DNA of 64,000 nt from Mobula hypostoma. Its lineage: Eukaryota. The stretch spans positions 103,666,001 to 103,730,000 of the forward strand of contig NC_086097.1 of the NCBI RefSeq assembly GCF_963921235.1, written 5' to 3'. Positions within the stretch are counted from its first letter, which is position 1. Each line of letters begins with the position of its first letter. Of the stretch, positions 1 through 64,000 are shown in pieces. The notes under the pieces are model-generated. The model ran no database searches. It was not told where the DNA came from and saw only the letters and a list, made by a program, of their open reading frames with translations. A program made the position numbers and the translations under genes.

Positions 1-431
1 AAGGTAAGAAATCTCATTTTGCAATTTCTCATTGTATTTTAATTTTCTTTTTCTTAGTTGTATTGCCATAAGTTAGGCAAAAAAATCCTTGGTCCAGAAA
101 ATTCACATGAAAAGTAGCTTTGAAACTATTCATCATTTAAACAGACGTCAATTGATTGTAACAGAAATGATTTTACCCATCTTCATTCTACATTCGGCAA
201 TATTTTAAATTAATATAATTTGTCATAAAAGCTCAAACTGACCTAGGAGATGGATTCAGGTTCATCCAGCCTGTTGTGTGAAAATGTGCTACCTGAAAAT
301 GTCAGCTCTAATTCGATAGCACTCCCCAAAGTAGGGAATTAATTAACTTAATGAATAGTTCTATTTCAAACACATAGTCACTCTCTGCAAAGTGGAAGAT
401 GAATTGCACTGAAAACTTGTTGCTAGGTTAT

Positions 432-1097
432 CAAGTTCAGTTCAGGTTTAACTGAACTGATTCAACCATACATGAACAGTCAGACACAGCACAAGGTACA
501 TACAGCACATATAATATTGCAGTAAACATATAGTTTCACAAAAACTATATCCCTGAGTCCATGGATGTTGTGGGCAAGAACAAACTCGCGACAGTCTGCA
601 CACAAATGTAATCCAGCTTGTCTTCCACCAAGCAAACACTGGATGCCAGCACGGATGCTGGGCGACACCGTCAGCAGTGTCTCCTGTACAGCTGTAAAAT
701 AAAACACCCTGGCACGAGGCCTAGTCCTTGCTATAACCTGGGACATGCTGCTCCCCAACCATCAGCCCCACCAGTAAACCAGTGAACCGGACTTGCAGCA
801 TTTCACGTTACCAATGTCCAACAGGGTCTCGCAATCACAAGAAAAGCAACTTGGACAATTACTTGCTGTTAGACTGCAGACCACCTTTGCGCACCGATTC
901 CGATGCCTCTCTATAGCGAGCACCAACAAAGTCCGCAACAAGTATAGCTCCTCCACTAACCAGCAATTCGCTAATGGGGTAGACCTGCACTATTTAAAGT
1001 TCTTAATGTCCAGCAGTGTCTTGCGATCATAAAGAGAACATTAACACCTTTAGTTGGCCCCATAGAGGCCACTGCGTCTGAGCGCGCCACCATCTTA
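432..1097 (-). mobile_element. Probable non-autonomous retroposon (LINE-dependent)
   Basis: Minus strand begins AAGATGGTGGCGCG, CpG-richer than flanks, ends in (CTGAA)-like short repeats; no credible ORF. Confidence 0.4.
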
Positions 1098-2519
1098 CCA
1101 TAAATTCACCATTCACCAAATCATTCAATTATTTTTAAAGAATATTAAAACAATTCATAACATTGCAACACTGATGCAAGCCAGTAAAGTCCACAGCTCT
1201 GAAGTGAAATGGATCTAAAAATCTGGTACACTTGAGCTTCCTCCCTCTATCTAAATTTGTCAGTGTAACCTGCTTTTCCCTTCTCCTCATACATTGGTCC
1301 AACTCTTTACATGCACAAGTGTTCAGCACAATCACTCCCTGTGGCAACAAGGTCCACATTCTCATCATTCTTTGGGAAAGAACTTTCTTCTGAATTCTCA
1401 AAATGGAATCCTTGCTGACTACTGTACAATGAAATATGCTCTCTATTAACCATATCAAAACTTTTCAATCTTTTAAATATTTTGTTATTTCTCCAACCTC
1501 TGTTTCTCAACAGAAGAGTCAGATCTTCTCATCTTTTTCCAATGTGTATAATCCTTGCAATTATAGCACAACGTTGTATGTGTTCTCTGCACTCATACTG
1601 AATTTTTGTAACCTGCAAACAAGAGGTATAGGCAGTACTTCAGGTGTTATCTAACAAAAATTCAACAGGTTTAACATAACCTCCCTGCTTTTCGACTCTA
1701 TTGCTTTATGTTCAGATTCCCCTGCCTGGAGAATATTGATCAATAATCTAATTGGCGAATTGCGAAAATTGACAGGTATGGTTATAATATGGTTGGATTA
1801 ATGGGCAAAGAACCAGATCCTTGGGCTATTGCTCACATCTCACAATAACAAATTTAAATGGTAAATTTAAATGCAACCAGTGAAATTAATCTGAAATAAA
1901 ACAGTTAGCCTTGGTAATGGTAACCAGAAGACTAACAGATTGTCAATCTAGCAGTGTTCATTCTTCCCTAGATCCAAAAACTACAACATTAAAGTCCATA
2001 AGTGATATGTGAACAATTGTTTCTTCATAAGGAGAACAAGAAATTTGAAATCCTACCCACTCACAAAAGACTGCTGGAGTTAGCTCAACTGATTATTCCA
2101 AATTCCCAGACAGTATTTTGGATCACAGTATTTTAAAACAATGCAGAAAAAGCAAGAAGATGAAGTTAAATTGTAAGTTGGCTATGATCTTATGGAATGA
2201 CAGAACCTCAAGGATTTAAGTGGCCTGTGTATGTACTCTCCCTAAGCAGGTGGCTATAAAAAAACTAAAATATAATAATAATTTCTCAGAATTTGAATTA
2301 ATAAATTAATAATTATTCTGCATAAATTATCTTTAAAAGAGTTTTTAGCATATAAGGAAGAGTCTGGTTACACAATCACAACGAACTGGCCTGGAAAAAA
2401 AAACAGGGAATGATGTGGTTTACTTAAATATTGACACATTTCTCAGACCATTGGTTGTACATGCTACATGCAACAAAGATTGAAGTAATCAGTCTGAAAC
2501 TCAATCAATATTTGCTAAC

Positions 2520-2592
2520 CTGGGTGTAGTGGATGGTAAAGATGGCGTGTGATCGACTGCTGGCATCATGGATATGGGTAGCAGCAGTGATT
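2520..2592 (-). CDS. STARD9: STARD9 kinesin motor exon containing switch I, 73 nt
   Basis: ttttag|AATCACT...ACCCAG|gttagc; (R)ITAATHIHDASSRSHAIFTIHYTQ, STARD9-type rather than KIF16B-type sequence. Confidence 0.93.
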
Positions 2593-3169
2593 CTAAAACA
2601 GAAGCACACAGATAGAAAAGAATCAAATATAACTGCAAATGAATCCAGAATTACACCACATCTAAAGAAGATGGAGGAACTCAGCAAGTCAGGCAATATT
2701 GATGAGGGGAAATGTTGGAGACGGACATGAAAGCACAGAGGATCTTCTCAAAAAATTTCTGAAACGCCAGTTCACTGCTGTTGCTACTGCGTGAACCTCT
2801 TGGAGGGAAGGCCTCAAAATTCCTGGCTTTGCCTGCTGTTGGCGACCGAGATGGAGGTTGAATCATTCGGATAGAGATGGCGCTCAGTACTTGGTGTGGG
2901 AGAGCTGATCAGAGTTCAAAATTTTCCGATGACTCAGAGTCAGACCGTGGTCAGGTATGGCAGGGAGAGTTTTCCTTCTTTCTCCTGTCTGCTTGAGATG
3001 TGGGACATCTGAGAGACTTTGAACTTTTTACTGTGCTCATGGACTTCTTCATCAAGTTATGGTATTGTTGCACTGTTGTAACTATATGTTATAATTGTGT
3101 GGTTTTGTTAGTTTTTTTCAGTCTTGGTCTGTCTTGTCTTTTGTGCTATAACACCGGAGGAAATATTGT

Positions 3170-4943
3170 ATAGAAACATAGAAACATAGAAAATAGGTGC
3201 AGGAGTAGGCCATTCGGCCCTTCGAGCCTGCACCGCCATTTATTATGATCATGGCTGATCATCCAACTCAGAACCCAGCCTTCCCTCCATACCCCCTGAC
3301 CCCTGTAGCCACAAGGGCCATATCTAACTTCCTTTTAAACATAGCTAATGAACTGGCCTCAACAGTTTGCTGTGGCAGAGAATTCCACAGATTCACCACT
3401 CTCTGTGTGAAGAAGTTTTTCCTAACCTCGGTCCTAAAAGGCTTCCCCTCTATCCTCAAACTGTGACCCCTCGTTCTGGACCTCCCCAACATCGGGAACA
3501 ATCTTCCCGCATCTAGCCTGTCCAATCCCTTTAGGATCTTATACGTTTCAATCAGATCCCCCCTCAATCTTCTAAATTCCAACGAGTACAAGCCCAGTTC
3601 ATCCAGTCTTTCTTCATATGAAAGACCTGCCATCCCAGGAATCAATCTGGTGAACCTTCTTTGTACTCCCTCTATGGCAAAGATGTCTTTCCTCAGATTA
3701 GGGGACCAAAACTGCACACAATACTCCAGGTGTGGTCTCACCAAGGCCTTGTACAACTGCAGTAGTACCTCCCTGCTCCTGTACTCAAATCCTCTCGCTA
3801 TAAATGCCAGCATACCGTTCGCCTTTTTCACCGCTTGCTGTACCTGCATGCCTACTTTCAATGACTGGTGTATAATGACACCCAGGTCTCGTTGCACCTC
3901 CCCTTTTCCTAATCGGCCACCATTCAGATAATAATCTGTTTTCCTATTTTTGCCACCAAAGTGGATAACTTCACATTTATCCACATTAAATTGCATCTGC
4001 CATGAGTTTGCCCACTCACCCAACCTATCCAAGTCACCCTGCATCCTCTTTGCATCCTCCTCACTGCTAACACTGCCACCCAGCTTCGTGTCATCCGCAA
4101 ACTTGGAGATGCTGCATTTAATTCCCTCATCCAAGTCATTAATATATATTGTAAACAACTGGGGTCCCAGCACTGAGCCTTGCGGTACCCCACTAGTCAC
4201 CGCCTGCCATTCTGAAAAGGTCCCGTTTATTCCCACTCTTTGCTTCCTGTCTGCTAACCAATTCTCCACCCACACCAATACCTTACCCCCAATACCGTGT
4301 GCTTTAAGTTTGCACACTAATCTCCTGTGTGGGACCTTGTCAAAAGCCTTTTGAAAATCCAAATATACCACATCCACTGGTTCTCCCCTATCCACTCTAC
4401 TAGTTACATCCTCAAAAAATTCTATGAGATTCGTCAGACATGATTTTCCTTTCACAAATCCATGCTGACTTTGTCCGATCATTTCACCGCTTTCCAAATG
4501 TGCTGTTATCACATCCTTGATAACTGACTCCAGCAGTTTCCCCACCACCGACGTTAGGCTAACCGGCCTATAATTCCCCGGTTTCTCTCTCCCTCCTTTT
4601 TTAAAAAGTGGGGTTACATTAGCCACCCTCCAATCCTCAGGAACTAGTCCAGAATCTAACGAGTTTTGAAAAATTATCACTAATGCATCCACTATTTCTT
4701 GGGCCACTTCCTTAAGCACTCTGGGATGCAGACCATCTGGCCCTGGGGATTTATCTGCCTTCAATCCCTTCAATTTACCTAACACCACTTCCCTACTAAC
4801 ATGTATTTCGCTGAGTTCCTCCATCTCACTGGACCCTCTGTCCCTTACTATTTCTGGAAGATTATTTATGTCCTCCTTAGTGAAGACAGAACCAAAGTAA
4901 TTATTCAATTGGTCTGCCATGTCCTTGCTCCCCATAATCAATT
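3170..4943 (-). mobile_element. CR1 LINE, 5'-truncated, uninterrupted reverse transcriptase ORF2 portion
   Basis: ORF 3268-4962 with PQGSVLGP and FADD RT motifs; 3' tail (TTTCTATG)n at 3170-3195. Confidence 0.95.
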
Positions 4944-5014
4944 TCTTAATGCATGCATGCATTACTAAATTACAATAAAAGAGGACTGCGTGTCTTCATA
5001 ATCTAAAAAAAAAA

Positions 5015-5160
5015 GGGACAATTAATGTTTTAGGTGCAGATGAAGTGTCTCAGCCTGAAACATTGACTAGCCATTTTCCTCCATATATGCTGCCTGAAAC
5101 ATTGAGTTCCTACAGCTTCTTGTGTTGTTCCACATTCACGTATCTGCAATCTTTTGTGAC
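5015..5160 (+). mobile_element. Degenerate Penelope-like terminal remnant with decayed hammerhead motif
   Basis: cagatgaagtgtctcagcctgaaacattgac followed by atgctgcctga, homologous to 40343-40440. Confidence 0.55.
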
Positions 5161-5972
5161 ACTAGTATGAAACAGTTCATTTTAAAACTCTGTTTTTATT
5201 TATGATTTTAAAAATTCTAAAGACCACTTCACAAATTATTGTCACTGAGAAGGTGAGTTAAGTGTTGTTGTTTCCATGGAACTGCTTCTGGGTGGTAGAG
5301 GTTGCAGGCTTGGGTGGTGTTATTGGAGTAGCCCTATGATCAACTGCAGTGAATTTTTATGGTGGTACATATAGCATCAATGTGGTGTGAGTAAACATTA
5401 AGGGTTGTTCCAGATGATCTCAATGCCTGTTTTTGCTCGCTTTGACTGTCAAAACATGGAAGCACCTTCACAAACTCCACAACCTCTGATGACCCTGTGA
5501 TTTCAGTCTCTGAAGTCGATGAAAGAACGTACTTCAGGAGGATGAAGCCATGGAAAACACCTGGGCACGATGGGGTACCTGGCGAGTCCTAAAGACCTGT
5601 GCTGATCAATTGACCTCTCGCTTCAGTAGTCTGAGGTATCCACCTGCTTCAAACAAGCTTCATTTATACAAGTGCCTAAGAAGAATGTAATAACCTGTCT
5701 CAACCAGTCACATTGACAGTACCTCCACTATGAAGAAGTACTTTGAGACACTAATGATGAAACATATCAACTTCTGCCTGAGAAGCGACTTGGATCCACA
5801 ACAGGTCCACAGCAGATGCCATTTCATTAGCTCTTCACTCAACCCTGGAACATCTGGACAGTGAAGATGCATACATCAGGATGCTCTTCAATGGCTACAG
5901 ATCAGCATTCAATACTATCATCCCCTCAAAACTGTGCCTCAATACCTCCTTGTGCAACTGGATCCTCGATTT

Positions 5973-7391
5973 AAGGTTCATTTATTATCAAAGTACACAT
6001 CTTTTGAGATTCTTCTTCTCCAGGTAGCCACGAAATCAAGAAAAAAAAATGCAACACGATCATCAATTCCCAAACCCCCCGCCTCACACAAAACGCAAAA
6101 AGAACATCGTCCTCCAAATCCCCTTCTCCCCACACAAAGAAACTAACAAAAGTAAAATACAACAGGAACATCGATCCAGATCCCCCTCCCTCGCACAATA
6201 CAAATGAGAAAGAATGGGCAAAAACACAGAATATTAAAAACTATAAGGCTGTAAAAAGTCCATAGTCCAAATCCATATCTATAAATGCAGAAAAACTTCA
6301 GTAACATCCTCCAGATACAGCAACAGGCCACACAAGCTCCCTTTTCAGGCAGCAAAGCGATCACACCAGTGATCAGAACCTGGTCCCAACACATTGATAT
6401 AGTCATAGAAAAGGCAAGACAGCGGCTATACTTTATTAGGAGTTTGAAGAGATTTGGCATGTCAACAAATACACTCACAAACTTCTAGTTGTACCGCGGA
6501 GAGCTTTCTGACAGGCTGCATCACTGTCTGATATGGAGGGGCTACTGCACAGGCCCGAAAGAAGCTGCAGAAGGTTGTAAATCTAGTCGGCTTCATCTTG
6601 GGCACTAGCCTACAATGTACCCAGGACATCTTCAAGGAGCGGTGTCTCAGAAAGACAGCATCTATTATTAAAGACCTCCAGCACCCAGGGCATGCCCTTT
6701 TCTCACTGTTACCATCAGGTAGGAGATACAGAAGCCTGAAGGCACACACTCAGCGATTCAGGAACAGCTTCTTCCCCTCTGCCATCCGATTCCTGAATGG
6801 ACTTTGAAGCTTTGGACACTATCTCACTTTTTTAATGTACAGTATTTCTGTTTTTGTACATTTTTAAATAATCTATTCAATATGTTTAATTTACTTGTTT
6901 ATTTATTATGTTTTATTTTATTTATTATAACTATTTTTTTCTGTCTCTGCTAGATGATGTATTGCATTGAACTGCTGCTGCTAAGTTAACAAATTTCATG
7001 TCACATGCCGGTGATAATAAACCTGATTCTGATTCTGATCAGAAGGCAGGCAGCCGGCACTCACCTTTGGCATTCACATCTCTCTCGTCACTTTAATCAG
7101 CAAACAATGAAAGCTTTAATTAGCAAAATGAAGTCAAATATCAGCTCATGCTCATTGCCTCCCAGAATCTTCTTGGAGACAGCAAAGTGCTGGATCACCT
7201 AAACGATCTCCAAAGTGCTGGATCACCCAAACAATCTAAAAAACTGCAAATCACAGGCTCCAAGAGCTCCAGGAACACATTCAAGGTGAAAAACAGATTT
7301 AGAAAACATAAAAGAAGTGAAATAAATAATTTTGTCATCTATCCAGAAGATGTCAACTGTGGGAGCATTGTATGCACGCGCCATCTTGACA
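5973..7391 (-). mobile_element. Probable non-autonomous retroposon, itself interrupted at ~6375-7039
   Basis: Flanked by GATTT duplication (5968-5972, 7392-7396); minus strand starts TGTCAAGATGGCGCG and ends TACTTTGATAATAAATGAACCTT. Confidence 0.5.
6375..7039 (+). mobile_element. Rex/Babar-like LINE 3' fragment
   Basis: KARQRLYFIRSLKRFGM and LLPSGRRYRSL...RFRNSFFPSAIR; AATAAA then (ATTCTG)n tail. Confidence 0.8.
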
Positions 7392-7663
7392 GATTTCCTC
7401 ACTTGCAGACCCCAGTCAGTTAGGATTGACAACATCTCCACAATTACCAACAGGCCAGGTGCACCACAAGGTTGTGTGCTTAGCCCTCTGCCCTATTCAC
7501 TTTATACTTGTGACTGTATGGGTAAGCAGAGCTCTAATACCATATTTGTTTGCTGTCAATACCACTGTCGCTGGCCAAATCAAAGGTGGTGATGATTCAG
7601 CAGATACGAGAGATTGAAAATCTGGCTGAGTGGTGACACAACAACAACCTCTCAAATGCTAGC

Positions 7664-8065
7664 CATAAGACCATAAGACAAGGGAGCAGAGGTCAGCCAT
7701 TCGGCCCATCGAGTCTGCTCCGCCATTTTATCATGAGCTGATCCATTCTCCCATTTAGTCCCACTCCCCTGCCTTCTCACCATAACCTTTGATGCCCTGG
7801 CTACTCAGATACCTATCAATCTCTGCCTTAAATACACCCACTGACTTGGCCTTCACTGCTGCCCGTGGCAACAAATTCCATTGATTCACCACCCTCTGAC
7901 TAAAAAAAATTTCTTCGCATTTCTGTTCTGAATGGGCGACCTTCAATCCTTAAGTCATGCCCTCTCGTACTAGACTCCCCCATCATGGGAAACAACTTTG
8001 CCACATCTACTCTGTCCATGCCTTTCAACTTTCGAACTGTTTCTATGAGGTCTCCCCTCATTCTT
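7664..8065 (-). mobile_element. CR1 3' fragment
   Basis: Near-identical to 42110-42510; (ATGGTCTT)n tail; CTAGC duplicated at 7659-7663 and 8066-8070. Confidence 0.9.
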
Positions 8066-9172
8066 CTAGCAAGACCAAGGAGCTGGTTATTGGCTTCAAG
8101 AAGAGGAAACTGGAGATTCATGAGCCAGTGCTTATTGGGGATCAGAGGTGGAGAAGATCGCCAACTTTAAATTCCTCAGTGTTATAATTTCAGAGGATCT
8201 GTCCTGGGTCCAGCATGTGAATACCATTATGGAAAAAAAGCATGGCAGCACCTCTACTTTCTTAGAAGTTTGAGAAGATTCAGCATGTCATCTAAAACTT
8301 TGACAAACTTCCATAGATATGCAGTGCAGGGTACATTGACTGGTTGCATCATGTTCTGTTATGGAAAGACCACTGCCCTTGAACAGAGAAGCCTACAGAA
8401 AATAGCGGATACACCCAGTCCATCACAGTTAAATCCCTTTCCACCACATCTACGTGAAGTGTTGCCACAGGAAAGCATCATCCATCATCAAAGATCCCCA
8501 CCATCCAGGCCATGTGTTCTTCTTGCAGCTGCCATCAGTAAGGAGGTACAAGAGCCTCAGGACCCACACCACAAGGCTCAGGAATCAATTATTAGGCTCT
8601 TGAACCAGAGGGGATAATTTCACATACCCCATCACTGAACTGTTCCCACAACCTATGGACTAACTTTCAAGGATTTCTTCATTTCATGTTCTTGATATTT
8701 ATTGCTGCATGTATGTTTGTTTGTTTTCTTTAAATTTCTTTTTTTATTTGCACAGTTTGTTGTCTTTTGCACATTTGATGTCCGCTCTATTGGGTGCAGT
8801 CTTTCATTGATTCTACTGTGTTTCTTAGATTTACTATGAAAGCCTGCAAGAAAATGAACTTTAGGGTTATATGTACAATAAATGGTGGCATATATGTACT
8901 TTGATAAAATATTTACCTTGAACTTTGATCAATGTTAGAGATATCTTGTGGTAGTGAAATATGCTGAATAAATTTAACTATTTCTTCTTTCTCACTCGAA
9001 GGAAAGAATCTAAGTTTTCCTTACCCCACTTAACACAGCAGTAATGTATCACACATCTTCAAAATAACATCCAGCAACTTAAACTGAGATGAAGAACTTA
9101 CATTGAATTTTCCAAACTGGGATGTGTAAGAAGTGTAAATTCTGAACAGAGTGAAGGATGCTTTATTATGTA

Positions 9173-10097
9173 TACTGTGCTTATAAAAAGTATTCACCCC
9201 CTTGGAAGTTTACATGTTTTATTGTTTTACAATATTGAATCATTGCTTTTTTGACACTGATCAACAGAAAAAGACTCTTTCGTGTCAAAAAGTGAAAACA
9301 GATCTCTACAAAGTGATCTAAATTAGTCACAAATATAAAACACAAAATTATTGATCGCTTAAGTCAGGGGTGGCCAACCTGTTACATTCCATGCGTCAAT
9401 TTTTTCACTCACGAGTTCAGATGCGCCATACAACTCTTGTAACCCCATCCAATTCTTGTAAAAATGTTAATATAGAACTCCTGTGAAAAAAATCGCATCT
9501 GAACTCGTGCGTGAAAAAATTGACGCATGGAATGTAAAAGGTTGGTTACCCCTGGCTTAAGTATTCACTCCCTTTAATATGACACACCAAATCATCACTG
9601 GTGCAGCAAACTGGTTTTAGAAGTCACGTAATTAGTTAAATGGAAATCTGTTTTCAGAGGCCTGTGTGCACTCAAGGTGTTTCAATTATCTGAAATAAAA
9701 ATACATCTGTATCTGGAAGGTGCAACTGCTGGTGAGTCAGTAGCCTGGCAAAAACTACACCATGAAGACAAAAGAACAGTCTGAGCATCTCCACAAACAG
9801 ATTATTAAAAAGCACAAGTCAGGAGATGGATACAAGAAAATTTCCAAGTCACTGAATATCCCTTGGAGTACAGTGAAACCAATCAGCAAGAAATGGAAAG
9901 AATATGGCACAGCTGTAAATCTGCTTAGAGCAGGCCGTCCTCAAAAACTGAGCGACCATGCAAGAAGGGACTAGTGAAGGAGGCCACCAAGAGACTGTGC
10001 ACAGAACAGCTGTTGTCTGGGTGCTTCACCAGTCACAGGTTTATGGAAGATTGGCGAAGAGAAAGCCACTGTTGAAAAAAAACTGACATGAAATCTC
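9173..10097 (+). mobile_element. Tc1-family DNA transposon, 5' half (left terminus and N-terminal HTH of transposase)
   Basis: ORF 9762-9974 KHKSGDGYKKISKSLNIPWSTVK...GRPQKLS, typical Tc1 paired-like domain. Confidence 0.85.
9365..9554. mobile_element. hAT-type MITE
   Basis: CAGGGG...CCCCTG termini, ~60-bp imperfect TIRs, perfect 8-bp TSD GCTTAAGT (9357-9364, 9555-9562). Confidence 0.9.
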
Positions 10098-10252
10098 AAT
10101 CTGTTTTATTCTTCTCACTGATGCCAAATTCATGCATGTTCCTAATCAATTAAATACCAAATAACACACTGAAGGTTGAACAGGAGGAACGATGAAAACT
10201 GATTGTTTATAATACAACAATAAGTCAGGAATGCTCAGAAGATAGTGGATAC

Positions 10253-10322
10253 CTATTCGCAATCCCTTCCTCCAAAAGTTGCACAAGTTGCTTGTAGTCT
10301 GAAACCAAGTGCTGAGATAATC
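10253..10322 (-). CDS. STARD9: STARD9 kinesin motor exon, 70 nt
   Basis: ttccacag|GATTAT...GAATAG|gtatcc; (G)LSQHLVSDYKQLVQLLEEGIAN(R), phases match both neighbours. Confidence 0.92.
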
Positions 10323-13300
10323 CTGTGGAAATACACAAACATTACAGTAAATTTTTAATCTAGGAATACCTAATCAAGTGTAGTGTCTTGCTGGTGGAAA
10401 GCCCCCCTCAACACACACAATCTCATCCCCAGAAGTGGATGTCCTCCACAGACTGAGGGCAGACCACTCACACATACCAAATTTCCCTGAAATACATTTC
10501 CCTATCCTGACTTTCATGTCTATAGACATGAACTCACTGAGATATAGATTCTACAGATATTGCTTTTTTATGATTCCACATTCACCTGTATTAGGATCCA
10601 ATGCCACAGCTCTGCCCAGTCTTAATTTTTATAAATCTTTATAAAGTTAACAAAGATAGAAAACCCAACTACATGATAATATTGGACGACTTGATAATAC
10701 TGGTGGAATATCCAAAATCACAGTATAAGGTACTGTGAGGTTGCATCACAGTTATTAAATCTCAACACAAATTAAAAATAGTATGTTAAATTATGTTATG
10801 CTTTTAGATTTCAAAATGTTATTCCCAAAAATACTCAAAAGACAACCCTTTCTAATTTAAATTACAAATTAACACTCCTCGGAAAAATGAAAGATGATTT
10901 TATAAATGTACCTGCGAAATACCTCAGAAATATTAAATCCTATTCAAATTGCAGCAGCCTAATATAACTGAGAAACTATTCCCCAGCGCTTTAATAAGCT
11001 ATTTCCTGACATCAATCAGATCAGTTAACATTTGTGCACAGCTGTGAGAATGACCTCCTCCAGAAATCAGTCTCCTCTTTGCTGATAATGGCTGGCAAAA
11101 GCCCAGTAACAAAGTCTGTGTAATTGCATCAGCTTACTAAAAGAAAATCAATAACATCTCGCCAAAGAAATAAGTATTTAAAGTCAAAAGGTGGAGCTAA
11201 CGAGTTATAGGGGAATGGACTATGAACTTGGAAACTTCTACTAAATTAGATTCTAATAATGATTTTGATAAAGTTTTCGAAGAGCATCACAATGAGGGCT
11301 TCTGAGGTTGAATCATATTCAGTGTTTAAAATCAAGAAGATACTGCTCATTAGTCATAGTCATACTTTATTAATCCCGGGGGACATTGGTTACGGGATTG
11401 GTTGTGCACTGAAAAATGCCTCACTGGCTCAAACATAGTTTTTTCAGAGGGATGGGACCGATGCAAGTTGCTATGTAATGAAGGATACACTGCTCAAACT
11501 TTAATCTGCACAATGCCACAATAGGTCAATGAAGCCACAATTAGTCAAACCAGCTGTCTGGCCGGGATATCGAGCATAGGTCTGTTCCTTTAATGCCTTC
11601 GGCTCCTTGCACAGTCTAAATATACAGTGGAGATGTGGCCTCATTGCTGGTTGGTTGCCAAAACCATTTGAAATCATTTCTCTTCAAGGACTGCAGCTGG
11701 CTCTTAAAGGAGAGATGCAGCTATCATTTTGTTTTATTACCACACTAACTCCAGTGCTTTAAAAGCTGCCACATGGAAATCATCAGCTACAATATTTGGA
11801 AGCTTTGCCAAAGGAAAAAAAGATTACTTCCAGGCACAAAGGCAATCAATATCACAATCTAAGATTCTAGAGGTTTAATACCATGGCCCTAAATAAAGCT
11901 CCTTAATAAACAGTGTGTAATTACAAATCACTAATCCCATCGACCAGATACAGAAATTGTTTTGCACTCCTAGACTATGGATATGCAATCACTCCATTCA
12001 CAACTCCCTTGTATTTTAGCTAACCAATGCTTAATTATTAGAGCTAAGAGTTCACTATTGGTTCAGAATCAGTAAAACACTGCAAAAACATTTTTAGCCT
12101 CACAGGACACCTACCACTAGTCACCAACAAAAGTGGAAAAAATTCAATTTGTGAATTATTTATAAAATGCATGGAATTTTAACATAGGTTGAATGTTTGA
12201 CAGGATGCATGAGACAGTAAACAGGAAAACTGCACGTAATAATCAAACCAACAACAATATGAAAGATAAATCAAGTCTGAAACATTAGTGCTGCTTCTAA
12301 TGAACTCAAACACTCATGCATAACCAAACAAAAGACATGGTTATTCTTTTAGTCAATAGTGACATCTGGAATGGCTAGTTCCAAAATCAAAACATATGGA
12401 AAAAGTAAAAGAATATTCATGAAGGGCTGCTCTGTGTTTTCCTGCAACACAAGGCTGAAAAGGATCCAACAGGATACAAGGGGTTCCCAGTATGATGGAA
12501 TAATAAAAATACTTTGTATAAAGCAGCCAACAATACACTGAGATTTTTTAAAAATGTGAACCACATTTGACTCCATGGCAATTTCATAATTTAAAACTTC
12601 AATATCATATCACATCTTCGCTTCTGAGAAAAGATTTCCAGCTTCAAGAGTCTCTCATATAACTATATCTCATCTCTGAAATCATCTATACATTCTATTC
12701 AATCCCTTGATATTTTTCAAAGGTTAAGTATTCTATAATAGATTTAACATTCACTTTTTGCTCTTTCCTCTCTATATCCCATTAACCATGGTTATAACTT
12801 TGCATTGGCTTAAACCCTGGAGTTCACTGTATCTGTGACTGTCTTTCCAACTTGTTGCTGGAAATTTTGGGAATCCTGCACATGCACACATTATCATGAA
12901 AGTCTATAAATGACAGATGTTAACAAGGAATCTCTGATTATACTATGACATTGGGCTCATGAATAACAATGATGGTGTGTGAAATTTCCATACTTACCCA
13001 CCATTTTAGCTGCCAAGTAGCGCTGCTGCAATAACAGGCCTCAAGGGTGTTTTAGTTCATTATTTTAAACTTTCTGAATATTTTTGCCTTTGAGTGTTTC
13101 AAATCTACTTAAGCTTTTTATTTTAATTAAATAAAATCTTTAAATATTTTTATTAGTTTCTTTCTGTATTGAAGTCTTCTGGCTGCTTTGTGACTGTGAC
13201 TTGTCCTGACCCATCACATGATGGGAGTGATTATCAAATCCCTGAAACGGCACAGGCCATTCAACACAGCTTTTAAGTCCACAAGCTCCCTTTGAGGGAT

Positions 13301-13694
13301 ATCACCATACACAAGTACAGGCATTGTATATGAGGCAGCAGCAAGTGAGGAGGACTGGCCACTATTGACAAATGGACCAAACGTTCGAGGTCGGCCGAGG
13401 TGTGACAAGTGAAGGAGAGAGTGAGGGGATTGGCTGAGAAGGAGCGATTGATTTAAAAACCAGTCGGGACCAGCCTGCAACACAAACGTTCGAGGTCGGC
13501 CGAGGTGTGACAAGTGAAACGATTTAGTCAAAATATCAGCCAATATAATCAAGGTTTGCTCTAGGGGAGCGGCCTGTCGGGGAGCCGCCTTGTCGAGGGA
13601 AGTGCCTTGTGAGAAAAGTGTGAGTCTTTGGCTCGGGAGTCTTCGGCGAGGAGGCTGAGGAAGGAGACAACGCCACAGTTGGAGAGGGTGAGAA

Positions 13695-14611
13695 ATGACA
13701 GGTCAACTGATTCAGTGTGCTGCTTGCATGATGTGGGAGGTCAGGGACGTTGATGGTGCCTCTGTCTGCTACAGCTGTGAAAAGTGTGTCCAGGTTCAGC
13801 TCCTGAAGGACCGTATTGAGGCACTGGAGAAGCAACTAGATGACCTCAGATTCATCCGGGAAACCGAGAGTTTTCTGGATAGGACCAACAGCGACATCGT
13901 TACACCAAAGAGAGAAGGGGAGCGACGATGAGGAAGGGATGGATGCTTGGAGTACAGCAGACCCCAGGGGATGTACCTCTTGATATCAGGTCCACCCTCT
14001 TGGAAGCTGTCGGGACAGAAGACATTGCCTGTCTGAGAGGTGGACAGGTCAGCGAGTCAAAAATTGGCGCTGAAACAAAGCTGAGGAGACAGAAGTCAGG
14101 CAGAGCCATGGTAGTAGGGGATTCCATAGTGAGAGGTACAGAAAGGGGTTTCTGCGGCAACAGGTGGGATTTAAGGATGGTGTGTTGCCTCCCTGGTACC
14201 AGGATCCGGGATGTCACAGACCGATTGCAGGGCATCCTCAAGGGAGAAGGTGATCAGCTGGAAGTGGTAGTGCATGTCGGCACAAATGACGTCGGGAGGA
14301 TGAGGAAAGAAATTCTGCAGCGTGACTTCAGAGAACTCGGAAGAGGGCTGAAAAGCGGGACCTCCAGGGAGGTTATCTCCAGTTTGCTTCCAGTTCCTTG
14401 TGCTGGAGAGGACAGGAACAGGGAGATAGGGGATCTGAATGTGTGGCTGAGGAGCTGGTGCAGGAAGCAGGGATTTAGATTCTTGGACCTGTGGGATCTG
14501 TTTTGGGGTAAGGATGGATTGTACAGAGGGGACGGGTTGCACCTTAACAGACGGGGGACCGGCATTCTGGCTGGCAGGTTTGCCACTGCTACACGGGTGT
14601 GTTTAAACTAA
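13695..14611 (+). pseudogene. CR1 ORF1: zinc finger/leucine zipper plus SGNH esterase, one frameshift near 13930
   Basis: CAAC...CEKC then LLKDRIEALEKQLDDL; GDSIVRG, VGTND and DGLHLN esterase blocks. Confidence 0.85.
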
Positions 14612-15862
14612 GTAGTGGGGGGGGGAGGGGAAATATAAGGATGGAGTTAAAGGGAATGAGAGAATAAGAAAAGTTAAGAAAAATAACAGAATTAACGGGG
14701 CAGAAAGCTCAGGAAGGGATCAGAGAGTATGGCCAAGTGCAATAGGAATCGATGGGAAAGGTGAGGGGAGTAAAAGTATTACTTTTAATGGACTAAAAGT
14801 ATTATATATGAATGCACAAAGTATAAGAAATAAAGTGGATGAGCTTCAGGCTCAATTGGAAATTGGCAAGTATGATGTTGTGGGAATAACAGAGACATGG
14901 CTGCAAGAGGACCAGGGCTGGGAAATGAATATTCAGGGATATACACACTATCGAAAGGACAGACAGGTTGGCAGAGGGGGTGGGGTGGTTCTGTTTGGTA
15001 AGGAATGAAATTCAGTCACTTGCGAGGGGGGACACAGAATCAGATGTACAGTCAGTATGGACAGAACTGAGCAACTGTAAGGGCAAAAAGACCCTAATGG
15101 GAGTTATCTACAGGCCCCCAAACAGTAGCCTGGATATAGGGTGCAAATTGAATCAAAGAGTTAAAATTGGCATGTCGCAAAGGTAATACCACGGCTGTTA
15201 AAGGGGATTTCAACATGCGGGTAGACTGGGAAAATCAGGTTGGTACTGGACCCCAAGAAAGGGAGTTTGTGGAGAGCCTCAGAGATGGATTCTTAGAGCA
15301 GCTTGTATTACAGCCTATCAGGGAGAAGGCAATTCTAGATTTAGTGTTGTGTAATGAACCAGATTTGATAAGGGAACTCGAGGTAAAGGAGCCATTAGGA
15401 GGTAGTGACCATAATATGATAAGTTTTAATCTATAATTTGAGAGGGAGAAGGGAAAATCGGGAGTGTCAGTATTACAGTTGAACAAAGGGGACTATGGAC
15501 CCATGAGGGAGCAGCCGGCCAAAGTTTACTGGAAAGATACCCCAGCAGGGATGACAGTGGAACAACAATGACAGGTATTTCTGGGAATAACACAGAAGGT
15601 ACAGGATCAGTTAATTCCAAGGAGGAAGAAAGATCCTAAGTGGAGTAAGGGGCGACCATGGATGACAAGGGAACTCAAGGACAGTATAAAAATAAAAGAG
15701 AGGAAGTATAACATAGCAAGGATGAGCGGGAAGCCAGAGGATTGAGAAACTTTTAAGGAGCAACAGAAGATAACTAAAAAGGCAATACGGGGGCAAAAGA
15801 TGAGGTACGAAGGTAAGCCAGCCAAGAATATAAAGGAGGATAGTAATAGCTTCTTTAGGTAT

Positions 15863-16701
15863 TGTGACCAAGTTATCAGAATATTAATGCCGATAAGTGA
15901 GATAAGAGAGAGACAAATGGGGGAAACATTCAAAATGCTAATAAGAGAGAGAGGAGAGGGATTAACAAAAAGGAGACACAGTTCCGAGTATTGTCAGAGA
16001 CCGGTTGCTATGAACCTGAATTGTTTGAAGTTTGACGGACAGGCGATACCCCAGCAGGGGGATAAAAGGAACAGGTTCACTAAGGCAACGGACATCATGA
16101 CACCACGAGATAACGAGACCCTGGAAGTGCAGTGTGCCCCCACAGGTTGGTAGGAGTTTTGGAGGTCTGGTCACGGGACCAACCATAGACGCATAGGGTG
16201 AGACAGTACGATCGGCAGGAACCTGGTGTGTGTGTCCACCCTTGCCTGGGTGCCAGGTTCACCGCAGAAGAACGATTGTATCCGGAACGGAGGGGTCACA
16301 GTCGGTGACCTCAGAAGACATTAAAAAGGGCTCGCGCCAAAAGCTAACTGCGAGGAATATCAAAGGTCTGTTGAATCCGATTTGAATATCAGCATTCGCT
16401 CTCTCTCTCTCTCCCCAACAGCACGACGGCGATTACTGCGAACTGAAACTGAACTGAACTCTGTGTCACTTGAGACTGATCATTTTACCCTTAGACTGCG
16501 ATAGAGCTTGATTGATCCTATTATCCTAGTTCTGTGTACATGTGTGTTTATTCATTGCTAACCTGTTGCACTTATATCCTTACTATTAGAGTACTGTGTT
16601 ACTTATTTCTTTAATAAAACTTTCTTAGTTCCAGTAATTCAGACTCCAACTAAGTGGTCCATTTCTGCTGGTTTGGCAACTCAGTTATGGGGTATGTAAC
16701 A
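15863..16701 (+). mobile_element. Solo LTR (Gypsy- or ERV-type), 839 bp
   Basis: TGTGAC...GTAACA termini, 4-bp TSD GTAT (15859-15862, 16702-16705), GATAAAA near 16061, AATAAA 16613-16618; CR1 ORF2 (SFFRY/VKRKK) rejoins on removal. Confidence 0.88.
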
Positions 16702-17608
16702 GTATGTGAAGAGGAAAAAATTAGTTAAGACCAAAGTTGGGCCCTTGAAGACAGAAATGGGTGAAATTATTATGGGGAACAAGGAAATGGCAGATGAGCT
16801 GAACGGGTACTTTGGATCTGTCTTCAATAGGGAAGACACAAACAATCTCCCAGATGTAATAGTAGCCAGAGGACCTAGAGTAACGGAGGAACTGAAGGAA
16901 ATTTGCATTAGGCAGAAAATGGTGTTGGGTAAACTGATGGGACTGAAGGGTGATAAATCCCCAGGGCCTGATGGTCTGCATCCCAGCGTACTTAAGGAGG
17001 TGGCTCTAGAAATCGTGGACGCATTGGTAATCATTTTCCAATGTTCTATAGATTCAGGATCAGTTCCTGCGGATTGGAGGGTAGCTAATGTTCTCCCACT
17101 TTTTAAGAAAGGAGGGAGAGAGAAAACAGGCAATTATAGATCAGTTAGTCTGACATCAGTGGTGGGGAAGATGCTGGAGTCAATTATAAAAGATGAAATA
17201 GCAGCATATTTTGATAGCAGTAGCAGGATAGGTTTAAGTCAGCATGGATTTACGAAGGGGAAATCATGTTTGACTAATCTTCTGGAATTTTTTGAGGACG
17301 TAACTTTGAAAATGGACCAGGGAGAGCCAGCGGATGTAGTGTACCTGGACTTGCAGAAAGCCTTTGATAAGGTCCCACATAGGAGATTAGTGGGCAAAAT
17401 TAGAGCACATGGTATTGGGGGTAGGGTACTGACATGGATAGAAAATTGGTTGGTAGACAGGAAACAAAGAGTAGAGATTAACGGGTCCCTTTTGGAATGG
17501 CAGGCAGTACTAGTGGGGTACCGCAAGGCTCAGTGCTGGGACTGCAGCTATTTATACTTTATTGTCGCCAAACAGTTGATACTAGAACGTACAATCATCA
17601 TAGCGATA

Positions 17609-19263
17609 CAGGTTTCCCCCGCCATCTGAAGGTACAGCATTCCTGTGAAACGGTTCGTAAGCCGGAATGTCGTAAAGCGAAGAAGCAATTACCTTTACAT
17701 GGGAAAAATCTGCGAGCGTTCGCAGACCCAAAAATAACCTACCAAATCATGCCAAATAACACATAAAACCTAAAACAACAGTAACATATAGTAAAAGCAG
17801 GATTGCTGTGATAAATACACAGCCTATATAAATTAGAAATACTCCTCTACAACGATTGCCTGCACTGTTCTCCATAGCGAAAACCTAACGCAAGCCTCTT
17901 GGCAGAAACACGACGCAAGCACTGTTGGCAGAAAATCTCACGCAAGCGCTCTTCGCAAAAACTCTCTCTCCAGTAACCTTTAAGCTATGAAGCTGCTGAA
18001 TCATACCAAATAACACATAAAAATACATAGCTAATATAAAGTAGAAATAATGTATGTACAGTGTAGTATCACTTACAGGAATCGTGAAGACAGCGCAGAG
18101 CACACTGATGATGGTGTGTTAGACTGAGTCCTTGAAGGTTGGGGTGGTGCAGTGGCCCCCACCCTCCAGGCCGCCAGCTGATACCGATCCACGAAGAATG
18201 TAGCAGTCCGGTGGAATCCGGGAGGCACCCAGCACATCTTTAAGAAAAAAGCCGAAATAAACAAGCTAATTAATTAGGTGCCGCCCGGCACGTAAATGTC
18301 GGCCCAGATCAGAGGCGACGCAATTGGCAATTGCCTCTGATCTGGGCCGACAATTACATGCCAGGCGGCACCTAATTAATTAGCTTGTTTATTTCGGCTT
18401 TTTTCTTAAAGACGTGCTGGATGCCTCCCGGCTACCGCTGCATTCTCCGCAAACCGGTATCTGTCCGCGGCCCGGGGGTTGGGACCACTGGGGTGGTGGG
18501 ACATGGGGGTGTCATTTCATCGTCGATCAGGGTAGGCAGGTCATCTTCTTCTATGTCTGCCTGCCTCGATGGCAAAGGTCGAGGTTCGTTGTCTGCTGCG
18601 GCTCATGTGGAAGGCTTGAAAAACGACAGTATGCTTGACTGCTAGCCTCGCGCATTTTTCTATCATACAGTTCTTTGTAAGCACTCAAACCATCCTGCAA
18701 ATATGCCCTAAACCGACATACCATTTCAAAATTAAAGTCGTACTTTATCATTGCTGCGAAAACCTCATGCAGTTGCTTCACGTTCAGTTTCTGAACAACT
18801 TCACTTTTGCTACTTCATTCGGTTTTGATTGTTATCCTTTCCTCTCCCAATTGCATCAGCTCTTCATCTATCAGTTCTTGGTCATGGGATGCCAAACCTC
18901 TTCAACATCATCTTCGTCAACTTCCACAAGCCAAACTCATTTTGTCCTTACTTCGTTCAGCACAATCGAAATGCTTAATTATGTCTAGTTTTACGCTAAG
19001 TGTAACACCCTTACGAGCTCTTTTAGGCTTTTCCGATACCTTAGAACTCATCTTGCTAACTGCTGCTCACAGGCACGTGTTTAAGCAATGCTGGCGAGAA
19101 TGCCGTTCCAAATCCGGGGGAGAGTGGCTGCTCGGGGCGCGCGGCACGCCGCTTTTTTCGTAACAGTGAAAACACCTTCTGTTAGTGAAAACAGGGAACT
19201 AATGTAGGCCTTTCGTAACAGCGAGGTTTCGTAAAGCGAAGTTCCAAAAGCGGGGGACACCTG
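17609..19263 (-). mobile_element. Tigger/pogo-like non-autonomous DNA transposon
   Basis: TIRs CAGGT(T/G)TCCCCCGC, TA TSDs (17607-8, 19264-5); CENP-B/psq-like N-terminus RKGVTLSVKLDIIK joined to acidic C-terminus EVDEDDVEEV...ELIDEELMQL; no DDE domain. Confidence 0.85.
18218..18432. repeat. Long inverted repeat (~100-bp arms, 16-nt spacer) inside the Tigger element
   Basis: Arm ending ...CAGATCAGAGGC (18316) mirrors GCCTCTGATCTG (18333); weaker symmetry extends to ~18155 and ~18485. Confidence 0.92.
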
Positions 19264-20779
19264 TATTTGATTCTGCGCTTCCCGCTCCCTGGATTACAAA
19301 TCGACAGTAAATATTAAAAATTTAAATTATAAATCATAAATAGAAATATTAGAAAAATGGAAAGTAAGGTAGTACAAAAAAACCAAGCTGCAGGTCTGGA
19401 TATTTGGAGGGTGCGGCTCAGATCCGGGTCAGGATCCGTTCAGCAGTTTTATCACAGTTGGAAAAAAGCTGCTCCCAAATCTGGCCATGTGAGTCTTCAA
19501 GCTCCTGAGCCTTCTCCCGGAGGGAAGAGGGACGAAAAATGTGTTGGCTGGGTGGGTCATGTCCTTGATTATCCTGGCAGCACTGCTCCAACAGCGTGCA
19601 GTGTAAAGTAAGTCCAAGGACAGAAGATTGGTTTGTGTGATGTGCTGCGCTGTGTTCACGATCTTCTGCAGCTTCTTCTGGTCTTGGACAGGACAACTTC
19701 CATACCAGGTTGTGATGCACCCTAGAAGAATGCTTTCTATGGTGCATCTATAAAAATTAGTGAGGGTTTCAGGGGACAGGCCAAATTTCTTTAGTTTTCT
19801 CAGGAAGTAAAGGCGCTGGTGGATGAAGGGATTAAAAGTAACATTAGCAAATTTGAGGATGACACAAAGCTGGGTGACAGTGTGAAATGTGAGGAGGATG
19901 TTATGAGAATACAAGGTGATTTGGACAGGTTGGGTGAGTGGGCAGCTGCATGGCAGATGCAGTTTAATGTGGATAAATGTGAGGTTATTCACTTTGGTGG
20001 CAAGAACAGGAAGGCAGATTACTATCTGAATGGTGTCAAGTTAGGAAAAGGGGAAGTACAACGAGATCTGGGTGTCCTTGTTCATCAGTCACTGAAAGTA
20101 AGCATACAGGTACAGCAGGCAGTGAAGAAAGCTAATGGCATGTTGGCCTTCATAACAAGGGGAGTTGTCTAGGAGCAAAGAGGTCCTTCTGCAGTTGTAC
20201 AAGGCCCTGGTGAGATCCCACTTGGAGTATTGTGTGCAGTTTTGGTCTCCAAATTTGAGGAAGGACATTCTTGCTATGGAGGGAGTGCAGCCAGGGTACA
20301 CTAGGTTAATTCCTGGGATGGCGGGACTGTCATATGTCAAAAGATTGGAGTGTCTGGGCTTGTATACTCTGGAATTTAGAAGGCTGAGAGGGGATCTTAT
20401 TGAAACATATAAGATTGTTAAGGGATTGGACACGCTGGAGGCAGGAAGCATGTTCCCGCTGATGGGTGAATCCAGAACCAGAGGCCACAGTTTAACAATA
20501 AGATGTAGGCCATTTAGAACGGAGTTGAGGAAAAACTTTTTCACCCAGAGAGTGGTGGATATATGGAATGCTCTGCCCCAGAAGGCTGTGGAGGCCAAGT
20601 CTCTGGATGCTTTCAAGAAAGAGATGGATAGAGCTCTTAAAGATAGCGGAATCAAAGGTTATGGGGATAAGGCAGGAACTGGATACTGATTGTGGATGAT
20701 CAGCCATGATCACAGTGAATGGTGGTGCTGGCTCGAAGGGCCAAATGGCCTACTCCTGCACCTGTTGTCTATTGTCTAT

Positions 20780-21226
20780 AAATCTCTGCTAGAGTTTGCT
20801 AGAAGGCATGTGGGAGTCTCTGAGGTCAGCTGGAAGAAGGTTCAATGATCTGATGAAACCAAAATTGAGCTTTTTGGCCATCAGACTAAACTCTATGTTT
20901 GGCATAAGCCAAGCACCACACATCATCAAAAACTCACCATCCCTACTGTGAAGCATTGTGCTAGCTTCATGGTGCTGTGGGGATGCTTCACTGCTGCAGT
21001 CCCTGCAAGACTTGTGAAGATAGAGTGTAAAATGAATACAACAAAATACAGGGAAATCCTGGAGGAAAACCTGATGCAGTCTGCAAGATAACTGTGACTT
21101 AGGAGAAAATTTGTTTTCCACCAAGATAATGACCCTAAGCAAAAAGCCAAAGTTACACAAGAATGGCTTGAAAACAACCTGGAGTGGCCAAGTCAGAGTC
21201 CAACCCTCAATCCAATTGAGAATTTG
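20780..21226 (+). mobile_element. Tc1 transposase middle fragment (DDE region), degraded
   Basis: [23 protein letters not shown] and [14 protein letters not shown] readable across frames; continues from where 9173-10097 stops. Confidence 0.85.
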
Positions 21227-21626
21227 TTCTGGGCTTGTATACTCTGGAATTTAGAAGGATGAGAGGGGATCTGATTGAAACATATAAGATTATTAAGGGA
21301 TTGGACACGCTAGAGGCAGGAAACATGTTCCTGATGTTGGGGGAGTCCAGAACCAGAGGCCACAGTTTAAGAATAAGGGGTAGACCATTTAGAACGGAGT
21401 TGAGGAAAAACTTCTTCAAACAGAGGGTTGTGGGTCTGTGGAATGCTCTGCCTATTAAGGCAGTGGAGGTCAATTCTCTGGATTCTTTCAAGAAAGAGTT
21501 AGATAGAGCTCTTAAAGATAGCGGAGTCAAGGGATATGGGGAGAAGGCAAGATCAGGGTACTGATTGTGGATTATCAGCCATGATCACAGTGAATGGTGG
21601 TGCTCTCCTGCACCTATTGTCTATCT
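21227..21626 (+). mobile_element. CR1 3' fragment
   Basis: ORF 21235-21564 [18 protein letters not shown]; related but not identical to 20352-20779. Confidence 0.9.
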
Positions 21627-21964
21627 ACTGAGCTACCTCCGAAAGATATTACTTTGCTCCTCTCCATTCCTCTCTTATAGCAGACAATTATGCCTACCTA
21701 CAATGGTATCTATAAATTTTGCTGATGCATCCTGGACTGCACCCAGGATTACATTCAAACGCTAAGCACTGGTGACTGCCAGGATATCCAGTTTAATCCC
21801 CACACTATATCACAATTGAAGGCCATTACATTTGTATCTTCTGGTTACAAACCCAAATTGTACCACTATCTGTATTTCATTACAATGTCAAACGTCATCA
21901 TCAAATCACCCTTAATTTTCCACTTTCTTTAGTCCATTTACATTTTATTTAGTTTATTTAAATG

Positions 21965-22240
21965 GGATATTTATTTAGCGATACAGTGCAGAGAAGGTCC
22001 TTCCAGCTCTTTGAACCACACTGCCCCAACAACCCCAATTAACTCTAGTCTAATTATGGAACAATTTACAATATCCAAATACCCTACCCGGTATGTCTTT
22101 GGTCCATGGGAGGAAACCAGAGCACCTAGGGAAAATGCACGCATTCCACAGGGAGGATGTACAGATTCCTTACAGAAAGGCATCAGAGTTGAACTCCGAA
22201 CACCAGGCTGCCCTGAACTAACCACTGTGCTATTGTGGCA
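21965..22240 (-). mobile_element. V-SINE-like tRNA-derived SINE, degraded
   Basis: Minus strand TGCGTGCATTTTCCCTAGGTGCTCTGGTTTCCTCCCA resembles the V-domain; B-box-like GGAGTTCAACTC. Confidence 0.6.
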
Positions 22241-22597
22241 CGCAGAGATACCTCATCTCTGGTGCCATTCCAATGAATTTCTCTTCTACTCTCTTATAAA
22301 AACATCATTTTTCTCAGAATTAAGCACAGTAGACCAACTGAGGCCAGCCAATCTACAAACTTAATATCTATGATATAAATTCCATTTAATATACTCTAAC
22401 ATTATATATAATATAGTCTATAATATACATTTCACATGATATTAGAGAGTGATAAAACTGATCCTGAATTTTAGTATAACTATTAAGATTTAGCAGCATA
22501 AAAGTTCAGACAAAAGCAGGAAGAATTATATACAAACAATTAAAAATAAAAGGCATCAAAGTTAAAAGGCAATTGGATACATTGTGTATGGAATCAC

Positions 22598-22710
22598 CTT
22601 GCACATAGGGACCTTTCTCTGGGTGTTCACGCACACGAAGGGTATAGGGCTTGTTTCCTTCACAGCGTTTCAGAAGATCACGGACACGCTCATTATAAAT
22701 TTCTAGAAAG
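22598..22710 (-). CDS. STARD9: STARD9 kinesin motor exon, 113 nt
   Basis: ttaccag|CTTTCTA...GCAAG|gtgatt; (S)[37 protein letters not shown](G), kinesin EIYNE and LRVREHP motifs. Confidence 0.93.
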
Positions 22711-23187
22711 CTGGTAAAAAGTAAGTTAATGTGTTTCAGTAATTAAATGGCAGATTTAAATGACAGTGAATTTAAAATAAAATTTAAAAATGCATGGCCT
22801 GTTATTACAGAGATTCACTTCTAGGCTGATCTATCTAATTCACAATACTCTACTATTACATAGTAAAAGAGCAAAGAAACTGACCTTTCAACCCAAATGC
22901 TTCTTCCCACTCAATTTGATCTAATTCTTTTGTCAAGTCTTTCTAATCCACGTGCTTAATTCATTTTTTCTTAAATACATCTATTCTTTTTCTTCACTCT
23001 CATTATCTAGTGGTAAGACTACATTCTAATTAATACTGTGGAGAACGATTCTTCCAAAACCATAATTTTTCATCATTTTTATATTATTCTAAAAGTAACA
23101 GGATATGAGGAGGTGCGTAGTTGAAAGAGGAGTGTACAGTAACTTCACTCAATGGTAGGAGAAAAAGAAACACGTGGCACTCCTCAC

Positions 23188-23249
23188 CTAACTTCTATGC
23201 TGCATGGTGCTGGCTTCTCCTGGTAGTCGTCAATTCTTGAAAAAAGGCC
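23188..23249 (-). CDS. STARD9: STARD9 kinesin motor exon, 62 nt
   Basis: tttcacag|GGCCTT...GTTAG|gtgagg; GLFSRIDDYQEKPAPCSIEV(S), ends in phase 2. Confidence 0.9.
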
Positions 23250-23345
23250 CTGTGAAAATTAGCACCATATCAGTATTATATTGGTCCACTGTGACTCATG
23301 TGATACAAGAATCTGTATTGTATAAATTGCTGAGAAGTCACATAC

Positions 23346-23378
23346 CTTGCATATCCTTGGTGTCAGTCCAATTGATGC
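23346..23378 (-). CDS. STARD9: STARD9 kinesin motor exon, 33 nt
   Basis: cccacag|GCATCA...TGCAAG|gtatg; ASIGLTPRICK, in frame with neighbours; too short for the ORF track. Confidence 0.9.
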
Positions 23379-24129
23379 CTGTGGGTCACAAGTGAATAAA
23401 GTCACATGATGGATACTTTAAGAGCTTCCTTACCCAACAATCTGTTGTTATTTCTAATCACTAAATTGATCAAAGTGCCATTAATTTGTTCTGTCCACAG
23501 AGCATCCTAACCATCTTTTTCTCACTGTTATACAGGTATACTTCATCAGTATTGACAGCTTCATAATCATATTTCAGAGTATATTAATGGGCTATCATGT
23601 CCCTGATATTGTGAAAAGTGAAGTTGTCAATCTGCATTCTCACGGCCAAATTTTCCACAATTCTCCTAATGAGGAACAAATATTGAGATGAATGAAATGC
23701 TGGAAAAATTCAGGTGAAACATTAACTTGCTTGGCAGTGGAATGGGAACTAGAGCATCAGGTAAGAAAGGGGAGGGCTTAAGAGAAAGTTACATCATGAC
23801 CATAAGGAAGGACAGGCAGGGCAGGAGAACAGGATGGACAGATGGAAGTGTGGCTTTGTCTGTACAGTTTGTCTTCTTTTGCACATTGTCTGCTAATGAA
23901 AAGCTTTTGGAAAATGTTATTGTACCACCTATTTTCCTGTAAATGCCTGCAAGAAAATGAAAAGTAGTATACAGTAAAATATGCATTATCATTTAATAAA
24001 TTTACTTTGAAATTTAAGCATGGGATCAAGATGTTGTAGCCTTAGTTGAGAGAGTGACAGGACTGGATAATTAATCTTCCAGGACTTTGATGTCTTAGGA
24101 AAGATAGAGAAAATTAAAGGGGCGGGGGG

Positions 24130-24845
24130 GGGCTTGTTCTATGTTAAAAGGCTTGAACAGATCAGATATGGCAAAGTGATTTCCCATGGTAGGGGGTTCT
24201 AGGACAAGAGGGTACGACTTCAGGATTGAAGGTCGTCCTTTTAGAACTGAGATGTGGAGAAATTACTTTCGTCCAAGGGAGGCCAAGTCATTGGGTGTAT
24301 TTAAGGCAGAGATAGATAGGTTCTTGATTAGCTAGGCCATCAAAGGGGATGGGGTGAAAGCAGGGGAGTGGGGATGACTGGAAGAATTGGACCAGCCCAT
24401 AATTGAATGGCGGAGCAGACTCAATGGGACGAATGGTCTACTTCAACTCCTATATCTTATGGTCTTATGATCTCATTGAAACCTACTGAATGTTGAAAAG
24501 ACTAGATTAGGTGGATGTGGAGAGGATGTTTCTTATGCTGGGCCTATCCAGAACCAAAGGGAACAGCCTCAAAATTGAGGGGTGATCTTTTAGAACAGAG
24601 GTAAGGAGGCATTTTTTAGCCAGAGAGCAGTGAATCTGTGGAATGCTCTACCACAGACTATGGTTGAGGCCAAGTCTGTGGGTATAGTTCGAGTGGAAGT
24701 TGATAGTTTCCTGATTGGTCAGGGCATCAAAGATATGGTGAGAAAGCAGGTTGAGTGGGATTTGGGATGAGCCATGATGAAATGGCGGGGCAGACTCGAT
24801 GGATTGAATGTCCTAATTCTGTTCCTATGTCTTATAGTCTTATGG
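24130..24845 (+). mobile_element. Two adjacent CR1 3' fragments
   Basis: Two successive RTRG...FRTE segments, each ending in TCTTATGG-type tails (~24470 and ~24845). Confidence 0.8.
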
Positions 24846-24884
24846 ACTCTCCCCACCAGGTTCAGGAACAGTTACTATGCCTCA

Positions 24885-25134
24885 TAACAGTACCTGTCCC
24901 ATGATCATCTCATATCCCTTTTGCCAATCAACTGTCCAGCTCTTAGCTCCATCCCTCCCCCCCGTCTTCTCCTATCATTTCAGATCTCCCCCTCCCCCTC
25001 CCACTTTCAAATCTCTTACAAGCTCTTCTTTCAGTTAGTCCTGACGAAGGGTCTCAGCCCGAAACATCAACTGTACCTCTTCCTCGAGATGCTGCCTGGC
25101 CTGCTGCGTTCACCAGCAATTTTTGTGTGTGTTG
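24885..25134 (+). mobile_element. Penelope-like terminal fragment with hammerhead motif (25037-25072)
   Basis: 10-bp TSD CTATGCCTCA (24875-24884, 25135-25144); agtc CTGACGA agggtctcagccc GAAAC ATC. Confidence 0.85.
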
Positions 25135-25439
25135 CTATGCCTCAACCATCAGGTTCTTGAACTAAGTGGGATAACTTCACCGAACTTCACTTGCCCCATC
25201 ACTGAACTGTTCCCACATCCTCTGGTCTTACTAACAGGACTCTTGATATGTAATGCTTATTTATTTTTATCATTATTTCTTTTTTTCCTTTCTCTTTGCT
25301 CACTGTTTGTCCACCCTGTCAATGCATTATTTCATTGATTTTATTATGGTAATTGGATTTATTGTGTATGCCTGTGAGAAAATGAATCTCAAGGTTGTCT
25401 ATGTGACATATACAGTATGTACATTGATAATAAATTTAC

Positions 25440-28400
25440 ACTGAACTTGGAATTTATCCACCTTAATATTCTTTAAGTGACTGAATACTCCCTGTTTCTT
25501 TACCTGCAAATGCTTGAGCATATTAGAATGCTCCAAACAGATCTCACATCCTCCATGTCTGCTTCTTTGTAAATACCAGTGCAAATTTTGGCCCTCAGCT
25601 GCACCCTCTACCTCCAAGCACATGTTCTCTTGTTTATCCTTGAGTGGTCCTCCCTTCTTCCTAGTTATCCTCTTATGCTTGCTGCATGTATGGTACGCCT
25701 TGGGATTTGCTTTAATCCTGTTTGCCAAGGATTTTTCATGCCCCTCTTGTCTCTTCTAATTCCCTTTTTTGTGTTATTTTTCACTTTTATCATCCTCAAA
25801 GGCAACATTTGATTTTTAGCTTCCGAAATCTTACATACTCTTCCTTTCTCTTGACTAAATTCACCACCTCTCATGGCATACAGATTGCCTTTACATTGCC
25901 ATCCTTCTTACTAGAATATTACTGTTCTATATTCTATGTAGTTGATCTCTAAGCACTCTCAACGTCAGATGTGTACTTGCCAAAGACAGCCGTTCCCAAT
26001 TAACTCTCCCTAGTTTCTGCCTAATACTCTTGTAATTTGTCCTGCTCCAATTAAATATCCTTCCTCAAGGTCGATACTTTTCCTTACTTACAGTTATCTT
26101 AAAACATAAGATATTGCTACTGCTGTTCCCTAAATGTTCTCCAGTGAAAGGTCAGTCACCTGGCCTGGCTCATCTCATAACACCCAGAGCAGTATGGCTT
26201 CTCCACTTCTTGAACTATTTTCATACTGATTAAGAAACTCACACAAAATGCTAGAGGAACTCAACAAATCAGACAGCATCTATGGAGAGGAATAAGCAAT
26301 TTTGAGCCTACAATGGAACTGGAAAGGAAGGCAGAAGAACCCAGAATAAGAACATGTGGGTAGGGGGAAGAGTACAAGCTGGCAGATAATAGATCAAGCC
26401 AGGTGAGGTAGAAGGTCAGTGGGCAGGGATGAAGTGAGAAACTTAGGCTAAGTGGCCTAATTCTGCTCTTACTATAAAAGAGGATACCAAAAGTTTTGTC
26501 AGATATGTAAGGAGTAAAAGAAAGGCAAGACTAGATATTGGATTGCTGGAAAGTGAGGCTGGAGAGGTAGTAATGGGGGACAAACTCAATAAGTATTTTG
26601 CATCAGTCCTTACTGTGGAAGACATGAGCAGTATACCAAAATTGCAGAGCCAGGGGGCGGAAGTGAATGTAGATGCTACTACTAAAGAGAAGGCGCTTGG
26701 GAAGCTGAAAGGTTTGAAGTTAGATAAGTCACCTGGACTAGATGGACTACACCCCGGCAATCTGAAAAAGGTAGCTAAAGAGATTTGCAGATGCATTAAT
26801 AGGGATTTTTCAAGAATCACTGTATTATGGAATGGCTCCAGAAGACTGGAAAATTGAAAATGTCACTCACTCTTTAAGAAGGGAGAGAGACAAAAGACAG
26901 GAAATAATAGGCCAGTTAGCCTAATTTCAGTGCTGACTAAGATGCTGGAGTCCATTGTTAAGGATGAGGCTTTGAGATACTTTGAAGCTCATAATAGAAC
27001 AGGAAAATGTCAGCAAGGTTTTCTTAAGGGGAAATCATCCTTGACAAATCTGTTGGAATTTTTTGAGGAAATAACAAGCAGGGTGGGCAATGGAGGAATG
27101 GGCAAAATTTGGCAGAAGGAATAAAAGTGTAGACTACTTTATAAATGGGGAAACAATTCAAAAATCAGAGATGCAAAGGGACATGGGAGTTCTTGTGTAG
27201 GATTCCCTAAATGTTAACTTGCAGGTTGAGTTAGTGGTAAGGAAGGCAAATGCAATGTTAACATTCAAGTGGACTTGAATATCAAAGCAAGGATGTAATG
27301 CTAAGGCTTTCTAAGGAATTGGGCAGACCACACTTAGATTATTGTGTGCAGTTCTGAGTGCACATCTAAGAAAAGATGCGCTGGCATTAGAGAGGGTCAC
27401 TAGAATTATCCCAGGAATGAAAGGGTTAAGGAGTGCTTAATGGCTCTAGGCCTGTACTCGCTGGAGTTTAGAATAAGGACCGAGGGATCTCACTGAAACA
27501 GAGGGCTAGATAGAGTGGATGTGGAGATGATGTTTCCAATAGAGAGAGAGTCTAGGACCAGAGGGCATAGCCTCAGAAATGAAGAACATCCATTTAGAAC
27601 AGAGATGAGAAGGAATTTCTTTAGTCAGAGGGTGGTGAATCTGTGCAATTCATTGCCACAGACAGATAATAGGTTATTGATTAATCAGGGTGTCGAAGGT
27701 TACAGGGAGAAGGCAGGAGAATGGGGTTGAGAGGGATAATAAATTAGCCATAATGGAATGGCAGAGTAGACTCAATGGGCCAAATGGCCTAATTCTACTC
27801 CTGTGTCTTATAATATTATAGGACAGACGAAAAGGAGTCAGTGAATATTTTTTATTTGGATTCCCAGAAGACCTTTGACAAGGTGCCCATAGTATTACAA
27901 GAAAGATACAGGCATGGACAGAAGATTGACTGACTGGTAGGAGGCAAAGAGTGGGAATAAAGGAAGTATATTCTAGGTGGCTGCTGGTGACTAGTGGTAT
28001 TACACAGGGGTCAATGTTGGGACTGCTTCTTTTCATGTTATATGTCAATGATTTGGAAGATGGAATTGATAGCTCTTTGGCCAAGTTTGCAGATGGTAGA
28101 AAGATAGATAGAGAAACAGGGAGTCTGCAGAAGGACTTAAACAGATTAGGAGAATGAGCAAAGAAGCAGCAAATGGAATATATTGTAGAGAAGTGTATGA
28201 TCATGCACTTTGACAGAAGGAATAAAGGTGTAAATGATTTTCTAAACAGGGAGCAAATTCAGAAATCAGAGGTGCAAAACCTAGTAAGGAAACCTCAAAC
28301 AGGATTCCCTAACGGGTAACTTGCAGGTTCAGTTGGTGGCAAGGAAGACAAATGCAATGTTAGCATTCATTTTGAGAGGACTGGAATATAAAAGGATGTA

Positions 28401-29450
28401 ATGCTGTGTTTTTATAAGGCATTGGCCTGACCACAATTGGAGTACTGTGAGCAGTGTTGGGCCTCTTATCTAAGAAAGGATTAATGTATGAAGAGCATTT
28501 GATGCCTATGGATCTGTATTCACTGGAGCTCAGAAGAACGGGGGGCGGGGGGAGTGTGGATCTCATTGAAATCTAATGAATATTGAAAGGCTTACATAGA
28601 ATGGACGTGGAGAGGATATTTCTGATAGGAGTTTAGGACTTAAATATGATCCAAGTGAGTCTAGGGCACAGCCTCCGAATATAAGGATGGCCTTTTAGAA
28701 CGGAGATACAGTGGAATTTATTTAGGCAGGGGTGTTGAATCTGTCACAGAGCTATGGAAGTCATCATTGTGTATAAAGTGCAGGATGTTAGGTTCTTAAT
28801 TAGTAAGGGCGTCAAAGGTTACAGGGAGAAGGCAGGAGAATGGGACTGAGAGTGATAATAAATCAACCTTGATGGAATGGCAGAGCAAACTGAAGGGCTG
28901 AATAGCCTATCCTAGAGAGTTGTGGAGGCGCTATGTTGATGAATTGTGGACTAGGCTCATTGGTACGCCTCCTCTTACTTTTTACATTCATTTGGAATGC
29001 CTGAAGCTTTGGAACTCCTTCCCTTAATCTTATTGCTCCTTTTTCCACTAAGGAGCTCCTTAAATATAAGCTCTTTAGCCAAGTTCTTGAAGAGCATCAA
29101 TTTCTCATGTGACCTTCTGTAAAACTGCAGTAACAAACTGCAGTAATCAGTTATCAAAGGCCTATAAGTGCAAATGGTACATAATATCTCTTTGGAACAG
29201 AAATGAGCCGGAATTTCTTTAGCCAAAGGGTGGTGAATCTGTGGAATTCACTGCCACAGATGGCTATGGAGGACAAGTCATTGGATATATTCAAAACGGG
29301 GTTGATAGGTCCTTGATTAGTAAAGGTGTCAAAGGTTATGGGGAGAAGGGAGGAAAATGACAAAACAGACAATAAGTCAGCCATGATGAAATGTTGGTGC
29401 AGACTCGATGGGCAGAATGGCCTAATGCTACTCCTATGTCTTATGGTGTT
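25440..29450. mobile_element. Cluster of degraded CR1 fragments (minus ~25440-26240; plus ~26465-28910 and ~29190-29450) with a minus-strand PLE remnant ~26240-26445
   Basis: ORF fragments DKSPGLDGLHP, GKSSLTNLLEFFEE, QGSMLGLLLF...KFADG. Confidence 0.75.
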
Positions 29451-29579
29451 ATAGTCATCCACGTACCTATCCAAACTTGTATGAAATGTTGAAATCGACC
29501 ACGCATCCACCACTTACACGCACTGACAACTCGTTCCACACTCTCACGACCCTCTGATTGAAGAAGTTACCCTTATGTG

Positions 29580-29815
29580 TTGGGCACATGGCCAAGTGGT
29601 TAAGGTGTTCGTCTAGTTATCTCAAAGTCGCTAGTTCAAGCCTCAGCTGTGGCAGAGTGTTTGTGCCCTTGAGCAAGGCACTTAATCACACATTGCTCTA
29701 GTCTGTGCAAGGAGTGGCACTCCACAGACTTCCAATCTGCGCCTTGTAAGGCATGAAAATGCCCGACGCAGACCTCTCATGGTCTGAGTCAACGTTCCCT
29801 CCCTCCCTCTGTAAA
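29580..29815 (+). mobile_element. tRNA-derived SINE
   Basis: A box TGGCCAAGTGG 29589-29599, B box AGTTCAAGCC 29633-29642, then CCTTGAGCAAGGCACTTAA. Confidence 0.75.
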
Positions 29816-29849
29816 ATTCCATCCTTGTGCTAAAGGCACACAAGACAAA

Positions 29850-30380
29850 CAGTGGCCACTTTATTAGGCACACCTGTTCACCATGCAAATATCAAATCAG
29901 TCAATCATGTGGCAGTAACCCAATGCATAAAAGCATGCCGTCATGGTCAAAAGTTTCAGTTATCGTTCAGACTAAACATCAAAAAGGGGAAGAAATGTAG
30001 TCTAAGTGATTTTGATGTGGAATGATTGTTAGTGTCAGACAGGGTGGTTTGAGTATCTCAGAAACTGCTGATCTGGGATTTTCATGCACAGCAGTTTCTA
30101 GAGTTAACAGAAAAAGGTTCAAAAATAACAAACAAAAATATCCAGTGAGTGTAAGTTCTGAGGGTAAAAATGCCTTTTTAATGAGAGGTCAGAGGAGAAT
30201 GGCCAGACTGGTCAAGCTACAGGAAAACAACAGTAAATCAAATAACCATGCATTACAACAGTGTGTGCAGAAGAGCATCTCTGAACACATAGCATGTTGA
30301 ATCTTGAAATGGATGGGCTAGAGCAGCAGAAGACTATGAACACACACTCAATGGCCACTTTATTAGGTATAGGAGGTACT
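29850..30380 (+). mobile_element. Tc1-like remnant
   Basis: TGGCCACTTTATTAGG at both ends; ORF 30022 GLSISETADLGFSCTAVSRV, HTH-like. Confidence 0.65.
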
Positions 30381-31270
30381 TAAGAAAATATTTACCAAAA
30401 TTTTTATATATATTTCAAAATATTCCTATTTTTTAACTAAGAAGTTTTTTGATCAAGTTGGTTCTATTATATAATCTTTTGTTTGGAATAATAAAAGACC
30501 AAGAATTGGAAAATACCATTTAAAAAAATTAAAAAAGGATGAAGGTCTTGCTCTACCTAATTTAAGAATGTATTCCTGGGCTGTTAATATATGTTATATG
30601 TGTTCTAGGTAATATTAGATTGATAAAAATGAACGACTACCTTGGGTTGACTTGGAATTGAAAGCTGTGAAACAATTTTACTTAACTTTGTTATTAGGAG
30701 CTTCTTTACCTGTACAACTAGCCAAAATTTCTAATCTAAATTTATATCCTATGATTAAGCAGTCATTACGAATTTGGTACCAGTTTCGTAATTTTTTTAA
30801 TCTCAAAAAATTTAATCTTCTTAGTTTAATTTATCGAAATTATTTATTTAAACCTTCACTTAGTGATTCTACCTTTTTTCTTTGGAGGAATAAAGGAGTC
30901 TATTCCTTCATGAATCTGTTCCAAGAAGGCAGATTGATGTCTTTTGACAAATTAGTAACTAAATACTCTCTCTCGTACTCACATTTCTTGCAATATCTTC
31001 AGGTCAGACATTTCTTACAAGAATATTTAAGTAATTTTCCATATATACAAGATTCTGACCTGTTAGACATTACTTTAAAAATGAATCCTTTAGTGAAAGG
31101 TTTTATTGGGAAAATTTATAATTTACTATTACAACAGTACAATTATCCTTTACTTAAGATTAAGCAAGATTGGGAAAGAGAGTTTAACATGACCTTGGGA
31201 ACAGAGGATTGGTTGCGAATTTTGAAGTTGGCTAACTCTTCCACGATTTGTGCCAGTCACTCTTTAATTC

Positions 31271-34200
31271 TTTTTTTTTAATTTTATTTTTATTTGGATA
31301 AGGAGTTCACAATTATCATGTACTTTTTTCACACATATAACCTTTTCCATTTTTTCATATGTATAAAACTACAATTATTTATACATTCTTAAGTACACAT
31401 TGAGATGATATCAAAGCAAAATAAACATTTAAATAGATAGTTACGTACTGTGGTAAATCTAACCTATTAGGCTAAGTAATGAAATTAGTTGTTAAGAAAA
31501 ATGGTAATAATAGTTTCCATACAACCCTTCCGGACCACTTCCACTGGTCCAAAATGTTGCATACAAGCCTATATACCAACCATTATAGGTGTTTATATCC
31601 CAATTTGTTCATGCTTGTTCCTGCCCGCAGACATAATTATCCAATCCCTATGTACTTATTTACTTAATTTTTTCATTTTTTTTATCCCTTTCCCAAATCT
31701 TTCCCTTTACTTGTGTTAATTCTCTATTTTCCAAAAAAAAACAACAAACATTTAGACTAGGGGTGCTATATTACTGTGTTGATGAGAAGAGCAATATAAA
31801 TCATTAGGAGAGTCATCTAAAGTCTGCTCGCATTGGAGTTATATATTCAATCCATTTATTCCAGATTTGATAAAATGTTTCTTTTTGAGTTCTCAGGGAG
31901 TAGGTCAACTTTTCCATTTTAAATATTTCCAAGATAATTGCGTACCAATCTTCTAATGTAGGTGGTATTGGATTTAGCCATTTTCTAGTGATTGATTTCT
32001 TACTTGCCGCTAAGAGGGCCTGCAGCAACTTTATATCTTCCTTCTGTTCAAGGAACAATACATGTCCCAAATAGAGCGTCTCAAAGTTCAGAGGTATCTG
32101 GGACCTAAGTACCTTAACTAATGTTCTATGAATACCTTCCCAAAATAGACTTAATTTAGGGCAATCCCAGAAAATATGAAAATGATTTGCCTCCTTGGAG
32201 CCACACCTTCTCCAACACATCACATTTGTATCTTTATATTTTTCCTGATATGGGGTCTTGAAGTATCTTATAATGTTTTTCCAACAATGTTCTCTCCAAG
32301 TCAAAGAATTAGTCGAGGACCATTGAAAGCTGCAGATTTTCCCCCAAGCCTCCTCTGAAAGTACCAACCCCGCTTCTTTCTCCCACTTCTCTTTAATATA
32401 CAGTGTATTTACATTTTTAGCATGGGAGAGTGCATTATATAGGCGAGAAACTGATTTACTAGGTATTGAACTGCAAGCCGAATTCAGAATCTTGAAAAAT
32501 TCTAATTCTACTGTTACACACATCAAAGTTGCTGGTGAACGCAGCAGGCCAAGCAGCATCTATAGGAAGAGGCGCAGTCGACGTTTCAGGCTGAAACGTC
32601 GACTGCGCCTCTTCCTATAGATGCTGCTTGGCCTGCTACGTTCACCAGCAACTTTGATGTGTGTTGCTTGAATTTCCAGCATCTGCAGAATTCCTGTTGT
32701 TTTAATTCTACTGTTGATAGGTCTGTATATCTACAACTCTGGTTAACATAGTTTCGTATTTGAAGGTACCTAAAAAAGTCATTATGTTCTAGGCCATGTT
32801 TGTCCTGCAGGATTTGGAAACTTTGTAATACTCTTTTATCTATAAATGAGAGGTAGGTTGTAAGACCTTTCTTTATCCATAGCTCAAATCTTTTATCTCC
32901 TCTGTTGGGAAGGAATTCGGTATCATATGCACACCATCTGAAGAGTTTTAGCATGTTATTAATTCCACATGAATTAACCACCTTCTGCCATACTTTTAAT
33001 GTAAGATTTATCCAAGCATTATTAAATTTTTCCAACTGGGCCATCAATCCTTTGTCAGCTATTGAGGCCTGAAGAGGAAAACTGTCAACTAATCCAAATT
33101 CTATTTCCTTCCATCTAGCCTTATATTCCCTATTACACCAATATAACAGAGGGGTTATCTGTGAGGCATAAAAATAATTTCTCAGGCGAGGAAGAACCAT
33201 ACCTCCTCTTTCCTTCCCTAACTGTAAGGTGTTATATCGAATTCTAGGTTTCCTTCCTTGCCAAATGAAGCAGGAAATCCATTTGTCCCATTCCCTGAAT
33301 TGATTATCATCCACCTCCACTGGTAAAGTACGGAAAAGATATAATAACCGAGGAAGAATATTCATTTTTATAGTATTTATCCTTGAATTTAAACTTAAAA
33401 AGGGGATAAGATTCCATCTATGCATATCTGCTTTTATCTCTGAGATTAATGGCCCATAATTTACCTGTGACAGTGTTGAAAGATCCTTTGGCAGGGTTAT
33501 TCCTAAATATTTTAATGATTTAGCTTCCCACTTAAGATTATATGTATCCTGCAATTTTTTGGATGGTGTATAATTTAGGGACATAACCTGTATTTTCTTT
33601 ACATTTATTTTATAACCTGATATTTTCCCAAAGTCATCCAACAGTGTAAACAATCCTATAAATGATTTTTCTGGTTCACTCAGATAGACCAAAACATCAT
33701 CTGCGAATAACGCCACTTTCTGTTCAATCCCTGCCACCTTGATACCTTTTACGATTTCGCTCTGTCTTATTAGTTGGGCAAGTGGTTCAATATATAGCGC
33801 TAAAAGGAGAGGAGAAATTGGGCATCCCTGTCTAGTGCCTCTCTCTAAAATGAAGGAGTCAGAGAGGTCCCCATTTATCTTAATTCGGGCTGTTGGGCTG
33901 TCATACAGAGTCTGAATTACTTTAATAAACCTTTCTTGAAAGCCGAATCTTCCTAACACTCTGTATAGGAATGCCCAACTAACCAAATCAAAAGCTTTCT
34001 CAGCGTCCAATCCTACTACCATTGTCTCTGTCTCGTTCTTATTAACCTGTTCTAATATGTGCAGAGTTCTCCTTACGTTGTCCTGTGTTTGTCTTTGTTG
34101 AATAAATCCAGTCTGGTCTAAATGGATTAGGCCAGGTAAAAGCTTTTCCAATCTGCGCGCTAATATAGATGTAAATAGTTTGTAATCTAAATTAAGAACA

Positions 34201-34662
34201 CTAATTGGCCGATAATTGCCACATTCTAGTTTATCTTTACCCTCTTTAGGAATAACTGAAATAATCGCTTCTCTCCAGGAAGGTGGAGTTTCTCCTCTCT
34301 GCAAGATCCAATTAAAGGTGTTAAGTAGTAATGGGGTTAACTGTGTCTTCAGGGACTTGTACCACTCTGAGGTAAACCCATCAGAACCCGGGGACTTTCC
34401 AGCCTTTAACCTAGAGATGGCCACGTTCAGTTCTTTGACAGTTACTGGTTCTAATAAACTTTCATTTTGTAAATCTGTAAGTTTAGGTAGATCTAAAAAA
34501 TTCAATACACTGTCTATATAGGGCTCATTGGGGGCCCGGGGTTGGGAGTACAGCTCTCGATAATACGTTTCAAAACTCTCTTGAATTTTCCCTATTGTAC
34601 TCTCCACAAGCTTTGTCTTTGGATTCTTTATTTTATGAATTGTATTGTCTGCTTGTTGTTTT
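31271..34662 (-). mobile_element. L1 LINE, 5'-truncated, ORF2 open apart from one PLE insertion
   Basis: 15-bp TSD GTCACTCTTTAATTC (31256-31270, 34663-34677); poly(A) at 31271-31279; RT motifs QGCPISP and FADD; CWRRC...HIFWDC knuckle. Confidence 0.95.
32516..32702. mobile_element. Palindromic Penelope-like insertion
   Basis: 74-bp inverted arms centred on 32590 plus terminal tail; 13-bp TSD TAATTCTACTGTT (32503-32515, 32703-32715). Confidence 0.9.
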
Positions 34663-36152
34663 GTCACTCTTTAATTCAATTCAAAATTGTATATCGTTAA
34701 TATTTGACACAGGAGAGACTGTCTAAAATATATCCTAATGTCAATAGTCAGTGTGATAGATGTAAAACTGAGACAGCTACATTGACACATATGTTTTGGT
34801 CGTGTTCTGTATTGAAACAGTTTTGGAAATCTATTTTCTCTACAATTTCTAAAGCTTTAAAAATTAAATTACAACCTAATAAATTGACAGTTTTGTTCGG
34901 TATAATCCCTCAATATATTCATGGTATTTCTATATCAGACCAACATGTAATTGCATTTGTTAACATTATTGGCCAGTCGGGCTATTTTATTGAAATGGAA
35001 AGATGCCTCGGCTCCCACTTTGATACAATGGTTCTCTCAGGTGATGTTATGTCTCAGTTTGGAGAAAATCAGAAGCCAAACTTTTGATCCTCGATTTGAC
35101 CTTGAGAAAAGGTGGGGGTCCTTTTGCCCGCTACTATCATTTGATTTGAGTTAATTAAGATGGTCCCTTCTGATTCTTGTTTAAATGGATTTGAGTTGGC
35201 GGTTTGATGTTTTTCTTTTATGGAAGCTTGTATGGCGTATAGCTCCGGGGTAGTGCTCCCAATGGTTTTTTTTTTCGTGTTTTATTTCTGTTAGTAGGGG
35301 GTTTTGTTGTTTTAGTTAGTAGGAGTTCTTTTTTCCTTCTTTTTTCCAAAAAAATAGTTCTGACATTTTATTTTTTTTCTTATTATTGATATATTGTTTA
35401 GCTTTGTTAATCAGTTATTTGATAATTTAATTCTTATTGAACATATTGACATGTTGACTTGATTACTTTAATTTTTTTGTTGATTTTCAATAATAATTAA
35501 TAAAAAAGATTTGAAGATGAAAAATGAAAATGAACATGTAGTTGTTTTTATTGGACCCTCTTTCATATGAAACAAAATCAAAGGCCCACCTGGCCTCTCA
35601 GCTGAATGTACCACTTTGAAGGTGAGTTATTTTCATGGTTAATCTTCATTTCTCATTCTATATATAGTTGAAGAAATGGATTGAATAATCTGCTCATTGG
35701 GACTTCTTTTGCACAAACTGTTGCTGGTATTTTGCACATTGCGACTTCACTTCAAAATCATTTCCGTGCTTCCTAGTTGAACTTTTGCAACAAAAAAAAG
35801 GCCAAATTCAAACAAACTCAAAGACAGTGGTCATTCTGAGTTGCTTTTCATTGGTACGTCAGTTGAAAACTAAGTTAGCTTGCATAAGGTATCTGAAAAA
35901 CACCAAATTAAGTCATTCATTAGTGAAGATTGTATCTGGCATTATTCCCAGCACAGTCTCACAGCTGCACAGAGTGGAAATTGGTTACAGTGAGTGTCTT
36001 TCATAAATGAAGTGAATTGGTTGGTTTATGAGCTATAAAGAACATATGAACAAAACTAACAAAATGACATAGAACTGCATTGGTTTCTTTCTCATGCTTA
36101 GCTTATAAAAAAACAGCAGAACCAACATAAAAAGCATGACTTGAATACTCAC

Positions 36153-36269
36153 TGGTGTCCCCATCATAGTGTACGTTTTTCCTGAGCCAGTCTGTCCATA
36201 AGCAAACAAACAGACATTGTAGCCCTCAATAGCTCCTGATAGAACTGAAGTGCCAAGATCCTGATACAC
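36153..36269 (-). CDS. STARD9: STARD9 (KIF16A) kinesin motor exon containing the P-loop, 117 nt
   Basis: tttgcag|GTGTAT...ACACCA|gtgagt; translates [39 protein letters not shown] (Walker A GQTGSGKT). Confidence 0.93.
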
Positions 36270-37089
36270 CTGCAAACAGAGTACAATCAGGATTACTGAG
36301 TGAACAATTATGATTTCAATGTAGACTCTGTCACAGAAACAAAGATACAAACCATAGTTTTGCTTTCCAACATTTTAAGATCCAAAATACTTTGTTATAA
36401 TAGATTTGATGTCAATACATTTGCAATGATTAATACTGATTAAATACTCATCTTTTAATTAAATAGAGAGTTTTAACATATGAAACTATATACAATAAAC
36501 AATAAAAGCACATCACACAATTTCCAATGCTCTGAGAGTCTCAACAGTGCCCATGTGTTTGGTACTTCACAGTTGGTATTGTGACCAGTCCAAATCCAGC
36601 AAATGGAAATGTCTCGGGGGAATAAGGTTGCCAGAAATATCAGTCTCCCAGCAGATTGGTTTCTTTGACGCACAGACCTCCCAGTGTGGAATGTTCAATC
36701 CAGATAAAGGTGATGGGTGCAATGAAATATGTAATCCCTACAGGATCTGAAGCTATAATCGATAATGACATCCCTATTCTCATCACATGTTCTTACAGCA
36801 GAGGGTTCTTTTTGCCAGGGCTTAGAGAAATTAACCAGAGGTGGAGGTGGTCAATGAGAAAAGAAGGTAGGGGAAAGACTAGGAGTATGCCAAAATATAT
36901 ATTCCACTTCTAAGCACCAGCTCAGATTTTGAACATAGAACAGTACAGCACAGGAACAGAACCATCATGTTACGTCAAGCTTATTTAATTTGTAATCAAA
37001 TGCCAAATTTAACTAATCCCTTCAGCCTACACAATGTCCATATCCCTCCACCTTCTGCATATTCACACCCTTAAACACCTCTATTATAG

Positions 37090-37328
37090 TTCCTGCCGTC
37101 GCCTGTAAGGAGTTTGTATGTTCTCCCCGTAATCACGTGGGTTTCCTCTAGGTGCTCCAGTTTCCTCCCACAGTCCAAAGACATACCAGTTGGTGGGTTA
37201 AATGGGCATTATAAATTGTTCCACAATTAGGCTCAGATTAAATTGGGGGATTGCTAATCAACACAACTCGAAGGGCCCAAAGGGCCTATTCTGCACCGTA
37301 TCCCAAAAATCAATGAAGTAAATAAATA
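37090..37328 (+). mobile_element. V-SINE-like element
   Basis: GGAGTTTGTATGTTCTCCCCGT...GTGGGTTTCCTCTAGGTGCTCCAGTTTCCTCCCACAGTCCAAAGAC V-domain; (TAAA)n end. Confidence 0.8.
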
Positions 37329-37460
37329 TTTGCCTGCACTACCACTCCAGGCAGCATATTCTAGGCATCCACCACTGTGTAAAAAAGAACCTGCTCCGCA
37401 CATCTGCTTTGAACTTACCCCGCTTGCCTTAAATGCACGTCCTCTAATATTAGGCATTCT

Positions 37461-37674
37461 GAAGAAGAAGAAAGCCCTTTACTCCAAGTGGAGTCATCAG
37501 GATGCTGTCATGATGGCGTCTTTTTAGCAGGCTTTCTTATTTTTATGAGTCCAAGTTGCTAGCTCGACGCTCAACCCAGCACGGATGGAAAGCGTGCTAG
37601 GGAGCCAGCTGGATTCGAACTCAGGAGCCTTTGCTCCAAAGTCTGGCGCTGATGCCACTATGCTACCAGCCAGC
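37461..37674 (-). mobile_element. tRNA-derived SINE
   Basis: A box TAGCATAGTGG, B box GAGTTCGAATCC, (CTT)n tail; imperfect TSD TATTAGGCA(TT/CC)CT at 37448 and 37675. Confidence 0.82.
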
Positions 37675-39764
37675 TATTAGGCACCCTAACTCTAGGAAGA
37701 AAGATATTGGCTGTTCACTCCATTGATGCCTCTCATAATCTTATAAATCTTTATCAGATTGCCCCTGCCTCCACCACTCCAGAGAAAGCAGCTTAAGTTT
37801 TTTCCAACCTCTCCTTATAACACATGCCTTCCATCTAATCTAGGCAGCTTCATGGTAAATCTCTACTGCACCCTCTCCTAAACCTCCCCATCCTTTCTAA
37901 AATGCAGCGACCAAAACTGAAAACAATACTTAAGAATGGATCTAACTAGACTTTTAAATCTTGTAACATAACATCCTGACTCAAACTCAATTTCTCAACT
38001 ACTGAAGGTGAACATACTCTATCCTTTTTTTTGAAAACACACCCTATCAACTTGTGTAGCCACTTTCAGGGAGCAATGGACTTGAACCACAAGACCCCTT
38101 TCCAAATTAAAACTGTTAAAGGTTACACTGACATTGCACTGAAATTACACTGACATTCCATTTACAGTGTAATGTCCCTTTATAATTGATCCCCCAAATG
38201 CAACAGATGACATGTGGCCAGGTTAAACTCTATTTGCCATTTCTCCGCCCATTTCTGCAACTGACCTATATCCCGCAGAATCCTTTGGTAGTCTTCCACA
38301 CTATACGAAACACCACCAATCTTTGTATATTCTGCAAACATACTAACTCACCCATCCACATTTTCTTCCAGATCATTTATATCACAAACAGTGGATATCC
38401 CAATATGGATTCTTGCCAAGCAGCATGGATCCCAGACCACCAGTTAGAATAAGCCCCATCGACCACTACTCCCTGTCTTCAATAGGCAAACCAATTCTAA
38501 ATCCAAACTGAATAAGCCCTCAATGAGGGAGCTTGCAAAGTATCCCAGTAAAATCCATTCAGACAAAATCCAGAGTGCTACTTCACCTCCACAAAAAACT
38601 CAATCAAGTTAGTAAGGCACAACTTGCTGCACAAAGCACCATGCTAACTGACCCTTTTTAGACTATGGTTTTCCAAGTTTATAAAGTCTATTCCCAAGAA
38701 TCCTCTCCAGTAGCTTCCCTACCAGTGACAGAAAACTTAGTTTCTATGATTATCCTCATTTCTTTTCTTGAATACTAGAACAATATTAGCTATTTGCCAG
38801 TCCTTTGGGACATTACCTGCGACTAGAAAGGATATGGTATATATGTCAAGGCCCCCAGCAAACTTATCTCTTGCCTCTCAATAACCTGGGGTATATCCCA
38901 TCAGGTCCTGAGAACCTACCCACCCTTTTGTTCTTTTAAGAGATCCATCTTAACCTCCTTTATCTTGAAATGCCCCAGCAAATTAGCAAGCTTCAGAATG
39001 ATTTCCTTATCCTCCATGTTATTCCCCTTGGTAAATACTGATGCAAATTACTCATTTAGATCATTACCTCCAAGTGCATGTTCCCTCCTTTATCCTGGAG
39101 TTCTCCTCCTATTTCCCATCCTCTTGTTCTTAATGTTTCATTGAATCAGAATCAGATTCGCTGTCACAGACATAAGTTGTGAAATTTGCTATTTGTGGCA
39201 GCAGCACAATGCAAGACACAAAACATATCAGAGGAAACCTAACAGAGGAGAGGAAGACGCTATTCCTACAACATTGAGTGTAGGTCTTCATTGGACCTTT
39301 AGTTAGAAGTTTTTATCTGGCTGGGAGTACCAAAGGTGATTTGACATTGGACATTTGGTTATGATTAACACTAACAAGCTGCAGCTTAGGACATATGCTC
39401 AGGTCAAGGTCACACACACATTCTCCTATCATTGACTTGGAAGAGGCTTCAGAAGGACTTGCCTACTGAACACGGGCACTGTTAAGTATTGTCTGCCTAA
39501 AAGGGAGCTTGCAGGAATGCCAGGTGCATGGTGAGGGAGTACAGGGGGTGGTGTGGATTCCTTTTCCAAGTTGTCAAAAAACTACCAGTAAAGCCAACCA
39601 TCTACATTACCTTGAAGAGAAATGCGGATGAAAATAAAGAACTACATTTGAAATAAAAACTGAAAAAGCTGGAAACACTCAGCTGGTTGAACAGCATATG
39701 TGGAAAGAGAAACATAGCTAACATTTCAGGTCAAGGTTGATGCCTGACTGCAGATGAAGAGTTT

Positions 39765-40240
39765 TGAGAGGTTGGTGATGAAACATATCAACTCCTGCCT
39801 GAGAAGCAACTTGGGTCTGCTTCAATTGACCTTCTAGCACAACAGGTCCACAACAGATGCTATTTCATTGGCTCTTCACTCAACCTGGGAACATCTGGTA
39901 ATCAAAGACATACAGCAGTATGCTCTTTAGTGACTACAGCTCAGCAATAAAATACCGTAATTCCCTCAAAACTAAACAATAAGCTTCAAGACCTTGGCCT
40001 CAATACCTTCTTGTGCAATTCAATCTTTGACTTCTTCACTTGCAGAACACAGTCAGGTCGGATGAGCAACATTTCCCCCATCATCTGCATCAGCATGGGT
40101 GCACCACAAGGCTGTGTACATAGCCCCCTGTTCTACTCGCTTTATACTTATGACTGTGAGGCTAAGCACAGCTCCAATGTCACGCTTAAGATTATTGGCA
40201 ATGCCACTGTCATAGGCCAAATCAAAGATGGTGACAAATT
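39765..40240 (+). mobile_element. Rex/Babar-like RT fragment
   Basis: GAPQGCVHSPLFYSLYTYDC; homologous to 5740-5970 and 7400-7590. Confidence 0.75.
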
Positions 40241-40268
40241 TGACGCCAAAGAATACCCGTGAGTAAGA

Positions 40269-40441
40269 AACAACAGGAATTCTGCAGATGCTGTAAATTC
40301 AAGCAACATACATCAAAGTTGCTGGTCACTCTTCCTTCAGTTAGTCCTGACGAAGGGTCTCAGCCTGAAACGTCGACTGCGCTTCTTCCTATAGATGCTG
40401 CCTGGCCTGCTGCGTTCACCAGCAACTTTGATGTATGTTGT
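40269..40441 (+). mobile_element. Penelope-like insertion with inverted terminal segment
   Basis: 13-bp TSD CCCGTGAGTAAGA (40256-40268, 40442-40454); reverse arm ~40269-40326, forward arm to 40440. Confidence 0.9.
40343..40378 (+). ncRNA. Minimal type I hammerhead ribozyme motif
   Basis: Stem I AGTC/GACT, core CTGACGA (40347-40353), stem II AGG-gtctcag-CCT, GAAA, palindromic ACGT stem III, GUC triplet with predicted cut after 40374. Confidence 0.75.
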
Positions 40442-40611
40442 CCCGTGAGTAAGAGGTGGTCACCAAAGGTGGTGACAAAGCTGAACTGCCTTAAATACAC
40501 CTAATGACCTGGCTTCCACAGACACCTGTGGCAGCAAATTCCACAGATTCACCACCCTCTAGCTAAAGAAATTCCTCCTCATCTCTGTTCTAAATGGATG
40601 TCACTTTATTC

Positions 40612-40688
40612 CAGGGTTTCCCAACCATTTTTATGCCATCGACCCCTACCATAAACCGAGGGGACGTGCCCCAGGTTGGGAACTCCTG
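40612..40688. mobile_element. Tiny hAT-type MITE, 77 bp
   Basis: CAGGGTTTCCCAACC...GGTTGGGAACTCCTG; imperfect 8-bp TSD CTTTATTC/CTCCATTC. Confidence 0.75.
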
Positions 40689-42107
40689 CTCCATTCTCAG
40701 GCTGTGTGCTCTGGTTCTAGACTCCCCCACTATGGGAAGCATCCCCTCTACATCCACTCTATCTAGGCCTTTCAACATTCGCTAGGTTTCAATGAGATCC
40801 CCCTCACTCTTCTAAATTCCAGCAAGTACAGGCCCAGAGCGATATGATAACCCTTTCTTTCCCAGAATTATTCTTGTAAATTTCCCCTGAACGCTCTCCA
40901 ATGTTAGCATATCCTTTCTTCAAAAAGAGGTCCAAAACTGTCCACAGTACTCCAAGTAAGGTCTCACCAGTGCCTTATAAAGACTCAGCATGACATTCTT
41001 GTTTTTATATTCTAGTCCACATGAAATGAATTCTAATATTGCATTTACCTTTCTCACCCCCACCTCAACCTGCAAGTTAACCTTGAATTTTTGAAATTTC
41101 TCACTATTTGGAAAATAAGCTATGCTTTTATTCCTTCAACCAAAGTACATGACTTTCACTTCCTAACACTGTATACCACTGCCACTTCTTTGCCCATTCT
41201 CCTAATCTACTTGTCTTTCTGCAGCCTCCCTGTTTCCTCAACACTACCTGCTCCTCCACCGATCTTTGTATTGTCCACACAATTGACCACAAAGCCAATG
41301 TTGTCATCCAGATCATTGACATACAACGTAAAATAGCTGCCTCAATACTGACCCCTGTGGAATACCACTAGTCATCGGCAGCCAATCAGAAAAGGCAACC
41401 CTTTATTCGCACCCAATCTTTGTCTTCCATCAATCAGACAGTGCTCTATTCTGCAATGCCATGGGCTGTTATCTTGGTAAGCAGCCTCATGTGCAGCACC
41501 TTGTCAAAGGCCATCTGAAAGTCCAAGTACACAACATCCATTAATTCTCCTTTGTCGATCCTGCTTGTTATTTCATAGAAACATAGCACAATACAGGCCC
41601 TTCAGCCCACAATGCTGTGCCGAACATGTACTTACTTAGAAATTACCTACGGTTACCCATAGCCCTCTATTTTTCTAAGCTCCATGTACCTATCCAAAAG
41701 TCTCATAAAAGACCCTATCGTATCCACCTGCACCACCGTCACCAGCAGCCCATTCCACACACTCACCACTCTCTGTGTAAAAAAACTTGCCCCTGACATC
41801 TCCTCTGTACCTACTTCCAAGCACCTTAAAACTGCCCTCTCGTGTTAGCCATTTCAGCCCTGGGAAAAAGCCTCTGACTATCCACATGATCAATGCCTCT
41901 CATCATCTTATACACCTCTATCAGGTCACCTCCCATCCTCCATCGCTCCAAAGAGAAAAGGCCGAGTTCACTCAACTTATTCTCATAAGGCATGCTCCCC
42001 AATCCAGGCAACATCCTTGTAAATCTCCTCTGCACCCTTTCTATAGTTTCCGCATCCTGCCTGTAGTGAGGTGACCAGAACTAAGCACAGTATTACAAGT
42101 GGGGTAT

Positions 42108-45030
42108 GACCATAAGACCATAAGACAAAGGAGCAGAAGTAGGCCATTCGGCCCATCGAGTCTGCTCCGCCATTTTATCATGAGCTGATCCATTCTCCCA
42201 TTTAGTCCCACTCCCCCACCTTCTCACCATAACCTTTGATGCCCTGGGTACTCAGATACCTATCAATCTCTGCCTTAAATACACCCAATGACTTGGCCTC
42301 CACTGCTGCCCGTGGCAACAAATTCCATAGATTCACCACCCTCTGACTAAAAAAATTTCTTCGCATTTCTGTTCTGAAAGGGCGCCCTTCAATCCTTAAG
42401 TCATGCCCTCTCGTACTAGACTCCCCCATCATGGGAAACAACTTTGCCATATCCACTCTGACCATGCCTTTTAACATTCGAAATGTTTCTATGACGTCTC
42501 CCCTTATTCTTCTAAACTCCAAGGAATACAGTCCAAGAGCGGACAAACATTCCTCATATGTTAATCCTCTCATTCCCGGAATCATTCTAGTGAATCTTCT
42601 CTGTACCCTCTCCAATGTCAGCACATCCTTTCTTAAATAAGGAGACCAAAACTGCCCACAGTACTCCAAGTGAGGTCTCACCAGCGCCTTACAGAGCCTC
42701 AACATCACATCCCTGCTCCTATACTCTATTCCTCTAGAAATGAATGCCAACATTGCATTTGCCTTCTTCACCACTGACTCAACCTGGAGGTTAACTTTAA
42801 GGGTACCCTGTACGAGGACTCCCAAGTCCCGTTGCATCTCAGAACTTTGAATTCTTTCCCCATTTAAATAATAGTCTGCCCATTTATTTTTTCTGCCAAA
42901 GTACATAAACATACACTTTCCTGACGAAGGGTCTCGGCCTGAAACGTCGACTGCACCTCTTCCTACAGATGCTGCTTGACCTGCTGCGTTCACCAGCAAC
43001 TTTGATGTGTGTTGTTCCAACATTGTACTTCATTTGCCACTTCTCTGCCCATTCTTCCAATCTATCCAAGTCTCTCTGCAGACTCTCCGTTTCCTCAGCA
43101 CTACCGGCCCCTCCACCTATCTTCGTATCGTCAGCAAACTTAGCCACAAAGCCATCTATTCCATAATCCAAATCGTTGAAGTACAATGTAAAAAGAAGGG
43201 GCCCCAACACTGATCCCTGTGGAACACCACTGGTAACCGGCAGCCAACCAGAATAGGATCCCTTTATTCCCACTCTCTGTTTCCTGCCAATCAGCCAACA
43301 CTCTATCCACGTATGTAACTTTCCTGTAATTCCATGGGCTCTTATCTTGTTAAGTAGCCTCATGTGTGGCACCTTGTCAAAGGCCTTCTGAAAATCCAAA
43401 TATACAGCATCCACTGCATCTCCCTTGTCTAGCCTACTGGTAATTTCCTCAAAAAATTGTAATAGGATTGTCAGGCAGGATTTTCCTTTAAGGAATCCAT
43501 GCTGAGTTCTGCCTATCTTGTCATATGCCTCCAGGTACTCTGTAACCCCATCCTTGACAATCGACTTCAACAACTTCCCAACCACCGATGTCAAGCTAAC
43601 AGGTCTATAATTTCCTTTTTGCTTCCTTGCCCCCTTCTTAAATAGCGGAGTGACATTTGCAATCTTCCAGTCTTCCGGAACCATGCCAGAATCTATCGAC
43701 TTTTGAAAGATCATCGCTAATGCCTCCGCAATCTCCACAGCTACTTCCTTCAGAACACGAGGGTGCATTCCATCTGGTCCGGGAGATTTATCTACCTTTA
43801 GCTTATTCAGCTTCCTGAGTACTTTCTCTGTCGTAATTGTGACTGCGCACACTTCTCTTCCCTGCCACCCTTGAGTGTCTGGTATACTGCTGATGTCTTC
43901 CTCAGTGAAGACTGATGCAAAATACTCGTTCAGTTCCTCTGCCATCTCCTTATCTCCCATTACAATTTCTCCAGCATCATTTTCTATCGGTCCTATATCT
44001 ACTCTCACCTGTCTTTTACTCTTTATATACTTGAAAAAGCTTTTAGTATCCTCTTTGATATTATTTGCTAGCTTCCTTTCATAGTTAATCTTTTCTCTCT
44101 TAATGACCTTCTTAGTTTCCTTTTGTAAGGTTTTAAAAACTTCCCAATCCTCTGTCTTCCCACTAATTTTTGCTTCCTTGTATGCCCTCTCCTTTGCTTT
44201 AACTTTGGCTTTGACTTCTCTTGTCATCCACGGTTGCATCCTTTTTCCACTCGAAAATTTCTTCGTTTTTGGAATATACCTGTCTTGCACATTCCTCACT
44301 TCTCACATAAATCCAGCCACTGCTGCTCTGCCGTCTTTCCCACCAGTGTCCCTTTCCAGTCAACTTTGGCCAGTTCCTCTCTCATGCCACTGAAATTTCC
44401 TTTACTCCACTAAAATACCAACACATCGGATTTCGGCTTCTCTTTTTCAAATGTCACAGTGAACTCAATCATGTTATGATCACTGTCTCCTAAGGGTTCC
44501 TTCACCTCAATCTCTCTAATCACTTCCAGTTCATTATACAATACCCAATCCAGTACAGCTGATCCCCTAGTGGGCTTAACAACAAGCTGTTCTAAAAAGC
44601 CATCTCGCAGACATTCTTCAAATTCTCTCTCTTGAGATCCAGTGCCGACCTGATTTTTCCAATCTACTCGCATGTTAAAATCCCCCACAATTATCATAAC
44701 ACTGCCCTTCTGACAAGCCTTTTCTATTTCCAGTTGTAATTTGTCGTCCACATCCCTGCAGCTGTTTGGAGGCCTATAAATAACTGCCATCAGGGTCCTT
44801 TTACCCCTGCTATTTCTTAGCTCAACCCATAAAGATTCTGCACCTTCCGATCCTATATCACCTCTTTCTAATGATTTAATATCAATTCTTACCAATAAAG
44901 CCACGCCTCCCCCTCTGCCTACCTTCCTATCCTTCCGATACACCGTGTATCCTTGGACGTTCAGCTCCCAGAGACATGCATCCTTTAACCAGGTCTCAGT
45001 GATGGCCACAGGGTCATCATTTATAAATAG
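42108..45030 (-). mobile_element. CR1 with near-complete ORF2 (APE+RT)
   Basis: ORFs 44410-45126 (ITETW, GDFN, SDH), 42884-44299 (RT) and 42202-43023; (ATGGTCTT)n tail. Confidence 0.93.
42921..43014 (+). mobile_element. 94-bp Penelope-like insertion beginning at the hammerhead core
   Basis: CTGACGAAGGGTCTCGGCCTGAAACGTCGACTG...GTGTGTTG; TTCC on both sides; interrupts the CR1 RT at KYNVG/KCM. Confidence 0.88.
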
Positions 45031-46159
45031 GACCAGGGTCCTATTTAGCTGTAACATTACCCCTCGGCTCTTAAACTCAACCCCACGGTTGATGAAGGCC
45101 AATGCACCATGTGCCTTCTTAACCACAGAGTCAACTTGCGCAGCAGCTTTGAGTGTCCTATGGACTCAGACCCCAAGATCCCTCTAATCCTCCACACTGC
45201 CAAGAGTCTTACCGTTAATAATACATTCTGCCATCATATTTGACCTCCCAAAATGAACCACCTCACACTTATCTGGGTTGAACTCCATCTGCCACTTCTC
45301 AGCCCAGTTTTGCATTCCATCAATGTCCCACTGTAACCTCTGACAGCCCTCCACACTATCCACAACTCCCCCAACCTTTGTGTCATCAGCAAATTTACTA
45401 ACCCACCTCTCCACTTCCTCATCCAGGTCATTTATAAAAATCACAAAGAGAAGGGGTCCCAGAACAGATCCCTGAGGCACACCACTGGTCATCAATCTCC
45501 ATGCAGAATGTGTTCCATCTACAACCACTCTTTGCCTTCTGTGAGCAAGCCAATTCTGGATCCACAAAGCAAACTTCTGGCATTCTACCAGTGTCTTCCA
45601 CAGTGAAGACTGATGCAATACACTTATTCAGATCATCCAGCATTTTCTTACTAACTCTCCAGCATCATTTTTAGTGGTTCAGTGTCTACTCTCATCTCTC
45701 CTTTACTCTTTTCATATCTGAAAAAAAACTTTTGGTATCCTCTTTGATATTATTGGCTAGCTTCCCTTAATATTTCATCTTTTCCCTCCTTATGGCTTTT
45801 TTAATTGCCTTCTGTTGGTGTTTAAAAGCTTCCCAATCCCCTAACTTCCTACTAATTTTTGCTCTGTTATATGCCTCCTCCTTTGCTTTTATATTGGCAT
45901 TGACTTCCCTTGTCACCAATAGCTGCATCATCCGGCCTTTAGACTACTTCAGCTTTGCGATGTATCTATTCTGTGCCATCCGAATTGCTCCAGCCATTGC
46001 TGTTTTGGTGTCACCCTGCTAGTGTTCCCTTCCAGACAACTTTGGCCAGGTCCTCGCTCATGCCCCTGTAGTATTCTTCACTCCACTATAAAACTGATAC
46101 ATTTGACTTTAGCTTCTCCCTCTCAAATTGCAGGTTGAATTCTATCAAATTACGATCAA

Positions 46160-48076
46160 ATGAAGAGCTGGGAAATCATTGGTGAATAAGATAAAGGGTT
46201 GGGAAGGGGGAATCTGATGGGAGAGGACAGAAGGTCATGGAAGAAAGGGAAGGGTGGGAACATTAGAGGGCGGTGATAGCAGGTAAGGTGATAAGGTGAG
46301 AGAGGGAAATGGGAATGGGGAATAGTGAGGAAGTAGGGGGCATTACCGGAAGTTCAAGAAATTTATGCCATCAGGTTGAAGTTCCCCAGACGGAATATAA
46401 GGTGTTGCTCCTTCAAACTCCTCCATCGTGGCAGTAGAGGAGGCCATGGACTGACTTGTTGGAATGGGAAGTGGACTGAAAATGGGTGGCCATTGGGAGA
46501 TCCTACTTTTTCTGGTGGATGAAGTGTAGGTGCTCGGCGAAGCACTCTCCCAATCTACATTGGGTATTACGAATATACAATAGTGCAGACTATAATCTAA
46601 ATGGGGAGCAAGTTCCAACATCAGAGGTGCAGAGGGACTTATGAGTTCTCATGCAAAACTCCCAGAAGGTTAATTTATGGGTTAAGTCTGCGGTAAAGAA
46701 GGCAAATGAAATGCTAGCATTTACTTCAAGGGGAATAGAATATAAAAACAAGGAGATAATGCTGAGGCTTTACTACTCAGGCCGCACTTGGAGTATTGTC
46801 AACAGCTTTGGGCCCCATATTTCAGAAGGAATGTGTTGTCATTGGGGAGAGTTCAGAGGAGGTTCACAAGGATGATTCTGGGAATGAAGGGGTTAACACA
46901 TGAGGAACACTTGGCAGCTTTGGGCCTGTACTCACCAGAATTTAGAAGAATGTGGGTGGGGGGGAGGATCTCATTGAAACCTACTGAATGTTCAATCAGA
47001 TAAGGTGAATATGGAGAGGGTGTTTCCTATGGTGGGGGTATCCAGAACTAAAGGGTACATCCTCAAAATTGAGGGGCAACCTTTTAGAACAGAAGTAAGG
47101 AGGAATATTTTTAGCTGTGGAATGCTCTGCCACAGACTATGGTGGAGCCCAAGTCCGTGGGTATATTTAAGGTGGAAGTTGATAGTTTCTTGATCGGTCA
47201 GGGCACCAAAGGATATGGTGAGAAGGCAGGTGTATGGAGTTAAGTGGGATCAGGGATCAGCCATGATGGAATGGTGGAGCAGACTCGATGGGCTGAATGG
47301 CCTCATTCTACTCCTATGACTTATGGTCTTATGGATATACAGGAGGCCTCACCAGGAGCACACTTGCACCTACGCATCCTCCCTCACTACCATTCAGGGG
47401 CCCAAACAGTCCTTCCAAGTGAGGTGACACTTTGCCTGTGAGTCTTTTAGGGTCATCTACTGTATCTGGTGCTCCCTGTGTGGCTTCCTGTATATCGGTG
47501 AGACCCGACGTAGATTGAGAGACCGATTCACTGAGACCCTACACTCTATCTGCCAGAAAAAGCAGGATCTCCCAGGGGCCACCCATTTTAATTCCACTTC
47601 CGTGGCCTCTTCTACTGCCACGAAGAGGCCACACTCAGGCTGGAGGAGCAACACCTTATGTCCCATTTGAATAGCCTCCAACCTGATGGCATGAGCATCC
47701 ACTTCTCAACCTTCCAATAATGCCCCTCTCCTCTGCTTCACCATTCCCCATTCCCCTCTCTCAACTTATCATCTTAACTGCTCTCCCTCTGGTGCTCCTT
47801 TCACTTCTCTTTCCTCCATGGCCTTCTATCCTCTACTATCAGATATCCCTTCTTCAGCCCTTTATCTCTTTCACCAATCAACTTCCCAGCTCTTTACTTC
47901 ACCCCTCCCTGTCCCAGCTTCACCTCTCATCTTGTGTTTCTTCCTCCCCCTCCCCCACTTTCTTATTCTGATTCATCTTTTTTCTCCAGTCCTGATGACG
48001 GGACTCAGCCAAAAATATCAACTGTTTACTGGATGCTGCCTGACCTGCCAAGTTCCTCCAGCATTTTGTGTGTGTT
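46160..48076. mobile_element. Penelope-like element with GIY-YIG endonuclease remnant, inverted arms, split by a CR1 fragment
   Basis: Plus arm encodes VIYCIWCSLCGFLYIGETRRRLRDRF (47452 onward) and ends with a decayed hammerhead at ~47987-48024; minus arm 46160-46579 and 47335-47360. Confidence 0.82.
46580..47334 (+). mobile_element. CR1 3' fragment
   Basis: 7-bp TSD ATATACA (46573-46579, 47335-47341); RVQRRFTRMI; TCTTATGG tail. Confidence 0.85.
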
Positions 48077-48254
48077 ATCCAAGTGACCATCACATTTTCA
48101 TAAAAGCAAAACATTAGTCTTTGCAATTTATGCTTTCAGAACACATTTTAGTCAGAGAATAAAACAGTGTAACATCACTAGTAGCTGTAAGATCCATTTT
48201 TTTCAAGACATGCTGAAAACTACAACATTCCCACATTTACTGAGGTCGTTTACT

Positions 48255-49930
48255 ATGTCATCACTGAATCACCACTAAAAGAAGATTATAGCTGGGAGCT
48301 TAACACCCAAGGATACACTTCGCATCAAAAGGACAGGCAGGTAGGCAGAGGAGGTGGGCTGCTCTGTTGGTAAAAAACATATGAAATCAAGTCATTAGAA
48401 AGAGGAAGGTGACATAGGATCAGAAGGTATAAAATCATTGAGTCCAGTAAAGAAACTGCAAAAGTAAAGAGTCCCTGTTGCAAGTTATATACAGACCTCC
48501 AAACAGTAGCAATGAAGTGGTTTACAAATTACACCTGGAGATAGAAAATACCTATCAAAAGAGCAATGTTACAATAGTAACATTGGAGCATTTCAATATG
48601 CAGATAGATTGCAGAATTCAGGTTGGTGCTGGATCCCAAGAAGGGGAATTTATAGAATGCCTACGAGATGGCTTTCTAGAGCAGCTTGTGTTTGAGCCCA
48701 CGAGGGGATCTGCTATTCTGGATTGGGTGTTGTGCAATGAACCGGAATTGATTAGAGACGTTAAGGCAAAGGAACTCCAAGGAGGCAGTGATCATAATTC
48801 ACCCTGCAATTTGAGGAGAAGCTATAGTCAGACATATCAGTATTACAGTGGAGTAAAGTGAATTAGAGGCATGAGAACAGAGCTGGCCAGAATTGATTGG
48901 AAGGGAACATTAGCAGCGATGACAGTAGAGCAACAATGGCTGAAGTTTCTGAGAGCAATTCCAAAGGTGCAATATAAATACATTACAAAAGCAGGATGAC
49001 ACAACTGTGGCTGATAATGGAGTCAATTGTTAAGGATGTGTATTCAGGGTACTGGAGGCCCACGACAAAACAGGCCGAAGTCAACATGATTTCCTTAAGG
49101 GAAAATCTTGCCTGACAAATCTGTTGGAATTCTTCAAAGAAATAGCAAGCAGGATAGGCAAACAAAAATATTTGGATGTTGTGTACTTAGATTTTCAGAA
49201 GGCCTTGGCAAAGTGCCACATATGAGGCTCCTTAACAAGTTAAGAGCCCATGGTATAACAAGAAAGATGCAAGCATGGATAGAACATTGGCTGATTGACA
49301 GTAGGCAAAGAGTGGGAATAAAGGGAGCCTTTTATGGTTGGGTGTTCCATAGGTGTCTGCGTTGGGACTGCGTCTTTTTCCATTATATGTTAACGATTTG
49401 GATGAAGGAATTGATTGCTTTGTGGCCATGTTGCGGACAATACGAAGATAGGTCGAGTATCTATCTATTTAACAATCTATCTATCCTTGTAAATTTTCTC
49501 TGTACACTTTCAACCTTATTTACATCTTTCCTGTAGGTAGGTGACCAAAACTGCACACAGTACTCCAAATATGGCCTCACCAACATCTTATACAACTTCA
49601 ACATCCCATCTCCTGTTCTCAATACTTTGATTTATGAAGGCCAATGTGCCAAAAGCTTTCTTTATGACTTTATCTACCTGTGCCACTACTTTTAATTAAT
49701 CATGGACCTATTTTCCCAGTTCCCTTCGTTCTACTGCACTCCTCAGTGCCTTACATTCACAGTGTGTGACCTACCCTGGTTCATTCTACTATAAAGCAAC
49801 ACCACACACCTGGCTGCATTAAATTCCATCTGCCATTTTTCAGCTTATTTATCCAGATGAACCAGATCCTGCTGCAAGTTCTGATAGTCTTCCTCACTGT
49901 CCATTACACCCCCAATATTGGTATCATACA
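48255..49930. mobile_element. Degraded CR1 fragments (plus ~48255-49450; minus ~49460-49930)
   Basis: VIYRPPNS, ILDWVLCNEPELI, KVPHMRLLNKLRAHGI. Confidence 0.75.
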
Positions 49931-50957
49931 CAAATTTGATCACTGGATGCAAACATTAGAACATTATAAAGTTTTTGACAAGAACAAGCCATTTCACCCA
50001 ACAAAGCTTGCCAAATTCCTATTCACACAGTGTGTTGAAATAACTATCGAGTTTAGATTTCAAAGTCTCTAAGGTACTACTCGCAACTACACAACTAGTT
50101 TGTTTCATGTTTCCACAACATGCTGTGTAAAGAAATGCTTCCTGATATTAGTCTGAAATCTCCCTTTAACTAGTCCCCACCAATGGCCCCGTGTCCACAT
50201 TGATGGATTAATTTTTAAGTAGCAGCTAGCATACTCTTTACTTATATCCTTAATAATTTTGAACACTTCTGTTATGTCTCCTCTCATCCTACATCTACTT
50301 AGGCTAAAAAGATTTAATTCTTTCAATCTTTCTTCATAGCTCATACCCTGCAGACCTGGAATAAGTCTCGTCGCCCTTCCATGGACTCTCTCCAGTGCCT
50401 TCACATCCCTCACACAATACGGAGACCAAAATTATACACAGTACTCAAGGTGTGGCCTCACAAGCACATTATACAGCTTAAAGAGGGTATCTCCAGACTC
50501 CAGAACTCCACTGAGCACATTATATAGCCCTATATTCTATCAGTCTTCCTAATCGCTTTCGTGCATTGTCTAGTTGTTGATATTGATGAGTCTATAGACA
50601 CCCAAACCCTTCTCATTCAGTGCGCGTTCTAACTCAAACCCCCTCCCATTGTATATTGATATCGAATATTTCTACTTTCTTTTTGTAATATTTTACATTT
50701 ATCTACATCAAATTTCATCTGCCATTTATCTGCCCACGTCTGGATTTTGTTTAGAACTAACCATCTTGCTTCGGCTGCCAGAATGTTATCATCCCAGTTC
50801 CCTAATTTTGTGTCATTGGCAACCTTCATTACTTTATTTGTTATGTGCTTATCCAAATCATTAATGTAAATTAAAAACAGCAGCAGCCCCAAAACTGATC
50901 CCTGCGGAACCTCACTTTTAACATCATCTAGGTGTGAAAATGATCCTCTCACTACAA

Positions 50958-53220
50958 CTCCATTAAGATGGAGAGTGACATAGTTAATTCAGAAACAAAG
51001 GTTCTGAACTTAAAGAAGGGTAACTTTGAAGGTATGAGATGTGAATTAGCTAAGATAGACCGGCAAACGATACTTAAAGGGTTGACGGTGGATATGCAAT
51101 GACAAGCATTTAAAGATCGCATGGATGAACTACAACAATTGTTCATCCCAGTTTGGCAAAAGAATAAACCAGGGAAGGTAGTGGACCCATGGCTGACAAG
51201 GGAAATTAGGGATAGTATCAATTCCAAAGAAGAAGCATACAAATTAGCCAGAAAAAGTGGCTCACCTGAGGACTGGGAGAAATTCAGAGTTCAGCAGAGG
51301 ACGACAAAGGGCTTAATTAGGAAAAGGAAAAAAGATTATGAGAGAAAACTGGCAGGGAACATAAAAACTGACTTTAAAAGCTTTTATAGAGATGTGAAAA
51401 GAAAAAGATTGGTTAAGACAAATGTAGGTCCCTTACAGTCAGAAACAGGTGAATTGATCATGGGGAACAAGGACGTGGCAGACCAGTTGAATAACTACTT
51501 TGGTTCTGTCTTCACTAAGGAGGACATAAATAATCTTCCGGAAATAGTAGGGGACCAAGGGTCTAGTGAGATGGAGGAACTGAGGGAAATACATGTTAGT
51601 AGGGAGTGGTGTTAGGTAAATTGAAGGGATTAAAGGCAGATAAATCCCCAGGGCCAGATGGTCTGCATCCCAGAGTGCTTAAGGAAGTAGCCCAAGAAAA
51701 AGTGGATGCATTAGTGATAATTTTTCAAAACTCTTTAGATTCTGGACTAGTTCCTGAGGATTGGAGGGTGGCTAATGTAACCCCGCTTTTTAAAAAAGGA
51801 GGGAGAGAGAAACTGGAGAATTATAGACCGGCTAGCCTAACATCGGTGGTGAGAAAATGCTAGAGTCAGTTATCAAAGATGTGATAACAGCAAATTTGGA
51901 AAGTGGTGAAATCATTGGACAAAGTCAGCATGGATTTGTGAAAGGAAAATCATGTCTGACGAATCTCACAGAATTTTTTGAGGACGTAACTAGTAGAGTG
52001 GATAGGGGAGAACCAGTGGATGTGGTATATTTGGATTTTCAAAAGGCCTTTGACAAGGTCCCACACAGGAGATTAGTGGGCAAACTGAAAGCACATGGTA
52101 TTGGGGGTATGGTATTGATGTGGATAGAGAATTGGTTGGCAGACAGGAAGCAAAGAGTGGGAATAAACGGGACCTTTTCAGAATGGCAGGCAGTGACTAG
52201 TGGGGTACCGCAAGGCTCAGTGCTAGGACCCCAGTTGTTTACAATATATATTAATGACTTAGACGAGGGAATTAAATGCAGCAAAGCCAAGTTTGCGGAT
52301 GACACAAAGCTGGGCGGCAGTGTTAGCTGTGAGGAGGATGCTAAGAGGATGCAGGGTGACTTGGATAGGTTTGGTGAGTGGGCAAATTCATGGCAGATGC
52401 AATTTAATGTGGATAAATGTGAGGTTATCCACTTTGGTGGCAAAAACAGGAAAACAGATTATCTGAATGGTGGGCGATTAGGAAAAGAGGAGGTGCAACG
52501 AGACCTGGGTCATTATACACCAGTCATTGAAAGTGGGCATGCAGGTACAGCAGGCGGTGAAAAAGGCAAATGCTATGCTGGCATTCATAGCAAGAGGATT
52601 CGAGTACAGGAGCAGGGAGGTACTACTGCAGTTGTACAAGGCCTTGGTGAGACCACACCAGGAGTATTGTGTGCAGTTTTGGTCCCCTAATCTGAGGAAA
52701 GACATTCTTGCCATAGAGGGAGTACAAAGAAGGTTCACCAGATTGATTCCTGGAATGGCAGGACTTTCATATGATGAAAGACTGGATTGACTAGGCTTAT
52801 ACTCATTGGAATTTAGAAGATTGAGGGGGAATCTTATTGAAGCGTATAAAATCCTAAAGGGATTGGACAGGCTAGATGCAGGAAGGTTGTTCCCGATGTT
52901 GGGGAAGTCCAGAATGAGGGGTCACAGTTTAAGGATAAAGGGGAAGCCTTTTAGGACCGAGATGCGGAAAAACTTCTTCACACACAGAGTGGTGAATCTG
53001 TGGAATTCTCTGCCACAGGAAACAGTTGAGGCCATTTCAGTGGCTATATTTCAGAAGGAATCAGATATGGTCCTTGTGGCTAAAGGGATCAGCGGGTATG
53101 GAGAGAAGGCAGGTACAGGGTTCTGAGTTGGATGATCAGCCATGATCATACTGAATGGCGGTGCAGGCTCGAAGGGCCGAATGGCCTACTCCTGCACCTA
53201 TTTTCTATGTTTCTATGTTT
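50958..53220 (+). mobile_element. Young CR1, 5'-truncated, few frameshifts; same subfamily as 3170-4943
   Basis: ORFs 51121-53126 nearly identical to ORF 3268-4962; (TTTCTATG)n tail. Confidence 0.95.
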
Positions 53221-53599
53221 TCTGTTTTTGAGCCAACTCTGCACCCATTCGCACTTCTTACCCTGAATCCCTACCTCCTGTAATTTGATTATTAACCTCT
53301 CATGGGGTACCTTGTCAAAAGCCTTCTGAAAGCCCAAGTAAGTGATATCAACTGCTTGACTGTTATAAACTTTTTTTGCCTCCTCATAGAACTCCAGCAT
53401 TTAGTAAAACATGGTTTCCCCTTTCTGAACCCATGATAGCTTTTTACTAATGTGCCTGTTCTTATTAGCCACTTTTCCATCTCATTCTTTATTAATGTTT
53501 CCATTATCTTACTTACGACAGATGTTAAGCTTATTGGTGTATAGTTATCAGGGTCAGTGCGGTCACTCTTCTTATGTTAGTCTATTTCCCATCCAATGG

Positions 53600-53648
53600 A
53601 AAAAAGTACAGTCAACGTTTCAGGCCTGAACCCTTTGGCAGGACTAAC
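53600..53648 (-). mobile_element. PLE fragment with mutated hammerhead core
   Basis: Minus strand gttagtc CTGCCAA agggttcaggcct GAAAC GTT gactg. Confidence 0.7.
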
Positions 53649-55139
53649 GATGTTATGATCACTTGTTCCTTAAGGCTCAACAACTTCTGTACTCAAAATT
53701 CTATCCTGATTGTTACAGAATATCAAATCTAGATAAGCCACCCCTCTTGTTGGTGCATTAATAAACTGGGTCAAAAACAATAATTCAATAACTCAGTGAA
53801 TTCACTTTCCTGTAATCCATTAGTTATCGGGTTCTCCCACTCAATATTTGGGAAATTAAAGTCAGCTATAACTATAACGTCACTCTCAGAATAGCTTTTT
53901 AAATATCCTGACAGAGTTGTTTATTAAAATCACTGTCAGCATTAGGGGGTCTATTAACATACACCCAATATTATTCCTTTATCCTTATAGCTTTCAATTC
54001 TCACCCAGATATCTTCACTAAGTCTCAATTCAGCGCCTATCATAAGCAGCCTCACGTTTAAGTTCTCTCTCATGTATACACCTACTCCTCGATCTTGCTC
54101 ATCTTTCCTAGGTATATCCTTTAATAGTATATTTATCACCATCCTTTGAAGTCAGCCAGGTTTCAGTTATTAGTTTTACATCATATTTATACACACTTGC
54201 ATATAGTTCCAGCTTAATACTTCTTCCATTTATACAAGCCATCCTTAGTCTACTACTGATGTTCTTCATCCTATTCCAACCCATTTTTATATTTTTGGAG
54301 CTTATGATCAGTTTATGTCCTAATATGTTATTCTCCACTATGGTTTAAACTGTTGAGCCTGGCCTGTTCTAAATTCCCTGCCCCCTTATTCCCTAGTTTA
54401 AACAGTCCTCAACTAACTGAAGCATACGCCTGCCCAATACATTAGTGCTTCTCCAGTTCAAAAGCAACCCATCCTGGCAGTGCAGGTTCCATCTGTCCCA
54501 AAAGGGACTCCAATGTCCCATAAACCTATGCCCCGCATGATTCGAGCCACGTGTTAAATCTCCTAATCTCCTCCATCTTACCTGGACTGGCACATGGCAC
54601 AAGCAGAACTTCTGAGAAGACCACCTCGTCAGTTCTGTTCCTAAGCTTCTTACCTAACTCCTTAAATTTGTCTTGCAGAACTGACAGTTTGCCCATATCT
54701 ATGTCGTTTGTTCTGATGAAAACAAATGACCACCCCACCTCTGGCCAGGAGCTTATCTGCTTGTCCAGGGATATCCTACTTGTGCTCCTGGTAGGCAACA
54801 CACCTCACAAGATTCCTTGTCAGTATACTCCTGATTCCTGATTCTCAACCCCCTGATAATAGAGCCCCCTACTATCACTACTTTTTTAAGGGCTTAGGTT
54901 TAGAGAGGTTCCTGTGGGGCTCCTCTGTCCTGCCTACCACCTAAGAGATTTCATGGTTGTCGTCAAGCATCACTAGATGTTCAAAATGGTTGGATGCTTC
55001 CAAATCTGGGGCTGATGCTCCCAAGCAGTGTGCACTTCTTACCCTGCACTTCCTTCCCACAGTCACCCACCAGTCTCTTTTTTACCCTAGTCTGGAGTCT
55101 CAACCCTTGGCTCTCTTGGGGTGCACGCTACCTCCCTAA

Positions 55140-58100
55140 AGGACTAAATGCCTGAACGATTGGAGAAGAGAGCAGGGATACAGATTTCTGGATCACTGGG
55201 ACCTCTTCAGAGGCAGGTGTGACCTGTACAAAAGGGACAGGTTGCACTTGAATCGAAGGAGGATCACAAGAAGGGGAACTTGTTGAATGCCTATGAGATG
55301 GCAGATTAGAGCAGCTTGTTCTCAATCCTACTCAGGAAAATGCTATCTTAGATTGGGTGCTGTGTAATAACCCAAATCTTATTAGGGAATTTAATGTAAA
55401 GGAACCCATAGAAGACAGTAATCATAATATGATTGAATCCATAATGCAGTCTGAGAGAGAGAAGCACAAGTCACATGTATCAGTATCGCAATGGAATAAA
55501 GGGAATTACAGAGGCATGAGAGAGGAGCTTGCTCAGGTGGATTAGAGGGGGATACTGGTGGAGTTGATGGCAGAACAGAGGTGGCTGAAGTTTCTGGGAA
55601 TAGTTCACAAGGCTCAGGATAGATATGTCCTATAGAAGTAGTAGTTCTCAAATGGCAGGGGTAGGCAACCATGGCTGACAAGGGAAGTTAAGGATTGCAA
55701 AAAAGCTAAGGAAGTAGTATATAATGTAGCAAAAGTGAGTGGGAAGTTGTTTGACCGGGAAGCTTTTAAAATCCAACAAAAGGCAACTAAAGAAGCTATA
55801 AGGGAAAAGATAAAATATGAGGGCAAACTAGTCAATAATATAAAGCAGATTACTAAAAGTTTTTCAGTTAGTCAAGTCAAGTCACTTTTATTGTCATTTC
55901 AACCGTAACTGCTGGTACAGTACACAGTAAAAACGAAACAACGTTCCTCCAGGACCATGGTGCTACATGAAACAATGCTAGACTATGTGAAACAACACAA
56001 AACTACATTAGACTTCAGACTTACACGGGACTAAATAAAGTGCACAAAACAGTGCAAGACGGTACAATAATGAATAAATAAGACAATAGGCACAGTAAAG
56101 GACAAATTACAATATAATAATAACTTATGTAAATGTAAACAATGTTTTAGCAGGAATTGAGAAAGAAATGAGCAAAAGTTACAAAGGAAGTGGAGTGGAG
56201 TGTGTGTGTGTGTGTGTTTAGGTCGGTGTCAGACTACACTCTAGGAATTGAGGAGTCTAATGGCTTGGGGGAAGAAACTATTACCGGTACCTTTTGCCAG
56301 ATGGCAGGAGGGAGAAGAGTTTGTATGAGGGGTACGTGGGGTCCTTCACAATGCTGTTAGCTTTGCAGATGCAGCATGTGGTGTAAATCTCTGTAATGGC
56401 GTGAAGAGAGACTCCGATGATCCCTTCAGCTGACCTCACTATCTGCTGCAGGGTCTTGCGATCCGAGACGGTGTGATTTCCAAACCAGGCAGTGATGCAA
56501 CTGCTCAGGATACTCTTGATACATCCTCTGTAGAATATGGTGAGGATGGGGGGTGGGAGATGGACTTTTCTCAGCCTTTGCAGAAAGTAGAGACGCTGCT
56601 GGGCTTTCTTGGCTATGGAGCTGGTGTTGAGGGACCAGGTGAGATTCTCTGCCAGGTGAACACCAAGAAATTTGGTGCTCTTAATGATCTCTACAGAGGA
56701 GCCATCAATGTTCAGCGGAGAGTGGTCGCTCCGTGCTCTCCTGAAGCCAACAACCATCTCTTTTGTTATGTTCACATTCAGATACAGGTTGTTGACTCTG
56801 TACCAGTCCATTAGCCACTGCACCTCTTCTCTGTATGCTGACTCGTTGTTCTTGCAGATGAGACCCACCATGGTTGTGTCATCGGCGAACTTGATGATGT
56901 GGTTCGAGCTGTGTATTGCTGCACAGTCATGGGTCAGCAGAGTGAACAGCAGTGGACTGAGCACACAGCCCTATGGGGCCCCCATGCTCAGTATGGTAGT
57001 GTTAGGGATGCTGCTCCCAATCCGGACTGACTGAGGTCTCCCAGTCAGGAAGTCTAGGATCCAGTTGCAGAGGGAGGTGTTCAGGCCCAGCAGGCTCAGC
57101 TTTCCAATCAGGTGTGAGGAATAATTGTGTTGAATGCTGAACTGAAATCTATGAACAGCATTCAAATGAACTTGTCTTTTTTGTCCAGATGGGTGAGGGC
57201 CAGGTGGAGGGTGGTGGCAATGGCATCACCTGTTGAACGGTTGGGACAATACGCGAACTGCAGGGGGTCGAGGCAGCAGGGTCTTGATGTGCCTCATGAC
57301 GAGCCTCTTCTTATATAAAGAATAAGAAGGTGAGAGTTGATATTGGACTGCTGGAAAATGATGCTGGTGATGTAGTAAAGGGGGACAAAAAATGGCAAAT
57401 GAACTGAATAAGTACTTTGCTTCAAGTCTTTTCTGTGGATACTAGCTATATGCAGAGGTCCGTGAGTGTCAGGGAGCAGGAGTGAGTGCCATTGCTATTA
57501 CAAAGGAAAAGGTGCTAGGCAAACTCAAAGGTCTTAAGGTGGATAAGTTACTTGGACCAGATGGACTGCATCCCAGAGTCCTGAAAGAGGTTGCTGAAGA
57601 GAGAACGGATGCATTGGTCATGATCTTTCAAGAATCATTTGTTTCTGGCATGGTTCTGGAGGACTGGAAAATTGCTAATGCCACTACACTCTTTAAGAAG
57701 GGAGGAAGACAAAAAAAAACAGGAAATTATAGGCCAGTTATCCTAACCTCAGTGGTTGGAAAAATGTTGGAGTCCAGTGTTAAGGACGAGGTTTCGAGGT
57801 ACTTGGAGACTAATGATAAAACAAGTCAAAGTCAGCATGGTTTCTGTAAAGGGAAATCCTGCCTGACTTATCTGTTGGAATTCTTCAAAGAAGTAACAAG
57901 CAGAGTGGACAAAGGACAGGCAGTGAATGTTGTTTTCTTGGATTTTCAGAAGGCATTTGACTAGTGCTGTTCCTCAGGGGGTCAGTATTGGGTCCACTAC
58001 TTTACACATTATTTGTCAATGATTTAGGTAGTGGAATTGATGGCTATGTGGCAAAGTTTGTGGATAATACGAAGATAGGTGGAGGGGTAGGTAGTGCTGA

Positions 58101-58527
58101 GGAAGCAATGTGATTGCAGAAGGACTTAAACAAATTGGAAGAATGGGCAAAAAGTAGCAGATGAAATACAATGTTGGGAAATGTATGATAATGCATTTGG
58201 GTAAAAGGAACAAAAGTGCAGACTATTATATAAATGTGGAGAAAATTCAAACAGGTGCAAAGGAGGTATCCAGAACTAGAGGGCACAGCCTCAAAATTGA
58301 GGGGCGATCTTTTAGAACAGAAGTAAGGAGGAATTTTTTTGTCCAAGGAGTAGTGAATCTGTGGAATGCTCTGCCACAGAAATTGATAGATTCCTGATTG
58401 GTCGGGGCATCAAGGGGTATACTGAGAAAACAGGTGTATGGGGTTGATCGGTATCCAGGATCAGCCATGATGAAACGGTGGAGCGGACTCGACGGGCTGA
58501 ATGGCTCCTATGTCTTATGGCTTATGG
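55140..58527 (+). mobile_element. Degraded CR1 split by a Rex/Babar-like LINE
   Basis: CR1 fragments 55140-55869 and 57305-58527 (ORF 57482-57964). Confidence 0.8.
55870..57300 (-). mobile_element. Rex/Babar-like LINE, RT and 3' end
   Basis: ORF 56281-56964 LSPLLFTLLTHDC...KFADDT...[10 protein letters not shown]; (TTGAC)n tail at 55870-55885; (GT)n near 56200. Confidence 0.85.
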
Positions 58528-59344
58528 ACATCTGGAGTACCTCTGCCAACTCTCTACAACATCACAGGTCAGCTACTTCCTCGTCAAGTTCAGCCAGCTT
58601 GTTCCCGAGGTGTTGGATTAGCTGACATTTCTCGCATATGAACTCTCCAGGGGAGCAAACTTATGTGAATCTGAACATGAGGCAAGACTGACACTGCAGA
58701 GGCTGCATTATTATATTTTTAGGATGGAAGAACTACTGAAGATTAAGTGACTTCATTTATTTAAATTCTTAAAAGTAAACTTCTATTTATATTACTATTC
58801 CTACTTTGCTGCCAATGTACCAGATAGCACCTAATACCTAACGTGTGATTGGACCTTCTCTGGACTTCCTGTATTGCATTCTCTGATTGATTTTCTTTCT
58901 CCACCAGTAAACTATACCATGAAGCAACTGTTGGTCCCCTCTTGTTAGGCCTACAGCAACTTCATCACTATTCTAACCATCGGCTCACTTTTTTGTCGAA
59001 AACATGCTAAGTGCCTGTTGTGAAAAGGTGAAAGAAAATGGCTGCCCAAAACAAGGGATAGGCCGGAAAAAAAATTCCTTTGCGATCCCTGCAAGGCTAC
59101 CAAACACAAGTTAAATAAGCAGCTGCATCCAAAATTTAAAACAGAACAATTTAAAGAGAACAAAAGAGCGCTACAGACCAAACCAAACCTCTTTCTCACA
59201 CTCTCCCAAACAGCGCGCATAGTAGGGCCTAAGTCTGCTGCACACCCAACCAGGAAGCGCAAAGTGTTGCCCTACACAAACTTCTGTTACCTGTGCTGTC
59301 TCATTCCCTAATAGCAGATCAAGTATCGCACACACTCTTGTTGG

Positions 59345-61440
59345 GACTTCTACATACTAGTTAAGGAAACTTTCCAAAACACACCTGACAAACTCTATCC
59401 CATCTCATCCTCTTACAGAGAGCCCCAGTCGATATGTGGAAAGTTGAAATCACCTACTATAACAACCTTATGTTTCTTGCAGCAGTCTGCAATCTCTCTA
59501 CAGATTTGTTCCTCATCCCACAGACTGTTGGGTGGTTTTTAATGTAGCCCCGTTAACATGGTCATACTTTTCTTATTCCTCCGTTTCACCCACAAAGCCT
59601 CACTAGACGAGTTCTCCAGTCTGTCCTGACTGAGCACTGCCATGACATTTTCCAACTAGTAACACCACCCCTCCCCCTTTAATCCTTCCTGCTCCATCAT
59701 GTCTAAAACAGAACCCTGGAATATTGAGCTGCAGTCCTGCCCCTCCTGCAACCAAGTCACTAATGGCTACAATATCATAATTCCAGGTGTTGATCCCACC
59801 TTTACTATGACACTTGAAATTCAATACAGGTGTCCCCCACTTTTCCAACATTCGCTTTACGAAAACTCACTGTTACGAAAGACCTACATTAGTTCCTTGT
59901 TTTTGCTAACAGAAGGTGTTTTCACTGTTACGAGAAAAGGCAGCGCGCGCCCCGAGCAGCCACTCTCCCCCTGGATTCGGAACTGCATTTTCGCCGGCAT
60001 TGCTTAAACACGTGCCTGTGAGCAGCTGTTAGCAAGATGAGGTCTAAGGTATCGGAAAAGCCTGAAAGAGCTCATAAGGGTATTACACTTAGTGTAAAAC
60101 TGGACATAATTAAGTGTTTTGATCATGGTGAATGAAATAAGGACAAAGTGAGTTTGGCTTGTGGAAGTTGACGAAGATGATGTTGAAGAGGTTTTGGCAT
60201 CCCATGACCAAGAACTGATAGATGAAGAGCTGATGCAATTGGAAGAGGAAAGGATAACAATCAAAACCGAATGAGTAATGATAAAATACGACTTTAATTT
60301 TGAAAGGGTACATCGGTTTAGGGCATATTTGCAAGATGGTTTGAGTCCTTACAAAGAACTGTATGATAGAAAAATGCACGAGGCTAAGCAGTCAAGCAAG
60401 CCTTCCACATCAGCCACAGCAGATGACGAACCTCGACCTTCGACATCAAGGCAGGCAGAGATAGAAGAAGATAACTTACTTGCCCTAATGGAAACAGACG
60501 ACGATGAGATGACACCCTAGTGTCCCACCACCCCAACCCCCAGGCCGCGGACAGATACTGATTTGCGGAGAATGCAGCGGTAGCCGGGAAGCGCACACAC
60601 AGCACATCTTTAACAAAAAAGCCCAAATAAACAAGCTAATTAATTACGTGTATTTTTGTGTTATTTGGTATGATTTGGCAGCTTCATAGCTTAAAGGTTA
60701 CTGGAGAGCACTTGCGCCATGTTTTTGCCGAGAGCGCTTGCGTGAGATTTTCGCTACGGAGAACAGTGCAGGCAATGATTGTGGAAAAGTATTTCTACTT
60801 TATATAGGCTGTGTATTTATCATATCATTCCTGCTTTTACTATATGTTACTGTTATTTTAGGTTTTATGTATTATTTGGCATGATTTGCAAGATTATTTT
60901 TGGGTCTGTGAATGCTCACAAAATTTTCCCATATAAATAAATGGTATTTGCTTCTTCGCTTTACGATATTCCGGCTTACGAACCGTTTCATAGGAACACT
61001 CTACCTTCGAATGGCGGTGGAAACCTGAACTTATATTGAAATATACGCAGCTCAGAACATTAGTCACACCATGCTCAACCTTTTGATTCCTGACTTTGTT
61101 TGATGTCAATGATCCAAAAATCTGACACCCTCCCTCCTGCATTAACTCCTTAGCCACATGTTAAACTGTATGATTTTCCTATTTCTGGCCTCACTAGCAT
61201 GTGGCACAGGTAGCAATCCTAGACCCCTAGAGGTCCTGACCTTTAACTTCGCACCTAACTCTCCGGACTCTCCTTGCAGATCCTTGTCACAATTTCTACC
61301 TATGTAATCGGTACCTACATGGACTACAACCTCTGGCAGCTCACCCTCCCCCTTAAAAATACTGAGGACTCAATCTGAGATGTCCTGGACCCTGGCACCC
61401 AGGAGGCAACATACCATCTAGGAATCTCATTCTCATCACT
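59345..61440 (-). mobile_element. Degraded CR1 ORF1/APE region split by a Tigger copy
   Basis: WNYDIVAIS...GGGVVLLV fragment; esterase-region remnant ~61180-61430. Confidence 0.65.
59827..61027 (+). mobile_element. Second Tigger/pogo-like copy with internal deletions
   Basis: TA|CAGGTGTCCCCCAC...GCGGTGGAAACCTG; colinear with the reverse complement of 17609-19263. Confidence 0.85.
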
Positions 61441-62385
61441 GGCTTTTAACCCTTTTCCCCTGCCTATCTCCTATATCCTGCCCCTTGGGTGTATCATTTT
61501 GTGAACTGTAATCATGTGCACAATTTGTAAACATACCCACTCCATTTCTAGTCTAGACAATCCTCATCATAAAATTTCAGCATTGTGAATTTGGTTAATT
61601 CTTTTCCCAAATGGTACAATAGCCATGACATTATTTAAACCTCATGGGAAACAGAAGCTCCACTCAGTCAGGTTACAAAGGGAAAATGTTTAGTTACACT
61701 TTTGGGCTGGTAAAACAGGAAAAGGAATTGAAACACTTCAACAGATGTTTATAGCCAGATTCAACAAACTTAACCCTTTAGGGAAAGCTGTGCAGATGTC
61801 AGGAGCTAAATCAAACACACAAAGGAAATCAAAGTTGGTCTAACCAACTTGAGCCCTTGGTAATAAGTGACAACATTTTTAAAGTGGTGACTTTGAGTTT
61901 TATCTTTTCGCTTAAATGATGCCTTGCACTGAAGAGACAGAGACACATCAGATAAAATATAAGATTTTGTACAAGGGAGTTTTGTTGGATAGCTTTGTTT
62001 TGTTAGAAATTAATGGGCACATGTGATGCAGTATACCACCAGCTCTTCTCGATCTGCCTGAATACATTAATCCTGACTGAAATCCCACTTGATATCCACA
62101 TGACAATTGCTATCAGATCAGCAACTCTAAACCAGTTAACCTTTGTCTGTTAAAATGTGTTATGCATGCTTTCACACTTTCACCAAATTCTGAGGTATAT
62201 TTCTCCTTCAAAACGCAACAGTATATTCTTTAGAATGTGTTAATATTCTGTTAAGTTGACTTTTTAAAACAAATCTAACAATTTAAAACTTTTGTGGAAA
62301 CTGAATGGCTCAACTTGAAAATAACAAATGATTCTGCTTTTTGTTTTAAAATCAACCCAACTAAATCAGATTAGTGATGCATATA

Positions 62386-62787
62386 CAGTACTGTGCAAAA
62401 ATCTTAAGTACATGTAAAAAAAATCCTGTGAAGTGGAGATGCTTTCAAAAATAATGAAATGAAAAGCTCGTAATTTTTTAAAATTACCATAAAGAGCAGT
62501 AAACAATGAAAAAACTAAATCAAATCAATATTTGGTGTGACAGCCCTCTGCCTTTAAAAGTGCATTAATTCTCTTGGGTACACTGTCATGTAGTTGTATT
62601 AGAGAATTGCCTGATAGATTGCTCCAAGCATCTTGAGAACTAGCCACAGTTCTTCACAGACTTTAGGTTTCTCTCCCGGTAATCTCAGAACAGCCTCAAT
62701 GCCGTTGAGATCAGGGCTCTGTGGAGGCTATAGCATCTGCAACCATATAAAAAAATCTGGGATGCCTAAGACTTTTGCACAGTATTG
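62386..62787. mobile_element. Tc1/mariner-type non-autonomous element
   Basis: TIRs CAGTACTGTGCAAAAATCTTA / TAAGACTTTTGCACAGTATTG with TA on both sides. Confidence 0.85.
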
Positions 62788-62999
62788 TAGGTATATATGT
62801 AATGCTAGAAATTGCAAATTTTCTTATAATCACGTGTACTGAGCTGCAGTGGAAAAAACTTGATGACTCGCATACTATTCATACAGATCAATTTGTTGCA
62901 ACAGTGTATTGAGGTGGTCAGGGTAAACAATAACAGAATGCAGAAAAAAATACTACAGCTGCAGAGAAGATGCAGTGCAGGTTGCCAGTAAAATGCAAG

Positions 63000-64000
63000 T
63001 TAATAACAAGGTAGACTGAGGCCAAGCTTATTTTATTGTAGCAGGAAACCATTCCACAGTGGGCTAGAAGCTGCCCTGCTGGTGTATCTTCTAACCAATG
63101 GAGGAGGGAGGTTAGAAAGAATGCCTAGAGTTGGTGGGTTCTTTGATCATGTTAGCCACTTTACTGGGGCAGGGAGAAATGTAAATAAAGTCCATGGTTT
63201 TTGTGAAATGCTGACACAGCACTACAACTTCCTGTGGCCAAGGGCGGGCCAGTTGCCAAACTAAGCTATGACTCATCTGGATAAGATGCTTTTTATGATG
63301 AGTGCCAATGGGGACATGCCAAATTTTCTCAGCCTCCCAAGGAAGTAGAGGTGCTGGTGAGCTTTCATGGCCATGGCGTCAATGTGGTTCAATCAGGACA
63401 GACTGATGCTGATGTTTACTCCAATGAACTTGAAGCTCTACACATTCTTTACCTCAGCATGTGAATCACTCCACTTCTGAAGCCAATAACCAACTTTTTT
63501 GTTTTGCTGACAATGCAGGAAAGGCTGTTGCCATGAGACCAAGGTAACATGCCTGAATGGCTGGCGTCCTCTCGCACTCACCTCAATAATAAGCAAATGC
63601 TTTAAGAGGCTGGTCAAGGACTAACTACATCTGCAGCTTGCTACAACCCACACTGGACTCCCTACAATTCACCTACTGACACAACCAATTGGCAGGTAAC
63701 GCAATAGCCACTGCACTACATACCGTTCTTACACATCTGGAGAATGCTGTTTTTGGACAACAGTTCAGCATTCAACACCATAATTAGATCCAAGCTCGAC
63801 AGGAAGCTCAGAGACCTCGGCCTTGACCCTGCCTTGTGCAGCTGGATCCTGGACTTCCTGTCAGATCGCCAGCAGGTGGTAAGAGTGGGCTTCCTCATCT
63901 CCACCCCTCTGACTCTCAACACAGGAGCCCCTCAGGGCTGTGTACTAAGTCCCCTTCTTTACTCTCTGTATACCCATGACTGAGCCACCACCCACAGCTC
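63000..64000. mobile_element. Rex/Babar-like fragments (minus ~63000-63530; plus ~63560-64000, running off the window)
   Basis: [13 protein letters not shown]...CSWILDFL...[20 protein letters not shown]. Confidence 0.78.

Follow-up and report, generated by a model that had tools for sequence, protein, structure and literature searches.

We consider it very probable that the motif at positions 40343 to 40378 of the window (the whole stretch of DNA that was analysed, 64,000 nucleotides in length) is a minimal hammerhead that belongs to the pseudo-LTR of a Penelope-like element (PLE) of the GIY-YIG type, and that the short inserts in which it and its homologues are found are 5′-truncated, partly inverted, dead copies of such an element and not a separate element. 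Hammerheads of this kind have been known since 2014, most commonly as single copies left by truncation. The preliminary description of this DNA had recognised a Penelope-type minimal type I hammerhead, and the core, the topology, the palindrome and the pseudo-LTR context all fit that assignment.

The motif at 40343-40378 (+) was described as containing every hammerhead core base, with a 4-bp stem I and a palindromic ACGT instead of stem III; the letters were confirmed as quoted, and both structural features were found in the sequence. It fits the published consensus of a minimal type I hammerhead, in which stem I is formed by 40343-46 and 40375-78 plus a U-G pair, core residues C3 to A9 are at 40347-40353, an unpaired A is at 40354, stem II is formed by 40355-58 and 40363-66, G12 to A15.1 are at 40367-40370, and the palindromic ACGT at 40370-40373 replaces helix III without a loop. 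The cut is predicted after C17 at 40374. A short stem II had also been described, and a 4-bp stem, of which two pairs are G-U, does exist; the A-U register proposed for it was rejected, as it had a pair probability of 0.02, compared to 0.88 to 0.98 on folding for the register that leaves A40354 unpaired and has G10.1 next, which is the published register. Position 11.1 is U in this copy, forming a wobble with G10.1, and C in the copy at 25041.

A descriptor that combined the core, a stem II of at least 2 bp and a stem I of at least 4 bp matched once in the 64 kb, at 40343-40378, and the same descriptor gave a mean of 0.15 matches on 100 shuffles, with a match in 13 of the 100. The bare core pattern was not significant in itself (3 in the window, 1.3 expected), and therefore the case for the motif is built on the family and on the published consensus. 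The folding z-scores of the motif were unremarkable. A search with the Rfam hammerhead models had been suggested, and neither the 64-kb window nor the segment 40300-40420 gave a hammerhead match at E ≤ 10. The Rfam hammerhead models need helix III.

The connection to a PLE was made through the homologue at 47988, which lies about 270 bp downstream of a GIY-YIG endonuclease remnant at 47359-47717. The remnant is broken, and its Pfam GIY-YIG match (E 0.006) is below the cut-off. For the 60-aa remnant, a word-index search of proteins scored none of 14 candidates, and a full HMMER (phmmer) search returned 974 relatives at E ≤ 0.001. The best of these was a Hypanus sabinus protein (P0002), 72% identical over 81 aa and aligned to the last codons of the ORF, and the best protein relatives came from stingray, whale shark, skate and sevengill shark, which points to a cartilaginous fish, likely a ray, as the source of the DNA. 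Reverse transcriptase (RT) and GIY-YIG occurred together in 2 of the 9 relatives scanned; 10 relatives matched at the endonuclease end only, and neither RT sequence nor a full-length copy was found among the window fragments. We also noted that Penelope endonuclease ends are annotated inside host proteins (mucin-2, receptor-transporting protein 3-like) in P0002, P0014 and P0017, from ray, shark and skate, which represents either misannotation or exonisation.

The homologue at 47988 is connected to the motif at 40343 by a chain of homology, in which 47863-48076 aligned to 24913-25133 at 72% and 25023-25134 aligned to 40329-40440 at 88%; compared directly, the older, GIY-YIG-attached subfamily and the 40343 copy were 71% identical over 89 nt. 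A pseudo-LTR location behind a PLE ORF is seen for 47988 and, through the homology chain, is indicated for 40343. Since the GIY-YIG sequence was seen on the older subfamily only, we infer the ORF and autonomy of the young subfamily. The endonuclease link and the homology chain together indicate that the short inserts are the 3′ ends of an endonuclease-bearing PLE. The earlier proposal of a separate, non-autonomous retrozyme-like family finds no support: 47988 is the 3′ pseudo-LTR of a GIY-YIG element, and the copies have their 3′ ends in common and not their 5′ ends.

The element is likely to belong to the Neptune clade, judging from the linker motif and the best hits and not from an RT tree. 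A Cys-rich linker (CX2-5CxxC) before the endonuclease is described as a mark of Neptune and Nematis (PMC8557442), so that the linker motif alone does not separate the two. The Hypanus sabinus protein carries a CKRKCxxC linker, and the window remnant begins within the linker and keeps its last part. Three contig collections, of viral, prokaryote and metagenome sequences, yielded 0 loci in pattern scans.

The 40343 insert occupies 40269-40441 between 13-bp target-site duplications (left copy 40256-40268, right copy 40442-40454) and is composed of two arms. The inverted arm (40269-40326, −) is the last 58 nt of the element including a 36-nt tail, and the forward arm (40327-40441, +) is a 5′-truncated pseudo-LTR of 115 nt that ends at the short 3′ end (40440), before the tail. 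A variant common to 40304-40326 and 40418-40440, one segment in each arm, was absent from the other window copies, and this private variant makes it likely that one template gave rise to both arms. A second inverted insert (32516-32702), a palindrome centred near 32589 with its short-end arm on the − strand and its tail-bearing arm on the + strand, is flanked by 13-bp duplications at 32503 and 32703. Here a half motif had been noted at 32591, and it was confirmed as the 3′ half of a hammerhead, the only half in this insert and present in duplicate. The plan is the same in both inverted inserts: the target duplication measures 13 bp, and of the two arms one stops at the short end and the other extends 36 nt further into the tail. 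Duplications of 13, 13 and 10 bp were found at three of the seven inserts searched, and those of 13 bp, at the two youngest inserts, were perfect. An Rfam match to mir-3926 (45 bits, gathering threshold 82) was discarded, as it reflected merely the palindrome at 32541-32639.

The insert at 32516 splits a long LINE RT frame at 31813-34670 (−; 694 aa plus 248 aa), which we take to be L1/Tx1-like, and because the LINE halves are otherwise in one frame, both the LINE and the insert are young. The window, vertebrate in origin, is rich in LINE fragments. It contains young CR1-like LINE pairs of 93 to 94% identity at 3174-4943/51452-53220 and 7663-8081/42110-42525, and an open RT frame of 575 aa is kept in a CR1-like LINE at 3268-4995.

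All six of the homologues named in the preliminary description were found to exist (profile E 1e-78 to 2e-12, with the profile built from these copies), and three further remnants were identified, at 26229, 2653 and 46158. The inserts are not confined to the 95 to 250 bp that had been estimated: they measure anywhere between about 60 bp and 740 bp or more. The core and stem I are both intact in one of the seven named copies, that at 40343. A 250-bp 3′ fragment at 24885-25134 (+), composed of UTR plus hammerhead (C3 at 25041) and ending at the short end, has a 10-bp duplication (24875/25135); in this copy G16.2 and G1.1 are changed to A, and the palindrome and the closing pair of stem I are lost. 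A simple stub of about 97 bp at 42919-43015 (+), inside a CR1-like LINE, also ends at the short end, and its first base falls within the 5′ arm of stem I, most of which is absent. The copy at 5036-5163 (+) is old, retains the tail and has U4 and C17 changed, and that at 53590-53648 (−) is short and degenerate, with A6, G8 and C17 changed. The older-subfamily 3′ fragment at 47341-48078 (+) comprises the broken linker and GIY-YIG end (47359-47717), a pyrimidine-rich 3′ UTR and a hammerhead homologue, from 47988, that is degenerate, with core changes. The remaining fragments are an old 3′ fragment with an eroded hammerhead core at 26229-26436 (−; E 1.3e-10), a faint old 3′-end remnant at 2653-2704 (−; E 4e-4), and a second GIY-YIG/UTR remnant, without a hammerhead, at 46158-46586 (−). 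The last of these and the fragment at 47341-48078 (+) lie head-to-head across a CR1-like fragment and may go back to a single old inverted insertion, in spite of an identity of only 71%.

The abundance of the family and its joints were evaluated in contigs of four of the 23 listed runs (X1, X2, X11 and X12, with three species labels), aligned to 40150-40560 at 80% likeness. The summed depth in X1 was 4.0 to 4.6 million over the ribozyme and 11 to 36 on the barest flank bins; depth is not copy number, but together with the 10 fragments in 64 kb it suggests on the order of 10^5 remnants in the genome. The description of a recently mobile family inside a gene was upheld by the perfect 13-bp duplications of the two youngest inserts, by the 88 to 96% likeness of the family copies and by the high copy number. 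One X2 contig matched 40154-40255 with a single difference, and the piece of it that is listed breaks off right in front of the duplication, as expected of an empty allele; this is only a hint, since the corresponding joint was not one of those shown. Of 117 joints 15 were shown, and 13 of these connected a reversed tail to a forward arm, at varying points, which indicates that the inversion recurs independently. Loose contig ends behind 40440 had the tail first and then diverged. The C at position 11.1 accounted for 25, 33, 16 and 70% of the depth in X1, X2, X11 and X12, respectively. In X12, the last stem I position (40378) was A in about 70% of the depth, and stem I would be shorter in this species if the 5′ arm has no compensating change.

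The 5′ ends of the copies cluster where the hammerhead's 5′ arm lies, in a way that random truncation does not predict: 11 of the 13 listed inversion joints restart at 40340-40354, an interval chosen post hoc from a partial set of joints (15 of 117 shown) in which other subfamilies stop aligning at 40343, and four of the seven copies in the window have their 5′ end no more than 20 nt from C3. This crowding is compatible either with stalling of RT in the folded ribozyme or with a short RNA that starts there. The second possibility forms part of an unlikely alternative, that rays carry a self-spreading mini-Neptune of about 100 to 140 nt, a non-autonomous, SINE-like derivative of the pseudo-LTR whose short RNAs would run from the hammerhead 5′ arm to the tail and would rely on the Neptune protein for copying in trans. 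It would have reached some 10^5 copies in order of magnitude, and priming would occur on both target strands from two fixed start sites. Stem I would overlap its 5′ boundary, which would be either a start site or a splice acceptor. Consistent with this alternative, 8 of the 10 window fragments are without ORF sequence, pLTR sequences in Adineta suffice for mobilisation in trans, and the intron in D. virilis ends at helix I. An AG precedes stem I in all three copies checked; at 40343-40346, 25037-25040 and 47988-47991 the 5′ arm begins with AG behind a pyrimidine run, resembling a splice acceptor, and the copy at 42919 begins immediately behind the AG; however, the pyrimidine run (72 to 83%) is no richer than the UTR as a whole (81%). 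The 5′ ends and joints also still vary, in that the fragment at 24885 extends 156 nt upstream of C3 and that at 47341 extends into the ORF, and the joints listed are 15 of 117, with a bias that comes from subfamily divergence. If true, the mini-Neptune would be one of the largest vertebrate hammerhead loads and a genome-scale record of two-site priming that is so far known only in vitro.

The joints and ends also bear on whether the inserts are retrozymes, that is, whether hammerhead-processed tandem units gave monomer circles that were reverse-transcribed and reinserted. Retrozymes are tandem units expressed as circles (PMC7229834); they derive from PLE pseudo-LTRs and have been reported in one chondrichthyan, with monomer derivatives (bioRxiv 10.64898/2026.07.22.740005); a few back-going joints in the run contigs would agree with such an origin. 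In contrast, no tandem units of the insert were found in the 64-kb window, the inserts are not permuted around the cut site and all end 66 or 102 nt beyond it, and no pile of ends was seen in any of the four runs, which is weak evidence since contigs cannot reveal RNA ends or circles. Moreover, the retrozymes first described carry canonical and not minimal hammerheads (PMC7229834), and the homologue at 47988 follows the end of a GIY-YIG ORF. The non-LTR retrozymes resemble the family of the 40343 copy in having a type I hammerhead, an origin in PLE pseudo-LTRs and a similar size range, whereas this family has a minimal ribozyme, inverted arms with a tail, and neither tandems nor monomers running from cut site to cut site. 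Because tandem units and cut-site ends are lacking, the inserts are not retrozymes as far as the 64-kb window shows, and we regard this explanation as very improbable, though retrozyme arrays may exist elsewhere in the genome; the retrozyme-like units of the preliminary description are better described as truncated PLE copies with an inverted arm and tail.

Excess conservation of the core, whose absence had been named among the refuting observations, was of borderline significance. Core positions of the seven copies had changed less than non-core positions (6 of 78 compared to 84 of 526), with p 0.06 for all sites and p 0.046 for non-CpG changes (2 of 58 compared to 54 of 428). These counts come from copies that are not independent and were found partly via the motif, and they omit the eroded copies at 26229 and 2653 and the duplicate left arm of the 32516 insert; 26229 would weaken the excess. 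Because old and young subfamilies are mixed in the count, the lower rate of core change fits selection in the master lineages, and it could also mean selection on the copies. Among the rows shown for 40367-40374, the changes were CpG-type transitions, at 3 to 5% in X1 (G12, C15.2, G16.2 and C17).

On folding of the 40343 monomer, the two core strands were predicted to pair with each other (p 0.98 to 1.0), and stem I within the whole insert had p ≤ 0.03. The active dimer was predicted at −11.9 kcal/mol and the best co-fold at −25.6 kcal/mol, i.e., the active form was about 14 kcal/mol worse; such energies leave tertiary contacts and proteins out of account. The prediction is that the monomer misfolds and that the lone 40343 copy does not cut. 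Work on dimer cleavage is reportedly that of Lunse et al., as cited in a review.

The gene that contains these inserts is STARD9. An internal exon encoding part of the kinesin motor was identified at 36153-36269 (−), up to 95% identical to shark proteins, with further exons near 23378, 22712, 10323 and 2590 (−), so that the minus strand carries five exons from 36269 down to 2520; the 5′ exons were not found in 36270-64000. Judging from the internal exon at 36269, 40343 likely sits in a STARD9 intron. That the 40343 copy is active, or has been co-opted, as a ribozyme directed at the STARD9 transcript is extremely improbable, even though it is the sole copy with an intact core and stem I and has this likely intronic position. 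The copy is antisense to STARD9 and so would not cut the pre-mRNA, it has no dimer partner and is predicted to misfold, and its intactness is explained by its young age. Five of the seven copies that cover the 5′ core are antisense to STARD9 (5036, 25041, 40347, 42921 and 47992, +); the sense copies at 53648 and 26330 (−) have ruined cores, and these numbers are too small to evaluate purging of sense-strand ribozymes from introns, for which a ray genome would be suited. Because the family is so abundant, such a genome would also be a good one in which to measure PLE RT stops relative to the ribozyme.

Returning to truncated PLE copies as the preferred explanation, we propose an insertion mechanism that is likely by analogy with the PAc system of the anole. 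A tandem master copy would be transcribed, an RT-GIY-YIG protein would nick both target strands 13 nt apart, and reverse transcription would begin downstream of the hammerhead, which stays uncut, at either of two fixed internal sites with a spacing of 36 nt; synthesis would mostly stop after 60 to 250 nt. Priming on one strand would give a simple stub, and priming on both strands would give an insert whose arms lie head-to-head and of which just one bears the tail. Because the copies span the cut site, their templates were uncut, as in PAc. The hammerhead would act, if at all, only in the tandem transcript of the master, as a dimer formed via the ACGU palindrome and probably helped by protein, and lone genomic copies such as 40343 would be inactive passengers that decay largely at CpG sites.

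Minimal hammerheads were described in the pLTRs of metazoan PLEs by Cervera and De la Pena in 2014 (PMC4209133), with the consensus CUGANGA-H ... GAAA ... UH, an extra base, a stem II that starts with G, and a palindrome (PMC4209133 supplement). The 40343 motif is like these in its extra base before G10.1, its short stem I and its loopless palindromic 15/16 positions, and the published examples are mostly single motifs from truncated PLEs, as in the window. The same layout is seen in a Neptune example from Acropora (PMC4209133), which agrees in its core, its extra A and its CG-UC ending. The 40343 motif differs in its short stem II (4 bp, two of them G-U) and in having U in place of C11.1. The number of motifs given for coelacanth and Xenopus is 4,000 to 9,000 (PMC4209133), and the density of remnants here looks far above this, by a different measure. 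No cartilaginous fish names occur in the searchable supplement of that paper, and no publication specific to hammerheads or Penelope in cartilaginous fish was among the literature matches listed; the supplements of the 2026 preprint and file 1 of PMC4209133 may include the family.

The structure of the inserts is also that of PLE insertions, which are described as having 5′ truncation, an inverted adjacent copy and a 30- to 40-bp tail at one end (PMC8557442, PMC3846280). Endonuclease-bearing PLEs of the Neptune clade combine a C-terminal GIY-YIG domain that has CxxC between the tyrosines, as found here too, with a Cys-rich linker, which is present in the closest relative of the window remnant, and their inverted, 5′-truncated arm and 30- to 40-bp tail compare with the 36-nt tail found here (PMC8557442). 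In this comparison the window remnant is broken and starts inside the linker, and RT was not seen in the window.

The closest functional comparison is with PAc, a Poseidon element of Anolis carolinensis that cuts and extends both target strands in vitro, starts reverse transcription at two internal sites bracketing the tail, from uncut RNA, and has a hammerhead that cuts only with protein present (PMC11167929). PAc belongs to another clade and has an ORF that begins within stem II; in the present family, the ATG that follows the hammerhead runs into a stop codon in the space of 17 codons. At both ends the sense strand is UG-rich here and not AC-rich, and the target at 40256 is not AT-rich. The two systems are alike in having two fixed 3′ ends around the tail, downstream of an uncut hammerhead, and in using both strands. 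The geometry of the two inverted inserts agrees with priming of both strands from two start sites, as demonstrated in vitro for a Poseidon element, and would carry this mode of priming over to a Neptune-type family.
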